From Clostridia bacterium (lineage in GTDB: Bacteria; Bacillota; Clostridia; UMGS1883), in contig JAZLFH010000053.1 of the NCBI GenBank assembly GCA_045615705.1, positions 1 through 54,981 of the forward strand: 54,981 nt of DNA, in the 5' to 3' direction. The notes below the pieces were generated by a model. It ran no database searches, was not told the DNA's origin, and was given only the letters and a program-made list of their open reading frames with translations. The stretch's first letter is position 1. The number at the start of each line of letters is the position of its first letter. The translations under genes were made by a program, and so were the position numbers. Of this stretch, positions 1-54,981 are shown one piece after another.

Positions 1-779
1 GCTTTATTTCTTACAGACAGTCTGAAGGTGATTACATCACCGTCGTTTGGTTTATAGCTTTGCATATCCGCACGAGCAGAATAAAAAGCTCTTGTAATTG
101 ACAAAACGGTTTTGCAACTGTTTGATACAGATACAAAATGACATCTTGAATATTTCTGCCAACCGTTAATAGCTCCCTCGTCCTGTTCAAATGTATTAAA
201 CTGAACGGGATTTATAAATTCGATTTTGAATTCATAATTTCCGATGCGTTCAAAAGCTCTGTAATTGTCAACGGTAATCCAAAACAGTCTTTTATCCGAT
301 TCACTCTTGGGATAATTTACTGTGATTATCGGCTCCGGTAATTGAGCTTCGTTAGTCGGTGAAGTTATTTCAACTGTTCTTGTATTTTCATTCCATTTCA
401 CGCCGCAACCCAACATTTCGGATATAAATCTGATAGGGACAAGCGTTCTGTCATCCTTTAAAATTCCGTATGTATCCATTAAGACTACCTCATCATTCAA
501 ATATGCCATCGGATAATAAGCCGTATATTTGATAACATCACAGTCTTTTTCTATCACAGCGGTACGGCTATCATTTTCCCAATCTACAGAAGCACCCAGG
601 GCTTCCGATACAAATCTGATTGGTACTAAAACTCGGTCCTGATTATCAATAAACGGTTTTGCATCCGGGAATAAAATTTCAACATTATCTAATGTAACCT
701 TTACATCCTCCTTAGCATATACAATGCCTGCTGACACCAACATTACAGCTATCATTAAAATACTAAATAATTTTTTCAT
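1..779 (-). CDS. secreted protein with copper-amine-oxidase N-terminal-like repeats (3' end outside window)
   Basis: The minus-strand frame is open to the window edge. ATG at 779-777 follows an AAAGGA RBS. Signal peptide MKKLFSILMIAVMLVSAGIVYA. Two DRxLVPIRFxSExLGxxVxW motifs are typical of this domain. Confidence 0.6.
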   Translation of the reverse strand, partial: MKKLFSILMIAVMLVSAGIVYAKEDVKVTLDNVEILFPDAKPFIDNQDRVLVPIRFVSEALGASVDWENDSRTAVIEKDCDVIKYTAYYPMAYLNDEVVLMDTYGILKDDRTLVPIRFISEMLGCGVKWNENTRTVEITSPTNEAQLPEPIITVNYPKSESDKRLFWITVDNYRAFERIGNYEFKIEFINPVQFNTFEQDEGAINGWQKYSRCHFVSVSNSCKTVLSITRAFYSARADMQSYKPNDGDVITFRLSVRNK

Positions 780-797
780 AAGTCATTCATCCTTTCA

Positions 798-1466
798 TTA
801 TTCAAATATAATTTGCTTTTTTAAATACAGATTTACTATCGCTGAAATCATCTTCGATTTACTGTCTGAAAATCTTGTATCGTTTTCAAGTATGCTTGTA
901 TTCTCATTTTCTTTATAGGCAAGTGAAACAATTTCATTCTCCGAGCTTATGCTCCATAAATTCTTTTCATCAATGCGGATAAGCTCGGCAGGGGAAACCT
1001 TAAACCTTTTTGTAAAAATTACAACCTGCTTTTCTAAGTCAGATATTTTGAAGTTTTCAGCAAAGCTTCTGCACTCCTTTAACGGAACACCTTTTATAAA
1101 GAGCATATACAAAAATAATATTTTTCTCTTAAGCTCCGTCACCACTCCAACCGGAACTATGTATAAATTCTTTATCAGATTATACAAGGCGTCTGCCGCA
1201 AGATAATCGGATTTACTCGCAATAAGTTCTCTTGTTTTAAGGCGTTCCAGAGTTTTTTCAAAGGATACATCATCAAATATGTGACATTCCTTTTTCTTTC
1301 TGTCAAACGATGCCTTTAAGGACTCTTTGTTTAAAATGCTCCAATGCAAGCCTGTCCATAAAATAAATTCACTTTGAGAAAGAGCCTTTGCATCTCCGTT
1401 TACAACAACCGTCGGGTTGCCGTTTGTTAATTCAAGTTTTCCTTTTGTTACATAGTATTCAACCAT
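798..1466 (-). CDS. hypothetical protein (222 aa)
   Basis: Long ORF in the same orientation as its neighbours and overlapping the upstream gene by 8 nt. I recognised no family. Confidence 0.5.
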   Translation of the reverse strand: MVEYYVTKGKLELTNGNPTVVVNGDAKALSQSEFILWTGLHWSILNKESLKASFDRKKKECHIFDDVSFEKTLERLKTRELIASKSDYLAADALYNLIKNLYIVPVGVVTELKRKILFLYMLFIKGVPLKECRSFAENFKISDLEKQVVIFTKRFKVSPAELIRIDEKNLWSISSENEIVSLAYKENENTSILENDTRFSDSKSKMISAIVNLYLKKQIIFE

Positions 1467-1974
1467 TTTTATTTCCTCCTGTTTTTAATATCCCTATTTT
1501 TTTAAAATCCTCAATGTGCGTTTTTGATTTTCTTATAATGTTAAAATAATATCTGCCTGTCAGGAATTTCAGTAAATCTTCTTTGGCAACGCAGAATTTA
1601 TTTCGCACAATGATTCCCGGTATTTTTTCACTGTTTATCCAATTGCGAACCGCCTCCTTTCCATAGCCTGTTATTTTGATAATATCCCTTGAAGTAATAA
1701 CATTTTCGTAAGTATTTAGCTTATCGGAATAAAATTTTTTCAGTTTATTTTTGTATTCCGGCGGCACCTCCTTTTTTGATTCTCTTTTTTGCATATATCC
1801 GTATGCTTCTTCAATCGGAATCCTGCAAAAATGCAATAATCCCTCACAGCATTTTTCAAATTTGATTTTTCGATTTTTCATCAATTTGTAGCAGGTTGAT
1901 TGTGAAATACCGCAAATTTTACAAAACTCTGTTTTTGTAAGATAATTTTTGTCTGAATCGTGTATCGAATACAT
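1459..1974 (-). CDS. helix-turn-helix DNA-binding protein, excisionase/MerR-type (two HTH segments)
   Basis: HTH-like segments LTKTEFCKICGISQSTCYKLMK and ITSRDIIKITGYGKEAVRNWI. The ATG at 1974 has an AAGGAAG RBS. The ORF could also start at 1998. Confidence 0.5.
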   Translation of the reverse strand: MYSIHDSDKNYLTKTEFCKICGISQSTCYKLMKNRKIKFEKCCEGLLHFCRIPIEEAYGYMQKRESKKEVPPEYKNKLKKFYSDKLNTYENVITSRDIIKITGYGKEAVRNWINSEKIPGIIVRNKFCVAKEDLLKFLTGRYYFNIIRKSKTHIEDFKKIGILKTGGNKNG

Positions 1975-2209
1975 AATTTCTACTTCCTTTACATACATTT
2001 CAATGGCAGATGTTAATCAGTTCCCAAAAAGTTCCCAAAAACTTTCTTAAATTTTATTTTTTTTAATAATTTTTCAAAGCATAATAAGATTGCACATTAA
2101 GACACGAAAAAACGGCTCAAACCCGTATTTTACACGAGTTTAAGCCGTTTTTAACATCAAACATTTTCAATTATTTGTATCCTTGCCGCAGTATATTGCA
2201 TAGCAATTT

Positions 2210-2270
2210 GGCGACTCGAAATCAGTTGAACCGCAAGGTTCCGTGGGTTCGAATCCCATCCTCTCCGCCA
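2210..2270 (+). pseudogene. truncated tRNA-Ser(CGA), 3' half only (att-site remnant)
   Basis: Anticodon loop CTCGAAA, long variable arm, T-arm GGGTTCGAATCCC and acceptor 3' strand plus CCA (..CCTCTCCGCCA) are present. No complementary GGAGAGG 5' acceptor or D-arm lies upstream. Confidence 0.7.
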
Positions 2271-2427
2271 AAAATCCTCGTTCGCAAGAACGGGGATTTT
2301 TACTTATTCCTTATTCCCTCTTCACTCTTACCTAAATGTCTATAAATGAGGATTTTTGGAAAGTAAAAAGTAATAGTGAATATGGAAGAAGCGAGGTGCA
2401 AAATCGCTATGGCGATTTTGTTTTGAA
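2271..2427 (+). repeat. tRNA-linked repeat, copy 1 (hairpin terminator + imperfect inverted-repeat body + second hairpin)
   Basis: Starts right after CCA with AAAATCCTCGTTC-GCAA-GAACGGGGATTTTT and ends with CAAAATCGC..GCGATTTTGTTTTG. It is about 80% similar by eye to the copies at 11646, 12611/23729 and 26548. Confidence 0.8.
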
Positions 2428-2485
2428 TTATTGTAAAGAGAATTGAAGCACGCTCGATGAAATCAACTTGCCCACATAAAAATAC

Positions 2486-2514
2486 TTGTAAAATTCAAAA
2501 AAATGTGTTAGAAT
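2486..2514 (+). promoter_or_regulatory. sigma-A-type promoter TTGTAA-17-TAGAAT with extended -10 TG
   Basis: Hexamers at 2486-2491 and 2509-2514, a 17-nt spacer, and TG at 2505-2506... (TGTGTTAGAAT). Confidence 0.45.
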
Positions 2515-2520
2515 AAATTT

Positions 2521-2662
2521 TGTAAAAAGAGATTTATTTGCTTTTGAAATTGATATTCTAAAAAGTCGAAAAGCCGCATAAAATACGGGAATTTTAGGGT
2601 GACAGTAATATCGTCACGCAGAGACAAAAAGCCTTGAAACATCAGCATTTCAAGGCTTTTTT
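2521..2662 (+). ncRNA. candidate ~140-nt small RNA (promoter to intrinsic terminator, no ATG inside)
   Basis: The predicted promoter at 2486-2514 is followed about 110 nt later by the hairpin AAAAGCCTTGAAA..TTTCAAGGCTTTTTT (2627-2662). An internal small hairpin GGTGACAGTAATATCGTCAC is present. I saw no ATG-initiated ORF. Confidence 0.35.
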
Positions 2663-2814
2663 CTTGCGTTTAAATAAAAGATTTTAACCTCTTTTGCATA
2701 ATAAATATCTTTATGTCCACTTGTGTCACTTGTTTAATGTAAGCAAGGAAAACGGCTTGCAACGGCTCAAAGGTCAGCCGTTTGTTTACTGTTGTGAAAA
2801 GTGGACTTTGAAAA

Positions 2815-3215
2815 GTTTAGTACCCTTTGCGGTATAGTGTAAAGACTCCACCGAACACCAGCACTAAAATATATGTACCCCCCCTTTGCGGTTAAGAGTG
2901 ACGGTACAAACCGCCGAACACCGACACCGAAAAGAAGGGGGTTGCACCTTTGCCATTTAAGGTGTAAGGCAAACCGCCACGCACCGACCACAAAGCAAGG
3001 TCTTAACCCCTTTGCGGTTGTAGGTGTAAGGCAACCGCCAAACGCACCGAACCGCAAGAGAGGTACACACCCCCTTTGCGGTTTAAGGTGTAAGGCAACC
3101 GCCACGCACCGCACCGCAGACAACGGAACGGACTTTGTCCCACCCTTTGCGGTTGTAGGTGTAAGGCAACCGCCAAACAACCCGAGCACAAGGGGGTTAC
3201 CCCTTTACGGTAATA
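2815..3215. repeat. array of 7 degenerate ~58-71-bp GC-rich tandem units, most carrying a GCGGTT(G)/(C)AACCGC hairpin
   Basis: The CTTTGC/CTTTAC unit anchors sit at 2825, 2884, 2948, 3010, 3074, 3145 and 3203. Units at 3010 and 3145 share the identical 36-nt core CCCTTTGCGGTTGTAGGTGTAAGGCAACCGCCAAAC. The last unit merges with the RBS of the ORF at 3238. Confidence 0.85.
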
Positions 3216-3237
3216 TAATGGAAAGGAGGCGAAAACA

Positions 3238-3417
3238 ATGGGATGGGCAAAATACACAGAAGACAATTATAAATTATATTATGAAAGGATGGATAAAATC
3301 GAATCTTTTGCACCACAATCAATAATTTCTAAAACCCAAGAACAGTCTTTTAAAAAAGACCAATCAAAAAACAGCTTTGCCAATATATTTGAGGACAAAA
3401 GCTGTTTTTCTTTATGA
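3238..3417 (+). CDS. small hypothetical protein (59 aa, MGWAKYTEDNYKLYYERMDKIE...)
   Basis: ATG lies 8 nt after a GGAGG RBS (3225-3229). It is below the ORF-track size cutoff. Its TGA overlaps the next ATG as ATGA (3414-3417). Confidence 0.5.
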   Translation: MGWAKYTEDNYKLYYERMDKIESFAPQSIISKTQEQSFKKDQSKNSFANIFEDKSCFSL

Positions 3418-3806
3418 TTAAAATTGAAAGGATGAAAAAAATGAAAAACGAAAATTACAACGAATACGATAGCACTCTTGATGGATTAATTGACTTTTTA
3501 GAGGGACTTCCGCAAGCATCTGTAAAAATGCTTGATTTAGAACGCTACACACTTATGCTTAGGGTTGCGGCAAAACTAATTGCTTTGCTTAAAGAAAGCA
3601 CTCCCGAAGGCGAAGTTAATATTGACATTGACAAAAAGTTCAATTTGGGTTTCATTTCTGTCGAATTAGAAAACTTAACTGTAACAGAACCCGATTTTTT
3701 TGCCAATATAATCAGCCAAGCGGATAATTTTGAAATATACCCGTTAACCAACGGCAATCTCCACATTGACATAACTTTTCAAGGCGTATTAAAATCAATA
3801 TGTTAG
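3414..3806 (+). CDS. hypothetical protein (130 aa)
   Basis: ORF translationally coupled to the upstream small ORF. Alternative internal starts exist at 3432 and 3441. No family recognised. Confidence 0.5.
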   Translation: MIKIERMKKMKNENYNEYDSTLDGLIDFLEGLPQASVKMLDLERYTLMLRVAAKLIALLKESTPEGEVNIDIDKKFNLGFISVELENLTVTEPDFFANIISQADNFEIYPLTNGNLHIDITFQGVLKSIC

Positions 3807-3821
3807 AAAGGAGCAAATTAA

Positions 3822-4532
3822 ATGATTTGGTTTATTCTTTTAATATTCATTGCAATCATTCTTATTGGGGCTGCTGCAACAGATTTGCCTGAAAATAGGA
3901 TTTCTTATAATGCAGACGAGGAAAACTCGAAACTTGCCTCAATGGTTAACAAAACTTTTGAAGAAGAACTATGCAGAAAAATATCAATGCCATCATATAA
4001 AGAACAAATTCTAAATATTATAAAAGATGATTTGATATATATTTACGGCAATTCATGGAAAACATTGTTTGATAGAACTTGGTATGTTCCACACCCTATT
4101 ACCATAGCATTTAACACGGTGGAAAATATTGTATTAATGCTATTACTGTCAAAAAGCGGTTTTATCCCAAAATGTTATCGATTTGCACATATAACAATCA
4201 GTAACTTTGATGTGGCAAATTCTTATGAATGTTTAAAAATTCTGCATTGTGTAGAAAAGAACATTCAAGTTAAACGAGATCAAAATATAAAATTAGTATT
4301 TTCACCCGAAGTAATATTCAAGCGTGACAACAGAAATAAAATACTAGAATTGCCCCAATATGATTACCCTTGCTCCGGGCAATTTTATTGGTCTTTTCAA
4401 AGTATTTGCACACATTCAAAGTTCAAAATAAATGACATACATAATACGAGATTGGTTCAATCTTGCATAAATTCATCTATTGGTGAACGAAGCAACAAAA
4501 AAAATCCATATAAAAATAAACTCGTGTTATAG
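3822..4532 (+). CDS. hypothetical membrane-anchored protein (236 aa)
   Basis: AAAGGAG RBS, N-terminal TM helix IWFILLIFIAIILIGAAA. No family recognised. Confidence 0.5.
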   Translation: MIWFILLIFIAIILIGAAATDLPENRISYNADEENSKLASMVNKTFEEELCRKISMPSYKEQILNIIKDDLIYIYGNSWKTLFDRTWYVPHPITIAFNTVENIVLMLLLSKSGFIPKCYRFAHITISNFDVANSYECLKILHCVEKNIQVKRDQNIKLVFSPEVIFKRDNRNKILELPQYDYPCSGQFYWSFQSICTHSKFKINDIHNTRLVQSCINSSIGERSNKKNPYKNKLVL

Positions 4533-4704
4533 TAGGTTTAATTGTTTTTTTATTATATTAAAGATTCTCTTCCTTTTCCCACTGCATATTCATAAGCAAT
4601 CTTTGTTCCGCTTTTTCATTTGTTGGGCAATAGCCTTCATCTTTTTACATAGAATAATTTTTATCAAGCTGCAAATAATAGCAAAAAGAAAGCGAGGTAA
4701 TAAT

Positions 4705-5373
4705 ATGTTTAAGCACGAAAAACTTTTGTTTCATCCTGTTGAGATTGATAAACCGAATCCTCAGTATGCGGTATTGCTTCAAGAACAACTTGGAGGCGGC
4801 AACGGTGAACTTAAAGCGGCAATGCAATATATGTCGCAAAGTTTCAGAATTAAAGACCCCGAAATTAAGGACCTGTTTTTGGATATTGCAGCAGAAGAAC
4901 TCGGTCATATGGAAATGGTTGCACAGACAATCAATCTTTTAAACGGGCATGATGTAGATGTTTCAAAAGTATCCGCAGGTGAAATCCAAACCCATGTTTT
5001 GTTAGGATTAAATCCCGGGCTTATAAATGCATCAGGTTATTCGTGGACAGGTGATTATGTTACGGTTACAGGCGATTTGTGTGCTGATTTATTATCCAAC
5101 ATTGCATCAGAGCAAAGAGCAAAAGTCGTTTATGAATACCTATACAGACAGATAGATGATAAAAAAGTGAAAGAAACAATTGATTTTCTTTTGAATCGTG
5201 AAGAGGCACACAATGCTATGTTTAGAGAAGCATTTAATAAAGTTCAAAACTCAGGTTCAAATCATGATTTCGGAACAACAAAAGCGGCTAAAATGTATTT
5301 CAGTATGTCGGAGCCATCTCCCGAGGATAATCCATTTAAGGAAACCAATGTTAAAGCACCTGCCTTTAAATAA
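4705..5373 (+). CDS. manganese catalase family protein (CotJC-like)
   Basis: MFKHEKLLFHPVEIDKPNPQYAVLLQEQLGGGNGELKAAMQYMSQSF and EELGHMEMV di-metal motifs. The ATG at 4705 has a GAGGT RBS. The upstream part of the 4480 ORF is hydrophobic low-complexity sequence. Confidence 0.85.
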   Translation: MFKHEKLLFHPVEIDKPNPQYAVLLQEQLGGGNGELKAAMQYMSQSFRIKDPEIKDLFLDIAAEELGHMEMVAQTINLLNGHDVDVSKVSAGEIQTHVLLGLNPGLINASGYSWTGDYVTVTGDLCADLLSNIASEQRAKVVYEYLYRQIDDKKVKETIDFLLNREEAHNAMFREAFNKVQNSGSNHDFGTTKAAKMYFSMSEPSPEDNPFKETNVKAPAFK

Positions 5374-5460
5374 TATATGATAAATACAATTAGGGAATTT
5401 AGTGGAAATTCTGTCTTGATAATTTTTTAATTATAACAACAAAAAATTATTTTTCCTTTA

Positions 5461-5502
5461 AAAAGGTGCATTTGAGATGTCTTTCTCAAATGCACCTTTT
5501 TC
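5461..5502. terminator. bidirectional intrinsic terminator between convergent genes
   Basis: AAAAGGTGCATTTGAGA-loop-TCTCAAATGCACCTTTTT, with A/T runs on both sides. Confidence 0.7.
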
Positions 5503-5504
5503 GC

Positions 5505-6140
5505 TTAGGATAATTGTCCGGGAAGTTTTAATTTTTTCTTACGGGGAAAAGTTTTTTCGTATTTTTCAAAGTCATCGGGATTGTCTTGACAGGAAAAATA
5601 CGCCTTCGGAGTTGAATACTCACCTGTAATACCGTTTAAATAGCCATTTTCAAGTTCTTTCAGCAAAAAGAAAGATGAATCCGCTCCTTCGGGAAGCCCG
5701 TGATAACGAATACCGAATTTACTCGCATAGGAAAATCCGCTTTTTCCGTAAAAATCAATGTTTCCTTCAAAGCATATTGCCTTACATCCAAATTCCTTTG
5801 CCTTTTCAAGTGAATAATCAAGAAGCATTTTACCAAAGCCTTGTCTTTGAAACTTTTGTAAAATGCAAATCGGTCCCATCGTCATTATAGGAATATTTTC
5901 GCCGTTATCCGCGTTAATCACGGCATTTACAAAAACATTCTGACCGATTATTTCACCGTCTTTTTCCATTACAAAATCAAGTTCTTTGACAAAATCGGAA
6001 TCATCTCTCAGTTTTTTTAAAACATAATGTTCCATGCAACCGGGACGATAAACATTCCAAAAACTTTCTCTTACGAGAGTTTCAACCTCTCTGTAATCTT
6101 CCTCTTTTTCCAAACGAATTATTATGTTATTTTTATTCAT
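5505..6140 (-). CDS. GNAT family N-acetyltransferase
   Basis: Acetyl-CoA-binding motif QRQGFGKMLL in a 211-aa protein. GGAGGAAAAACA RBS. Confidence 0.8.
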   Translation of the reverse strand: MNKNNIIIRLEKEEDYREVETLVRESFWNVYRPGCMEHYVLKKLRDDSDFVKELDFVMEKDGEIIGQNVFVNAVINADNGENIPIMTMGPICILQKFQRQGFGKMLLDYSLEKAKEFGCKAICFEGNIDFYGKSGFSYASKFGIRYHGLPEGADSSFFLLKELENGYLNGITGEYSTPKAYFSCQDNPDDFEKYEKTFPRKKKLKLPGQLS

Positions 6141-6318
6141 TGTTTTTCCTCCTGAACATTGTTTTTTTCAACTGCATAAGCGGGAGGCGACATATTGTAA
6201 CAAACCCTCCCGGTTACGATACAATATCTCGTGTGTTGTACTTAATCAAAAAGCACTTCTCCTTAAAAATAAATATTATAATCAAGCACCGATGCTCAAT
6301 TACCTCTGTTAGATAAAA

Positions 6319-7443
6319 TTACGCATTTTCAAACGCTTTTTTTACTTTTTCAAGTTCCATTCTGATTGAAATATGTTGAGGACAAACCTCTTCACATTTA
6401 CCGCACTTAATACACTCACTTGCCGAAAGTTTGTTTTCGTCTGTCAGTATGCTTTTTTCTATTTTTTTTGCTTTTTCTTCATCTTCGCACTGAATAAGGA
6501 CATTGTACGCCGAAAAAGAACCTGAAATCCCTATATTTTTCGGGCAAACCTTAGCACAGTAATTACAATTCGTGCATTGAATTATCGGAACTTTTCTTAT
6601 TATGTCTAATGCTTCATCTATAACTTTTTCTTGTTTTTCATTTAATTTTTTAAAGTCTTTCATATATGAAACATTATCTCTTACCTGTTCTAAACTGCTC
6701 ATTCCGGAAAGTACCGTAAGCACTCCGTCAAGTCCTGCGGCAAATCGCACTGCCCACGATGCACAGGAAGAATCGGGTTCTGACTCTTGCATTATTTTCT
6801 TGACTGCCTTTGGAGGATTTGCAAGTGTCCCACCTTTAACGGGTTCCATAATAATGACGGGTTTATTGTGCTTTCTTGCGACTTCGTAGCATTCTCTTGA
6901 TTTAACGGACGGATTTTCCCAATCAATGTAATTTATTTGAAGTTGAACGAACTCGGCTTGCGGGTGATTTGTTAAAATTTCGTCCAAATCCTCAGGTGTT
7001 GAGTGAAAAGAAAAACCTATATGGCGAATAAGCCCTTTTTCTTTTTGCTCCAACGCCCAGTTCCAAAGGTCATACTCATCGTATGCTTTTGTTCTTTCTC
7101 CGCCGAGGCTGTGCATCAAATAAAAGTCAAAATATCCCGCACCCGTGCGTTTTAAAGATGTTTCAAACTGATTTATTGCATCGTCTTTGCTTTTACAACC
7201 TGCCCATGCCGCCATCTTTGTGGCAAGTTGATATTTTTCTCTCGGGTAACGGTCAACAAGTGCTTTTTTGACTGCTTCTTCACTTCCCGGATAAACAAAA
7301 GCCGTATCAAAATATGTAAATCCGCCATTTATGAACTCATCTACCATTTTCTTTGTTTGTTCAATATCAATTTCTCCGTCAACTTTCGGAAGTCGCATCA
7401 TACCAAAGCCTAATTTTTTAATATTTTCTCCTAAATATGTCAT
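6319..7443 (-). CDS. aldo/keto reductase with C-terminal 2x[4Fe-4S] ferredoxin domain
   Basis: AKR N-terminus (GFGMMRLP, FDTAFVYPGSE) plus CTNCNYCAKVCP and CIKCGKCEEVCP clusters. Confidence 0.85.
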   Translation of the reverse strand: MTYLGENIKKLGFGMMRLPKVDGEIDIEQTKKMVDEFINGGFTYFDTAFVYPGSEEAVKKALVDRYPREKYQLATKMAAWAGCKSKDDAINQFETSLKRTGAGYFDFYLMHSLGGERTKAYDEYDLWNWALEQKEKGLIRHIGFSFHSTPEDLDEILTNHPQAEFVQLQINYIDWENPSVKSRECYEVARKHNKPVIIMEPVKGGTLANPPKAVKKIMQESEPDSSCASWAVRFAAGLDGVLTVLSGMSSLEQVRDNVSYMKDFKKLNEKQEKVIDEALDIIRKVPIIQCTNCNYCAKVCPKNIGISGSFSAYNVLIQCEDEEKAKKIEKSILTDENKLSASECIKCGKCEEVCPQHISIRMELEKVKKAFENA

Positions 7444-7455
7444 ACTGTTCTCCTG

Positions 7456-7905
7456 TTATTTTAATTTTATCATAATCACAATTCCCGACAAAGTTACCAA
7501 AAGCATTAATCCCGTCAAAACAAATACAGGTATTATGGAAACAAATTGAAACGCCGATACAATTCCTATATAAAGCATTAATGGCACAATCAGAACTTTC
7601 AAAATCCCAATCATAAGTGCCGAAACAAAGTAAAGTCTGTCTTTATTTTCTTCTGTTACCGTAACAGGCATATTCCAAAATTTTGGATATCTTTCTATTA
7701 TTGCGAAAAACACAAATATCAAAATTGCAAATACGAGTTCAAATATAAGAGATATTTTACTCCCGTATTTGTCGGGTGTTCCCGCAGTGTTAAAATGTGT
7801 GGGAATAAGTAGTGGGATATCATTCCATTTAACAAAAAGCCCTGCCGTGTATATGAAAATTAAAATCGCACTGATGAAATTCGTTACATTTCTCATCGTT
7901 TTCAT
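7456..7905 (-). CDS. DUF1648-like integral membrane protein
   Basis: IPTHFNTAGTPDKYGSK motif after TM1. Four predicted TM helices. Confidence 0.6.
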   Translation of the reverse strand: MKTMRNVTNFISAILIFIYTAGLFVKWNDIPLLIPTHFNTAGTPDKYGSKISLIFELVFAILIFVFFAIIERYPKFWNMPVTVTEENKDRLYFVSALMIGILKVLIVPLMLYIGIVSAFQFVSIIPVFVLTGLMLLVTLSGIVIMIKLK

Positions 7906-8112
7906 AGAAAAACCTCACTGTTTGGCTAAATTTATATTGAGATAGTGCAATTAGCCTTCCGCATTCTCTTTCCTTTGTAATCTGTGCCAATCTTTTTATT
8001 AAACTCTTGCCGTATTCTTTCTGTACTCGTTAACTTCAAGGTAAATTCCCGTTCTTCCCAAGAAGGTGGAAAATTGTGAAAGAAAAGTACAAATCTAAAT
8101 TCCATATTTTTC

Positions 8113-8150
8113 TCAAAAAATAATATAAGAGGCATCGCCTCTTATATTAT
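8113..8150 (-). terminator. intrinsic terminator downstream of the gtrA-like operon
   Basis: On the minus strand, ATAATATAAGAGGC-GAT-GCCTCTTATATTATTTTTT. Confidence 0.65.
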
Positions 8151-8170
8151 CCTATTAATACCATTTTTTG

Positions 8171-8590
8171 TCAATCGTTAATATTCGTTTTTCTGAAAAT
8201 TATTAATTTCGAGGCAACATAATTAATTGCAATTACTAAAATATTTGAAATTAACTTCCACAAATCCGCATTTTGATTCAGTTTGTCTACCGCTATCCAC
8301 ATAATTAAAACATCTAATATTCCCGTGAATACTCGTGCGGAAAAAAACGATACTGCCTCTTTAAGAACTACTTCTCTTTTGAATGACTTACTGTTGAAAA
8401 CCCATAATTTGTTTGTTATAAATGCAAAAAGGATAGACACAACCAATGCAATGCAAGTTGACGGCACATTCGGAATTTTCAATACTCCGTAGAGAGCCTT
8501 GTAAGATACAATATTAACAACCGTTGTCAACACACCGAAAAAGGCATAAGGAATAATGTCTTTGTATTTTTCTATAAGTTTTTTAATCAT
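8171..8590 (-). CDS. GtrA family membrane protein
   Basis: 139 aa, four TM helices, N-terminal FFGVLTTVVNIVSY pattern typical of GtrA-like proteins. Confidence 0.7.
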   Translation of the reverse strand: MIKKLIEKYKDIIPYAFFGVLTTVVNIVSYKALYGVLKIPNVPSTCIALVVSILFAFITNKLWVFNSKSFKREVVLKEAVSFFSARVFTGILDVLIMWIAVDKLNQNADLWKLISNILVIAINYVASKLIIFRKTNIND

Positions 8591-8593
8591 AAC

Positions 8594-8848
8594 TTACTCC
8601 TTTTTCCAACGCTTTAATTCAGGAAAAGTCCTTTTGCAAAGTTCTCTCATTTCGTCATTTGTCATTCCTGCCTGAGAGCCGAATTGAGAACACATCTCGA
8701 TAAATTCTTCCATCGTTACATTTTGCAAAAATTCGCCTTTATCATAGCAGTACTTACAGTAATCCTCGTTAATGCTTCCGTCCTTGTTCGTGCCTAATAA
8801 ATCATCCTTTGACATTGGCATTGCACAACTTTGACAAAATCTTTCCAT
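8594..8848 (-). CDS. zinc-ribbon domain protein
   Basis: CQSCAMPM...YCKYCY: two CxxC pairs in an 84-aa protein. Confidence 0.6.
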   Translation of the reverse strand: MERFCQSCAMPMSKDDLLGTNKDGSINEDYCKYCYDKGEFLQNVTMEEFIEMCSQFGSQAGMTNDEMRELCKRTFPELKRWKKE

Positions 8849-8898
8849 TTCGCATTCCTCCTTTTACGCTTCTATTCATAAAAAGTTTCATCTAACTT

Positions 8899-9315
8899 TT
8901 ATATCATATCACCGGCATAATCTTTTTTAGGCAAGTTTTCAAAATCGTATGTCTTGATTTCATCAATTGAAATGTTAGCCCTTGCACTTTCAAATATCAT
9001 AAGGTTTGCCTTTTCTCCGAGGTGTACGGCAACAAGTGGCTTTTTTAAACCGTAAGTGTATCCGCATTCCCACGCCGTACCCGAATCACTGTAATTGCCG
9101 TCATATAGTGCAACCGTGATGTCGGCCTCTTGTATTGCATTAATGTCCATTTTAAAAACAGTTTCCGCCCAGCCCTTAGTATATTTTTCTTCTCTGTTTT
9201 CGTGTTCTCTCGGAGAATATACCTCATATCCACGCTGTCTTAGTAATTTTTCTGCCTTGGACACGAATTCTATTTCTTTTTCGTTAAAAAACGGCGATGC
9301 TAAGTAAACTTTCAT
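8899..9315 (-). CDS. nucleoside 2-deoxyribosyltransferase family protein
   Basis: MKVYLASPFFNEKE N-terminus and SGTAWECGY motif. Confidence 0.75.
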   Translation of the reverse strand: MKVYLASPFFNEKEIEFVSKAEKLLRQRGYEVYSPREHENREEKYTKGWAETVFKMDINAIQEADITVALYDGNYSDSGTAWECGYTYGLKKPLVAVHLGEKANLMIFESARANISIDEIKTYDFENLPKKDYAGDMI

Positions 9316-9355
9316 TTTCTTTCTCCTTTTAAGACTGTTTTTTGTTTTTATTTGA

Positions 9356-10093
9356 TTAAAAGTTTTTCAACATATCAAGCACAAAACTCTGACAACTTTC
9401 TGCCGTTTCAGACAAGAAACTGTCGTTTTCGTGAAGTTCGTTATTGCTTATAACCCGTATTTCAATCATCGGCACATCAAATGCACTGCAAATCTGTGCA
9501 ACACCGATTCCCTCCATTGCCTCACAATCTGTGCCTTTGGTTTTGTGATAAAACTCAATAAGATCGGCTTCCTTGTTCCACACATCGCCGCACCCAACTG
9601 TGCCTACCGCTACTTTTCCTTTATCGTACGGAACTTTTTTTGCAAGGTTTACAAGTTCTTTGTCGCAGAAAAAAGCATTTGAAAAATTTAAACTGTCGTC
9701 TTTCTTTGAATAAGACTGTACTCCGAATTCTTCCCATTCAAAAGGATTTGTTCCCTCGCCAATTTTTCGTTTCGGAGATATGATACTGCTCAAAGGTACT
9801 ATTTTTTCGGCAATAATTATGTCGTTTATATTATATGAAAAATCATGTGCCCCGGAAGTTCCCTGTAAAATGATACATCTCGGAGAATAGTGTTCTATTG
9901 CATAAGCGGTACACACTGCCGCATTGACACATCCGACCAGACACCTTATTAAAACGACCGGCAATTCTCTTATTTTGCCCTCGTATATAATGTATCCTCC
10001 GATATGTCTTTCTCGTATTTTGGATAACTTCGACAGAAGCAGTTGGATTTCGCAATCCATCGGGCATAAAATAACAACATTTTCGTTTTTCAT
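9356..10093 (-). CDS. MTA/SAH nucleosidase-like (PNP_UDP_1 family) protein
   Basis: Family pattern: VVILCPMDCE near the N-terminus, and DCEAMEG/VAQIC near the C-terminus. The ATG at 10093 has an AAGGA RBS. A GTG at 10114 is possible. Confidence 0.6.
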   Translation of the reverse strand: MKNENVVILCPMDCEIQLLLSKLSKIRERHIGGYIIYEGKIRELPVVLIRCLVGCVNAAVCTAYAIEHYSPRCIILQGTSGAHDFSYNINDIIIAEKIVPLSSIISPKRKIGEGTNPFEWEEFGVQSYSKKDDSLNFSNAFFCDKELVNLAKKVPYDKGKVAVGTVGCGDVWNKEADLIEFYHKTKGTDCEAMEGIGVAQICSAFDVPMIEIRVISNNELHENDSFLSETAESCQSFVLDMLKNF

Positions 10094-10110
10094 ATCAGAT
10101 GTTCCTTTAT

Positions 10111-11409
10111 TCACTTCTCTATTTCGCCGAGAATTCTCTGACGGGACTTTTCACATTCAAAGATAACCTTTTCAATATCAATTGTCGGGTATTCCCCGTC
10201 ACGGTAAAGCACCTTGCCGTCAACCATAGTAAGCACAACATCTGTACCCTGTGCCGAATAGACAAGGTTATTTAAAAGATTATACACCGGATTCATATAT
10301 ACTTTATCAATGTCAAAAACCGTTATATCTGCCTTGAATCCTTCTTTTATAAGTCCGCAGTCTTGTCTGCCCTGTCCGAGTGCTCCCGCACGAGTTGCAG
10401 CATAAAGCGTTTCTTTCGGTGTAATAATTGTCGGGTCGTGATTTATACCTTTCTGTAAAAGGTTAAAGAATCTCATTTCTTCAATCATATTCAAATTATT
10501 ATTACTTGCCACACTATCTGTCCCGATTCCGACATTTAACCCCGCAGTTATCATTTTTGAAACCTTGGATACACCGCTTGCAAGTTTCAGATTGCTTTTC
10601 GGATTTGCAGCAACGGAAACTTTCTTTTCTTTAAGAATTTCGATGTCATCGTCATCTACATAAACACAATGTGCCGCTATTGTCGGAACATCAAACACCC
10701 CACATTCGTAAAGATATTTTACAGGGCTTTTCCCACCGTGGCGTTCCCGACACTGCTCAACTTCCGATAAAGTTTCAGAAACATGGATATGCATGGACGA
10801 ACCGGTTTTTTTTGCGGTATCCGCCATTTCTCTGACAACCCTTTCCGTGGTAGTGTATTCGGAATGAAGTGAAAACTCCACACGAAGCCTGCCGTTATCA
10901 GCATTGTCAAATTCAGCGATGCTGTCGAGTACTTCTTTGTACTGAGGCATATCATAATAACTTGTCTCAGGATCAAAACAACTCACACTTCGTGATACAT
11001 TGCCTTTTGCTCCTGTTTCAATAAACGCCCGGCAAAGCGTTTTTGGGGAAAAGTACATTTCCGCTGATGAACCGATACCAAAACGAAGCATTTCTGCAAT
11101 TCCCATAACTGTCGCAAAATACATATCTTCACCTGTAAGTCCCGCTTCAAAAGGAAAAATCTTATTGTTCAGCCAATCCATCAGCGACAAGTTTTCTCCG
11201 TATCCACGCATTAAATACATTGGCAAATGACTGTGAAGATTGTAAAACGCCGGTATCAAAAGTTTATTCTCTCCATTATAAATTTCGCCAAAGTCTTCCT
11301 GTGGCATCTTATCGCCTATATAGGCGATTATCCCGTCTTTTACTCCGATGTTTTGGTGTTGTTTTACATCAAAATTTTCATCAACAATTGTGATATTTTT
11401 AAACAGCAT
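10111..11409 (-). CDS. mtaD: amidohydrolase, 5-methylthioadenosine/S-adenosylhomocysteine deaminase-like
   Basis: HSHLPMYLMRG metal-binding motif, HVSET, GTDS. 432 aa. Confidence 0.8.
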   Translation of the reverse strand: MLFKNITIVDENFDVKQHQNIGVKDGIIAYIGDKMPQEDFGEIYNGENKLLIPAFYNLHSHLPMYLMRGYGENLSLMDWLNNKIFPFEAGLTGEDMYFATVMGIAEMLRFGIGSSAEMYFSPKTLCRAFIETGAKGNVSRSVSCFDPETSYYDMPQYKEVLDSIAEFDNADNGRLRVEFSLHSEYTTTERVVREMADTAKKTGSSMHIHVSETLSEVEQCRERHGGKSPVKYLYECGVFDVPTIAAHCVYVDDDDIEILKEKKVSVAANPKSNLKLASGVSKVSKMITAGLNVGIGTDSVASNNNLNMIEEMRFFNLLQKGINHDPTIITPKETLYAATRAGALGQGRQDCGLIKEGFKADITVFDIDKVYMNPVYNLLNNLVYSAQGTDVVLTMVDGKVLYRDGEYPTIDIEKVIFECEKSRQRILGEIEK

Positions 11410-11645
11410 TTTTTAATTACTCCCTCATTAACTATTTTTAAAAAGCACTCTGATATTATATGTTATTATAACATACCTTCTTTTGATATGTCAAATTTTA
11501 ACACGCTCAACAGTATGTAAAAAACAGAATTTTAACTTAAACGGTTCAAATCACTTATTCGTTAGAAAAAATGAACTTTTGCAATTAATAATTGTTTGAA
11601 TCTTATAAGTAACGAGTTATCCGTAAAATTATCCTTTTATTTAAA

Positions 11646-11770
11646 CCTTACTTTTCATATTCACTATTACTTTTTACTTTCCAAAAATCCTCGTTTCTAG
11701 ACATTTTAAGTAAAAGTGAAGAAGAAATCGTGCATAAGTAAAATCCCCGTTCTTGCGAACGAGGATTTTT
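11646..11770 (-). repeat. tRNA-linked repeat, tRNA-less copy (serves as terminator of the 208-aa membrane gene)
   Basis: The 88-nt block 11683-11770 differs from 23729-23817 by one substitution and one 1-nt indel. It contains the hairpin GATTTT..AAAATCCTCGTTCGCAAGAACGGGGATTTT on the minus strand. Confidence 0.8.
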
Positions 11771-11846
11771 ACAAATCGTGGACAATATAGATATTGAGTT
11801 ATTATAGGGCAATAGAACCGTCCTCTTGTCTTTAAAGATATTCCGA

Positions 11847-12473
11847 TCAGAATTTGAAGATTTTCTTGCTCTTTTGGCGTTCCTCTTCCGTCCAAGTGCC
11901 GGACGCCATTGCCGCAGATCTTCTTGCTTTATACTTCTGAATTCTTGCTTCCACACAGGTAATCATCGTGACGAGACTCAAAAAGCCTATGCTTGAAAGT
12001 ATATTATAGTATTGACCGCCATTGAATAACTGCGCTATCATCTCTGCAAACTGCCAGATAATTGCAACAATCAGCATAATTTGGCTGGCAAGGATAATCT
12101 GCTTATCACCTTTGTGGTCAATCTGCAAAAGTATATGATTAATAAACAAAATTGTGTAAAATACCGTTAAGAAAGCTCCCAATGTCACGATGCCGGAGCT
12201 TCCCAATTCATATGTTCCGGACAGCATTGTCCAATTTGCGTACATCACAATACCGAGGACGGCTCCGATGAGTGCTTTTTGTGCCGAGGTCTCTCCCTTT
12301 TTATAGCAGAGCAATATGAGTGCGGGCAGAAACGCAAAAATCAGATATTGCGCAATCAGCGGAGCGTGATTTATAGCACTGATTACCACAAGTGCCAGAT
12401 TAACAATAACGCTGATTATTCCGCTGATAATCATTAATTTTGATTTCGTAAAGATGTCTTCAAACCATTTCAT
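11847..12473 (-). CDS. hypothetical integral membrane protein (208 aa)
   Basis: Five to six hydrophobic helices and a basic C-terminal tail. No family recognised. Confidence 0.55.
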   Translation of the reverse strand: MKWFEDIFTKSKLMIISGIISVIVNLALVVISAINHAPLIAQYLIFAFLPALILLCYKKGETSAQKALIGAVLGIVMYANWTMLSGTYELGSSGIVTLGAFLTVFYTILFINHILLQIDHKGDKQIILASQIMLIVAIIWQFAEMIAQLFNGGQYYNILSSIGFLSLVTMITCVEARIQKYKARRSAAMASGTWTEEERQKSKKIFKF

Positions 12474-12610
12474 ACAAAAAACTCCTTATTTGTTATTTTA
12501 TTTGCACTGTTTGTGCTGAAATGTATCAACTCTCTTGTATTGTACAAAAGTTTGAAATATTTGTCAAGGAATTTGAATTTTCGTCAGTGTAAGTTTTTTC
12601 CAAAGAAAAA

Positions 12611-12718
12611 GCAGTAACCGAAACATTTATCAATTACTGCTTTTTTATATTTCAAAACAAAATCGCTTGCGATTTTTACCTTACTTCTTCCCTCTTACAT
12701 ATTACTTTTTACTTTCCA
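12611..12718 (-). repeat. distal half of a tRNA-linked repeat split by the island
   Basis: Matches the reverse complement of 26645-26752 (third hairpin GCAGTAA..TTACTGC, hairpin AAAATCGC..GCGATTTT, ATTACTTTTTACTTTCC). The similarity stops at CA (12717-12718). Confidence 0.75.
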
Positions 12719-12857
12719 TGCTTATGTCAAGTAAAGACCAAAAAATAATTATTATTTTTTTAACTATGTTATAGCTTTGGTTATCATCTTGCATCACCTC
12801 CTTTAGATTAATTATTAATTTGTATTATTATTTTCTAATAATTCGTAATATTTTTCT

Positions 12858-14465
12858 TTAACATCGGATATTTTTAAGTCTTTCAAACACGTTTTGATAC
12901 CTAAAAACAATCTTTATTTTTTTATTACTTGATATATAAATCTTATCAACCAGCATAACAAGTAATTTGTGTGTCAATTCTTTCACATCGCTATCAACCG
13001 ATATAACGTTAATCCCATCAGCGTATTCTTCCGCTTCTTTACTTGTTGATTCTCTTTCTTCTAACATTCTTTCGACAGAAATTTGTTCTTTCTGTATTTC
13101 TTCTTCATAGATAGCTCTGAAATCAGCAAAATCATCTCGTGATATTATTCCATTGCAATAACTTTGATGTGTAAGAAGCAAGTCTTTCTTTTTGTTTTTT
13201 ATTGCTTCTTGCTTATCGAAAATGATTTTATCCAAATTAAAATCAGAATCTATTTTAACACTATTATTAATAATTCTATGTGATAAATTATCAGGACCTG
13301 CAACAAGTTTGATTTGCGTATTGATTGCATTTAAAATGATTTTATACAAATCTGATTCTTTAATATTATGACTTGAACATGTTCCGTACTTTTTCTGCGT
13401 ACCACATCGATAATATATGTATTTTTTATCCTTATACTTTGATATTCTTCTAACCATAGTATTTTTACACTCTTCACAGAACAACATACCGGAAAAAACA
13501 TTTGATTCGGACTGTCTGTTTGTATTTCTCGTATCACGACTTAATATTTCATTTGCAATTTGAAAAAGTTCATTAGATATAATTGGCGGATGAGAATTGC
13601 ACACCCTCACCCATTGCTTTTTATCTTTATTGACGATAGTCTTAACTTTATAACTATCTGTTGTTCTCTTTCCTTGCACCAATGTTCCGGTATATATTTC
13701 ATTTTTAATAATTCGCATAACCGTTTGTGCAGACCACTTTGCTTTATCGCCTTTTGAATTAAAACCGTTATGATTTATTCCGATGCTTCTTTTATAGTCT
13801 GATGGAGATAATATTCCGAGATAATTCAGTTTATCCGCAATTCCATATGAACTAATTCCCTCTGTAACCCAAAGGAAAATTGATTTTATATTATCAGCAA
13901 CATTTTCGTCTATCATTATTTTATTTTTGTTTTCAGGAGATTTCATATATCCATAAACAACAAATGCACCAGTATACTCCCCGTTTTTTCGTTTGGTTTC
14001 TAAGTTGCTCCTTATCTTTGCTGATATATCACTTAAATACATATCATTAACAATGCTCTTAAATGTAAAAACCAATTCATCTTTAACCGATGAACAATAT
14101 AAGGAATCATAATTATCGTTTACGGCAATTAATCTCACTCCCCATTTAGGGAACAGATTCATTACATAAATTCCCGAGCCTATATAGTCCCTTGAAAATC
14201 TTGATAAATCTTTTACTATTATGCAATTAACCTTTTTAGACTTTATTGCTTGAATAAGCTTGATAAACCCCGGTCTTTCAAAGTTGCTACCGCTATACCC
14301 ATCATCAATCATCTCGTCTACAATTTCAATATCATCACGCACCGAAACATATTCATCTATCAATGATCTTTGATTAGAAAAACTATTGCTTTCAATTTTA
14401 TCATTACAATCTTTTGACAGTCTCAAATATCGGGCAGCATGATACTTTACTTTTCTGCAACACAT
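12858..14465 (-). CDS. large serine recombinase (535 aa)
   Basis: N-terminal resolvase motif AARYLRLSKD...SNQRSLI, a recombinase domain, a Cys-rich zinc-ribbon (CEECK...CGTQKKYGTCSSH) and a C-terminal coiled coil. Confidence 0.85.
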   Translation of the reverse strand: MCCRKVKYHAARYLRLSKDCNDKIESNSFSNQRSLIDEYVSVRDDIEIVDEMIDDGYSGSNFERPGFIKLIQAIKSKKVNCIIVKDLSRFSRDYIGSGIYVMNLFPKWGVRLIAVNDNYDSLYCSSVKDELVFTFKSIVNDMYLSDISAKIRSNLETKRKNGEYTGAFVVYGYMKSPENKNKIMIDENVADNIKSIFLWVTEGISSYGIADKLNYLGILSPSDYKRSIGINHNGFNSKGDKAKWSAQTVMRIIKNEIYTGTLVQGKRTTDSYKVKTIVNKDKKQWVRVCNSHPPIISNELFQIANEILSRDTRNTNRQSESNVFSGMLFCEECKNTMVRRISKYKDKKYIYYRCGTQKKYGTCSSHNIKESDLYKIILNAINTQIKLVAGPDNLSHRIINNSVKIDSDFNLDKIIFDKQEAIKNKKKDLLLTHQSYCNGIISRDDFADFRAIYEEEIQKEQISVERMLEERESTSKEAEEYADGINVISVDSDVKELTHKLLVMLVDKIYISSNKKIKIVFRYQNVFERLKNIRC

Positions 14466-14592
14466 ATTCCCTTACCTCCTTTGATTTTGATTTCAACCTC
14501 TAAAATTTCAAACCCATTATCATATGGTTAATATTCAATTATATGGTCAATTGCAACATATAAATATATAACAAAACTTTTAAGCCTATTGT

Positions 14593-17358
14593 TCAAGTAA
14601 TAATAACAATATTACTTCCACCGCTCTTTTCTTTTTTTACTACTATTTGTTTTTCAATTCTATCTTTAAGTTCGCTTACATGAGAAATTATTCCGACAAG
14701 TCTGTTACCATCAGCAAGAGAAGAAAGTGCCTTAATCGCCTGTGCCAAAGATTCATCATCCAAAGAACCAAAGCCTTCATCAACAAACATTGTATCAAGT
14801 TTTATTCCGCCTGCAGATGACTGGATTTCATCAGACAAGCCAAGTGCAAGAGAAAGAGATGCTTTAAATGATTCACCACCGGACAAGGTTTTTACGCTTC
14901 TTTCGGTACCGTTATAGTGATCGATTACATCAAGTTCAAGACCGCTTTGACTGCGATTGTTTTCGGCTTCTTTTCTGCGTTTTAATTCATACTGACCGCC
15001 TGACATAACCATAAATCTTGTGTTAGCACGATTTATAATTCGGTCAAAGTAGGTCATCTGAATATATGTTTCCAGCATAACCTTTTCCTTTCCGCTCAAG
15101 TTACCGTTTGCAGTATTGGAAAGTGCTTTCATCCATGTCCATTTTTCTTCAACGCTTTTGATTTCATCAAGTTTTTGCAGAATACTATCAAGAGAAAATT
15201 TATTGGAAGTTTTGCGACTATGTACTTCTTTTGACTTTGCATCAAGCTCTGCCTGTTTTTCCTCAAACAGTTGTTTATTTTCTTTCTCGTTTTCTAAATC
15301 AACATCAGTACCGCTACCTATATGCTTCAGAATTTCTTCTTTAGCAGATTTTAGTGATGCAAGCTTTTCTTTATTTTCATTTACAGCCTTCAAAGCTTCA
15401 TCATAAGATTTTTGAATTTCTTCGGATTCTTTGTTTAAGGCTGTTATTTGATTTTCAGCCTCTGTTTTTGTTTCAAAAGTCAGTTTTTTTGTAAGCTCTG
15501 CAATGCGTTTTCCTAAAGCTTCATTTTTAATAGCTTTTGCTTTGACCTCATCCTTGAGTTCGCTTAGTTCCTTCTTTTCTTTTTCAAGAGCAGCGGACTT
15601 CTCAGGTATAAGGTCATCAAGTTCTTCTTTACGTTCGATTTTAGCCTGAGCTTTGTTCAGCTTCTTCTCGATATCGTCCATCAAAGTATCTATCTCCGAT
15701 ACTTTTACCACAATGACGGATTTAGCGTCATCCAATGATGCATCGCCTAAAAGCGATGATATTTCTTTTTTTACATTTTCTTCTTTTTCATCTGATGCGC
15801 CTTTTAATTTGCCTGCTTCAACTCTCGCATTATTTGCAACAGTATTTGCTTCGTTAAGCTTAACCTGCAAATTGTCAAGTTCTTCTTTTGTAGGAACATC
15901 CGCAGGTTTTGTTGCTAATTTAGGATGCGAGGTTGAGCCGCATACGGGGCAGGGTTTGTTCATTTCTAATGTTTCTGCCAGGATTCCTGCCTGTGCCTCA
16001 AGGTAAATTCTTGTTTTTTCTTTTAGCTCAGCATCCAGCAATTCTGCGTTTTTCTGCTTTTGCGTATAGTCTCCTGTCACTTTCTCATATTTACTGCGTT
16101 GTTCCTTTGCATCATCAATATCGTTATTAAGCTTTTCTAATTTTTCTTTTTCTTCCTGCTGGTTTTTCTTTTCAGCTTCAATCTTCAGCTTTTCTTCACC
16201 GATTTTTTCAAGAGCTTTGTTTTCCTCCGTAAGTGCGGTTATTTCCTCAGAAAGAACTTTTATTTCATCCTCTGCTTTTTCTATATTGTTGCTGCTTCCA
16301 TCGATAAAAATCTTATTCCTGTTAAACAAATTCCATTTTTCGGAAAGTTCATCATAATCAGGCAAAAGAGCCTTTGTTTCTGCCGCTTTTTCCGTGAATT
16401 TCTTAATTTCAAGTAATTTTTCTTTCGCAGTTTCGAGTTTTTTACTTAATCCGGTTTCCTTTTCAGATTCTGTTTTAAAATCGGATTCGTTTTTCTCAAG
16501 GTCAGTTTTGGCTCTGACGATGTCTTCTGCCTTAGTTATACGAGCCTTTATATCGTCCAATTCCTTTTGCAGCTTTTCCTTTTCTTCTAAAATTGTTTTT
16601 TCGGATTTTTCATCGTCCGCTATCAGTTGTTCTAAAAGCTCTACAATTTCTTCTGTAGTCAGTTCACCATTTTTGGCATTAAAAACTTCGGTAAAGCAAG
16701 CATTATCCTCATCACACACAATGCCGTTTATGTATTGTTCAATACTGCTTTTAATTGCATCATATTCGCGGCTGAGATTTCCCGATTCCGATTTCAATTT
16801 TTCCTGCAGAACATAATAGCTTTGTGTCTTAAAAAGTTTTTGGAATATTTTCTTTCGCTCATCAGTAGAAGCTAACAGCAGTTTAAGAAAATCACCCTGA
16901 GCTATCATAGCAATTTGCGTGAATTGGTTTCTGTCAATACCTATTATTTCAACAACAGCATTATTAACTTCTTTTAGTTTTGTAACTACTCTTCCGTTTG
17001 GAAAGTGCAGTTCAGCATTGGCTTTTTCCGATGTATAGCCTTCGCCTCTTGATTTTGGACGCTCATACTCAGGATTCCTTTTAATATAATATTCTTTATC
17101 ATTACAAGTAAAACATAATTCCACTTCTGTGGGAGTTTCAGGCACTGCATACTTTGATCGGAACATGGACGATTCTCTTGTTTGTCCGCTTGCTTCTCCA
17201 AAAAGAGCAAAGGTAATTGCATCAAATATGGTAGTTTTTCCCGCACCTGTATCACCGGTTATCAGGTAAAGACCATTTTGTCCAAGCCTATCAAGTTCGA
17301 GAGTTATTTTTCCGGCATAGGGTCCAAAAGCAGACATTATAAGTTTATTTGGTCTCAT
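14593..17358 (-). CDS. sbcC: SbcC/Rad50-like SMC-type ATPase with zinc hook (921 aa)
   Basis: Walker A GDTGAGKTT, CPVCG hook within a long Lys/Glu coiled coil, signature LSGGESFKASLSLALGLS, Walker B DTMFVDEGFGSLD, H-loop ISHV. The ATG overlaps the sbcD-like stop as ATGA. Confidence 0.9.
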   Translation of the reverse strand: MRPNKLIMSAFGPYAGKITLELDRLGQNGLYLITGDTGAGKTTIFDAITFALFGEASGQTRESSMFRSKYAVPETPTEVELCFTCNDKEYYIKRNPEYERPKSRGEGYTSEKANAELHFPNGRVVTKLKEVNNAVVEIIGIDRNQFTQIAMIAQGDFLKLLLASTDERKKIFQKLFKTQSYYVLQEKLKSESGNLSREYDAIKSSIEQYINGIVCDEDNACFTEVFNAKNGELTTEEIVELLEQLIADDEKSEKTILEEKEKLQKELDDIKARITKAEDIVRAKTDLEKNESDFKTESEKETGLSKKLETAKEKLLEIKKFTEKAAETKALLPDYDELSEKWNLFNRNKIFIDGSSNNIEKAEDEIKVLSEEITALTEENKALEKIGEEKLKIEAEKKNQQEEKEKLEKLNNDIDDAKEQRSKYEKVTGDYTQKQKNAELLDAELKEKTRIYLEAQAGILAETLEMNKPCPVCGSTSHPKLATKPADVPTKEELDNLQVKLNEANTVANNARVEAGKLKGASDEKEENVKKEISSLLGDASLDDAKSVIVVKVSEIDTLMDDIEKKLNKAQAKIERKEELDDLIPEKSAALEKEKKELSELKDEVKAKAIKNEALGKRIAELTKKLTFETKTEAENQITALNKESEEIQKSYDEALKAVNENKEKLASLKSAKEEILKHIGSGTDVDLENEKENKQLFEEKQAELDAKSKEVHSRKTSNKFSLDSILQKLDEIKSVEEKWTWMKALSNTANGNLSGKEKVMLETYIQMTYFDRIINRANTRFMVMSGGQYELKRRKEAENNRSQSGLELDVIDHYNGTERSVKTLSGGESFKASLSLALGLSDEIQSSAGGIKLDTMFVDEGFGSLDDESLAQAIKALSSLADGNRLVGIISHVSELKDRIEKQIVVKKEKSGGSNIVIIT

Positions 17359-18494
17359 ATTTCTCCCTCCCATATTTCTTCAATAAGCTTTTTCATAAAA
17401 TCACTTTGCTTATAATTCATAGGTTGATTATTTTGCTTTTCATAAAATTCTGAAAAATGTTCATACGGAGATTTTTTCTCCACATTATCTGCACCGTCAA
17501 TAGAATTCATATCCCTTGTACGGAGATTATCATAATCAAGTTTCATAAGGTTATGATAAACAGTTCGAAGCTTACCTATTGCATCAGGAATATCATCTTC
17601 ATCCGTAAGTGTAATATGAACATAATCCTCCTGCAACGTAGTTTTTTTATAATAATCCCGAAGCATAATTTCATCATATTTACCTTTTATTTCTACCATA
17701 TCACGGAGTGGCTTTAACGGAACCGTTTTTACTGAAAGTTTGCCCTTTTCATAAAGTTCAACTCCCGTAACACTCTTATTATCCTTCGATTCCGAAAAAG
17801 AATATTTAAGCGGTGTTCCGGAATATCTCACTTTTTCGGATTTGCAATTCTGCGGACGGTGAATATGACCGAGTGCGGTATAGTCAAACACATCAAAAAC
17901 AGACACATCAACATTATCTGCTCCCCCAACGGATATTTCCTCCGACTCTGTTCGTTCCGCTCCCGTTACAAATTGATGAGTTATCATGATATTTCGTTCG
18001 TTTGAATCTATATTAAAATTTTCAACAGCAACACGCACAGCATCCGAATATGAATTAATTTCAACATCTTCGTTAAATTTGCGAATATGAACCGGCTTTA
18101 CAAATGGAAGCATCCAAATGTTTATTTTGCCGTATTCATCTTCTAATGTCACAGGACATATATTTCCATCATAAACCGGCGACATATATATTTTGCTTGC
18201 TTCCATAAGTTTTCCTCCGAAAGCAATACGTTCAGGTGAGTCATGATTACCGCTGATTACAAAAACATATACATTCCTTTTTGATAACTTTACTAAAAAA
18301 TTATCAAAAAGTGCTACCGCTTCTGCTGACGGAACTGATTTGTCATACACATCACCTGCTATAATTACCCCATCCGGCTTTTGTTCATCTATGATATTTA
18401 TTATTTGATTTAGTATGTATTCCTGATCCTCAAGCATTGAGTATTCATTTACTCTTTTTCCTATATGAAGATCTGATAAATGTATAAATTTCAT
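17355..18494 (-). CDS. sbcD: SbcD/Mre11-like metallophosphoesterase nuclease subunit (379 aa)
   Basis: Motifs HLSDLHIG, GDVYD, GNHD and GHIH. ATGA overlaps with both neighbouring genes. Confidence 0.9.
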   Translation of the reverse strand: MKFIHLSDLHIGKRVNEYSMLEDQEYILNQIINIIDEQKPDGVIIAGDVYDKSVPSAEAVALFDNFLVKLSKRNVYVFVISGNHDSPERIAFGGKLMEASKIYMSPVYDGNICPVTLEDEYGKINIWMLPFVKPVHIRKFNEDVEINSYSDAVRVAVENFNIDSNERNIMITHQFVTGAERTESEEISVGGADNVDVSVFDVFDYTALGHIHRPQNCKSEKVRYSGTPLKYSFSESKDNKSVTGVELYEKGKLSVKTVPLKPLRDMVEIKGKYDEIMLRDYYKKTTLQEDYVHITLTDEDDIPDAIGKLRTVYHNLMKLDYDNLRTRDMNSIDGADNVEKKSPYEHFSEFYEKQNNQPMNYKQSDFMKKLIEEIWEGEI

Positions 18495-19981
18495 TTTATT
18501 TTTCCCTCAGCGTTTGATTTCTCTTTTCTGAAAAAATCCATTTCTTGAGATTTACTCATTATCGCAAGAGGTCCCATCGGCTTGAGTCCGGCATAGTATT
18601 CCAATGCTCTGTCACATGCGGAAAGGACTTCCGATATTTTACCTTGTTCTGCAAATATGGTAACCATATATTTAAAAGCATCTATCTTTTTCCAAAAACA
18701 ATATTTTCTTTCAATTCCATCGATAGAGTTTTGAATTATTGATAGCATAAAATTATCGTTCGATTTAGTATATTCTTTCAGTTGTTCTTTTAAATATTTA
18801 TATTCATGTTCTTTTTTACTATCATTTTGTTGCAAAACATCAGTAATTAGTCCCAAACATACTTCACTGTATTCAAGGCATTTTTCAGAATATGAATGAT
18901 TTTCTTCTCTATGTGTAAAATAATGTTTACACAAGTCACAACATTTATTATATTTTTCTTCAACTTCAACAGAATTCTCAAATGCCATCATCAACTCTTG
19001 TTCCATTTTAGTAAATGCTTTTGCAGTAATTACAGGTCTGGGTATAGGCGTTCTTTTTGCTGGGACTTTAGCTTCCGGCATATTCCCTGTTTTCCTCAAT
19101 TCTGCAAGCTTTGCTTTTACCATATCATGTGTTTTTTGCAATAAAGCAGAAATTGTTTTTTTGTTTTCTTCACTGATTTCGGTATTTATTTCAGTACATG
19201 CAACAGAAGAATTTGCAAATGGTGTAAACGCATATGTTATACCGCTTTTTTTATTTTGACTGATACATTCGAAAAGAGGTACATATCCATTCCTATATTT
19301 ATTTGAAATAATATTTTCTAAACATTCTTGAAACATTTCAGGATATTTATTTATATAAAGTTTGTTAGTAAACCCGAACTTATTCGCCAATAGAATAAAA
19401 TCATATGCATCAAAAGGTATACCCAATTTATACTTTGCAAAAATGTAGCATTTTTCAATATACTGTATTTCATCTTTTAAATTTATCGATTCTAATATTC
19501 TATTGAAAAGTTTTTTGTCATTCATCACGGCAGACATATACAACAACATCTTCGCAGAATAATTACGAAAAGAACTTTTTTCCTTATATGTATCACGCAA
19601 TTTTAAAATTACATCAACAACTTGATTGGTCTTATTAAAAAACAGACGTTCAAGACCACAGTAAAACAAATAAACATATTCAATGCTGAATTCACCCGAG
19701 TAGGGACTTCGCAAAAATTGCGTATAAGTATATTTTTGTTCAGCATTCAACATATCAAAGGTAAACGAATAACCAGTCAACGGAATTACAGAATCGTATT
19801 CGTCAACCGACTTAATCTCAAATTCGTCTGGCATAGCACTTGGTTCATCTTTGGATAAAACAAATTCGTTTCCATGCCACTTTAAATTTTGTTTGTCAAT
19901 TATATCATTTTTACATATTAGCAAATTTTTCAAATCAGAATGAATCTGTTTTTTTAACTCAACTAATTTTATTGCTTTCAT
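18491..19981 (-). CDS. hypothetical 496-aa protein with N-terminal TerB_N-like region and Cys-containing helical C-terminus
   Basis: YSFTFDMLNAEQKYTYTQFLRSPYSGEFSIEYVYLFYCGLERLFF resembles the TerB_N signature (..Y..L...Q...Y..WL......I.YVFLYFYGLERR). The ATG at 19981 has a GGGAGGAG RBS lying inside the abiEii 3' end. Confidence 0.6.
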   Translation of the reverse strand: MKAIKLVELKKQIHSDLKNLLICKNDIIDKQNLKWHGNEFVLSKDEPSAMPDEFEIKSVDEYDSVIPLTGYSFTFDMLNAEQKYTYTQFLRSPYSGEFSIEYVYLFYCGLERLFFNKTNQVVDVILKLRDTYKEKSSFRNYSAKMLLYMSAVMNDKKLFNRILESINLKDEIQYIEKCYIFAKYKLGIPFDAYDFILLANKFGFTNKLYINKYPEMFQECLENIISNKYRNGYVPLFECISQNKKSGITYAFTPFANSSVACTEINTEISEENKKTISALLQKTHDMVKAKLAELRKTGNMPEAKVPAKRTPIPRPVITAKAFTKMEQELMMAFENSVEVEEKYNKCCDLCKHYFTHREENHSYSEKCLEYSEVCLGLITDVLQQNDSKKEHEYKYLKEQLKEYTKSNDNFMLSIIQNSIDGIERKYCFWKKIDAFKYMVTIFAEQGKISEVLSACDRALEYYAGLKPMGPLAIMSKSQEMDFFRKEKSNAEGKIK

Positions 19982-19982
19982 A

Positions 19983-20882
19983 TCAATGCTCCTCCCATTT
20001 GCCTCTATTTTTATCCCAATATTCAAAAAACTCGCACTCGTTTATGATTGCATTCCAAACAGGTTTTAAAAACTCACAAATTGACTCTATAACAGTTTTG
20101 AACTCAAGTTCCGGCATTTTTATCGTGCGAATATACAAATTCCATTTTGAAATCATCTGTGAATCATTTGCAAATTCTTTTATTTTATCAAGACTATCTC
20201 TGCTATATGTAGTACCTCTGTTTTGCAGCGTTTCAAATATTGCTTCCTGCAATTTGCGGCCATCAAAATCAAACATATTGGAAAGATAATATATATCATA
20301 AAAATCTTTCATTCTGCTTGTCATTTCAAGAAGCTGAAGTATGGCATCAAATTTTTCAGCTATTGTACTTTCAAGAGAATATGTGCTTATTTCAGGCTTT
20401 GTAAATTCATCAAGCTGAACCGGTATAATCCTCTTTTCAGATTTCGGCACAATAATATCTCCCACACCTAAATCTACATTAAAAGGCGTGCGAGTGTTTT
20501 TTATTTTCCCCATTATTTGAAATGAAACGCCTTTATATTTTCTTTGTGGCGATATAGTTTCAAAGCCCTTTGCCGTAAGTACTATAAAATCATTTCCTGT
20601 ATCTACACTTAGGATTTCTGTTATGATTTTTTCTATCTCTTCAACACTATTTGGAAGCTGACGCATAAGAAAATCTATATCCACTGTTGCTCTGCTCTCG
20701 AAGTTGGTGAGAGTATAAATAAACAAACCGCCTTTGAGAACTAGATTATCCGCATATTTTGACATTGAAAGCTTGCGCAGGAATTCTTCCTGACAAAACA
20801 ACTGCAAATGCATTTGAAGTGGCATACCCGTTTTCTTTGCCTTATTTTTGAGTTTTGCAAGTACCGATGCACCTATATCCAT
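19983..20882 (-). CDS. abiEii: AbiEii/AbiGii-family nucleotidyltransferase toxin
   Basis: LKNKAKKTGMPLQMHLQLFCQEEFLRKLSMSKYADNLVLKGGLF...RATVDIDFL is the family N-terminal pattern. The start is ATG 20882 (sharing one nt with the abiEi stop) or GTG 20891. Confidence 0.8.
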   Translation of the reverse strand: MDIGASVLAKLKNKAKKTGMPLQMHLQLFCQEEFLRKLSMSKYADNLVLKGGLFIYTLTNFESRATVDIDFLMRQLPNSVEEIEKIITEILSVDTGNDFIVLTAKGFETISPQRKYKGVSFQIMGKIKNTRTPFNVDLGVGDIIVPKSEKRIIPVQLDEFTKPEISTYSLESTIAEKFDAILQLLEMTSRMKDFYDIYYLSNMFDFDGRKLQEAIFETLQNRGTTYSRDSLDKIKEFANDSQMISKWNLYIRTIKMPELEFKTVIESICEFLKPVWNAIINECEFFEYWDKNRGKWEEH

Positions 20883-21547
20883 CACAACCACACTCCTATT
20901 CTGTCCCGTACTTTTTTATGAATATTTCTCTTTTTTGCATATTCCAAAAGATTAGTTATATTTTTACCGCTATCATTTATATATCCTATAATTGCCTTGT
21001 TATAAATTTCTCTGTCCATTTTATTTTCATGCTTAATACATTCGCAAATAAGTCTATCCTTATCAAATATTCTCATAATACAATCTTCATATTTTGCTTC
21101 GGTAATACCATATTCAAGATGAGTTTTTTCTATATAGTACGGTTTTACATAAGGATAATCTATATTAAATCTTGCCTTAGATACGTTTCTATCTATCGCA
21201 ATATCCCATGTAAGCGGAGTTCTATCGCTATATCCATAATAGAACAAAGCAGAAGTCATACAAAGAACTCCATCCGGATATAGACAACTGATGAGTTTTG
21301 CTTCGCTGTCACTTTCCGAATACCTTATAACTCTGTAATAACCCTGTTTTATACGTTCAATATATCCTTCCTTTATAAGTTCTCCTATTTCCTTTGAATA
21401 AATGCCTATACTGTTAAGCTCTGCAGTACGAATTAAGCATTTTATCCCATTATTAGTATCTAAATTTACTTTTGTTTGTCTCAAAGATGAATAGAAAGAA
21501 TCTATTATTTTATTATAGTAAGTAATTGTCTTTTTCACTTTTTTCAC
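20882..21547 (-). CDS. abiEi: AbiEi-family antitoxin/transcriptional regulator
   Basis: wHTH-like N-terminus (IRTAELNSIGIYSKEIGELIKEGYIERIKQGYY) followed by CMTSALFYYGYSDRTP, typical of AbiEi. It is paired with AbiEii downstream. Confidence 0.75.
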   Translation of the reverse strand: MKKVKKTITYYNKIIDSFYSSLRQTKVNLDTNNGIKCLIRTAELNSIGIYSKEIGELIKEGYIERIKQGYYRVIRYSESDSEAKLISCLYPDGVLCMTSALFYYGYSDRTPLTWDIAIDRNVSKARFNIDYPYVKPYYIEKTHLEYGITEAKYEDCIMRIFDKDRLICECIKHENKMDREIYNKAIIGYINDSGKNITNLLEYAKKRNIHKKVRDRIGVWL

Positions 21548-21582
21548 CTCATATAAATTCGCATTGTGGCAACTTTATATAT

Positions 21583-21611
21583 ATTATAATCTAAAAAGCA
21601 AAAAAAGTCAA
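21583..21611 (-). promoter_or_regulatory. near-consensus sigma-A promoter TTGACT-17-TATAAT for the abiE-sbcDC operon
   Basis: On the minus strand the -35 is at 21611-21606 and the -10 at 21588-21583, with a 17-nt spacer. It lies about 35 nt upstream of the abiEi start. Confidence 0.7.
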
Positions 21612-21637
21612 GTGAATCTAAAGAAATTATTATGCTA

Positions 21638-23182
21638 CTATTGCCAATTTATCTTAACATTATTTTTGTCAAATACGGTTATTTTACTAATCATAAGATC
21701 AACAAGTTCTTTTTTTAAAACTTTATCTCGGGTATGTTTTTTCATTGCAATCAATTTGTCTCCAATCATGTTTAATTTGATGGTTTTATTTTTCAAATTC
21801 TCAACACAATTATTGTATTGTGTAGCCTCCTCATCATACTTTGCTTTACCTGTTTTAAAAACTTCTTCATCTACGAGTTGATGAATATAATTGTCGTATA
21901 GTTCAAACTTCTTACGTTTGATTTCACCAATACTTTGGTAAAGTTCTCGCATTTGTTTTTCTATATTTTTAATTTCTTTTTTTGCATCTGCAGGACTGAC
22001 TGCTTCTTTTTTTAATTCAAGCTTAATTTCTTCTTTTATAAGTTTGAGAATCATTTTATTAAATGACTTTGATGATATATATTTTGTGTTACAAGCTTCT
22101 TTGTTTAGCATTCGTGTGTAACACACATATGATGCTGTATCGGGATTACTCCCACATTTTTGTATTTTTGCTCCACACACACCGCAATATATTTTTCCAA
22201 GAAATACATTATTTACACTCTTCCTTTTCTTTTTGGGTTTTGATGAAGAATTTAATAATTTCTGAACCTCATCAAAAATTTCTTTATCAACTATTTTTTC
22301 ATGAGTATTCTCATGTATTATCCATTTTGTACTATCTGTGTTCTTAATCCTTATATCACCTGTCTTATAGTAGGTAGACTCATTTCTTCCTTGAGTATAA
22401 TTTCCGATATATGTCGGATTAGTAAGGATGTCTTGTATTGTGCCTCTGTTCCATATTTTAGGTTCTGACTCACATTTCGAATAGTTATATGGCGTTATTA
22501 TGTTATGGTTTGATAAATATTCTGCAACCTTTTTAATGGATTTATATCCTAAATACAAATCGAATATTTGCTTAACAACAGGAGCTGTTTCAGGATTAAT
22601 TACAAGTTTATAATCATTATCCAGAGAATAACCGTACGGTGCTTTTCTGTAAACATTAATTCCCTTTTTTCTGAGTAATTGAACTGATTGTCCGATTTTT
22701 AACGACATATCTTTTGAATACATCATATTAATCAAATTTTTAAATGGCACAACTACGCTTGCTTCATTTATTCGTTTTAAATTGTCATAATTATCATTGA
22801 TAGAAATAAATCTTATACCGCTACTCTGGAAGAAAATATTGATTAATTGCTCTGTTTCAACAAAGTTCCTTCCAAGTCTTGAATAATCCTTCACAACAAT
22901 ACAATTAATTTTATCCTCATAAATATCCCTCATCATTTCCTTGAATGCAGGCCTATTATAATTTGTTCCTGAATATCCATTGTCGGAATATACCTTATAC
23001 AAAACCATATCATCGCAAGACATCACATAGTCTTTATCTAATTCAATTTGATTTTGCAATGACCGATAATTCTTGCTTAATTCCTTATCTTCCATTGAAA
23101 GCCTTGCATATATTCCAACATTATATATTTTTGTTTTATCTTCAATTGTAATATTTTGCTGTTTTCTACTTTTCCTTGCCAT
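21638..23182 (-). CDS. large serine recombinase (514 aa)
   Basis: VGIYARLSMED...LQNQ catalytic motif, a recombinase domain, a zinc-ribbon CGVCGAK...YVCYTR...CNTK and a coiled-coil tail. Confidence 0.85.
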   Translation of the reverse strand: MARKSRKQQNITIEDKTKIYNVGIYARLSMEDKELSKNYRSLQNQIELDKDYVMSCDDMVLYKVYSDNGYSGTNYNRPAFKEMMRDIYEDKINCIVVKDYSRLGRNFVETEQLINIFFQSSGIRFISINDNYDNLKRINEASVVVPFKNLINMMYSKDMSLKIGQSVQLLRKKGINVYRKAPYGYSLDNDYKLVINPETAPVVKQIFDLYLGYKSIKKVAEYLSNHNIITPYNYSKCESEPKIWNRGTIQDILTNPTYIGNYTQGRNESTYYKTGDIRIKNTDSTKWIIHENTHEKIVDKEIFDEVQKLLNSSSKPKKKRKSVNNVFLGKIYCGVCGAKIQKCGSNPDTASYVCYTRMLNKEACNTKYISSKSFNKMILKLIKEEIKLELKKEAVSPADAKKEIKNIEKQMRELYQSIGEIKRKKFELYDNYIHQLVDEEVFKTGKAKYDEEATQYNNCVENLKNKTIKLNMIGDKLIAMKKHTRDKVLKKELVDLMISKITVFDKNNVKINWQ

Positions 23183-23381
23183 ACATCATATCTCCCCTAA
23201 AAAATACTCTAATGTACATATACGAAAATAATTTTAAAAGTGCAAAACAAACATAGTAATAATTTTAATTTTAAAATCAAAAGCCACCACTTTCAATGTG
23301 ATGACTTTTGAACATTCCATTATTTATGTACTTGACAGCATTTTTGTAAGTTATGGAGATAATAGTTTAATTATGCTTAAA

Positions 23382-23618
23382 TCAATATTCCGGTACTTCA
23401 AGCCTACCGGTTTCTATTTCTGTTTGATAAATATCAAACATTTTCTCAATACTATAGTGCCAAAATTTTGTTTTTTCATTTTCTAAATATTTATAAAATT
23501 CTGTTCTGTATAAATTACAAATAGCATCATCTTCCGATAAATGATAGGTTTGAATTATTTTTTCTATTAGAGCTGTTGTTATCAAAGATAACAAAGCAAC
23601 GAACTTTTCTTTTTCCAT
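23382..23618 (-). CDS. small hypothetical protein (78 aa, DUF3791-like)
   Basis: Compact helical ORF just inside the island's right end. The family call is from memory only. Confidence 0.4.
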   Translation of the reverse strand: MEKEKFVALLSLITTALIEKIIQTYHLSEDDAICNLYRTEFYKYLENEKTKFWHYSIEKMFDIYQTEIETGRLEVPEY

Positions 23619-23728
23619 ACTGTAAAACTCCTAAGTATCATAAGTCTGTTTCTGTACTCATTTTACTACAAAATCCGAAACAAGTCAACAAATCATAAAA
23701 GCTTATCATTTTACCAAACTACAACATT

Positions 23729-23817
23729 CAAAAATCCTCGTTTCTGGACATTTTAAGTAAAAGTGAAGAAGAAATCGTGCATAAGTAAAAATCCCCGTTC
23801 TTGCGAACGAGGATTTT
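23729..23817 (-). repeat. tRNA-proximal half of the split tRNA-linked repeat (tRNA-Leu terminator)
   Basis: Directly abuts the tRNA-Leu 3' end and contains the GAACGGGGATTTT hairpin. Homology to the other copies stops at CA (23729-23730). Confidence 0.75.
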
Positions 23818-23904
23818 TGGTGCCCGAGGCCGGACTCGAACCGGCACGATATTGCTACCGAGGGATTTTAAGTCCCTTGCGTCTGCCAATTCCGCCACTC
23901 GGGC
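23818..23904 (-). tRNA. tRNA-Leu(TAA)
   Basis: The reverse complement reads GCCCGAGTGGCGGAATTGGCAGACGCAAGGGACTTAAAATCCCT...GGTTCGAGTCCGGCCTCGGGCACCA. It has anticodon loop CTTAAAA, a long variable arm and an encoded CCA. Confidence 0.9.
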
Positions 23905-23950
23905 AACTACAAGCGTTATATTAGCACAAATTAAGTATGATGTCAATTAA

Positions 23951-25123
23951 TTATTTTATATTTTCGCCGACAAATTCCGAAATCCTTTCAAGTGCAGTTT
24001 GAATAGACTTTACAGAGTATGCGTAACTGCATCTTACAAAACCTTCTCCGCTTTTTCCAAAGGCTGTTCCGGGCACTACCGCCACTTTTTTCTCCATCAA
24101 CAACCTGTTTGCAAACTCTTCGCTTGACAAACCGGTTTTTGAAATATTCGGGAACACATAAAATGCACCCAAAGGTTCAAAACACGAAAGCCCCATATCT
24201 CTAAAACCTTTTACCATAATTCTGCGGCGATGATTGTACTCTTCACGCATATTATTGACTTCTTCATCACAATTTTTCAGTGCCTCAATCGCTGCGTACT
24301 GGCTGGTTGTGGGAGCACACATAATGCAATACTGATGCACCTTTGTCATAGCATTAATAATAGGCTCCGGGCCAAGTGCATAACCAAGTCGCCAACCGGT
24401 CATGGCGAATGCCTTTGAAAATCCGTTTACGGTAATTGTCCTTTCCGCCATATTCTTTACAGATGCAAAAGACACATGGCTGCTTCCGTATGTAAGTTCC
24501 GAATAAATCTCATCAGACATAACCAAAATATTTGTATTTTCAAGAACTTCGGCAATTTCCTCAATGTCTTCCCTTCTCATAATTGCACCGGTCGGATTAT
24601 TCGGGAACGGCATTACCAAGAGTTTTGTTTTATCTGTGATTTTTTCTTTAAGTGCCTCTTTTGTCAGTCTGAACTCGTCCTCTTCACGAGTAACAATCGG
24701 GATAGGAGTTCCGCCCGCAAGCGTTACACACGGAGCGTAACAGACAAAGGACGGCTCGGGAATTAAAACCTCATCTCCTTTTTCTACAACGCACCTTATG
24801 ACCAAATCTATTGCTTCACTTCCGCCAACGGTTACAAGTGTCTGAGTTTTGGGGTTATATGAAAGGTCATACTTCCTTTTTACATATCGGCAAATTTCTT
24901 CACGGAGAGGTAAAAGCCCTGCGTTTGAAGTGTAGTGAGTGCGTCCTTTTTCAAGAGAATACACCGCTTCATCACGAATTGCCCACGGCGTAACAAAGTC
25001 AGGCTCGCCAACGCCGAGAGAAATTGCGTCTTTCATTTCTGCTACGATGTCAAAAAATTTTCTTATTCCGCTCGGTGCAAGTTCGGATACTTTGCTTATA
25101 ACGAGCGAAGAAGTATCTATCAT
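23951..25123 (-). CDS. class I/II PLP-dependent aminotransferase
   Basis: SGIRKFFD, GVGEPDF, and the SKAFAMTGWRLGY Lys motif. 390 aa. Confidence 0.85.
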   Translation of the reverse strand: MIDTSSLVISKVSELAPSGIRKFFDIVAEMKDAISLGVGEPDFVTPWAIRDEAVYSLEKGRTHYTSNAGLLPLREEICRYVKRKYDLSYNPKTQTLVTVGGSEAIDLVIRCVVEKGDEVLIPEPSFVCYAPCVTLAGGTPIPIVTREEDEFRLTKEALKEKITDKTKLLVMPFPNNPTGAIMRREDIEEIAEVLENTNILVMSDEIYSELTYGSSHVSFASVKNMAERTITVNGFSKAFAMTGWRLGYALGPEPIINAMTKVHQYCIMCAPTTSQYAAIEALKNCDEEVNNMREEYNHRRRIMVKGFRDMGLSCFEPLGAFYVFPNISKTGLSSEEFANRLLMEKKVAVVPGTAFGKSGEGFVRCSYAYSVKSIQTALERISEFVGENIK

Positions 25124-25602
25124 AATGTTATAACCTCCCTGTCATCTTTCTCCGCATCGTCAAAAATGACATTTTCTTTTTTGTATGTTTTAAGTACAAA
25201 GTGAGTAGCGGTTGAGATTACTTCTTCCATCGGAGCAAGTTTTTCCGAAACAAAAAGTGCAACCTCTTTAAGATTACTTCCCTCAACCATTACCAAAATA
25301 TCATAAGAACCGCTCATAAGTTGAACGGAAGACACCTGAGGATATTTGTAGATGCGTTCTGCAACCTTATCAAATCCCATACCTCGTTGCGGAGTTATTT
25401 TGAGTTCGATAATTGCGGTAGTTTCCTCACGGTCTGTCTTTTCCCAATTTACCAATGTCTTATATCCAAGAATAATTCTCTCGTCTTCAAGTTCTTTGAT
25501 GGCTGTTTCCACATCGGAGGTGGGTACGGCAAGCATAGTTGCAATCATCGAAGATGTAAGGTGGCTGTCCTTTTCGAGTAATTCAAGAATTTTCTTTTTC
25601 AT
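25120..25602 (-). CDS. Lrp/AsnC family transcriptional regulator
   Basis: N-terminal HTH (ILELLEKDSHLTSSMIATMLAVP) plus an AsnC-type ligand domain. ATGA-type overlap with the aminotransferase gene. The start is ambiguous (25602 or 25608). Confidence 0.75.
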   Translation of the reverse strand: MKKKILELLEKDSHLTSSMIATMLAVPTSDVETAIKELEDERIILGYKTLVNWEKTDREETTAIIELKITPQRGMGFDKVAERIYKYPQVSSVQLMSGSYDILVMVEGSNLKEVALFVSEKLAPMEEVISTATHFVLKTYKKENVIFDDAEKDDREVITL

Positions 25603-25731
25603 AAACATATCGCCTTTCAAGTTTTTTGTTACATTATATAAGAATATTAAAAAAAAATCAAACATAATTTCAAAATTATATTATTTGACAATATCTCCCC
25701 TTTTTTGTATAATGGAAACGGAGGCGGAGTT

Positions 25732-26403
25732 ATGCACGATGGGCACAGAGACAGACTCAGAAAAAAATTTGAAAAATCAGGATTAGAACTTTTGGCAGAG
25801 CATGAAGTTTTGGAACTTTTGCTTTTTTATGCAATACCAAGGCGTAACACAAACGATATTGCACATCGTCTTTTAGACAACTTCGGAAGTTTTTCTGCCG
25901 TTTGTGATGCCGACCTGTCCGAACTTGTAAAGGTTGATGGTGTAGGTTATGTTGCGGGAATTTTAATTAAGATGATTCCTTCGCTCACGGGTTACTACAC
26001 CGCAGACCGCTTTTCAAAAAGAAATATTATGCGTAATTCTACCGATATGGGGAATTTTGCATCTTCTATTATCGGTTTTAATACAAACGAAACCTTTGCG
26101 GTTATGTGTTTTAACAATCAACGCGCGTTACTCGGCTATGAAATTGTTGACCGTGGCACTGTAAATGAGAGTAATGTAAGCATTAGAAAAATTGTTGCGG
26201 CAGCACTTAAATATAATGCAAGTTCCGTAGTTTTGGCACACAACCACCCATCCGGGATTATTCATCCGTCAGAAGAAGACCTTTCGGTTACCGGAAAAAT
26301 ATGCGATACGCTTGAAAGTATCGGCATTTCCGTAATTGACCATATAATAGTTTCCGGCGATAAATTCACAAGCCTGTGCGACAGAGGTATGATGCCGAAT
26401 TGA
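25732..26403 (+). CDS. radC: RadC-family JAB/MPN domain protein
   Basis: HDGHRDRLRKKF N-terminus, HhH region, HNHPSG JAMM motif. GGAGGCGGAG RBS before the ATG at 25732. Confidence 0.85.
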   Translation: MHDGHRDRLRKKFEKSGLELLAEHEVLELLLFYAIPRRNTNDIAHRLLDNFGSFSAVCDADLSELVKVDGVGYVAGILIKMIPSLTGYYTADRFSKRNIMRNSTDMGNFASSIIGFNTNETFAVMCFNNQRALLGYEIVDRGTVNESNVSIRKIVAAALKYNASSVVLAHNHPSGIIHPSEEDLSVTGKICDTLESIGISVIDHIIVSGDKFTSLCDRGMMPN

Positions 26404-26422
26404 CAAAAAAGTAAAAAATGTA

Positions 26423-26451
26423 TTGACACAGGTTCATTATTATATTATACT
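26423..26451 (+). promoter_or_regulatory. sigma-A promoter TTGACA-17-TATACT for tRNA-Glu
   Basis: Hexamers at 26423-26428 and 26446-26451. The tRNA starts about 20 nt downstream. Confidence 0.65.
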
Positions 26452-26471
26452 AACAAACGCATAAAATAAAC

Positions 26472-26547
26472 GGCCTTATAGTCTAGCGGTCCAGGACGTC
26501 GCCCTCTCACGGCGAAGACCGGGGTTCGAGTCCCCGTAGGGTCACCA
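26472..26547 (+). tRNA. tRNA-Glu(CTC)
   Basis: GGCCTTATAGTCTAGCGGTCCAGGACGTCGCCCTCTCACGGCG...GGTTCGAGTCCCCGTAGGGTCACCA. Anticodon loop CTCTCAC. Confidence 0.85.
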
Positions 26548-26752
26548 AAAATCCTCGTTCTAAGGAACGGGGATTTTTACTTATTCACTATTCCCTCTTC
26601 ACTCTTACTTAAAGTTCTACCGCACGAGGATTTTTTGGAAGTAAAAAGTAATAGTGAATATGGAAGAAGTAAGGTAAAAAATCGCAAGCGATTTTGTTTT
26701 GAAAATAAAATTAAGCAGTAACATATACATTGTATCGGTTACTGCTTTTTTA
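26548..26752 (+). repeat. tRNA-linked repeat, longest intact copy (three hairpins, ~205 bp)
   Basis: Hairpin 1 is AATCCTCGTTC-TAAG-GAACGGGGATT plus a T-run. It is followed by an imperfect inverted-repeat body, hairpin 2 AAAATCGC-AA-GCGATTTT, and hairpin 3 GCAGTAAC..GGTTACTGC plus a T-run. Confidence 0.8.
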
Positions 26753-26766
26753 GTGCAAAATTTTTG

Positions 26767-26795
26767 TTGCATTTATAGGTAATGTATGGTACAAT
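26767..26795 (+). promoter_or_regulatory. sigma-A promoter TTGCAT-17-TACAAT with extended -10 TG
   Basis: -35 at 26767-26772, TG at 26787-26788, -10 at 26790-26795. Confidence 0.6.
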
Positions 26796-26800
26796 GTAGT

Positions 26801-26963
26801 TGCGACATAAACTTAATACTAACGCTTAGCACAAGTGTGTATTTTTATATCTTTTGGTAAAAATGCATACTCTATTTTCGCATACTTGTGTAGGCGTTAA
26901 GTTTGTGTCGCAGCAATCGGAGTTTGCGTTTTTCATGCGTCAGCTTCGGTTGGCGCATTTTTT
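26801..26963 (+). ncRNA. ~165-nt structured leader or small RNA ending in an intrinsic terminator
   Basis: A long imperfect hairpin pairs TGCGACATAAACTTAA (26801-26816) with TTAAGTTTGTGTCGCA (26897-26912). It is followed by ATGCGTCAGC-TTCG-GTTGGCGCAT plus TTTTT (26935-26963). It lies 80 nt upstream of the surface-protein ATG. Confidence 0.5.
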
Positions 26964-27043
26964 AATTTATAAGGATTATATGCGTGGGAGGGATTCCTTC
27001 AAAAAATGCAAAATATGATTATTTTAAAGAAAGAAGGATTTTT

Positions 27044-30000
27044 ATGAAAAGAAAAATTAGTTTATTTATGATGTTATGCCTATTTTTCAATTTTTTGGTT
27101 ATGACAGTCCAAGCAAAGGAAGTTACATATACATTAACTCCTATACCAGTTAATCTTGATACTATTATGTTGGGGGGTGATTTCGGTTCAACTTTAGTTA
27201 TGGAAGATCAAATCTCCAACGGGAAAACGTATATTTTCTGCAATAACGGAACGGCTTTATACTGTGCTGAAGATAATAACATAGTTATTGATGCATCTGA
27301 TGATTTAAACAGTAATACTGCCAGGGATATAAATGTCTTTTCGGTGGACGGAAAAACATATTTTATGGCATCGAATACAATATATGGAAGCAGTACTGGA
27401 TGTAAACATATCTTTTATGATGCAACTGGAAAAAGAATAAGAACTTTTCTTGAATATGAATTTTGTTATTATCTGTCAAATGGTTTAATTGCTTGTAGGA
27501 CTTCTGACTTGAATGGTCGGAAATATGTAATTTATAATATTAAAACAAATACCGTTTATAATGATATATATAGCAAACTTTCCGTTGATTTTTCAGAAAA
27601 TGGTGGATGGGGAAAATCGGCTTCAGATAGTAAATGGTATTGGATAAATAAAAACGGGCAAAAAACAAGTGCTTCTGTTATGTTAAATGAAGATCAAGTT
27701 ATTTATGGATCCGTTGGAAATGATTTATTTATTGTTGGAGATTTTTTCGCCGATTGGGATTATATGCATACTGCTAACAATTCCGGTTTAATAGACAAAA
27801 ACGGTAAAATTGTATTTTCCCCTGAACATCAGGCAAATGCTATCGGAATGTTTAATGACGGTGTTGCCGTAGTAAGGAAACGTATAAGTATGCTTAATGA
27901 TCGATATGCTGTTATTGATACTTCAGGTAGTATGATCACAGATTTTATATACGAATATGCTGCAGACCTTTCAGAAGGTCTTCTTATGATGAGAAAAGAT
28001 GGAAAATTCGGTTATATTGACAAAATGGGCACAGTAGTTATTCCATTTATGTATGAAGACGCCTATTCTTTTAAAAATGGTGCCGCAAAAGTTCGTTTGG
28101 ATGATAAAAGTGCATACTATTATATAGATAAGGATAATAACAAAGTAAGCGAACCAAGAGATACAAACTCTGACAAGTACAGTTTATCAGATTGCGTGTA
28201 TTTCGATGAAGATAAAGACGAATGCGAATTTAAAGGTTATATTATGATTATAAAAACGGGTGACATAATTAATCTTGAAGGTACAGGTCTTATTCCTTAT
28301 CTTGTAGGCGATAGATCACAGTTTATTATTGTTGAAAAAGACAAAAAATTTTATAAAATGAATATAAATGAAGGGAATAATAATTTTTCAAATGTAACCT
28401 TTTCTAATAAATCATTTACCTATGACGGTACCGAAAAAGAAATAACTGTTTCAGGAAATCTGCCTGAAGGAGCAAAGGTATCCTATACAAACAATAAAGC
28501 AACAAATGCCGGTACATATAATGCAACTGTAAAAATTACTTGTGAGGGTTATAATGATTTGACTTTAACCGCAAAGTTGACAATAGAAAAAGCTCCAATT
28601 TCTGTTAAAGCAGATGACATTACTATTGTAAAAGGTGCAACTGTTCCAGTACTTACATATACAATTACAAACGGTAAATTGTTTGGTTCTGATACATTGA
28701 CAGGAAATCTTACAACAACTGCAAATGGTTCAAAGTTAGGACGTTTTGATATTGCACAAGGAACACTTAAAGCATCATCAAACTATAGTTTGACATTTAC
28801 AAAGGGAAAACTTTCCGTTGTTGACAAAACACCTCAAAACATAGTTATTTCAGATATTACTGCAAAAACATACGGAGATAGTAGTTTTAAGGTGAATGTA
28901 ACACCGGATAGTACAAGTAAACTTGCTGCATTTACTTACGAAATTGATAATCCCGATGTTGCGACAATAGACAATAGCGGAAATATTACAATTAAAGCGG
29001 CAGGAGAGGTAACAGTTACGGTAACCGAACCGGGAAATAACGATTATACACAGACTACGGCTACAAAGAAATTTACCGTTAATAAAAAAGACATTCAGGT
29101 AAAAGCAATAAACTTAAAGAACAAGACAGCCGAATTAGATGGAGTATTGGCAGCCGATAAAGATGTCAAACTTGATTTTAATAAGATACTTACATCTGTA
29201 AAAATTGTTTCCGGAAATGATATAACATCTGTGGTTTCTTCATTCGAATTAACAGGGGCTAAAGCAGACAACTATAAAGTATCAACAAAAACTTTGGAAA
29301 TAACCGAACAAATGGACTCGACAAGTGAAGTATCGGCAACAGAAAATGTTGAGGTTACTGCGGGAATAATTAATGATACCGCCGTTGTAACGGGATTGGA
29401 TATTTCAAATATTCAACCGGATACAAACAAGATTACTCTTGATTTTTCAGACATTGCAGAAAAAGAAGTTAAAAATGTTTCTGTTTCGAAAACAGTCTTT
29501 GAAAATATCAAAGATACGGCAGATCTTGAACTAACATTAAATGACGGAAAGGCCGGAGAAAGTGCAACTGTTCTTTTCGATAAAGCTGTACTTACATTTT
29601 TAGCAGGAGCATCCGGCAATAATATAACCTTTGGAATAAATAAAGCTGAAAATGTAGTGACAAATGATGAACAAAAGAAAACTATCAATAATTTATCAAA
29701 TGCTGAAACATATGAATTGTCACTAATGTGCGACGGTGAAAACATAACCAGCTTTAATAGTGGAAAAATTACTGTAAATCTTGTATATGATAAGTATGTA
29801 AGCGGAAATGTTAAGATGGTATGCGTAAAAGCAGACGGAACAACCGAAAATATTCCTGTGACATATAATTCAACAACAAAAACTGTTACAGCAACGCTCA
29901 CACACTTTTCCGAGTATGCAATATATACAGCACCATCAAGAAGTTCAGGTGGCAGCGGTATTTCATCATATACAGTAAAATTTGAAACAAACGGTGCAAA

Positions 30001-30562
30001 TGCGATAAAGAGCGTTAGCGTAAAGAGAAACGGCACAGTACCCGAGCCGACTGCACCGACAAAAGAAGGCTTTACCTTCACAGGCTGGTACACCAATAAA
30101 AACCTTACAACCAAATATAATTTTGCAAGCAAGGTTACCAAAGACTTTACACTTTATGCCGGATGGGAAGAAAAACCAGTTGATAATTCCCAAAAACAAA
30201 TTATTCTTACAATCGGTCAAAAAGAAGCAACCGTATTCGGTGAAACAAAAGCAAACGATGTTGCTCCGAAAATTGTAAACGACAGAGCGATGCTTCCAAT
30301 AAGATTTATCGCAGAAGCACTTGGCTGTACGGTAGATTGGGACGGTGAAAAACGGTTAGTTACAATTTTGAGCGAAGGCTTAAAAATTGAAATCTCAATT
30401 GGTGAAAGTGTTGCTTTTGTAAACGGTGAAGAAGTTGCACTTGACAGCTCTGCATTTATAGAAAATGACAGAACCTATCTGCCAATCAGATTTGTAGCAG
30501 AAAATCTTGGTGCAGAGGTTGAATGGTTAGAGGAAACACAGCAGGTTGTTATTACAAAATAA
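27044..30562 (+). CDS. large multidomain cell-surface protein (WG/KWG repeats, MBG, Big-like, Listeria-Bacteroides repeat, C-terminal copper-amine-oxidase-like domains)
   Basis: Signal peptide MKRKISLFMMLCLFFNFLVMTVQA. GYIDKMGTVVIPFMYEDAYSFKNGAAKV (WG repeat). YDGTEKE..NAGTYNATV (MBG). YTVKFETNG..FTGWYT (Flg_new-type). NDRAMLPIRFIAEALG and NDRTYLPIRFVAENLG at the C-terminus. Confidence 0.8.
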   Translation: MKRKISLFMMLCLFFNFLVMTVQAKEVTYTLTPIPVNLDTIMLGGDFGSTLVMEDQISNGKTYIFCNNGTALYCAEDNNIVIDASDDLNSNTARDINVFSVDGKTYFMASNTIYGSSTGCKHIFYDATGKRIRTFLEYEFCYYLSNGLIACRTSDLNGRKYVIYNIKTNTVYNDIYSKLSVDFSENGGWGKSASDSKWYWINKNGQKTSASVMLNEDQVIYGSVGNDLFIVGDFFADWDYMHTANNSGLIDKNGKIVFSPEHQANAIGMFNDGVAVVRKRISMLNDRYAVIDTSGSMITDFIYEYAADLSEGLLMMRKDGKFGYIDKMGTVVIPFMYEDAYSFKNGAAKVRLDDKSAYYYIDKDNNKVSEPRDTNSDKYSLSDCVYFDEDKDECEFKGYIMIIKTGDIINLEGTGLIPYLVGDRSQFIIVEKDKKFYKMNINEGNNNFSNVTFSNKSFTYDGTEKEITVSGNLPEGAKVSYTNNKATNAGTYNATVKITCEGYNDLTLTAKLTIEKAPISVKADDITIVKGATVPVLTYTITNGKLFGSDTLTGNLTTTANGSKLGRFDIAQGTLKASSNYSLTFTKGKLSVVDKTPQNIVISDITAKTYGDSSFKVNVTPDSTSKLAAFTYEIDNPDVATIDNSGNITIKAAGEVTVTVTEPGNNDYTQTTATKKFTVNKKDIQVKAINLKNKTAELDGVLAADKDVKLDFNKILTSVKIVSGNDITSVVSSFELTGAKADNYKVSTKTLEITEQMDSTSEVSATENVEVTAGIINDTAVVTGLDISNIQPDTNKITLDFSDIAEKEVKNVSVSKTVFENIKDTADLELTLNDGKAGESATVLFDKAVLTFLAGASGNNITFGINKAENVVTNDEQKKTINNLSNAETYELSLMCDGENITSFNSGKITVNLVYDKYVSGNVKMVCVKADGTTENIPVTYNSTTKTVTATLTHFSEYAIYTAPSRSSGGSGISSYTVKFETNGANAIKSVSVKRNGTVPEPTAPTKEGFTFTGWYTNKNLTTKYNFASKVTKDFTLYAGWEEKPVDNSQKQIILTIGQKEATVFGETKANDVAPKIVNDRAMLPIRFIAEALGCTVDWDGEKRLVTILSEGLKIEISIGESVAFVNGEEVALDSSAFIENDRTYLPIRFVAENLGAEVEWLEETQQVVITK

Positions 30563-30723
30563 GTTTTAAGAATAAAAAGCAAAAAGGCGGTAGAGTGAAA
30601 TCTATCGTCTTTTTGCATGGTGTATATTTGAAAAAATAATAATTATTATTTGGATAGGCATGGAAAATAATATGTAATAAAAAACTGTAAATCTTTTTGT
30701 ATATAAAAAGTGGCTCTATATTG

Positions 30724-30762
30724 ATAAAAAAAGAGAAACTGCATTTTGCAGTTTCTCCTTTT
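30724..30762. terminator. bidirectional intrinsic terminator
   Basis: AAAAAAGAGAAACTGCA-TTT-TGCAGTTTCTCCTTTTCTT lies between convergent genes. Confidence 0.7.
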
Positions 30763-30766
30763 CTTA

Positions 30767-32821
30767 TTATTCTTCCTCAATTTTCGCACTTTCTATAACC
30801 TTTTGGGCTATATTTGCCGGTGCATCTTCGTATCTTTCAAAACTGAGTTCAAATTTTCCTCGTGCCTGCGTCATGGAACGAAGGTCTGTTGCATATTTTG
30901 TCATTTCCGCCATCGGAACTTCCGCTACAACTTCCGTTATGCCCTTTCCTATCGGATTTGTTCCGAGCATTCTGCCTCTACGCTTACTGATATCGCCCAT
31001 AATGTCGCCCATGCTCTGGTCGGGAACTTTTACAGTCAATTTCCCTATCGGCTCTAAAAGTACGGGGTTTGCTTGTTTCAAGCCCTCTTTATAAGCAAGC
31101 GAAGCCGCAACCTTAAACGCCATTTCGGAAGAATCTACCGGGTGGTACGACCCGTCAACAAGACACGCTTTGAGTCCCACAACGGGGTAACCTGCCAAAA
31201 CGCCCTTGCCTATGCATTCCCTAAGTCCTTTTTCTACCGCCGGGAAGAAGTTTTTAGGTACTGCACCGCCGAATATCTTTTCTTCAAATATCAAGTCCGT
31301 ACCGTCATGCGGAGAGAACTCTATCCAAACATCACCAAACTGTCCGTGTCCGCCCGACTGTTTCTTGTGTCTGCCCTGTACTTTGACTGTTTTTCTGATT
31401 GCTTCACGATACGCAACCTTAGGCTCCACAAGGTCAACGGAAACGCCGAACTTTGTCAAAAGTTTGCTCGTAATAACATCAATATGAAGTTCTCCGATAC
31501 CGGATATTATCATCTGATGAGTTTCTGTGTTATTTTCCACCTTAAATGTCGGGTCTTCTTCAACAAGTTTATTAAGACCTGTTCCTATCTTTTCTTCATC
31601 GCCTTTTGCTTTCGGAAGTATTGCAAGGGACATATTGGGCTTAGGGAAATTCATCTTTTCAAGCACTACTTTTCTTGAACTGTCGCAAAGTGTATCTCCC
31701 GTTGCGGAAACCATAAGTTTTGTAACAACGCCTATATCTCCCGCACCGATTTGAGAAGTTTCAATCTGTTTCTTTCCACGGAGAATATAAAGTTTTCCTA
31801 TCTTTTCGTTTGCTTCCTTGCTTGCGTTATAAACAGTGCTGTCTGCTTTCATTATTCCGGAAAAAACTCTAAACAAAGACATTTTTCCGACATAAGGATC
31901 GGCAACAGTCTTAAAAATCATTGCACAAAGCGGTGCAGATTCATCACAGACAATTTCAGTATCTCCTGCCATTTCGTTGTTTGCATCGGCAGCTGACGGA
32001 AAATACTTGCAAAGTCCGTTCATAAGCGGCATAACACCCGCACAAGTTAAGGCACAGCCACAGTAAACAGGAGAAATTTCTCCCGCCTTTACACCACTTT
32101 TTACAGCCTTAGAAAGTTCATCGTCATTGATTTCTTCCCCGGCAAAGTATTTTTCCATAAGTGCTTCGTCAGTTTCAACCGCCGCCTCAATAAGTGCCTG
32201 ACGATAGATTTCAATTTCACTTTCCATATATGACGGGATTTCGCCTTCCGTGTCTGTTTCGCCACTAATCATATACGCTTTATTATCAACAATATCAACA
32301 AATCCCAAAAGTTTTCCGCCATCTTTAATCGGCACTCTAAACGGTGCTATGCTGGTCCCGAATTTATCTTTAAGAGAGGTTAAAACCGTACTGAAATTTG
32401 CATTTTCATCGTCCATTGCGTTTACGAAAAATATTTTCGGTATATTTCTCTCGCTCGCATATTCCCAAGCATTTTCCGTACCGACTTGCACACCGCTTCT
32501 GCCGTGAACCACTATGACCGCTCCGTCAGCCACTCTAACTCCCTGAACCACTTCACCCGCAAAATCAAAATATCCGGGTGTATCAATAAGATTTATCTTA
32601 TTATCTTTCCACTCAAACGGTGCGATAGAAGTATTTATGGAAATCTTTCTCTTAATCTCCTCTGGGTCATAATCCAAAACGCTCGTTCCGTCAGCGACTT
32701 TCCCAAGTCTGTCGGACGCATTCGCCAAATGAAGCATCGCTTCCGCAAGCGATGTCTTACCTGCCCCTCCATGTGATAAAAGTACGACATTGTGAATTTT
32801 GTCAGCAGTGTACTTGTTCAT
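30767..32821 (-). CDS. elongation factor G family GTPase (EF-G paralogue)
   Basis: G1 motif SHGGAGKTS, DTPGYFDF, and EF-G domains II-V. The ATG at 32821 has a GAGGAGG RBS. Confidence 0.85.
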   Translation of the reverse strand: MNKYTADKIHNVVLLSHGGAGKTSLAEAMLHLANASDRLGKVADGTSVLDYDPEEIKRKISINTSIAPFEWKDNKINLIDTPGYFDFAGEVVQGVRVADGAVIVVHGRSGVQVGTENAWEYASERNIPKIFFVNAMDDENANFSTVLTSLKDKFGTSIAPFRVPIKDGGKLLGFVDIVDNKAYMISGETDTEGEIPSYMESEIEIYRQALIEAAVETDEALMEKYFAGEEINDDELSKAVKSGVKAGEISPVYCGCALTCAGVMPLMNGLCKYFPSAADANNEMAGDTEIVCDESAPLCAMIFKTVADPYVGKMSLFRVFSGIMKADSTVYNASKEANEKIGKLYILRGKKQIETSQIGAGDIGVVTKLMVSATGDTLCDSSRKVVLEKMNFPKPNMSLAILPKAKGDEEKIGTGLNKLVEEDPTFKVENNTETHQMIISGIGELHIDVITSKLLTKFGVSVDLVEPKVAYREAIRKTVKVQGRHKKQSGGHGQFGDVWIEFSPHDGTDLIFEEKIFGGAVPKNFFPAVEKGLRECIGKGVLAGYPVVGLKACLVDGSYHPVDSSEMAFKVAASLAYKEGLKQANPVLLEPIGKLTVKVPDQSMGDIMGDISKRRGRMLGTNPIGKGITEVVAEVPMAEMTKYATDLRSMTQARGKFELSFERYEDAPANIAQKVIESAKIEEE

Positions 32822-33011
32822 TTTAATCCTCCTCACTACTAATATTAATATAGGTACACCATTTAGATTTATAATAGCACATATTGTGTTTTGTAGAAAG
32901 AGTAAAAATATTACAATTATTTAATTGACTTTTTATGCATAATATACAAATTTTATCATATTGCATGCGATAACCTTTTGTGATATAATTTTTTTAATTG
33001 GAGGAATCAAT

Positions 33012-34517
33012 ATGAAAAAGTTTTTATCAATTCTAATTACGGCAATTTTCTTGGTATCTCTTTGTGCATTCCCCGCATTGGCATCGGAAAACGATTTGTT
33101 TGAGTTTTTTATGAACGGTTTTTACTCTCCTCAAACGCAGGAAGACTTAATCAATCTTATGTGTGTCAACAACTATCAAAAGAGCGGAAATGTAGTTAAA
33201 AATCCCGCTGATTTTACGGATGACGAACTTTCCTTACTTGAAAGAATTTGCAGTGATGACGATATAATTGTTGATGAAATCATGCCTTGCTTGTTCGGTC
33301 TTTACGACTTTTCGCAAAGTGCTTCACAATCTTCGGTAGATATGGTTTTAAGCCATGCAATGACAGGGAATCCGGGAATATGTGATGAATACGGTTTTAA
33401 TTATGTTCTTGATAAATACCCCGGATTTAACGGTTTTCTTAAAGACAGGTGTTTTGGACTTTATTGGTTTATGAGTGCTCTTTCCTTTATTAATGAGGTA
33501 TATGTAGTAAATAACGGTGAACCTATAATTCTCGTTACTCTTGATGAAAACTGGGCAGTTTTATTAAACAAAAACCTTGATTCCGTTGCTTCGGCAAGTC
33601 TTGGCTTGTTCTATGAAGAAAACGAAAGTGCTATGCAGGAATTTTTGGTCGTTCTTGAGGATTTTGTAGGCTTTATGAATCGCCCTGAAAACGAGCATGA
33701 AAAAACTTCATTCGTAATGATGCTTGATGAAAAGTCAATCGCAGGATTTATTGAAGTTCCCGAAGATTACTTTGGAGATAACGACGAAACCGAAGGCGAA
33801 GGCGAAAATGAAGGCGAAAACGAAGGCGGCGAGTCTGAGGGAGGAACTTCATCTTCCGATTCAAAAGGCGGTCAATCAGTAAACCTTGGCGGAGGAAGAG
33901 GAAACGATTCATCTTCAAACACAAACGATACCGACAACAATACAAATGACAATACAGAGCCTGTTACATCTGTATTTAACTTTACCGATCTTCCTTCTTC
34001 ACATTGGGCAATTCTTTATGTTCAGCGTCTTGTAAGTGCGGGAATTCTCTCGGGTATGAGCCCGACTGTTTTTGCCCCCGATAACAACATCACAAGAGAG
34101 CAATTTGTCAAAATTATTGTTGAGTCGCTCGGCGTATATGATAACACCGCCGTATGCAACTTTGATGATGTTCCCAAAAATGCTTGGTACTACGGATATG
34201 TCGCAAGTGCTGTTAAACTCGGTATTGTAAACGGTATATCCGACAGTGAATTCGGAAGTGGCAAAAACATAACTCGTGAAGATATGGCAGTGCTTTTAGA
34301 CAGAGCAAGCGGAATTTCTGACAAATTTACAATCAGAGAAACTTCTGAAGAAAAGAGTTTTTCTGACGAAGGTTTAATTTCGGATTATGCAAAAGACAGT
34401 GTTAAGAAATTTGTAAAAGGCGGAATAATCAGCGGATATGACAACGGAACATTCGGACCTAAAAATTTCGCTACCAGAGCGGAAGCGGCTAAGATGATAT
34501 TCATGCTTCTTTACTGA
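33012..34517 (+). CDS. secreted protein with acidic/Asn-rich linker and three C-terminal SLH domains
   Basis: Signal peptide MKKFLSILITAIFLVSLCAFPALA. SLH motifs FTDLPSSHWA.., FDDVPKNAWYYGYV.., FSDEGLISDYAKDSV...ATRAEAAKMI. Confidence 0.8.
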   Translation: MKKFLSILITAIFLVSLCAFPALASENDLFEFFMNGFYSPQTQEDLINLMCVNNYQKSGNVVKNPADFTDDELSLLERICSDDDIIVDEIMPCLFGLYDFSQSASQSSVDMVLSHAMTGNPGICDEYGFNYVLDKYPGFNGFLKDRCFGLYWFMSALSFINEVYVVNNGEPIILVTLDENWAVLLNKNLDSVASASLGLFYEENESAMQEFLVVLEDFVGFMNRPENEHEKTSFVMMLDEKSIAGFIEVPEDYFGDNDETEGEGENEGENEGGESEGGTSSSDSKGGQSVNLGGGRGNDSSSNTNDTDNNTNDNTEPVTSVFNFTDLPSSHWAILYVQRLVSAGILSGMSPTVFAPDNNITREQFVKIIVESLGVYDNTAVCNFDDVPKNAWYYGYVASAVKLGIVNGISDSEFGSGKNITREDMAVLLDRASGISDKFTIRETSEEKSFSDEGLISDYAKDSVKKFVKGGIISGYDNGTFGPKNFATRAEAAKMIFMLLY

Positions 34518-34626
34518 TGGACTTAAAAAATAGTGCAGAAGTTAAACTGAACCCGAAGGCATACGCAAGCACTCCGAGAGGCGAAGTTTGACGGTAGCCT
34601 CATAGAGTATCTTTCCTTAGGGCAAA

Positions 34627-34661
34627 TAAAAATCAGATGACCTTTTGGTCATCTGATTTTT
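34627..34661. terminator. bidirectional intrinsic terminator
   Basis: AAAAATCAGATGACC-TTT-GGTCATCTGATTTTT. Confidence 0.75.
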
Positions 34662-35931
34662 ATTTTGAAAGTTTTGATACAACTTCCATTACATCTCTTC
34701 GTTTTAGGTTTTTTATAGTTTTAATAGGGGTTTCAAGATTAATTTCCTTTTCCTCCGAAAGTCTGTAAACAGACTCTCCGGAAATTCCGCCTTTTAAGAT
34801 TAGTCCGTTATCTGCGGCATAATCTCTGGCTGTTTTTACCATTGCGTTATATGAAAGATGTTCTTTTACCTTAAACAAATCCGGCTCTGTACACATTATG
34901 TAAAACTCGTCATCGCTAATGTATCTGTCGGGTTGGAAAGTGTTATTTTGATATCCTATTGTGTGCTTCTTTTCCAAAAGGTTTTTCACATACGGTAAAA
35001 ACTCATCATCTTCTTTAACATCTTCAAACGGCATCCTTCGTAAAAGTTCCGAAACAGACACGATTTCGTATCCTGCATTTTTTAAAAGTTTTAACTGTGG
35101 TTCTAACGCATCTGCAATCGGCGTTCTAAGATTCATGTTGCAACCGTCTTTTTGAAAAATTATCTGTCCGTTTAAAGAGTTCTCGTCTTCAACGAGTGCC
35201 TTTTCCATAGGTCTTATCATATCGCTTACTTCATCATTGTAATCATTCAGTCCTTGCCAACCTCTGCCGTCAAAACTTGCCGCCATATAATTGTATCCCA
35301 TTATTCTGTATGCATCATAACTGCTCGCTCCACCTTTAATTCTGTCTATATAGTGTGGCGGACGAGAAAGTGTCATTTTATAATTGAAATTATCCTCCAT
35401 AAACTTATGAAGCATATTTAAATCGTTTACTACATCGGATAATGAGTCTTGGCAAATCCTTTTTCCGTATATTGCACGCATTTTGCCGAAAAGCCTGTGT
35501 GTATACGAATGGTTTGTAATTTCATTTCCTGCATCAAGAAGCATTTTAACCAATTCTTTTTGATTTACCGCACCTGCTTTTTTATCTTCGTTAAATTTGG
35601 GATAGTGGTCAAAATGCACTCCGCTCCATGTAAAATCGCCCGCTCTTCCTTCTTTGTCGGGATAATTATTTTCGGTAGTGCCTATAATATCAAAACTGGC
35701 GTAAGAATTGTACTCTTTTAAAATGTCGCATAAAATCTTTGTCAAGCCCTCGCTTTTATTTGTCGCAAGCATTGCACTCGGGCCGTCATCAAAGGTCATC
35801 GCACACACTCTTTTATTTAACGGTGCAACTCTTTCTATTCTTCTTACCGCAGAAAGATGCTCTCCCGCTCTTTTCCTTTTGTATGCTTTAATTTTTCCGT
35901 TGATTTTTCGTGCCGTATTGTAAACAGTCAT
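34660..35931 (-). CDS. polysaccharide deacetylase (NodB-type) family protein
   Basis: MTFDDGPS and HSYTH motifs. The ATG at 35931 overlaps the upstream stop as ATGA. Confidence 0.8.
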   Translation of the reverse strand: MTVYNTARKINGKIKAYKRKRAGEHLSAVRRIERVAPLNKRVCAMTFDDGPSAMLATNKSEGLTKILCDILKEYNSYASFDIIGTTENNYPDKEGRAGDFTWSGVHFDHYPKFNEDKKAGAVNQKELVKMLLDAGNEITNHSYTHRLFGKMRAIYGKRICQDSLSDVVNDLNMLHKFMEDNFNYKMTLSRPPHYIDRIKGGASSYDAYRIMGYNYMAASFDGRGWQGLNDYNDEVSDMIRPMEKALVEDENSLNGQIIFQKDGCNMNLRTPIADALEPQLKLLKNAGYEIVSVSELLRRMPFEDVKEDDEFLPYVKNLLEKKHTIGYQNNTFQPDRYISDDEFYIMCTEPDLFKVKEHLSYNAMVKTARDYAADNGLILKGGISGESVYRLSEEKEINLETPIKTIKNLKRRDVMEVVSKLSK

Positions 35932-36464
35932 ATTACACCTTCTTTTTTGAAAAAGCACTCATAAAGTCCAATAGCCGCTATTCCGCCTATCAGTGCCGTT
36001 ACAATTTGGGGAATATTAAACAATACACTTGTACTTTCGATAAACCCCGGATTATTACGGCAAAGCATTTTTAAAATTCCCATTCCGCCGTAAAACATTA
36101 CCATCCATTTTGCAACTGCCGATGTTACAAGTGCTAAATATTTATTGTATTTTTGAAGATAATAGTAAAAACAGATATATACCACATTTCCTGCCACAAC
36201 TATCGGAATTAGTGAAATTGACACTAAATTTCCCTCAAAATACGCCAATACGGGAGTTATAATTCCTATATAAACCGCTGTGGACTTACCGTCTGCCATT
36301 GCTGACAAAAGTATAGTTAAGTTAACCAAAGAACCCACAGCATAAATTACGACATACGGAAGACTTTCGATTTTGGGGATAAGTACAAGGGATTGAAAAA
36401 CAATCGCCGCAAGCAAAAATATTGCCGTTTTTGTCAGTTTTTTTATATTCAAATCAATCACCAC
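35928..36464 (-). CDS. multi-pass membrane protein (ECF-transporter S-component-like)
   Basis: 178 aa with five to six TM helices. The family assignment is tentative. Confidence 0.45.
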   Translation of the reverse strand: MVIDLNIKKLTKTAIFLLAAIVFQSLVLIPKIESLPYVVIYAVGSLVNLTILLSAMADGKSTAVYIGIITPVLAYFEGNLVSISLIPIVVAGNVVYICFYYYLQKYNKYLALVTSAVAKWMVMFYGGMGILKMLCRNNPGFIESTSVLFNIPQIVTALIGGIAAIGLYECFFKKEGVI

Positions 36465-36507
36465 ATTTAATTATATTACTTAATAATCTTTTGTCAAGGA
36501 GGTTTGT

Positions 36508-37179
36508 ATGGCTCTTTTAATAATCCGCTCATTCATTCTGTATGTTACCGTAATTTTTGCTATGCGTCTTATGGGGAAAAGGCAACTCGGCGAACTCCAA
36601 CCCACCGAACTTGTAATTGCTTTTATGATTTCAGACTTGGCGTCTGTTCCCATGCAGAGCAAAGATATTTCACTTCTTGACGGTATTATTCCCATTTTTA
36701 CACTTGTAGTCAGTGAAATTATCTTTTCGTTTTTGATTATGAAAAGCCGGACTGTCAGAAAACTTTTTTCGGGCTCTCCCGAATCAATAATAAAAAACGG
36801 AAAAATTATTGAAAAGAACTTGGAACGGCTTAGAATTAACACCGATGACTTGCTGGAACAACTTCGTTTAAGCGGTTACTATGATTTAAATGAAATCCAC
36901 TCGGCAATGCTTGAAACAAACGGGCAGATAAGTATTATACCTAAAAGCACTTCCCGTCCGCTCACTCCAAACGATATGAATATCTCTCCCGATCAGGAAA
37001 AAGTGAGTTTTACCATAATTGCAGACGGCAAGATGCGAAAAAATAACCTTTCCGTGATAGGTGTTGATGAAAAGTGGGTTTATAAAACTTTGTCATCTTA
37101 TAACATTAAAGACATTAAGTCTGTTCTGTTGCTCGTGGCTGACGAGGACAAAAAAATATTTTTGCAAATAAGGGATTGA
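36508..37179 (+). CDS. DUF421 (YetF-like) membrane protein
   Basis: The N-terminus ..RLMGKRQLGELQPTELVIAFMISD.. is characteristic of DUF421. Confidence 0.75.
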   Translation: MALLIIRSFILYVTVIFAMRLMGKRQLGELQPTELVIAFMISDLASVPMQSKDISLLDGIIPIFTLVVSEIIFSFLIMKSRTVRKLFSGSPESIIKNGKIIEKNLERLRINTDDLLEQLRLSGYYDLNEIHSAMLETNGQISIIPKSTSRPLTPNDMNISPDQEKVSFTIIADGKMRKNNLSVIGVDEKWVYKTLSSYNIKDIKSVLLLVADEDKKIFLQIRD

Positions 37180-37562
37180 TTATGAAAAGTTTAATTTGTG
37201 CGTTTTTAATTATTGTATTACTGATTTCTTTTGCCGGATTTGAAAGATATTATTTAAAAAAAATATCCGATGAACTCACAGAAAAAGTTGATTCTGTTTA
37301 TGCTTCGGTAATTTTAAACGACTTTCAAAAGGCTCTTTATGATTTCAACGCTCTTAAAAGCCGTTGGGACAGACACTCAAAATTTCTTTTTATTGTTTCA
37401 TCGCACAGCGAAATTGACGATTACGAGGGAATGCTTAATGAACTTTTTAACTATATTCGTGATGAAGAAAAGGCGGAAGCAATGGCTCTTTGCTCCCACC
37501 TTAAAATGCAGACTGAACACATATATTTTAAAGGCAAAGTTAACATTGAAAACATTCTTTAA
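37176..37562 (+). CDS. DUF4363-like small membrane-anchored protein
   Basis: ATGA overlap with the DUF421 gene, which is its usual partner. N-terminal TM helix. Confidence 0.45.
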   Translation: MIMKSLICAFLIIVLLISFAGFERYYLKKISDELTEKVDSVYASVILNDFQKALYDFNALKSRWDRHSKFLFIVSSHSEIDDYEGMLNELFNYIRDEEKAEAMALCSHLKMQTEHIYFKGKVNIENIL

Positions 37563-38329
37563 ATGCTTGATCTCATGTGCATTAAAGCACTTTTTTCAAG
37601 TCTTGAAACCTGTGCCTGACTTATTCCCACTTCACTTGCCACTTCCATCTGAGTCTTGCCTGAAAAAAAGCGGAGTTTTAAAATACATCTTTCCTTTTCC
37701 GAAAGTTTATCAAGAGCGGTTTTGAGTGAAATGTGTTCAAGCCAGTTTTCGTCAATATTTTTTTCATCTTTTACCTGATCCATTACAAATACGGTATCTG
37801 CACCGTCATGATATATCGGTTCGTAAAGTGAAACGGGTTCTTGAATTGCGTCCAATGCAAAGCATACATCTTCTTTTTTAACATCAAGTTCTTTTGCTAT
37901 TTCTTCTATTGTTACTTCTCTGCCCTTTTCTCTCATCAGCCTTTCTCTTGCTCCTAATGCCTTGTATGCGATATCTCTCAGCGAGCGAGAAACTCTGACC
38001 GAGTTATTATCACGAAGATAACGGCGAATTTCACCTATTATCATCGGAACTGCATAGGTAGAAAACTGCACATTTTGGCTCAAATCAAAATTGTCTATCG
38101 CCTTGATAAGACCAATACACCCAACCTGAAATAAATCGTCCGCCTGTTCATTTCTGTTTGAAAATTTTCCTATTACACTTAAAACAAGCCTCAAATTTTT
38201 GCGAATAAACTCCTCCCTTGCATCTTTGTCGCCACTTTTGATTTTTACAAAAAGTTCGTCCTTCTCTTTTTTTGTCAGTGTGGGAAGCTTTGAAGTATTT
38301 ACACCGCATATTTCAACTTTGTTAATCAT
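37559..38329 (-). CDS. sigG: sporulation sigma factor SigG
   Basis: MINKVEICGVNTSKLPTLTKKEKDELF N-terminus and sigma-70 regions 2-4. GGAGG RBS before the ATG at 38329. Confidence 0.85.
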   Translation of the reverse strand: MINKVEICGVNTSKLPTLTKKEKDELFVKIKSGDKDAREEFIRKNLRLVLSVIGKFSNRNEQADDLFQVGCIGLIKAIDNFDLSQNVQFSTYAVPMIIGEIRRYLRDNNSVRVSRSLRDIAYKALGARERLMREKGREVTIEEIAKELDVKKEDVCFALDAIQEPVSLYEPIYHDGADTVFVMDQVKDEKNIDENWLEHISLKTALDKLSEKERCILKLRFFSGKTQMEVASEVGISQAQVSRLEKSALMHMRSSI

Positions 38330-38392
38330 AAAAAACCTCCGTAAAAAGAATTTCGTATAACAAATTCTTCCCACAAAGGTTTTTTTTATGCT

Positions 38393-39106
38393 CTATTGAG
38401 CATTTTTTAATATATCTTTTTTAAGGCGGGATATTATTCTTTTTTCAAGTCTTGATATGTAACTTTGGCTTATTCCGAGCATATCGGCAACTTCTTTTTG
38501 TGTCTTTTCCCTGCCGCCGGACAGTCCAAACCTTAAATCCATAATCCGTTTTTCTCTTTTTGAAAGTTTTTTTATGGCATTAAAAAGTATTTCTATCTCT
38601 GCTTCCTTGTCAAGGTTTGAGTCAACTTCGGTATCGGAGCCCAAAATATCGCACAAAAGCAGTTCATTCCCGTCAATATCCGTGTTTAGCGGTTCGTCAA
38701 GCGAAATCTCTGTTTTTTTAGAACTGTTTTTCCTCAGATACATCAAAATTTCGTTTTCAATACAACGAGATGCGTATGTAGCAAGTTTGATGTTCTTTTC
38801 GGGCGAAAATGTGTTTACTGCTTTAATCAAACCGATAGTCCCGATGGAGATTAAGTCCTCCAAAAAAACTCCCGTATTTTCAAATTTTCTTGCTATGTAC
38901 ACCACAAGACGAAGGTTGTGTTCGATGAGTGTGCTTTTCGACTTTTCATCATCTATACTCTTGATATAAAACTCTTCATCTTCTTTTGAAAGCGGCGGCG
39001 GAAGTGTATCGCTTCCGCATATATAGTATATTCCTCTTTCAATTTTAAGTTTTTCAAAAAAGGCAACACATTTTAAAATTATACTTAGTTTTTTATCTTC
39101 TCGCAT
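38393..39106 (-). CDS. sigE: sporulation sigma factor SigE (pro-sigma-E)
   Basis: [22 protein letters not shown] pro-sequence junction and [13 protein letters not shown]. It lies immediately downstream of spoIIGA. Confidence 0.9.
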
Positions 39107-40035
39107 TATAAAATACCCCCTACATTTTTTGCTACATCAATGCTCAGCAGTGCTTGATAATTTTTGTCAAAGGATAGTTTGTTCTTGTAAACAGCTACTG
39201 TAAATCCGCTTAAATCCTCTGTTTTTCCCTCACTTAAAAGTTTCATTTCATCGGGCAGAAATCCTATTAAAATTCCTTTTTCCCTGCCGAGAGAAGAAAA
39301 CGGAATAAGCCTTATTTTAAGCCCTGATTCTTCTAAAATATCACTTGATGCCACGATATTTTTTTCATCTACCGTTTCAAAAAGAATCTTTGCCTCGCTT
39401 GATAAAATATCTTTTATGCTTTCATACTCGACAACTATTACAGGTGCTCCGCTTATTGGGTCTGAAAGTGCATTTCCGCTGTCTAAAAGTGCCAAAAATT
39501 CCGTTTCGTTTTTTCCGAGTTTTATTTTTACCGGAAGTATCAAGTTTTTTCTTACAAGATTTCTGCCTATAAAAAATGATGCAACCTTAATGAATATGTA
39601 GCAAACAATACACGCTATAAAAAGCATCTGCCACGGAAGATTAAAATACAATATTCCGTTAGAATATATCGCTCCGAGTCTTTTCCCCCAATCGGTAAAA
39701 TAGAATATACAAAGAATCGCTCCCGCAAGAGAAATGCTGACAAGATAAAACGAAAGGCACATTCGGATAAACGATTTTATACTGTATATTTTAAATGCGA
39801 CCGTAAGCATTAAAAGAGATATTATTACCTTGCCGAGTCCCGAATAAAAAACCGAAAGTCTTGGGAAAAACATACAGACCGCATACACCGCTCCAAGCAT
39901 CGCCGAAAGGATAAGTCTTATCGGACTTGCTTTTATCGTTGCAAGTTTTGCACTTAAAGACAGTATTATGTAATTTATTATCATGTTCGTCAAAAAAAGA
40001 ACATCTATATATACGCTCATTTTTTTCACCGCCAT
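39106..40035 (-). CDS. spoIIGA: sigma-E processing peptidase SpoIIGA
   Basis: Five N-terminal TM helices ([14 protein letters not shown]...), the [11 protein letters not shown] aspartic protease motif, and the conserved gene order. An alternative start exists at 40020. Confidence 0.85.
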
Positions 40036-40136
40036 TATTTTAGCAAACGAGCATTGTTTTTTTTGTCAAAAGAAAGTAGCAATTTAAAAAAAAATTGCAA
40101 CAAAAAAAGAGGTTTTTATTTAAAACCTCTTTTCTG

Positions 40137-41498
40137 CTATCTAAAAAGCCAATAATTTATCATTTTTTTAGCAATCGGACAACACGCCGAACCACTTTTT
40201 CCGCAAGATTCCATCATGACGGCTACCGCTATTTCGGGATTGTCTTTCGGTGCAAATGCTATAAACCAAGAATGGTCTTTTCCGGTTGCATTTTCCGCCG
40301 TTCCCGTTTTTCCGCAAACTTCTATACCGGGAATCCTTGCTCCCGTACCTGTTCCCGTCTTGCAACACTCTGCCATGTATTCTTTTATGTATGGAGTAAT
40401 ACTTTTGTCAAATGCGGTAGAAAGAACACTCGGCCTCGCGGAATACACTACCTTTCCTCCCTTTGACAGTGCCGTCTGCACAAGATACGGTTTCATCATA
40501 ACTCCGTCATTTGCAACCGCACTTGCCACAAGTGCCATATTAAGAGGAGTTACTAAAATTTTACCTTGTCCCATTCCGACAGACGCCAAATCCGTCTTAC
40601 TCATAAATGTATATGGAAATTTCGACTGAGAAAGCGACAAATCAAAGTCTATTTCTTTTCCTACCATAAAATCACCGGTAACAGACTTTACATTTTTCTC
40701 TCCGAGTTCGGTAGCCAATGAACAAAACATTACATTGCTTGACTTTGCAAATCCTTTTTTAAGGTCTAATTCGCCGTATATGTGTCCGTCATAGTTTTTA
40801 AACTCTTTGCCGTCAATTTTTACTTTGCCTTCGTCATTTACCGTATAATCACTAAGTCCGTTTTTAACAGCACTTACCGCAATTATGGTTTTAAATGTGG
40901 AACCGGGCGGATAAAGTCCCTTGGTTGCTCTTGCAAGAAACGGTGAATTGTCGTCTTCCGATAAATCCGGCCAATTTTTTATCAGCATATCTTCATTTGC
41001 GTCAAATGTGGGATTTGAATAAAGGCACAAAACCTCGCCTGTTTTCGGATTTATCGCAACTGCCGAGCCTATCGCCGAGCCGAGTGCTTGTTGTGCGACT
41101 TTTGTAAGTCCATGGTCTATCGAAAGAACAAGACTTGCCCCGTTTTTCTCGTCAGAATGAAGTAATAAGTCATACTCTGTCGTCAAATATGTGTTATATG
41201 TTAATTCAAGGTTTGTCTTTCCGTAGGTTCTTGAATTATATCCTATTACATGAGTGTAGAGGTCCTTAAACGGGTATCTTCGCTTTTTGTTCTCGCTTAA
41301 AGCAAGTATTGTTCCCGTCCTGTCCATAATGCTTCCTCTTACAACAGAATCTTCGTTTTCCCATATTCTTTTGTTGTAACTTGACTTTATTACTTTATCT
41401 GCCCTAAACACTTCAAAGTATGTTAAAAACAAGGTAAGCGACAATAAAAGCACACATATAACGGAAAAAACGGTAATAATTCTTTTGTTACAGTTCAT
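40137..41498 (-). CDS. class B penicillin-binding protein / peptidoglycan D,D-transpeptidase
   Basis: STFK, SSN and KTGT motifs, plus an N-terminal TM anchor. Confidence 0.85.
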   Translation of the reverse strand: MNCNKRIITVFSVICVLLLSLTLFLTYFEVFRADKVIKSSYNKRIWENEDSVVRGSIMDRTGTILALSENKKRRYPFKDLYTHVIGYNSRTYGKTNLELTYNTYLTTEYDLLLHSDEKNGASLVLSIDHGLTKVAQQALGSAIGSAVAINPKTGEVLCLYSNPTFDANEDMLIKNWPDLSEDDNSPFLARATKGLYPPGSTFKTIIAVSAVKNGLSDYTVNDEGKVKIDGKEFKNYDGHIYGELDLKKGFAKSSNVMFCSLATELGEKNVKSVTGDFMVGKEIDFDLSLSQSKFPYTFMSKTDLASVGMGQGKILVTPLNMALVASAVANDGVMMKPYLVQTALSKGGKVVYSARPSVLSTAFDKSITPYIKEYMAECCKTGTGTGARIPGIEVCGKTGTAENATGKDHSWFIAFAPKDNPEIAVAVMMESCGKSGSACCPIAKKMINYWLFR

Positions 41499-42732
41499 TT
41501 GTCATCTCGCCTGCCTTTCCCGAAATGCCTTGCAGTATTCCCAAAAGTGCAAAGGTTGAAATCATACTCGAACCGCCGTAACTTATAAACGGAAGCGTGA
41601 TTCCCGTAAGCGGAATAAGTTTTATAACTCCGCCTATTATTATAAATGTCTGAAATCCCAATATTGATGAAATTCCAAAAGCCACCGCTTTATTAAACGG
41701 ATTCGTAGCTGAAAGTGCAATTTTAAATCCACGATACACTATCAAAAAGTATATCATAATAACCGCTACTCCACCCAAAAGCCCCATTTCCTCGCAAATT
41801 GCGGAAAATATGAAATCACTGTGAACTTCGGGTATGAAGTACGGACTGCCAAGTCCTATTCCTTTTCCCATAACACCACCCTCGCCTATTGCAAAAAGGG
41901 ACTGTGTTATTTGATATCCGCTTCCTGCCATATCAGCATAAGGATCAATCCACACATCTATTCTTTTTCTTATGTGAGGAAGGACCATAGAACCTGCCAC
42001 TCCGCACAAAAAGGCAGATGAAACATTAATAAGTACATACATTTTTGAATTTGAAAAGACAACTGCATAACCAATAAACACCATAATGAAAAGCATTAGT
42101 GTTCCCCATTCTCTTTGAAGCACTAAAAATCCCATATTCATTACGAAAACAGCATCTGCCGTAATCAGTCTTTTTTTGTTAGTGTTAAACAGTATTCCTT
42201 TATTTTCAACCCCTGAAAATATTGCGGAAAAAGCAAGCACAAAAAGTATTTTAATAAACTCTGACGGCTGAATTGAACGCACTCCGCCTATTGAAATCCA
42301 GTTTTTTGCTCCTTTGTGCGTTGTACCGAAAAGAAGCGTTAAGGTATAAAGCAGTGCCGAAACAGATGTCGCCAAAACAGAAACGCCGTACCATTTTTTT
42401 ACGCTCTTATAGATAAATGCGACCACCAAAAAGCACATAACTCCTGCAACAAACCACAGTGCCTGCGTTATTCCGTAGTTGCTTTTCAATCTTAAAAGAA
42501 CTGTTATTCCGATTGTAGCAAGGAGCGATGATGCTAAAAGAAGATATGAATCTCCAAGTTCAATCGTTGATGCCAAAAGATATGCTATAAGCGTAGAAAA
42601 GAACACCGCTCCAAGCATTATGTAAACTTCTGCATCCAAGAAAGTCCCTCTTGACACATTAATGCACATTGCACTTATTAAATTTATCAGAAACAGCAGC
42701 CAAAGCGGTCTTGCCGCTTTTTTGGTACTCAT
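41488..42732 (-). CDS. FtsW/RodA/SpoVE family glycosyltransferase
   Basis: About 10 TM helices, with SEF.K and PLTGITLPFISYGGSS motifs. Confidence 0.85.
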   Translation of the reverse strand: MSTKKAARPLWLLFLINLISAMCINVSRGTFLDAEVYIMLGAVFFSTLIAYLLASTIELGDSYLLLASSLLATIGITVLLRLKSNYGITQALWFVAGVMCFLVVAFIYKSVKKWYGVSVLATSVSALLYTLTLLFGTTHKGAKNWISIGGVRSIQPSEFIKILFVLAFSAIFSGVENKGILFNTNKKRLITADAVFVMNMGFLVLQREWGTLMLFIMVFIGYAVVFSNSKMYVLINVSSAFLCGVAGSMVLPHIRKRIDVWIDPYADMAGSGYQITQSLFAIGEGGVMGKGIGLGSPYFIPEVHSDFIFSAICEEMGLLGGVAVIMIYFLIVYRGFKIALSATNPFNKAVAFGISSILGFQTFIIIGGVIKLIPLTGITLPFISYGGSSMISTFALLGILQGISGKAGEMTNEL

Positions 42733-43184
42733 AAATTCTCCTTCAAAGTGGGTTTGACAAATAAAAACTTCAACCCGCCTATTTCAATTTTATCGCCATC
42801 GCACAGTTCCAACGCATCATCTGTAAGTTTTTCGCCGTTTAGAAGAGTTCCGTTTGTACTTTCCAAGTCCTCAATGAAAAAACTTTCGTCTTCTTTAAAA
42901 ATCCTCATATGTCTGTCTGAAAGAAACGGATTTTTTATTGTGATTGTATTTGACCTTCCCCTTCCAACCGTTACTTCGTCCTCTATTTCATAACTCTCGC
43001 TTATGGGAAAATCAAACTCCTGCCTTAAATTCACAAGTTTTAAGTATGCTTGTGCATATCCGCCTTTTTTTCTCCCCATAGTTCTTATGTCGAGGAAAAT
43101 CATACGAATAATTGCGTAAATAAACAGATAAATCATTGTTATGAACGCATAAGTCAAAACTTTTGAAATTATTCCACGCATCAA
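42729..43184 (-). CDS. FHA domain protein with N-terminal TM helix
   Basis: GRGRSNTITIKNPFLSDRHMRIF...STNGTLLNGEKL. Confidence 0.8.
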   Translation of the reverse strand: MMRGIISKVLTYAFITMIYLFIYAIIRMIFLDIRTMGRKKGGYAQAYLKLVNLRQEFDFPISESYEIEDEVTVGRGRSNTITIKNPFLSDRHMRIFKEDESFFIEDLESTNGTLLNGEKLTDDALELCDGDKIEIGGLKFLFVKPTLKENL

Positions 43185-43227
43185 AGTCCCTCTTTCCCTT
43201 TAAATTATAAATCAAACAAACTACACA

Positions 43228-43254
43228 TAAAAAAGGGGGCAAATATGCCCCCCG
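43228..43254 (-). terminator. intrinsic terminator after the acyl-CoA synthetase gene
   Basis: On the minus strand, GGGGGGCATATTTGCCCCC followed by TTTTTT. Confidence 0.7.
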
Positions 43255-43276
43255 CAGAGCATATGAAAACTTTTTC

Positions 43277-44911
43277 TCAGCTCTTAATCTGTGCTTCAAC
43301 AAGTCTTACTCCGCAATACTTTTCACGAAGTCTCGGTTTTTCAATTTTTCCTGTCGGATTTCTCGGAATATCGTCAAAGATAATCCTTCTCGGTCTTTTA
43401 TATCTCGGAAGTGCTTCACAGAACTTGTCCACATCGGATTCGGTAAGTGTGCAATTTGGTTTTACCTCAATAATTGCCGCCGAAATTTCGCCAAGTCTGT
43501 GGTCGGGCATTCCGATTACTGCGACATCTTTTACCGCATCATTTAACCGAATGAAATCTTCTATCTGTACCGGGTAAATATTCTCTCCTCCCGAAATTAT
43601 AACATCTTTTTTTCGGTCAACCAAGAATATAAACCCGTCCTTATCACGCATTGCCATATCTCCGGTGTAGAGCCAGCCGTCTTTTAAAACCGCTTTGGTT
43701 GCTTCTTCATCACGGTAGTAGCATTTCATAACGCCATCGCCCTTTACCAAAAGTTCGCCGACATTTTCGCCCTCTGCCTCGTTGCCGTTTTCATCAACAA
43801 TTTTTACTTGCCAGCCATAACCTGCCTTGCCGATTGCCCCGACTTTATCAATGTTTTCCACACCAAGATGTACGCAACCCGGTCCTATTGACTCACTAAG
43901 TCCGTAATTTGTATCATACTGATGGTTCGGGAAATACTTCTTCCACCTCTTGATAAGGCTTGGCGGAACGGGTTGAGCACCTATGTGCATTAATCTCCAT
44001 TTTGACAAATCATAATTTTCAAGTTTTATTTCTCCGCTTTCGACAGCATCTAAAATATCCTGTGCCCACGGAACCAACAGCCAAACAATGCTTGCTTTTT
44101 CTTCACTTGCGGTATTTATAATCCACTCGGGCTTTACTCCCTTTAAAAGTACCGCCTTACTTCCCGAAAGAAGTGAGCCGAACCAGTGCATTTTTGCCCC
44201 TGTATGATAAAGTGGCGGTATGCACAAAAAGTTATCTTCACGGGTTTGCCCGTGGTGGTTTTGCTCGACTTTGCAAGAGTGCATTAAACTCTTGTGGTCA
44301 TGCAGTATTGCTTTTGGAAATCCCGTAGTCCCCGATGAAAAATAAATTGCGGCATCGTCTGAATCGTCTATTTCAATGTCCTTATCGGAATTGTTCGTGC
44401 CTTCAATTAATTTTTCAAAACTAAGTGCGAACTCCGGACAAGCATCACCGACAAAAATAAGTTTTTTCGCCGTGTTATAATCTTTGTATAATTCTTTTAC
44501 CCTCTCGGTAAATTCAGGTCCGAACACAAGGCAGTCTGACTCCGAAAGGTCAAGACAGTACTTTATTTCATCACTTGCGTATCTGAAATTCATAGGTACC
44601 GCAAGTGCCCCCGTTTTTAAAATTCCAAAGTAAATCGGCAACCATTCAAGGCAATTCATCAATAAAATTGCAACCTTTTTGCCCTTTGTTATTCCGTTTT
44701 TTAAAAGTGCGTCAGCAAACGAATTCGAAAGTGAATTAAACTTGCCCCATGTAATTTCCCGCCTGTAACTTTCGCTTGTCAATGGCTCAACTAAGTCAAA
44801 TTCACTCCAATTTCTTTTTGCCGGTTTTTTCAGTGCCGGATTTACCTCGACCAATGCAACTTCTTCGCCGTAAAGCGAAGCGTTTTTTTCCAAAATCTTT
44901 GTTATAGGCAT
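43277..44911 (-). CDS. AMP-dependent synthetase/ligase (acyl-CoA synthetase family)
   Basis: YFSSGTTGFPKAILHDH AMP-binding motif, YTGD, and GKIEKPRLRE C-terminal Lys motif. Confidence 0.85.
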   Translation of the reverse strand: MPITKILEKNASLYGEEVALVEVNPALKKPAKRNWSEFDLVEPLTSESYRREITWGKFNSLSNSFADALLKNGITKGKKVAILLMNCLEWLPIYFGILKTGALAVPMNFRYASDEIKYCLDLSESDCLVFGPEFTERVKELYKDYNTAKKLIFVGDACPEFALSFEKLIEGTNNSDKDIEIDDSDDAAIYFSSGTTGFPKAILHDHKSLMHSCKVEQNHHGQTREDNFLCIPPLYHTGAKMHWFGSLLSGSKAVLLKGVKPEWIINTASEEKASIVWLLVPWAQDILDAVESGEIKLENYDLSKWRLMHIGAQPVPPSLIKRWKKYFPNHQYDTNYGLSESIGPGCVHLGVENIDKVGAIGKAGYGWQVKIVDENGNEAEGENVGELLVKGDGVMKCYYRDEEATKAVLKDGWLYTGDMAMRDKDGFIFLVDRKKDVIISGGENIYPVQIEDFIRLNDAVKDVAVIGMPDHRLGEISAAIIEVKPNCTLTESDVDKFCEALPRYKRPRRIIFDDIPRNPTGKIEKPRLREKYCGVRLVEAQIKS

Positions 44912-44984
44912 AATTTTCTACCATCCTTCCTTACTTCTCCTACATTATACACCATATTTTTGATTTTGTGAATACCCTTTTTTC

Positions 44985-46349
44985 TTATTGCATATCGGGC
45001 AGATATTTCAGGGCTTCTTTAAGTTCATCATCTGACGGAATGTAGTTTTCCATCTTATTGTCGTGGAACTTTTCGTATGCATACATATCAAAGTATCCCG
45101 TACCAGTAAGCCCGAATACAATAACCTTTTTCTCGCCCGTTTCTTTGCATTTAATTGCTTCGTCAACAGCAACTTTTATTGCATGAGCACTTTCGGGAGC
45201 CGGAAGAATTCCTTCTACTCGTGCAAATTTCTCGGCAGCCTCAAATACATCGGTCTGTGCTACCGATACTGCTTTCATAATCTTATCATCGTAAAGTTGT
45301 GATACAACCGGGCTCATTCCGTGATATCTGAGTCCGCCTGCATGGTTGGGAGCAGGAATAAATCCGCTTCCGAGCGTGTACATCTTTGCAAGAGGACAAA
45401 CTCTTCCCGTATCGCAATAGTCATAGGCGTACACGCCTCTGGTAAGGCTTGGACAAGATGAAGGTTCAACCGCTATAATTTCGCAATCATGTGTTTTCAA
45501 TATCTTATCTCGTGCAAACGGTGCAACAAGTCCTATTAAATTTGAGCCACCGCCTGCACAACCGATTACAATGTCGGGCTTTACTCCGTATTTATCAAGT
45601 GCAGCCTTTGTTTCAAGTCCTATTATTGATTGATGAAGCGTTACCTGATTTAAAACACTTCCCAAAACATATCTGTATCCCTCGTGAGTCGTTGCGGTTT
45701 CTACTGCTTCTGAAATCGCACAACCAAGACTTCCGCCTGTTCCCGGGTGTTCCGCAATAATTTTTCTTCCCACCTCGGTGTTTTCGGAAGGAGATGGCGT
45801 AACGGTTGCTCCGTAAGTACGCATTACTTCACGGCGAAACGGTTTTTGCTGATAAGAAACTTTTACCATAAACACATTACATTCAAGTCCGAAATACGAA
45901 CACGCCATGGAAAGTGCCGTTCCCCACTGTCCTGCACCCGTTTCGGTTGTTACTCCTTTAAGCCCTTGTTTTTTTGCGTAATATGCTTGTGCAATGGCAG
46001 AATTAAGTTTGTGAGAACCGCTTGTGTTATTTCCCTCAAACTTATAATAAATCTCTGCGGGAGTATCAAGCATTTTTTCCAGACAATACGCTCTTACAAG
46101 CGGAGACGGACGATACATTTTATAAAAATCCCGTATCTCCTTCGGAATTTCAAAATATGCCGTAGAATCGTCTATCTCTTGGATAGCAAGTTCTGTGCAA
46201 AAAACCTTTGAAAGTTCTTCAAGTGTACTCGGCTCTTTTGTTATGGGATTTAAAAGAGGAGCGGGTTTATTTTTCATATCTGCACGAAGATTGTACCACG
46301 CTTTTGGCATTTCGCTCTCTTCAAGATAAATTTTGTAAGGTATTTCCAT
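44985..46349 (-). CDS. trpB: TrpB-like PLP enzyme (tryptophan synthase beta, type 2)
   Basis: GNNTSGSHKLNSA (PLP Lys), GAGQWG, GCAGGGSN. Stand-alone, with no trpA adjacent. The start at 46349 (MEIPYKIYL) is preferred over 46397. Confidence 0.8.
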   Translation of the reverse strand: MEIPYKIYLEESEMPKAWYNLRADMKNKPAPLLNPITKEPSTLEELSKVFCTELAIQEIDDSTAYFEIPKEIRDFYKMYRPSPLVRAYCLEKMLDTPAEIYYKFEGNNTSGSHKLNSAIAQAYYAKKQGLKGVTTETGAGQWGTALSMACSYFGLECNVFMVKVSYQQKPFRREVMRTYGATVTPSPSENTEVGRKIIAEHPGTGGSLGCAISEAVETATTHEGYRYVLGSVLNQVTLHQSIIGLETKAALDKYGVKPDIVIGCAGGGSNLIGLVAPFARDKILKTHDCEIIAVEPSSCPSLTRGVYAYDYCDTGRVCPLAKMYTLGSGFIPAPNHAGGLRYHGMSPVVSQLYDDKIMKAVSVAQTDVFEAAEKFARVEGILPAPESAHAIKVAVDEAIKCKETGEKKVIVFGLTGTGYFDMYAYEKFHDNKMENYIPSDDELKEALKYLPDMQ

Positions 46350-46375
46350 ATAACCAAATCCTTTCTTTGTAAAAC

Positions 46376-46638
46376 TAAAAAAGTCCCATCCCGACACTTG
46401 CCGGGACAGGACATATCCTGCGTTGCCACCCTGCTTGGCGAATAATCGCCCACTCAGTGCATACTTTCATATGCCGCCTTTGTTAACGAAGATGCTGCTC
46501 CGTCTCGCATACTCCGATTTTACTCGTTTGTGCTTGCCCTCCAAAGCCCATTCAGTCATATATTTTCTGTTGCAATCCCACCGCCTGCAACTCTCTTTGA
46601 GAAAAGTGATAAGACCTACTTACTCTTTTTCAACGGTT
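46376..46638 (-). promoter_or_regulatory. T-box leader (probably tRNA-Trp responsive) with terminator/antiterminator
   Basis: The minus strand shows the stem I AGAGAG motif (46591-46596), the T-box sequence AGCAGGGTGGCAACGCAGGA (46415-46434), and the terminator GTCCCGGCAAGTGTCGGGATGGGAC plus a T-run (46376-46407). TGG triplets lie in the specifier region (46541-46550). Confidence 0.75.
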
Positions 46639-46644
46639 TACTTG

Positions 46645-46673
46645 ATTAAACCACATATTTCATTGTTTGTCAA
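46645..46673 (-). promoter_or_regulatory. sigma-A promoter TTGACA-17-TTTAAT (extended -10 TG) for the T-box/trpB2 transcript
   Basis: -35 at 46673-46668 and -10 at 46650-46645 on the minus strand. It overlaps the apbE 3' end. Confidence 0.55.
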
Positions 46674-47595
46674 GATTTATTTTCAATTTATATTTATCTG
46701 TCATTACACTGTTTGCATAATATGAACCATCTTCATATACGAATAAAAATCCTATGTCGTCCTTTGCTATTTTTTCTGCTTTCTCTTTTCCCAAGATGAA
46801 AAAAATAGTCGAAAATGCATCTGCTTGCGTGTCATTTTCCGTTACGACCGTTACGGATACTACGCTTGTTTCTACGGGATAGCCGGTTTTTGTGTCAAGT
46901 ATATGGTGATATTTTACACCGTTTTCTTCAAAATACCTCTCGTACGAACCCGAAGTTACAACAGATGCATCTTTTACGCTCATTGTGGCAAAAACCGACG
47001 AATCAAAAGGACTTTGAACGCCGACTTTGTATGGTCCGCCTATTAAAATTATATTCCCGCCGAGGTCAATAATTGCATCATGTTTTAAAAAACTCCTGAG
47101 TTTCGAGCCTATATATCCTTTTGCAATGGCACCAAGGTCAAGACGCCTGTTATTTAAATTAAAAGGTTCAAGAGAAATTTCTTCATACCCGACATTTAAA
47201 AGTGCGTTTTTTGTTTCTTCTTCCGTAGGTACTCTCGGACTTTTTGAAAAATGCCAAAGGCTCGTCAGCGGTTCTACCGTGATGTCAAACGCACCGCCGG
47301 ACAGTTTTGAATAGTAAATTCCCTCTTTTATAATTTCAAGTGTTTCATCGGACGGCGTTATTTTTTGACCGTTGTTTAAACGATAGATTTCGCTGTTTTC
47401 GTCCGTCCTTGAAAAAACAGATTCATACTTTTTTACAAGTTCTGCCGCTTCTTTTGCCTCTTTCTCATTTTTTTTGTCCATTTTAATTCTTATGTCGGTG
47501 TCAAGTGCAAAATCGTTAATCACCACGCTGTTTTCACAAGAACAAAGCGATAAACACACAAATATTAAACTAAAAAATATCACTAACTTTTTCAT
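46660..47595 (-). CDS. apbE: FAD:protein FMN transferase (ApbE family lipoprotein)
   Basis: Lipoprotein signal LSLCSC and the DLGAIAKGY motif. Confidence 0.8.
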   Translation of the reverse strand: MKKLVIFFSLIFVCLSLCSCENSVVINDFALDTDIRIKMDKKNEKEAKEAAELVKKYESVFSRTDENSEIYRLNNGQKITPSDETLEIIKEGIYYSKLSGGAFDITVEPLTSLWHFSKSPRVPTEEETKNALLNVGYEEISLEPFNLNNRRLDLGAIAKGYIGSKLRSFLKHDAIIDLGGNIILIGGPYKVGVQSPFDSSVFATMSVKDASVVTSGSYERYFEENGVKYHHILDTKTGYPVETSVVSVTVVTENDTQADAFSTIFFILGKEKAEKIAKDDIGFLFVYEDGSYYANSVMTDKYKLKINLDKQ

Positions 47596-47657
47596 GGTAA
47601 AGATTTTACATCTTTACTTTTAATTTGTAAAGATATAAAATATACACAGGTGTTTTT

Positions 47658-48002
47658 ATGATTAAAAAAGGTGATGTTTTAATTTTAATAGTTTGTTCCG
47701 TTATTCTTTTGGCATTTTTTATTCCAAAAGATGCCGGTAAAACAGTAAATATATACTCAAACGGCGAGTTAATAAAAAGTATTCCTCTTTCTGAGGATTA
47801 TGAGTTTGAGTTTCATTCAAAATACGGTTCAAATACCGTTGTTGTGGAAAATAAAAAAGCCTATATAAAAGATGCAACCTGTCCTGACAAGTTGTGTAAG
47901 CACCAAGGAGGAATAAATCAATCAGGTGCGGTTATAACTTGCCTGCCTAACAGGTTTTCTGTTGAAATATCGGGAAAGGAATATGATGCTGTATCAAGAT
48001 GA
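47658..48002 (+). CDS. NusG domain II-containing protein
   Basis: N-terminal TM helix and CPDKLCKHQG...ITCLPNRF, in the usual context next to a Gx transporter and ApbE. Confidence 0.65.
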   Translation: MIKKGDVLILIVCSVILLAFFIPKDAGKTVNIYSNGELIKSIPLSEDYEFEFHSKYGSNTVVVENKKAYIKDATCPDKLCKHQGGINQSGAVITCLPNRFSVEISGKEYDAVSR

Positions 48003-48496
48003 AAACAAAAAAACTCACTAAAATTGCAATACTTGCATCAGTATCCGTCTTGCTTGGATATGTCGAAACCCTTATTTCGCTTCCTTTCGCCGTACCCGGA
48101 GTTAAGATAGGATTATCAAACATTGCCGTTTTAATATCTATCTACTGTGTCGGCGGTTTAGGTGCATTTTTTGTATCTTTTATAAAGGTTTTAATCTGTG
48201 CGTTTCTTTTTTCGGGGTTTTCGGGCTTTTTGTACAGTTTTCTGGGTGCCGTTTTAAGTTTTACGGTAATGTACATTACTAAAAAAAGCCGTTTTTTTTC
48301 TCCGTGCGGAGTCGGTGCTTTGGGCGGGATTTTTCACAACTTGGGTCAAATTTTTACGGCAATGCTTCTTACTGAGAGTACCGGAGTTATTTACTATCTC
48401 CCCGTCTTGATTTTTTCGGGCGGGATGTTTGGATTTTTTACCGGTGCACTTACTTTTTTGATACTAAAAAGACTTTTTGGGAGTGAATTAAAATGA
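47999..48496 (+). CDS. Gx transporter family membrane protein (heptaprenyl diphosphate synthase component I-like)
   Basis: 165 aa with five TM helices. ATGA overlaps with its neighbours. Confidence 0.6.
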   Translation: MKTKKLTKIAILASVSVLLGYVETLISLPFAVPGVKIGLSNIAVLISIYCVGGLGAFFVSFIKVLICAFLFSGFSGFLYSFLGAVLSFTVMYITKKSRFFSPCGVGALGGIFHNLGQIFTAMLLTESTGVIYYLPVLIFSGGMFGFFTGALTFLILKRLFGSELK

Positions 48497-49197
48497 AAAA
48501 TGTTTTTATAACCGGCGGTTCAAGAGGCATAGGGAAAGAACTTGTTCGCATTTTTTCAAAAAACGGCTATCGAGTAGGCTTTTGCTATAACAAAAACGAA
48601 GAGTCCGCAAAAAAACTCTCTGTTGAAACAAAAGCATTCTGTTATAAGGCCGATGTTTCAAAAGAGGAAGAAATCACAAGTGCAATACGAGATTTCGGCT
48701 CTGTAAATATTTTAATAAACAACGCCGGTATTTCAAAAGGCGGAGTTTTTACATCTCTTTCAACAGGTGAAATCAAAGAAATTATGGACACAAACTTTTT
48801 AGGCAGTGTTTTTGCAATCAGGACTGTATATGACGACATGGTAAAAAGAAAAAGCGGAAGGATTATAAACATTTCTTCCATGTGGGGCAGTACAGGTGCT
48901 TCGTGTGAGGCGTATTATTCCGCTTCAAAAGGTGCATTGGATGCTCTTACGAAGTCGCTTGCAAAAGAACTCGGACCCTCCGGCATTACCGTAAATGCCA
49001 TCGCCCCGGGAGTTGTTGATACCGATATGAACAAATGCTACACCGATTCAGATATTGACGCTTTAAAAGAGGAAATACCGCTCGGGAGAATTTCGCTTCC
49101 CGAAGAAATTGCAAAAGTCGCTCTTTTTCTCGCATCGGATGCTGCGTCATACATCACGGGTCAAATAATAGGTGTGAACGGCGGAATGGTTATATGA
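48493..49197 (+). CDS. SDR family oxidoreductase (FabG-like)
   Basis: TGGSRGIGKE, NNAG, and YSASKGAL catalytic motif. Confidence 0.85.
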   Translation: MKNVFITGGSRGIGKELVRIFSKNGYRVGFCYNKNEESAKKLSVETKAFCYKADVSKEEEITSAIRDFGSVNILINNAGISKGGVFTSLSTGEIKEIMDTNFLGSVFAIRTVYDDMVKRKSGRIINISSMWGSTGASCEAYYSASKGALDALTKSLAKELGPSGITVNAIAPGVVDTDMNKCYTDSDIDALKEEIPLGRISLPEEIAKVALFLASDAASYITGQIIGVNGGMVI

Positions 49198-49868
49198 GTA
49201 AATTTGTGCTTTCTCCACGGCTCTTGTCATTGATTTCGCTTTCGCAAGGCTCATGCATAGCCGATATCGGTTGCGACCACGGATATGTCGCTATTGCCCT
49301 TAAAAAGAGCGGAAAATTTGAAAAGGTTATCGCCTCGGATATAAAAAAGGGTCCGCTTTCCTCAGCAAAAAAGAACATAAGGCTGTCCGGCGAAGATGTT
49401 GAAACACGCCTTTCAAACGGACTCTTGAATTTTAAAAGCGGTGAAATTGACAGCGTAGTCATAGGTGGAATGGGCGGAATGGTTATATGTTCGATTTTAG
49501 AAAGTGCCGACCTTGAAAAAATAAGGTTTTTGACACTTCAACCAATGACCGATATGTATCTCGTCAGAAAATGCGTGCACTCTCTCGGCTATAAAATAAC
49601 ATCGGAAGACCTTTCTTTGGAAAATGACAAACTCTATTCGGTTATTGCCTGTGAAAAAGGACAAGACAGTCCGTACAGCGAACTCGAATACCACATCGGG
49701 AAAAAGTTTTTGGACAAGAGATATTTTGATGTGTTAATTAAAAAGAATCTAAAACGCTTTAAAAATCGTTATGAAGGACTTTTAAAAGAAAAAAACACAG
49801 ATGATAAACAGATTTCATACTACAAAAATCTTATAGATGAAACGGAGATGCTTGAAAATGAAAATTAA
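49194..49868 (+). CDS. trmK: tRNA (adenine22-N1)-methyltransferase TrmK
   Basis: LSPRLLSLISL...IADIGCDHGYVAI N-terminus. Conserved pairing with the Nif3-family gene downstream. Confidence 0.8.
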   Translation: MSKFVLSPRLLSLISLSQGSCIADIGCDHGYVAIALKKSGKFEKVIASDIKKGPLSSAKKNIRLSGEDVETRLSNGLLNFKSGEIDSVVIGGMGGMVICSILESADLEKIRFLTLQPMTDMYLVRKCVHSLGYKITSEDLSLENDKLYSVIACEKGQDSPYSELEYHIGKKFLDKRYFDVLIKKNLKRFKNRYEGLLKEKNTDDKQISYYKNLIDETEMLENEN

Positions 49869-50628
49869 AGAAATTTGTGAATTTTTAAATCAAAAAGCAC
49901 CCGAAAGTTTGGCACTTGATTTCGATAATGTGGGACTTTTGGTGGGAAAAGATGACCGAGAGGTAACTAAAATTTTATTCTGTCTTGATTGTGATGAATT
50001 TGTTGTAAAAGAAGCTAACGAAAAAGGTGCGGAACTTATCGTAACGCATCACCCCATTATTTTTAATCCCTTAAAATCCGTTACCGATAAAACTCCCGTA
50101 GAAAGGGCTGTCCTTTTCGCCATAGAAGAAAAAATAGCTATATATTCAATGCACACAAACCTTGATGCCGTAAAAGGCGGTCTTAACGACTACTTTTTTA
50201 AGATGCTCGGCATAACTTCTCAAAAGCCTCTTTGCGATGATTTTACAGGAAGAATTGTTACCCTAAAAAAAACTATTACCGTAAATGATTTGGTAAATAA
50301 AATAAAAGATGCATTTAACCTTAAATTTGTGAGAACAACCGCAAAAAAAGACCGTGAAATCCAAACAATAGCACTGTGTACCGGTGCGGGAGGATTTGTG
50401 TATAAAGATGCACTTAATAAGGGTGCAGATGTATTTATTACAGGTGATACCAAGCACTCCGATACCCGTGATGCACACTTTTCAGGTATGGATATAATAG
50501 AAATTTCGCACTATGACAGTGAAAAAATATCTGCTTATCTCGTTAAAAAGTGGGTTGATGAGAAATTTACTGATAAAATAGAAACTTTTATTTCATCATC
50601 TAATTGCGATGTGTTTAATATTCTTTGA
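49858..50628 (+). CDS. Nif3-like dinuclear metal centre protein
   Basis: FDNVGLLVG, ELIVTHHPIIF and HTNLD motifs. The ATG at 49858 (MKIKEICEFL) is preferred. Confidence 0.85.
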   Translation: MKIKEICEFLNQKAPESLALDFDNVGLLVGKDDREVTKILFCLDCDEFVVKEANEKGAELIVTHHPIIFNPLKSVTDKTPVERAVLFAIEEKIAIYSMHTNLDAVKGGLNDYFFKMLGITSQKPLCDDFTGRIVTLKKTITVNDLVNKIKDAFNLKFVRTTAKKDREIQTIALCTGAGGFVYKDALNKGADVFITGDTKHSDTRDAHFSGMDIIEISHYDSEKISAYLVKKWVDEKFTDKIETFISSSNCDVFNIL

Positions 50629-50653
50629 CAATGAAGTTGTTTTGTGATATACT
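50625..50653 (+). promoter_or_regulatory. sigma-A promoter TTGACA-17-TATACT (extended -10) for rnpB
   Basis: Hexamers at 50625-50630 and 50648-50653. Confidence 0.7.
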
Positions 50654-50658
50654 CTTGT

Positions 50659-51001
50659 AGCGAGTAAGCCAAGCGGTCGCGGGGGCAATTTATTTGTCAA
50701 TGAGGAAAGTCCGAGCTCCATAGGGCAAGGGTGCCGGGTAACTCCCGGTGGAGGCGACTCTAAGGAAAGTGCAACAGAAATAAACCGCCGATTCTTTCGG
50801 TAAGGGTGGAAAGGTGGAGTAAGAGCCCACCGACACTGCGGTAACGCGGTGTGCCATGTAAACCCCATCCGGAGCAACACCTTATAGGAGAGGTTAAGTC
50901 TGCCCGGCGTCTCTCGGGAAGGTGGCTGGAGCCGTGTAGAGATACACGGCGTAGATAGATGACCGTTTAATACAGAACTCGGCTTACAGACTTACTCGCT
51001 T
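50659..51001 (+). ncRNA. rnpB: RNase P RNA
   Basis: Universal GAGGAAAGTCCGAGC (P4 5' strand) and ACAGAACTCGGCTTACAG (P4 3' strand). The P1 pairing is GCGAGTAAG...CTTACTCGC. Confidence 0.9.
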
Positions 51002-51006
51002 AATTT

Positions 51007-51035
51007 AAATCCGCTAATAAGCGGATTTTTGTTTT
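51007..51035 (+). terminator. intrinsic terminator after rnpB
   Basis: AAATCCGC-TAATAA-GCGGATTTTTGTTTT. Confidence 0.75.
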
Positions 51036-51054
51036 AAAAATAAAATATTTTTTC

Positions 51055-51083
51055 TTGACAAAGCCTGAAAATATTGTTATACT
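51055..51083 (+). promoter_or_regulatory. sigma-A promoter TTGACA-17-TATACT (extended -10) for the tRNA-Ser pair
   Basis: Hexamers at 51055-51060 and 51078-51083. Confidence 0.7.
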
Positions 51084-51097
51084 CGTTATGTTCACGC

Positions 51098-51184
51098 GGA
51101 GAGGTGTCCGAGTGGTTTAAGGAGCTGGTCTTGAAAACCAGTGACTCGAAAGAGCCAAGAGTTCGAATCTCTTCCTCTCCGCCA
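51098..51184 (+). tRNA. tRNA-Ser(TGA)
   Basis: GGAGAGGTGTCCGAGTGG..., anticodon loop CTTGAAA, long variable arm, ...GAGTTCGAATCTCTTCCTCTCCGCCA. Confidence 0.9.
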
Positions 51185-51230
51185 AATTTGATTACAACTT
51201 AATTTATATATTTTCGGCTTTACCTGATAC

Positions 51231-51322
51231 GGAGAAGTACTCAAGCAGGTCGAAGAGGCGCCCCTGCTAAGGGCGTAGGCCGGGTAACCGGCGCGAGGGT
51301 TCGAATCCCTCCTTCTCCGCCA
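51231..51322 (+). tRNA. tRNA-Ser(GCT)
   Basis: GGAGAAGTACTCAAGCAGG..., anticodon loop CTGCTAA, long variable arm, ...GGTTCGAATCCCTCCTTCTCCGCCA. Confidence 0.9.
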
Positions 51323-51326
51323 TAAG

Positions 51327-51368
51327 AGCGTGATAATATTACTGTAAGTGATGTTATCACGCTTTTTT
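51327..51368 (+). terminator. intrinsic terminator after tRNA-Ser(GCT)
   Basis: AGCGTGATAA-loop-TTATCACGCT plus TTTTT. Confidence 0.7.
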
Positions 51369-51531
51369 ATGCGGTTTTTGAGGGTTTGTATCCAACATCT
51401 GAAAACCTTGATTTTCTTTACTGTCGGGGAATTTTGTTGAGGATATGAACCACAGTCCGACTTAATATCAATTTCAAAGCATGGAGAAAAAATCTCTGTG
51501 CTTTTTGTTTTGAAATTAAGGAGGAAAATCA

Positions 51532-52299
51532 ATGAAAAAATTAAAGGGAAACTTTACAACAATACCAAACGAATACATAACGGATAAAAATTTAGATTGC
51601 TTTGAATACAGAATACTCTGCTACCTCTGCAAATTATCGGATGAAGATAATTCAGCATATCCGTCATACGAAACAATCGCAAGAGAAACGAATATCAGCC
51701 TCTCCAAGACGAAAAAATCAATTGAAAGACTAATTACACTAAAATACATTTCAAAGAAGCAGAGAAAGAAAACAAACGGCAGTTCTGCATCTAATCTGTA
51801 TATGGTGTTTGAGAAAACCGGTTCGGATGATGTATCGGTTTTGGAAAAACCAACGGACAGGCTTTCCAAAAACCAAGACAACGGTGTTTTAAAAATACCG
51901 GGTAGTGTTTGTGATGACCGCAATAAATACATAAATAAAAATATTAATATTTTTAATAATAATCAATCATCATCAATAGATGGGATTTTGGAAAAAGCAG
52001 AAATAGAAAATCTTAACGGAAGATTGTATTCGGAATTTAAGACCGCCATTGAAAAGATGTATAATCAAAAATATATTATCGTTTCGGGCGAAAAGATTAT
52101 GCAGGAGAATGTGCGAAGAAGATTAGAAAATATCAGTTATGAGCATATCTGTTTTGTGGATAATAATATGCCGAGAATTGTTTTGGAAAATCATACAATC
52201 AAGAAAAATGTTGCAAGTCCTGTCCCGTATATTATCTCTGCTTTGTATAACGCACTTGAATTTACAAAAGATGAAATAATCGCTATGGAATTCAGTTGA
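51532..52299 (+). CDS. winged-helix/HTH protein, replication-initiator (RepA_N/DnaD-like) type
   Basis: NFTTIPNEYITDKNLDCFEYRILCYLCKLSDEDNSAYPSYETIARETNISLSKTKKSIERLITLKYI matches the RepA_N-like pattern of Firmicute mobile elements. GGAGGAAAATCA RBS. Confidence 0.5.
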   Translation: MKKLKGNFTTIPNEYITDKNLDCFEYRILCYLCKLSDEDNSAYPSYETIARETNISLSKTKKSIERLITLKYISKKQRKKTNGSSASNLYMVFEKTGSDDVSVLEKPTDRLSKNQDNGVLKIPGSVCDDRNKYINKNINIFNNNQSSSIDGILEKAEIENLNGRLYSEFKTAIEKMYNQKYIIVSGEKIMQENVRRRLENISYEHICFVDNNMPRIVLENHTIKKNVASPVPYIISALYNALEFTKDEIIAMEFS

Positions 52300-52385
52300 A
52301 AAAATATTTAAAAAGTTTTGATTTCTTTATAGACTTGTGAAAAAACTTGTGGTATGTTTGTGTTCAAAGAAAGGACTGATGAAAT

Positions 52386-52880
52386 ATGAAAACAAGATTG
52401 ATAGTCACGGTAGTAGTCGCCCTACTACTTGCCAATCAAACAACCGTTGATGATACAAATCAACCGAAGATTATTATGGAAAATGAAATTAAAAATGAAG
52501 TTATTGAAACAGAAAATTATGATAAAGATGATAAGATTGAATTGGAGATTGAGGAAAATGTCATAGCTGAAAAACAAACTAAAAAAGTCAAAAACTCCTC
52601 CACTTCTTCTGCTCCAATAACCCAAGAAGTCAGACAAGTTGATTCGGTAGTTGATAAGCAAGTTGTTACGGAAGATAGTACGAAAGTTGTTATGCAAGAT
52701 ATTACCGAAGATGGTAGCGAAGATGGTACGGGAGTTGATACCACAACTACTCAATCTACATCAGAAGGCAACTTGGAATATGTTGAAGGATTCGGATATG
52801 TACCCTGTGGCAAACCAACTGTATGTATAACAGTACATTCAGATGGCGACATAAATAAAATGGTCGGAACTATGGATTAA
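52386..52880 (+). CDS. hypothetical secreted acidic protein (164 aa)
   Basis: N-terminal signal-like helix LIVTVVVALLLA and a Glu/Asp/Thr-rich body. No family recognised. Confidence 0.45.
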   Translation: MKTRLIVTVVVALLLANQTTVDDTNQPKIIMENEIKNEVIETENYDKDDKIELEIEENVIAEKQTKKVKNSSTSSAPITQEVRQVDSVVDKQVVTEDSTKVVMQDITEDGSEDGTGVDTTTTQSTSEGNLEYVEGFGYVPCGKPTVCITVHSDGDINKMVGTMD

Positions 52881-52939
52881 AATTAAACTGTGAACAGTCG
52901 AAAATTTCGGCTGTTTTTTTGACCGCTTCGGACGAGTGC

Positions 52940-53145
52940 GTAGCAATTAAAGAAAGGAAGCAGGATAAAGCTTGGTGCGATATTCGCACCGTAGCAGGCT
53001 AACATCGCCGTGCAAAGCCCTGCGTGGTTATTTTAAAAGTGCATCTGTGGTGCTGTTATTGGTGCTGTATGGCAAACTTTCTGCACGGTTGAGCCTTTTA
53101 TTTGGTGTATTCACAGGTGTGTAGGAATTTAAAGAAAGGAAAGTG
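52940..53145 (+). promoter_or_regulatory. candidate oriT region upstream of the relaxase gene
   Basis: A relatively GC-rich non-coding stretch with the inverted repeat GGTGCGA-TAT-TCGCACC (52974-52990), flanked by direct repeats AATTAAAGAAAGGAAG (52945-52960) and AATTTAAAGAAAGGAAAG (53126-53143). Confidence 0.35.
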
Positions 53146-53150
53146 ATAAA

Positions 53151-54281
53151 ATGAGCAAGGTTGTATTTAAATCACCGTATGCTAAAACAGGCAAGTCTGT
53201 CGGCGGCAATTACACAAGCTATATAGCAAAGCGTGATAGGGTTGACAAGAGTATAAATGCGAAAAAGGTTGAAATAAATCTAAGATATATTGCAACAAGA
53301 CCTCGTGTTGAAAAGGTTGGTGAACACGGTTTGTTCGGTCAGGAGGACAACATAAACTTACAAAAAGCATCGGCTGATATACGAAATCACAACGGAATAG
53401 TCTGGATGCCAATCATATCTTTGACAAGAGAAGATGCTGACAGGTTGGGATATAATAACGCCGAAAGCTGGCGGACATTGCTTCGGTCAAAGCAGTTTGA
53501 AATAGCAGATGCATACCACATACCTGTCGATGATTTGGTTTGGTATGCAGCGTTTCATGATGAAAGCTACCACCCTCATATACATATGATTGTATATAAC
53601 AAGAACCCGGGCAGCGAATATCTGTCCAAAAAATCCTGTAACGATATGCGTGAAATGCTTACGAAAATAATTTTTAAGGACGACCTAAAGCAGATTTATG
53701 ATGAAAGGCAGTCGATCCGTGACCAAATTATTGATGAAGTATATGAGAAAATGAATGACTTTCAAATGGATATTGATGTGGCAAGTGAAGAGTTTGTAAA
53801 AAGCCTTAATGAGTTAAAATTTGAACTTGCCGGCTATAAAGGCAAGAAAAATTATAGGTTTATATCCCCTAAGCAAAAGGAAAAGGTAGATAAGTTAGTA
53901 CAAGTTGTCTGTCAAGATAACAACCTTCAAGCCCTGTATAATGAATGGTGCAGACTGCAGCTTGCACTGCAAAGGTATTACAGCAAAGAACCTAAAGAAT
54001 GCTTTGATACGCTTGAGAACAATGAAAACTTCAAAAAAAGATTACAAAATGCTGTACTGAAATCAGTTTTGAAAGACAATATGCAAGAGAATGTTTACAC
54101 AAATACAATCGATGCATCACCTATCTATAGCGATATTGTATTCAATCTTTGCAAGATGATTGAACACTCAACCGAGCATACCATCGAGGAGGGCTTCACA
54201 AAATCAATTGTTGATTCAAGGGAAAGAGAGAAAGAATTTAAACGAAATCAAGCGTTAGGAATACATATGGGAGGAATTTAA
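53151..54281 (+). CDS. relaxase/mobilisation nuclease-like protein
   Basis: The histidine triad region AAFHDESYHPHIHMIVYN (HxDExxHPHxH type) lies about 130 aa from the N-terminus, with candidate catalytic Tyr residues near the N-terminus (SPYAKTG, YTSYIAKRD). Confidence 0.55.
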   Translation: MSKVVFKSPYAKTGKSVGGNYTSYIAKRDRVDKSINAKKVEINLRYIATRPRVEKVGEHGLFGQEDNINLQKASADIRNHNGIVWMPIISLTREDADRLGYNNAESWRTLLRSKQFEIADAYHIPVDDLVWYAAFHDESYHPHIHMIVYNKNPGSEYLSKKSCNDMREMLTKIIFKDDLKQIYDERQSIRDQIIDEVYEKMNDFQMDIDVASEEFVKSLNELKFELAGYKGKKNYRFISPKQKEKVDKLVQVVCQDNNLQALYNEWCRLQLALQRYYSKEPKECFDTLENNENFKKRLQNAVLKSVLKDNMQENVYTNTIDASPIYSDIVFNLCKMIEHSTEHTIEEGFTKSIVDSREREKEFKRNQALGIHMGGI

Positions 54282-54283
54282 CC

Positions 54284-54640
54284 GTGAAAAAAGAAAAAAT
54301 GACATTCAATGTTACACCGGAAATCAAAAATGAAATAAAAAATTATGTTGAAAATCTCGGATATAAAAGCGAAAGTGCATTTTGTAATGAAGCAATCAAT
54401 GAATATCTTGCCAAACTTCACTATAACAATATCGGAGATTACATAAATAAGGTGTTGGTTCAGGCGGTAGATGCAACAATAGAACATCATACAAACAGAG
54501 TATCCGATATGCTTTTTAAACTTGCAGTGAGCATTGAAAAGCAGAATTTAATCATAAGTCAGGCATATCAAGGTTACTATGAAGATGAAATTGAGGAAAT
54601 CGCAATAGAAAATGTAAAGAAAAGACACGGGAAAATTTAA
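54284..54640 (+). CDS. hypothetical protein (118 aa), possible relaxosome accessory/RHH-like
   Basis: The GTG at 54284 lies 9 nt after GGAGG and directly follows the relaxase gene. MTFNVTPEIKNEIKNYVENLG resembles a ribbon-helix-helix N-terminus. Confidence 0.4.
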   Translation: MKKEKMTFNVTPEIKNEIKNYVENLGYKSESAFCNEAINEYLAKLHYNNIGDYINKVLVQAVDATIEHHTNRVSDMLFKLAVSIEKQNLIISQAYQGYYEDEIEEIAIENVKKRHGKI

Positions 54641-54696
54641 TTGCTTTTTGTCGAAAGATATGTTAAAATATATACATAGAAATCGGAGGTTTAGCT

Positions 54697-54981
54697 ATGG
54701 ATAGTAATGATAAAATTCAATTATTTGAAGATAAAAAAATCAGAACTGCATGGAATGAAGAAACGGAAGAATGGTATTTTTCAATTGTCGATGTAGTCGG
54801 AGTATTAACCGACCAATCAAGTCAAAGAGGTGCGAGCAACTATTGGGCAAAACTTAAAGAACGGCTTAAAAATGAGGGTGCGGATCAACTGCTGACAAAT
54901 TGTCAGCAGTTGAAAATGACGGCGGCAGATGGTAAAAAGCGACTTACTGATGTTGCTGATACCGAGCAACTGCTTCGCATT
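54697..54981 (+). CDS. Bro-N/KilA-N-like DNA-binding protein (5' part, continues beyond window)
   Basis: GGAGG RBS. FEDKKIRTAWNEETEEWYFSIVDVVGVLT matches the Bro-N pattern. The frame is open to the window end. Confidence 0.5.
   Translation, partial: MDSNDKIQLFEDKKIRTAWNEETEEWYFSIVDVVGVLTDQSSQRGASNYWAKLKERLKNEGADQLLTNCQQLKMTAADGKKRLTDVADTEQLLRI

Follow-up and report, generated by a model that had tools for sequence, protein, structure and literature searches.

AbiE is a type IV toxin-antitoxin and abortive-infection system, and the described AbiE loci are bicistronic. SbcCD is the bacterial Mre11-Rad50. In Shango, the SngA protein (TerB_N/TerB/TerB_C) works with the SngB helicase and the SngC ATPase. 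PrrC is embedded in the EcoprrI hsd operon and is held silent by EcoprrI. RloC, which carries a Rad50-like hook, reacts to DNA breaks (PMC3458546, PMC3874168), and a phage inhibitor of SbcCD, TelN, exists (PMC12624138). An origin from SbcCD has been proposed for Lamassu (LmuA-LmuC-LmuB), which has one more gene upstream, at the position of the variable gene described below (PMC12663957).

The window analyzed here is the whole 54,981-nucleotide stretch of contig JAZLFH010000053.1 from a Clostridia bacterium. It contains an operon of five minus-strand genes in the order abiEi, abiEii, a gene for a protein here called X, sbcD, and sbcC (Table 1). The minus strand of 14400-21750 was read directly and its ORFs were listed. 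The genes lie behind one near-consensus promoter, TTGACT (21611-21606) and TATAAT (21588-21583) with a spacer of 17 nt, which scores 11/12 and is in the top three of 83 promoter-like sites between 11.4 and 24 kb. Intergenic DNA is almost lacking: the abiEi TGA and the abiEii ATG have A20882 in common (TGATG), the abiEii TGA (19985-19983) is followed after 1 nt by the X ATG at 19981, and ATGA overlaps join X to sbcD (18494-18491) and sbcD to sbcC (17358-17355). The ribosome-binding site of X, GGGAGGAG, is found 8 nt upstream of its ATG, within abiEii. No convincing terminator was found inside the operon, as terminator-like sites (7) do not exceed those in shuffles (5.1 +/- 2.4), and the sole one inside the operon on the minus strand is a weak, AT-rich stem in sbcD (17485-17463). 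In the ORF listing several ORFs reach further upstream, to GTG or TTG codons, but the ATG starts are the ones with ribosome-binding sites; abiEi starts at GTG 21547 or GTG 21538. A preliminary description of this DNA had claimed the single promoter, the near-zero intergenic DNA, the absence of an internal hairpin plus T-run terminator and these ATG starts, all of which are borne out. The catalytic motifs, located by regular expression in AbiEii, SbcD, and SbcC, are all intact, and all five genes are under purifying selection.

Table 1. Features of the operon and of the island carrying it (positions in the window).
Feature	Position	Strand	Basis or remark
Distal half of split tRNA trailer	12660..12718	-	Other island junction
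Island E1, 11.0 kb	about 12719..23728	.	Integrative element, in conserved trailer downstream of tRNA-Leu
SR_down, large serine recombinase, 535 aa	12858..14465	-	Resolvase, Recombinase, Zn_ribbon_recom domains
sbcC, Rad50-type ATPase with zinc hook, 921 aa	14593..17358	-	AAA_23 + SbcC_Walker_B; motifs
sbcD, Mre11-type nuclease, 379 aa	17355..18494	-	Metallophos + SbcD_C; motifs
X, 496 aa, TerB_N/SngA-related, hypervariable slot	18491..19981	-	TerB_N 5e-8; SngA 2e-8
abiEii, nucleotidyltransferase toxin, 299 aa	19983..20882	-	Pfam AbiEii 1e-44; PADLOC 9e-89
abiEi, antitoxin and probable autoregulator	20882..21547	-	Pfam AbiEi_4; PADLOC AbiEi 3e-66
Operon promoter TTGACT-17-TATAAT	21583..21611	-	Sequence read and promoter scoring
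SR_up, large serine recombinase, 514 aa	21638..23182	-	Resolvase, Recombinase, Zn_ribbon_recom domains
78-aa ORF, island edge	23382..23618	-	ORF listing
Proximal half of split tRNA trailer, including terminator hairpin	23729..23817	-	One island junction
tRNA-Leu (UAA)	23818..23904	-	ARAGORN + Rfam; trailer is insertion target

The operon is the cargo of an 11-kb serine-recombinase island, as had been proposed. The trailer is interrupted between 12718, the last position of its distal half (...ACTTTCCA), and 23729, the first of its proximal half (CAAAAATCCTCG...). Joined, the halves give the intact trailer found after tRNA-Glu and at 2270-2374, and the island could be mapped precisely because the split trailer can be rebuilt from these paralogous copies. 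The island has a G+C content of 29-37%, compared with 38-43% in the flanks, which are housekeeping genes. The two recombinases flanking the operon are dissimilar (27% identity only), and the 78-aa ORF gave no family match.

The first two genes form a complete AbiE pair, antitoxin first and with overlapping stop and start codons, directly downstream of a conserved promoter. Strong PADLOC and Pfam matches and retained NTase motifs (KGG at 50 and DID at 68 in AbiEii) agree with the identities given earlier. The window pair differs from described AbiE in being followed by three more genes without intergenic DNA, which places the gene in the third position, below called the slot, and sbcDC under the abiE promoter.

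SbcD and SbcC are full-length and in the usual gene order with the usual overlap. The Mre11- and Rad50-type motif sets claimed for them were all located, in agreement with the domain calls: DLH (8), GDVYD (47), GNHD (82), THQ (172), and GHIH (209) in SbcD, and GDTGAGKTT (35-43, Walker A Lys41), a CPVC hook (470-473), LSGGE (825), DTMFVDEGF (855), and ISH (891) in SbcC. SbcD matches TIGR00619 above the cut-off; the pair falls below the NCBIfam equivalog cut-offs, as expected of a divergent clostridial lineage. Both proteins are 85-89% identical to, and equal in length to, copies in L110, which stand alone between nadE/spoIIP/gpr and the thiamine (thi) operon. Judged by sequence, the island pair is an ordinary SbcCD, and since partnered and unpartnered SbcD and SbcC are equal in length and show this high identity, no docking adaptation is visible. 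The pair is nevertheless unusual in being located on an integrative island, in recurring beside mobile-element genes and in being preceded by AbiE and a variable gene.

X gives a TerB_N match of 33.3 bits (cut-off 25), confirming the earlier assignment, and over its full length it weakly matches the SngA model. It belongs to a family of patchy distribution that is related to TerB_N and SngA and comprises 808 clusters at 50% identity. The operon logic, in which a DNA enzyme and an ATPase come after a TerB_N protein, also resembles that of Shango. However, X matches only the TerB_N part of SngA and has no TerB or TerB_C domain, and its partners in the window are SbcD and SbcC, not a helicase; X is not a Shango member. 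The PADLOC and profile-HMM search called for in the preliminary description matched AbiEi, AbiEii, TerB_N, SbcD, and SbcC, with TerB_C absent from X. The AlphaFold2 model of X is of high confidence (pLDDT 94.5) but had no match in PDB or BFVD, and the predicted fold is novel; no recognizable enzyme domain was found among the domain calls. Although X is under purifying selection, it evolves at 3-5 times the rate of the flanking genes (dN/dS 0.17-0.25 vs 0.05-0.10 for SbcD and AbiEii).

The more distant relatives of X have the same length and architecture, and none of them has SbcCD within 6-10 kb on 44 contigs; for relatives with 27-39% identity, SbcCD was absent from 13 genome or metagenome and 29 IMG/VR contigs. 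They stand alone, in contexts that include a site following a prophage lysis cassette (L001), a position next to genes for a CI-like repressor and an integrase (L007), a phage genome where the gene lies between terL and portal, and a megaplasmid where its neighbors are RepA and restriction-modification genes. Fusion proteins elsewhere join the X domain to an Mrr nuclease (P0232) or a DUF4011 SF1 helicase (P0235), and these fusions together with the Shango partners indicate that TerB_N proteins may need a DNA enzyme partner.

In related contigs the recombining module extends from the abiE promoter through the sbcC stop codon. Homology starts at the -35 in L018 and L106, with -35, -10 and 5'UTR conserved in both, and ends at the sbcC stop codon. 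In the relatives the module is flanked by genes for a tyrosine integrase, a relaxase and TnpV, and not by serine recombinases. As the module recurs with the same boundaries beside a different mobile-element backbone, the combination is not a one-off, and the constancy of its ends, sbcDC included, beside two unrelated backbones suggests selection on the combination. The claim that the unit is physically welded to AbiE is supported.

AbiE and SbcDC are about 82-92% identical at the protein level in these contigs. When it comes to the slot between them, it contains either X alleles that are 58-80% identical or a non-homologous RloC/PrrC-like ATPase. In L018 this is a 766-aa protein with a CPFC hook (PADLOC candidate PDC-S06, 4e-227), and the nucleotide identity to the window is 83% for the AbiE block and 82% for the SbcDC block, with X cleanly replaced between them. 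Compared with L106, AbiEii and SbcD of the window are 90 and 91% identical, while X is only 59% identical. X of L106 is closest to X of L003 (67%) and SbcD of L106 to that of the window, so the X and SbcD trees disagree. Relative to L003, the X, SbcD, and SbcC proteins of the window have each diverged to about 60-67%. X of the close clade (>=58% identity) always abuts sbcD with overlapping stop and start codons (5 alleles on 9 contigs, counting the window and a decayed copy in L113), and AbiE-X without SbcDC was never seen among these loci. X accompanies only about 5 alleles, compared with >120 SbcD clusters (about 80% identity or more), and of six close SbcD relatives sampled, three lack a partner gene.

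In another clostridial clade a Type IV methyl-directed REase (5e-233), a Ppl-like protein, PDC-S06, and PDC-S41 are packed against sbcDC; these are all stand-alone defence genes. Three PDC-S06 subfamilies adjoin sbcDC in at least four arrangements. Across clades the sbcDC neighbors are overwhelmingly recognized defence genes, and tight packing is general at these loci, the Type IV REase included.

By its sequence the operon matches no named system beyond AbiE, and no match in PADLOC, NCBIfam or the literature names the abiE-X-sbcDC combination, which had been put forward as undescribed. It shares with Lamassu an extra gene upstream of SbcD- and SbcC-like genes in a modular, variable position, but here the nuclease domain of SbcD is complete and SbcC retains a long coiled coil, and X has no LmuA-type match in the PADLOC profile search and no recognizable effector domain. 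The L018 slot ATPase, with its CxxC hook within the operon of a DNA-targeting enzyme, resembles PrrC and RloC, but it is hosted by SbcCD rather than by a type I restriction enzyme, and the window slot contains X, which lacks an ACNase domain. As in the P2/P4 hotspots (PMC9122126), conserved genes flank a single position where the cargo is non-homologous or highly divergent, known defence candidates among it; the flanks are here themselves a defence system and a nuclease, however, and translational coupling links them to the cargo.

The best explanation, to which we give about an even chance, is that the island carries a compact multi-layer anti-phage or anti-plasmid operon of mobile elements in which X is an exchangeable cassette and not a fixed third subunit of SbcCD. 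The cassette nature of X is supported by the clean slot swap, the shuffling of X against SbcD, the SbcCD-free distant relatives and the ordinary SbcDC. The single transcription unit P-abiEi-abiEii-X-sbcD-sbcC is a recombining module of three separable parts. By analogy with characterized AbiE, AbiEi would repress the abiE promoter, which the AbiE part supplies, and neutralize the AbiEii nucleotidyltransferase, and infection or loss of the element would release the toxin. X would be a defence cassette, probably a sensor or trigger, and the orthodox, catalytically intact SbcCD would be an ATP-dependent nuclease cutting hairpins and blocked DNA ends.

Some observations count against this explanation: close-clade X always abuts sbcD with overlapping codons, PDC-S06 subfamilies recur up- or downstream of sbcDC, the constant module ends suggest a selected combination, and the X-domain fusions may reflect the need for a DNA enzyme partner. 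All of these would fit a possible, though less probable, alternative where exchangeable slot proteins, either X alleles or PDC-S06, work through SbcCD or guard it. They might direct or license the nuclease on invader DNA, or fire once a phage inhibitor disables SbcCD, like PrrC with EcoprrI, and the element would bring sbcDC along to make the pair functional in any host. The Rad50-like hook and the break response of RloC (PMC3458546, PMC3874168), the inhibitor TelN (PMC12624138) and the proposed origin of Lamassu (PMC12663957) are in line with such a function. The incongruent trees, the SbcD and SbcC without visible docking adaptation, the distant X relatives without adjacent SbcCD and the general tightness of packing are not.

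It is improbable that SbcDC is only a repair pair in a plastic, element-rich region, with AbiE as an addiction module stabilizing the element, X as an unrelated accessory gene, and no immune role for X or SbcCD. SbcDC is indeed orthodox, with near copies that stand bare or among housekeeping genes (L110, L019, L111). In L018, L003, L106, and L113, sbcC is followed by a 73-aa ORF, DUF2201, and LRR_5, as is the bare sbcDC of L111, so sbcDC may be native to these loci and the elements may have inserted upstream of it; in L113 decay has affected AbiEii-X but left sbcDC intact. The window sbcDC, however, is inside a precisely bounded island, the neighbors of sbcDC are mostly defence genes, X family members occur at prophage ends and in phage genomes, and X combines purifying selection with fast evolution. 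Very unlikely is a stable X-SbcD-SbcC holoenzyme, the accessory Rad50/Mre11-type immune enzyme of the preliminary description, as the coupling kept in all close-clade alleles and the joint divergence of the three proteins from L003 are outweighed by the replacement of X by PDC-S06 between conserved flanks, the allele shuffling, the few SbcD clusters with X, the partnerless SbcD relatives and the lack of an LmuA-type match. Of that description's overall interpretation the island cargo, the AbiE link and the unnamed combination stand, while X as a dedicated third subunit finds no support; the neighbors of X homologues, which it had proposed to count, speak against it through the SbcCD-free distant relatives, even though the close clade always abuts sbcD.

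The arrangement, seen again on other mobile elements, hints that some Clostridia use the "repair" nuclease SbcCD in immunity, although a defence role for X and for SbcCD is inferred.

The five-gene operon abiEi-abiEii-X-sbcD-sbcC is read as a probable mobile-element defence cassette array built on AbiE, and what sets it apart is that its constant partner is a complete SbcCD. All the features set out in the preliminary description, among them a near-consensus promoter followed by genes that abut or overlap, are present on the minus strand at 14400-21750 when the sequence is read directly and compared with the list of open reading frames. The 11-kb serine-recombinase island proposed there is also correct, and a split tRNA-Leu trailer gives its borders. 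The promoter is one of the three top-scoring promoter-like sites within the 12.6 kb scanned. X, a 496-aa TerB_N/SngA-related protein, has its ribosome-binding site, GGGAGGAG, within abiEii. Terminator-like sites do not exceed the expectation from shuffled sequence (7 vs 5.1 +/- 2.4). Within the operon the coding strand has just one, a weak AT-rich stem in sbcD, and an Rfam scan of the operon gave no match.

Coordinates of the features discussed, in the window unless another contig (L-number) is named
Feature	Position	Strand	Remark
Operon promoter TTGACT-17-TATAAT	21611-21583	-	score 11/12
AbiEi stop and AbiEii ATG	20882	-	nucleotide in common
AbiEii TGA	19985-19983	-	one nucleotide before X ATG
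X	19981-18491	-	ATG at 19981
X/sbcD overlap	18494-18491	-	ATGA
sbcD/sbcC overlap	17358-17355	-	ATGA
AbiE block shared with L018	21403-19995	-	83% identical DNA
SbcDC block shared with L018	18495-14599	-	82% identical DNA
Island E1	about 12719-23728		11.0 kb; borders 12718/12719 and 23728/23729
Serine recombinase SR_up	21638-23182		
Serine recombinase SR_down	12858-14465		
tRNA-Leu(UAA)	23818-23904		
Trailer, distal half (partial copy)	12660-12718		
Trailer copy	2270-2374	-	
Trailer copy	11640-11770	+	
Trailer copy	23729-23818	+	
Trailer copy	26547-26652	-	directly behind tRNA-Glu
tRNA-like 3' part	about 2210-2269	+	followed by a trailer copy
tRNA-Glu	26472-26547		
RNase P RNA (class A)	50661-51002	+	
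tRNA-Ser	51098-51184		
tRNA-Ser	51231-51322		
Decayed module	L113:7945-9004		
73-aa ORF and DUF2201 behind sbcC	L003:6541-7101		
73-aa ORF and DUF2201 behind sbcC	L018:16333-18990		
Four-gene arrangement	L046:4835-14716		human gut
Tandem serine recombinases and sbcD	L102:48-9053		IMG/VR
Genes upstream of sbcDC	L024:3443-7550		
Archaeal X homologue	L009:8910-9671		Methanocorpusculum MAG

The operon is flanked within E1 by the two large serine recombinases SR_up and SR_down, which share the Resolvase + Recombinase + Zn_ribbon_recom architecture of that class and are only 27% identical to each other. Read along the minus strand, the island opens with a 78-aa ORF and continues with SR_up, the operon and SR_down. 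Its G+C content is 29-37% against 38-43% outside, and it is surrounded by housekeeping genes (EF-G, FtsW/RodA, a penicillin-binding protein, RNase P RNA and tRNAs); the RNase P RNA and tRNA genes confirm the chromosomal context of the window. Downstream of tRNA-Leu(UAA) just the proximal half of the trailer is found, ending at 23729, and the distal half lies at the opposite border of the island. Joining 12660-12718 to 23729-23817 in silico yields an intact trailer, ...ACTTTCCA followed across the junction by AAAATCC..., which matches the paralogous copies; removal of E1 from the sequence thus restores its target, and the rejoined halves set the limits of the island. A CA dinucleotide stands at both junctions. 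No empty E1 site was found in another genome, and the flanks of the window show no synteny with L003, L018 or L019, three contigs with related sbcDC genes.

The trailer is about 130 nt long, contains the terminator hairpin AAAATCCCCGTTCTTGCGAACGAGGATTTTT and is dispersed behind tRNA genes, although one copy stands behind a gene for a 208-aa membrane protein, not a tRNA. This repeat mimics an att duplication around E1. A 90-nt direct repeat (11682-11770 / 23729-23818) was considered as such a duplication bounding a 12-kb island and was rejected, since it is part of the dispersed trailer. A further copy is preceded by sequence resembling the 3' part of a tRNA (...GGTTCGAATCCCATCCTCTCCGCCA), called by neither ARAGORN nor Rfam, which may be the tRNA remnant of an old integration.

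AbiE is the only system that PADLOC recognises in the operon. AbiEi has the N-terminal winged-helix domain PF13338 (AbiEi_4, 27.9 bits, cut-off 25) and matches the PADLOC AbiEi model over residues 37-221 (3e-66), while the nucleotidyltransferase AbiEii (PF08843) is matched at 1e-44 by Pfam and 9e-89 by PADLOC with its catalytic motifs intact (KGG at 50, DID at 68). Judged by gene content, the AbiE pair is complete, with both antitoxin and toxin of this known type IV abortive-infection system matched at the level of the genes, and it is also the apparent source of the operon promoter. SbcD carries the Metallophos and SbcD_C domains and reaches 169 bits with TIGR00619 (cut-off 77.65). SbcC, with 921 aa and a full coiled coil, has the ABC-ATPase head and CxxC hook and exceeds the Pfam cut-offs for AAA_23 and SbcC_Walker_B; with TIGR00618 it scores 245 bits, under the cut-off of 478.5. 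Regular expressions, used also for AbiEii, place the SbcC motifs GDTGAGKTT (Walker A, Lys41), CPVC at 470, LSGGE at 825, DTMFVDEGF at 855 and ISH at 891, and the SbcD motifs DLH at 8, GDVYD at 47, GNHD at 82, THQ at 172 and GHIH at 209. X has a Pfam TerB_N domain (33.3 bits, cut-off 25) and a weak match to the PADLOC model of Shango SngA (2.4e-8).

Membership of Shango or Lamassu was rejected, as the defining features of both are missing. SngA combines TerB_N, TerB and TerB_C, while X has TerB_N alone in Pfam; Shango also has SngB helicase and SngC ATPase partners, and no helicase is encoded in the operon or the island. X has no match to Lamassu LmuA at E ≤ 0.01 in PADLOC and no effector domain. 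LmuC lacks a nuclease domain and LmuB has a shortened coiled coil, whereas the SbcD found here retains every nuclease motif and the SbcC its full coiled coil; partial PADLOC matches of SbcC to LmuB are expected from Rad50 homology. The preliminary description, which proposed a candidate defence module, knew of no described system with this gene combination, and the profile (PADLOC) and literature searches bear this out: AbiE was recognised and no other named system, the combination AbiEi-AbiEii-X-SbcD-SbcC is unnamed in PADLOC, NCBIfam and the literature searched, and no description of SbcCD together with AbiE, TerB_N or defence islands was found in that literature.

Relatives of SbcD number more than 8000, with more than 120 clusters at about 80% identity or higher. 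A small sample of six close relatives (87-91% identical) was picked by the length of the contig and without regard to gene context, and most of the contigs compared are metagenome-derived. In three of these six loci an AbiE-slot module, the slot being the position between AbiE and SbcDC, lies upstream of sbcDC. L018 encodes in order an integrase, a relaxase, AbiEi, AbiEii, a 766-aa AAA_13 protein, SbcD, SbcC and a 162-aa PD-Lambda-3_A-like protein, and L106 encodes Mob_Pre, TnpV, AbiEi, AbiEii, an X allele, SbcD and SbcC. The third, L113, is a decayed module: AbiEi is intact and shares 96% identity with its L106 counterpart, only 47 codons of AbiEii are left and run into roughly the final 100 codons of an X allele, sbcDC is intact, and the C-terminal remnant of a relaxase lies upstream. 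The other three loci (L110, L019 and L111) have a bare sbcDC, L019 and L111 in different places that show no synteny with each other. SbcD and SbcC have equal lengths whether partnered or bare, and the "core" SbcDC of L110 is as near to the element-borne copies as those are to one another. SbcCD shows no adaptation to a partner that is visible in its sequence.

The homology between the window, L018 and L106 starts upstream at the -35 box and includes the 5'UTR, and downstream it stops at the sbcC stop; the stretch from promoter to sbcC stop is therefore one module, set between serine recombinases in the window and, at other loci, beside genes for integrase and relaxase. Between the two blocks shared with L018, X is cleanly swapped for the gene of the 766-aa protein, which matches the PADLOC candidate defence family PDC-S06 (4e-227), has a PrrC match in its C-terminal part and a CPFC hook, and is RloC-like. 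Identity between the window and L106 is 90% for AbiEii, 59% for X, 91% for SbcD and 83% for SbcC. The X of L106 is nearest to that of L003 (67%), though the SbcD proteins of these two loci share only about 64-67%. The dN/dS of X is 0.17-0.25 against 0.05-0.10 for SbcD and AbiEii, and in the comparison of the window with L106 X has a dN of 0.27, the other two one of about 0.055-0.059. All genes are under purifying selection, and X is faster-evolving. As in P2/P4-type hotspots, conserved flanks permit the swap of unrelated (L018) or highly divergent (L106) cargo. Behind sbcC, the 73-aa ORF and DUF2201 of L003 and L018 are about 90% identical, while their SbcDC proteins are just about 60% identical, which indicates block replacement of X-sbcDC in a shared backbone. 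A reading of sbcDC as a chromosomal anchor, upstream of which elements have landed, was rejected for the window, where sbcDC lies within E1. It may hold for L018, L113 and L003, whose genes 3' of sbcC also follow the bare sbcDC of L111.

Close relatives of X are scarce (8 clusters among 5.8 billion proteins). A profile search of 1.84 billion representatives gave 808 relatives at E ≤ 0.001, 301 of them at E ≤ 1e-30, and for most of the 808 the similarity is confined to the N-terminal 300 or so residues. An AlphaFold2 model of X from 71 sequences (pLDDT 94.5, pTM 0.86) predicts a small beta element together with a TerB_N-like core and a C-terminal half that are both helical. Conserved polar residues of X are H14, D16, E46, S48, Q82, E111, R112, R129, N257, H285 and K289. 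Neither this model nor a first one (pLDDT 74) has a match in the PDB at E ≤ 0.001, where only generic TPR-like helices were seen; at the same threshold the first model found nothing in BFVD, nor the X profile among PDB sequences.

Gene neighbourhood divides the X family into two groups. Relatives at least 58% identical to the window protein all lie immediately 5' of sbcD with overlapping stop and start (L008, 80%; L003 and L004, 60%; L106-L109, 59%; the remnant in L113), and AbiE is upstream in every contig long enough to show it. Relatives 27-39% identical have no SbcC or SbcD within 6-10 kb on 13 genome or metagenome and 29 IMG/VR contigs, and their contexts are those of accessory genes. Single cases are found directly behind a prophage holin and endolysin (L001), beside a CI-like repressor and integrase (L007), flanked by terL and portal in one complete phage genome, next to RepA and restriction-modification genes of a megaplasmid, and, in L123, at a distance of 4 kb from an AbiE pair. 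For at least 12 IMG/VR copies a contig end is no more than about 4.5 kb away. Fusions of the X-family domain also occur, with an Mrr_cat restriction nuclease in protein P0232 (641 aa) and with a DUF4011 SF1 helicase in P0235 (1911 aa). Elsewhere X thus looks like a self-contained accessory protein. An archaeal homologue in L009 adjoins a DUF6088 protein, a family which we take to be related to AbiEi antitoxins; if so, this is an X-AbiE-like neighbourhood far from Clostridia.

These comparisons fit a modular defence operon borne on a mobile element better than a three-subunit enzyme. AbiE is complete, the slot is hotspot-like, X is self-contained elsewhere and SbcCD lacks partner adaptation, and for these reasons X is read, with about even confidence, as an exchangeable cassette that would probably serve as a sensor or trigger and not as a fixed subunit of SbcCD. 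A functional tie between the slot proteins and SbcCD is a less probable, though real, prospect. The close X clade is never seen without sbcD, the module has moved as a unit that includes sbcDC, RloC-like ATPases recur next to sbcDC in several arrangements, and some proteins join an X-like domain to a nuclease or a helicase. A Rad50-like region lets RloC respond to DNA breaks (PMC3458546, PMC3874168), phages encode inhibitors of SbcCD (PMC12624138), and an origin from SbcCD, through gain of an upstream modular gene, has been put forward for Lamassu (PMC12663957). On the other side stand the distant X relatives, with no SbcCD within 6-10 kb.

A wider survey covered 80 metagenome loci whose SbcD is 57-70% identical, and in a second clostridial clade, mainly from the human gut, sbcDC is embedded among defence genes. 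Upstream in 33 loci lies, whole or as a fragment, a protein of some 1050 aa that combines PLD, helicase and DUF3427 domains and is identified by PADLOC as a Type IV methyl-directed restriction enzyme (5e-233); the intact gene stops 9-11 nt ahead of sbcD. Downstream of sbcC, 12 loci have a gene for a Ppl-like PHP-ATPase and 15 have one for a member of either of two PDC-S06 subfamilies; these genes start 7-25 nt past the stop or overlap the end of sbcC. Further neighbours are PDC-S41, another candidate defence family, a TOTE-type primase-helicase-PLD protein, YhcG nuclease, Fic and HipA-like proteins and, from reading its sequence, a putative BrxL-like protein. In L030, L033, L036, L046, L048, L055 and other human-gut loci the restriction enzyme, sbcD, sbcC and the PHP-ATPase follow in this order with gaps of at most 16 nt, and in others a PDC-S06 ATPase takes the last place. 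In L102 a tandem array of three to four large serine recombinases stands immediately 5' of a truncated Type IV restriction enzyme gene and sbcD, a second instance of such recombinases beside a defence-sbcDC block. L024 looks like a layered defence island, with a YhcG PD-(D/E)XK nuclease, a 974-aa TOTE-type protein and then a 159-aa Type IV restriction enzyme fragment upstream of sbcDC.

SbcCD is usually regarded as a housekeeping repair nuclease, and sbcDC could be plain repair machinery with hitch-hiking neighbours. The bare sbcDC of L110 is placed among housekeeping genes, between nadE/spoIIP/gpr and a thiamine operon, and remoter SbcD clades have ordinary neighbours, for instance, as read from their sequences, putative peptide deformylase-like and MscL-like ORFs. 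In the window the pair does not occupy a core position and lies inside E1, with no second sbcDC copy in the entire 54,981-base contig. Given also the defence genes around sbcDC in the second clade, this explanation appears improbable. Most improbable is the fixed X-SbcD-SbcC holoenzyme of the preliminary description, with X as third subunit, in view of the swapping in the slot, the self-contained X elsewhere and the unadapted SbcCD.

With the modular reading preferred, it is conceivable, at well below even odds, that in one gut and rumen lineage of Clostridia SbcCD has come to serve as the constant nuclease arm of a mobile immune module whose slot takes exchangeable sensor or guard proteins, either X alleles or RloC-like ATPases. 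If this is true, the module would represent a still extant stage on the way from the SbcCD repair complex to Lamassu, and X would define a new class of sensors coupled to SbcCD, its fold having no counterpart in the PDB. Whatever the answer, the uncharacterised X family, with about 800 clusters at 50% identity, phage- and mobile-element-associated and with a confident predicted model that has no PDB match, is a concrete candidate for defence screening. Mobile elements here carry a complete SbcCD whose genes share an operon with an abortive-infection system and with a swappable gene that evolves fast. If SbcCD acts in immunity, this would be a bacterial parallel to antiviral Rad50 complexes, would support the proposed origin of Lamassu from SbcCD, and would give a reason why phages encode SbcCD inhibitors.
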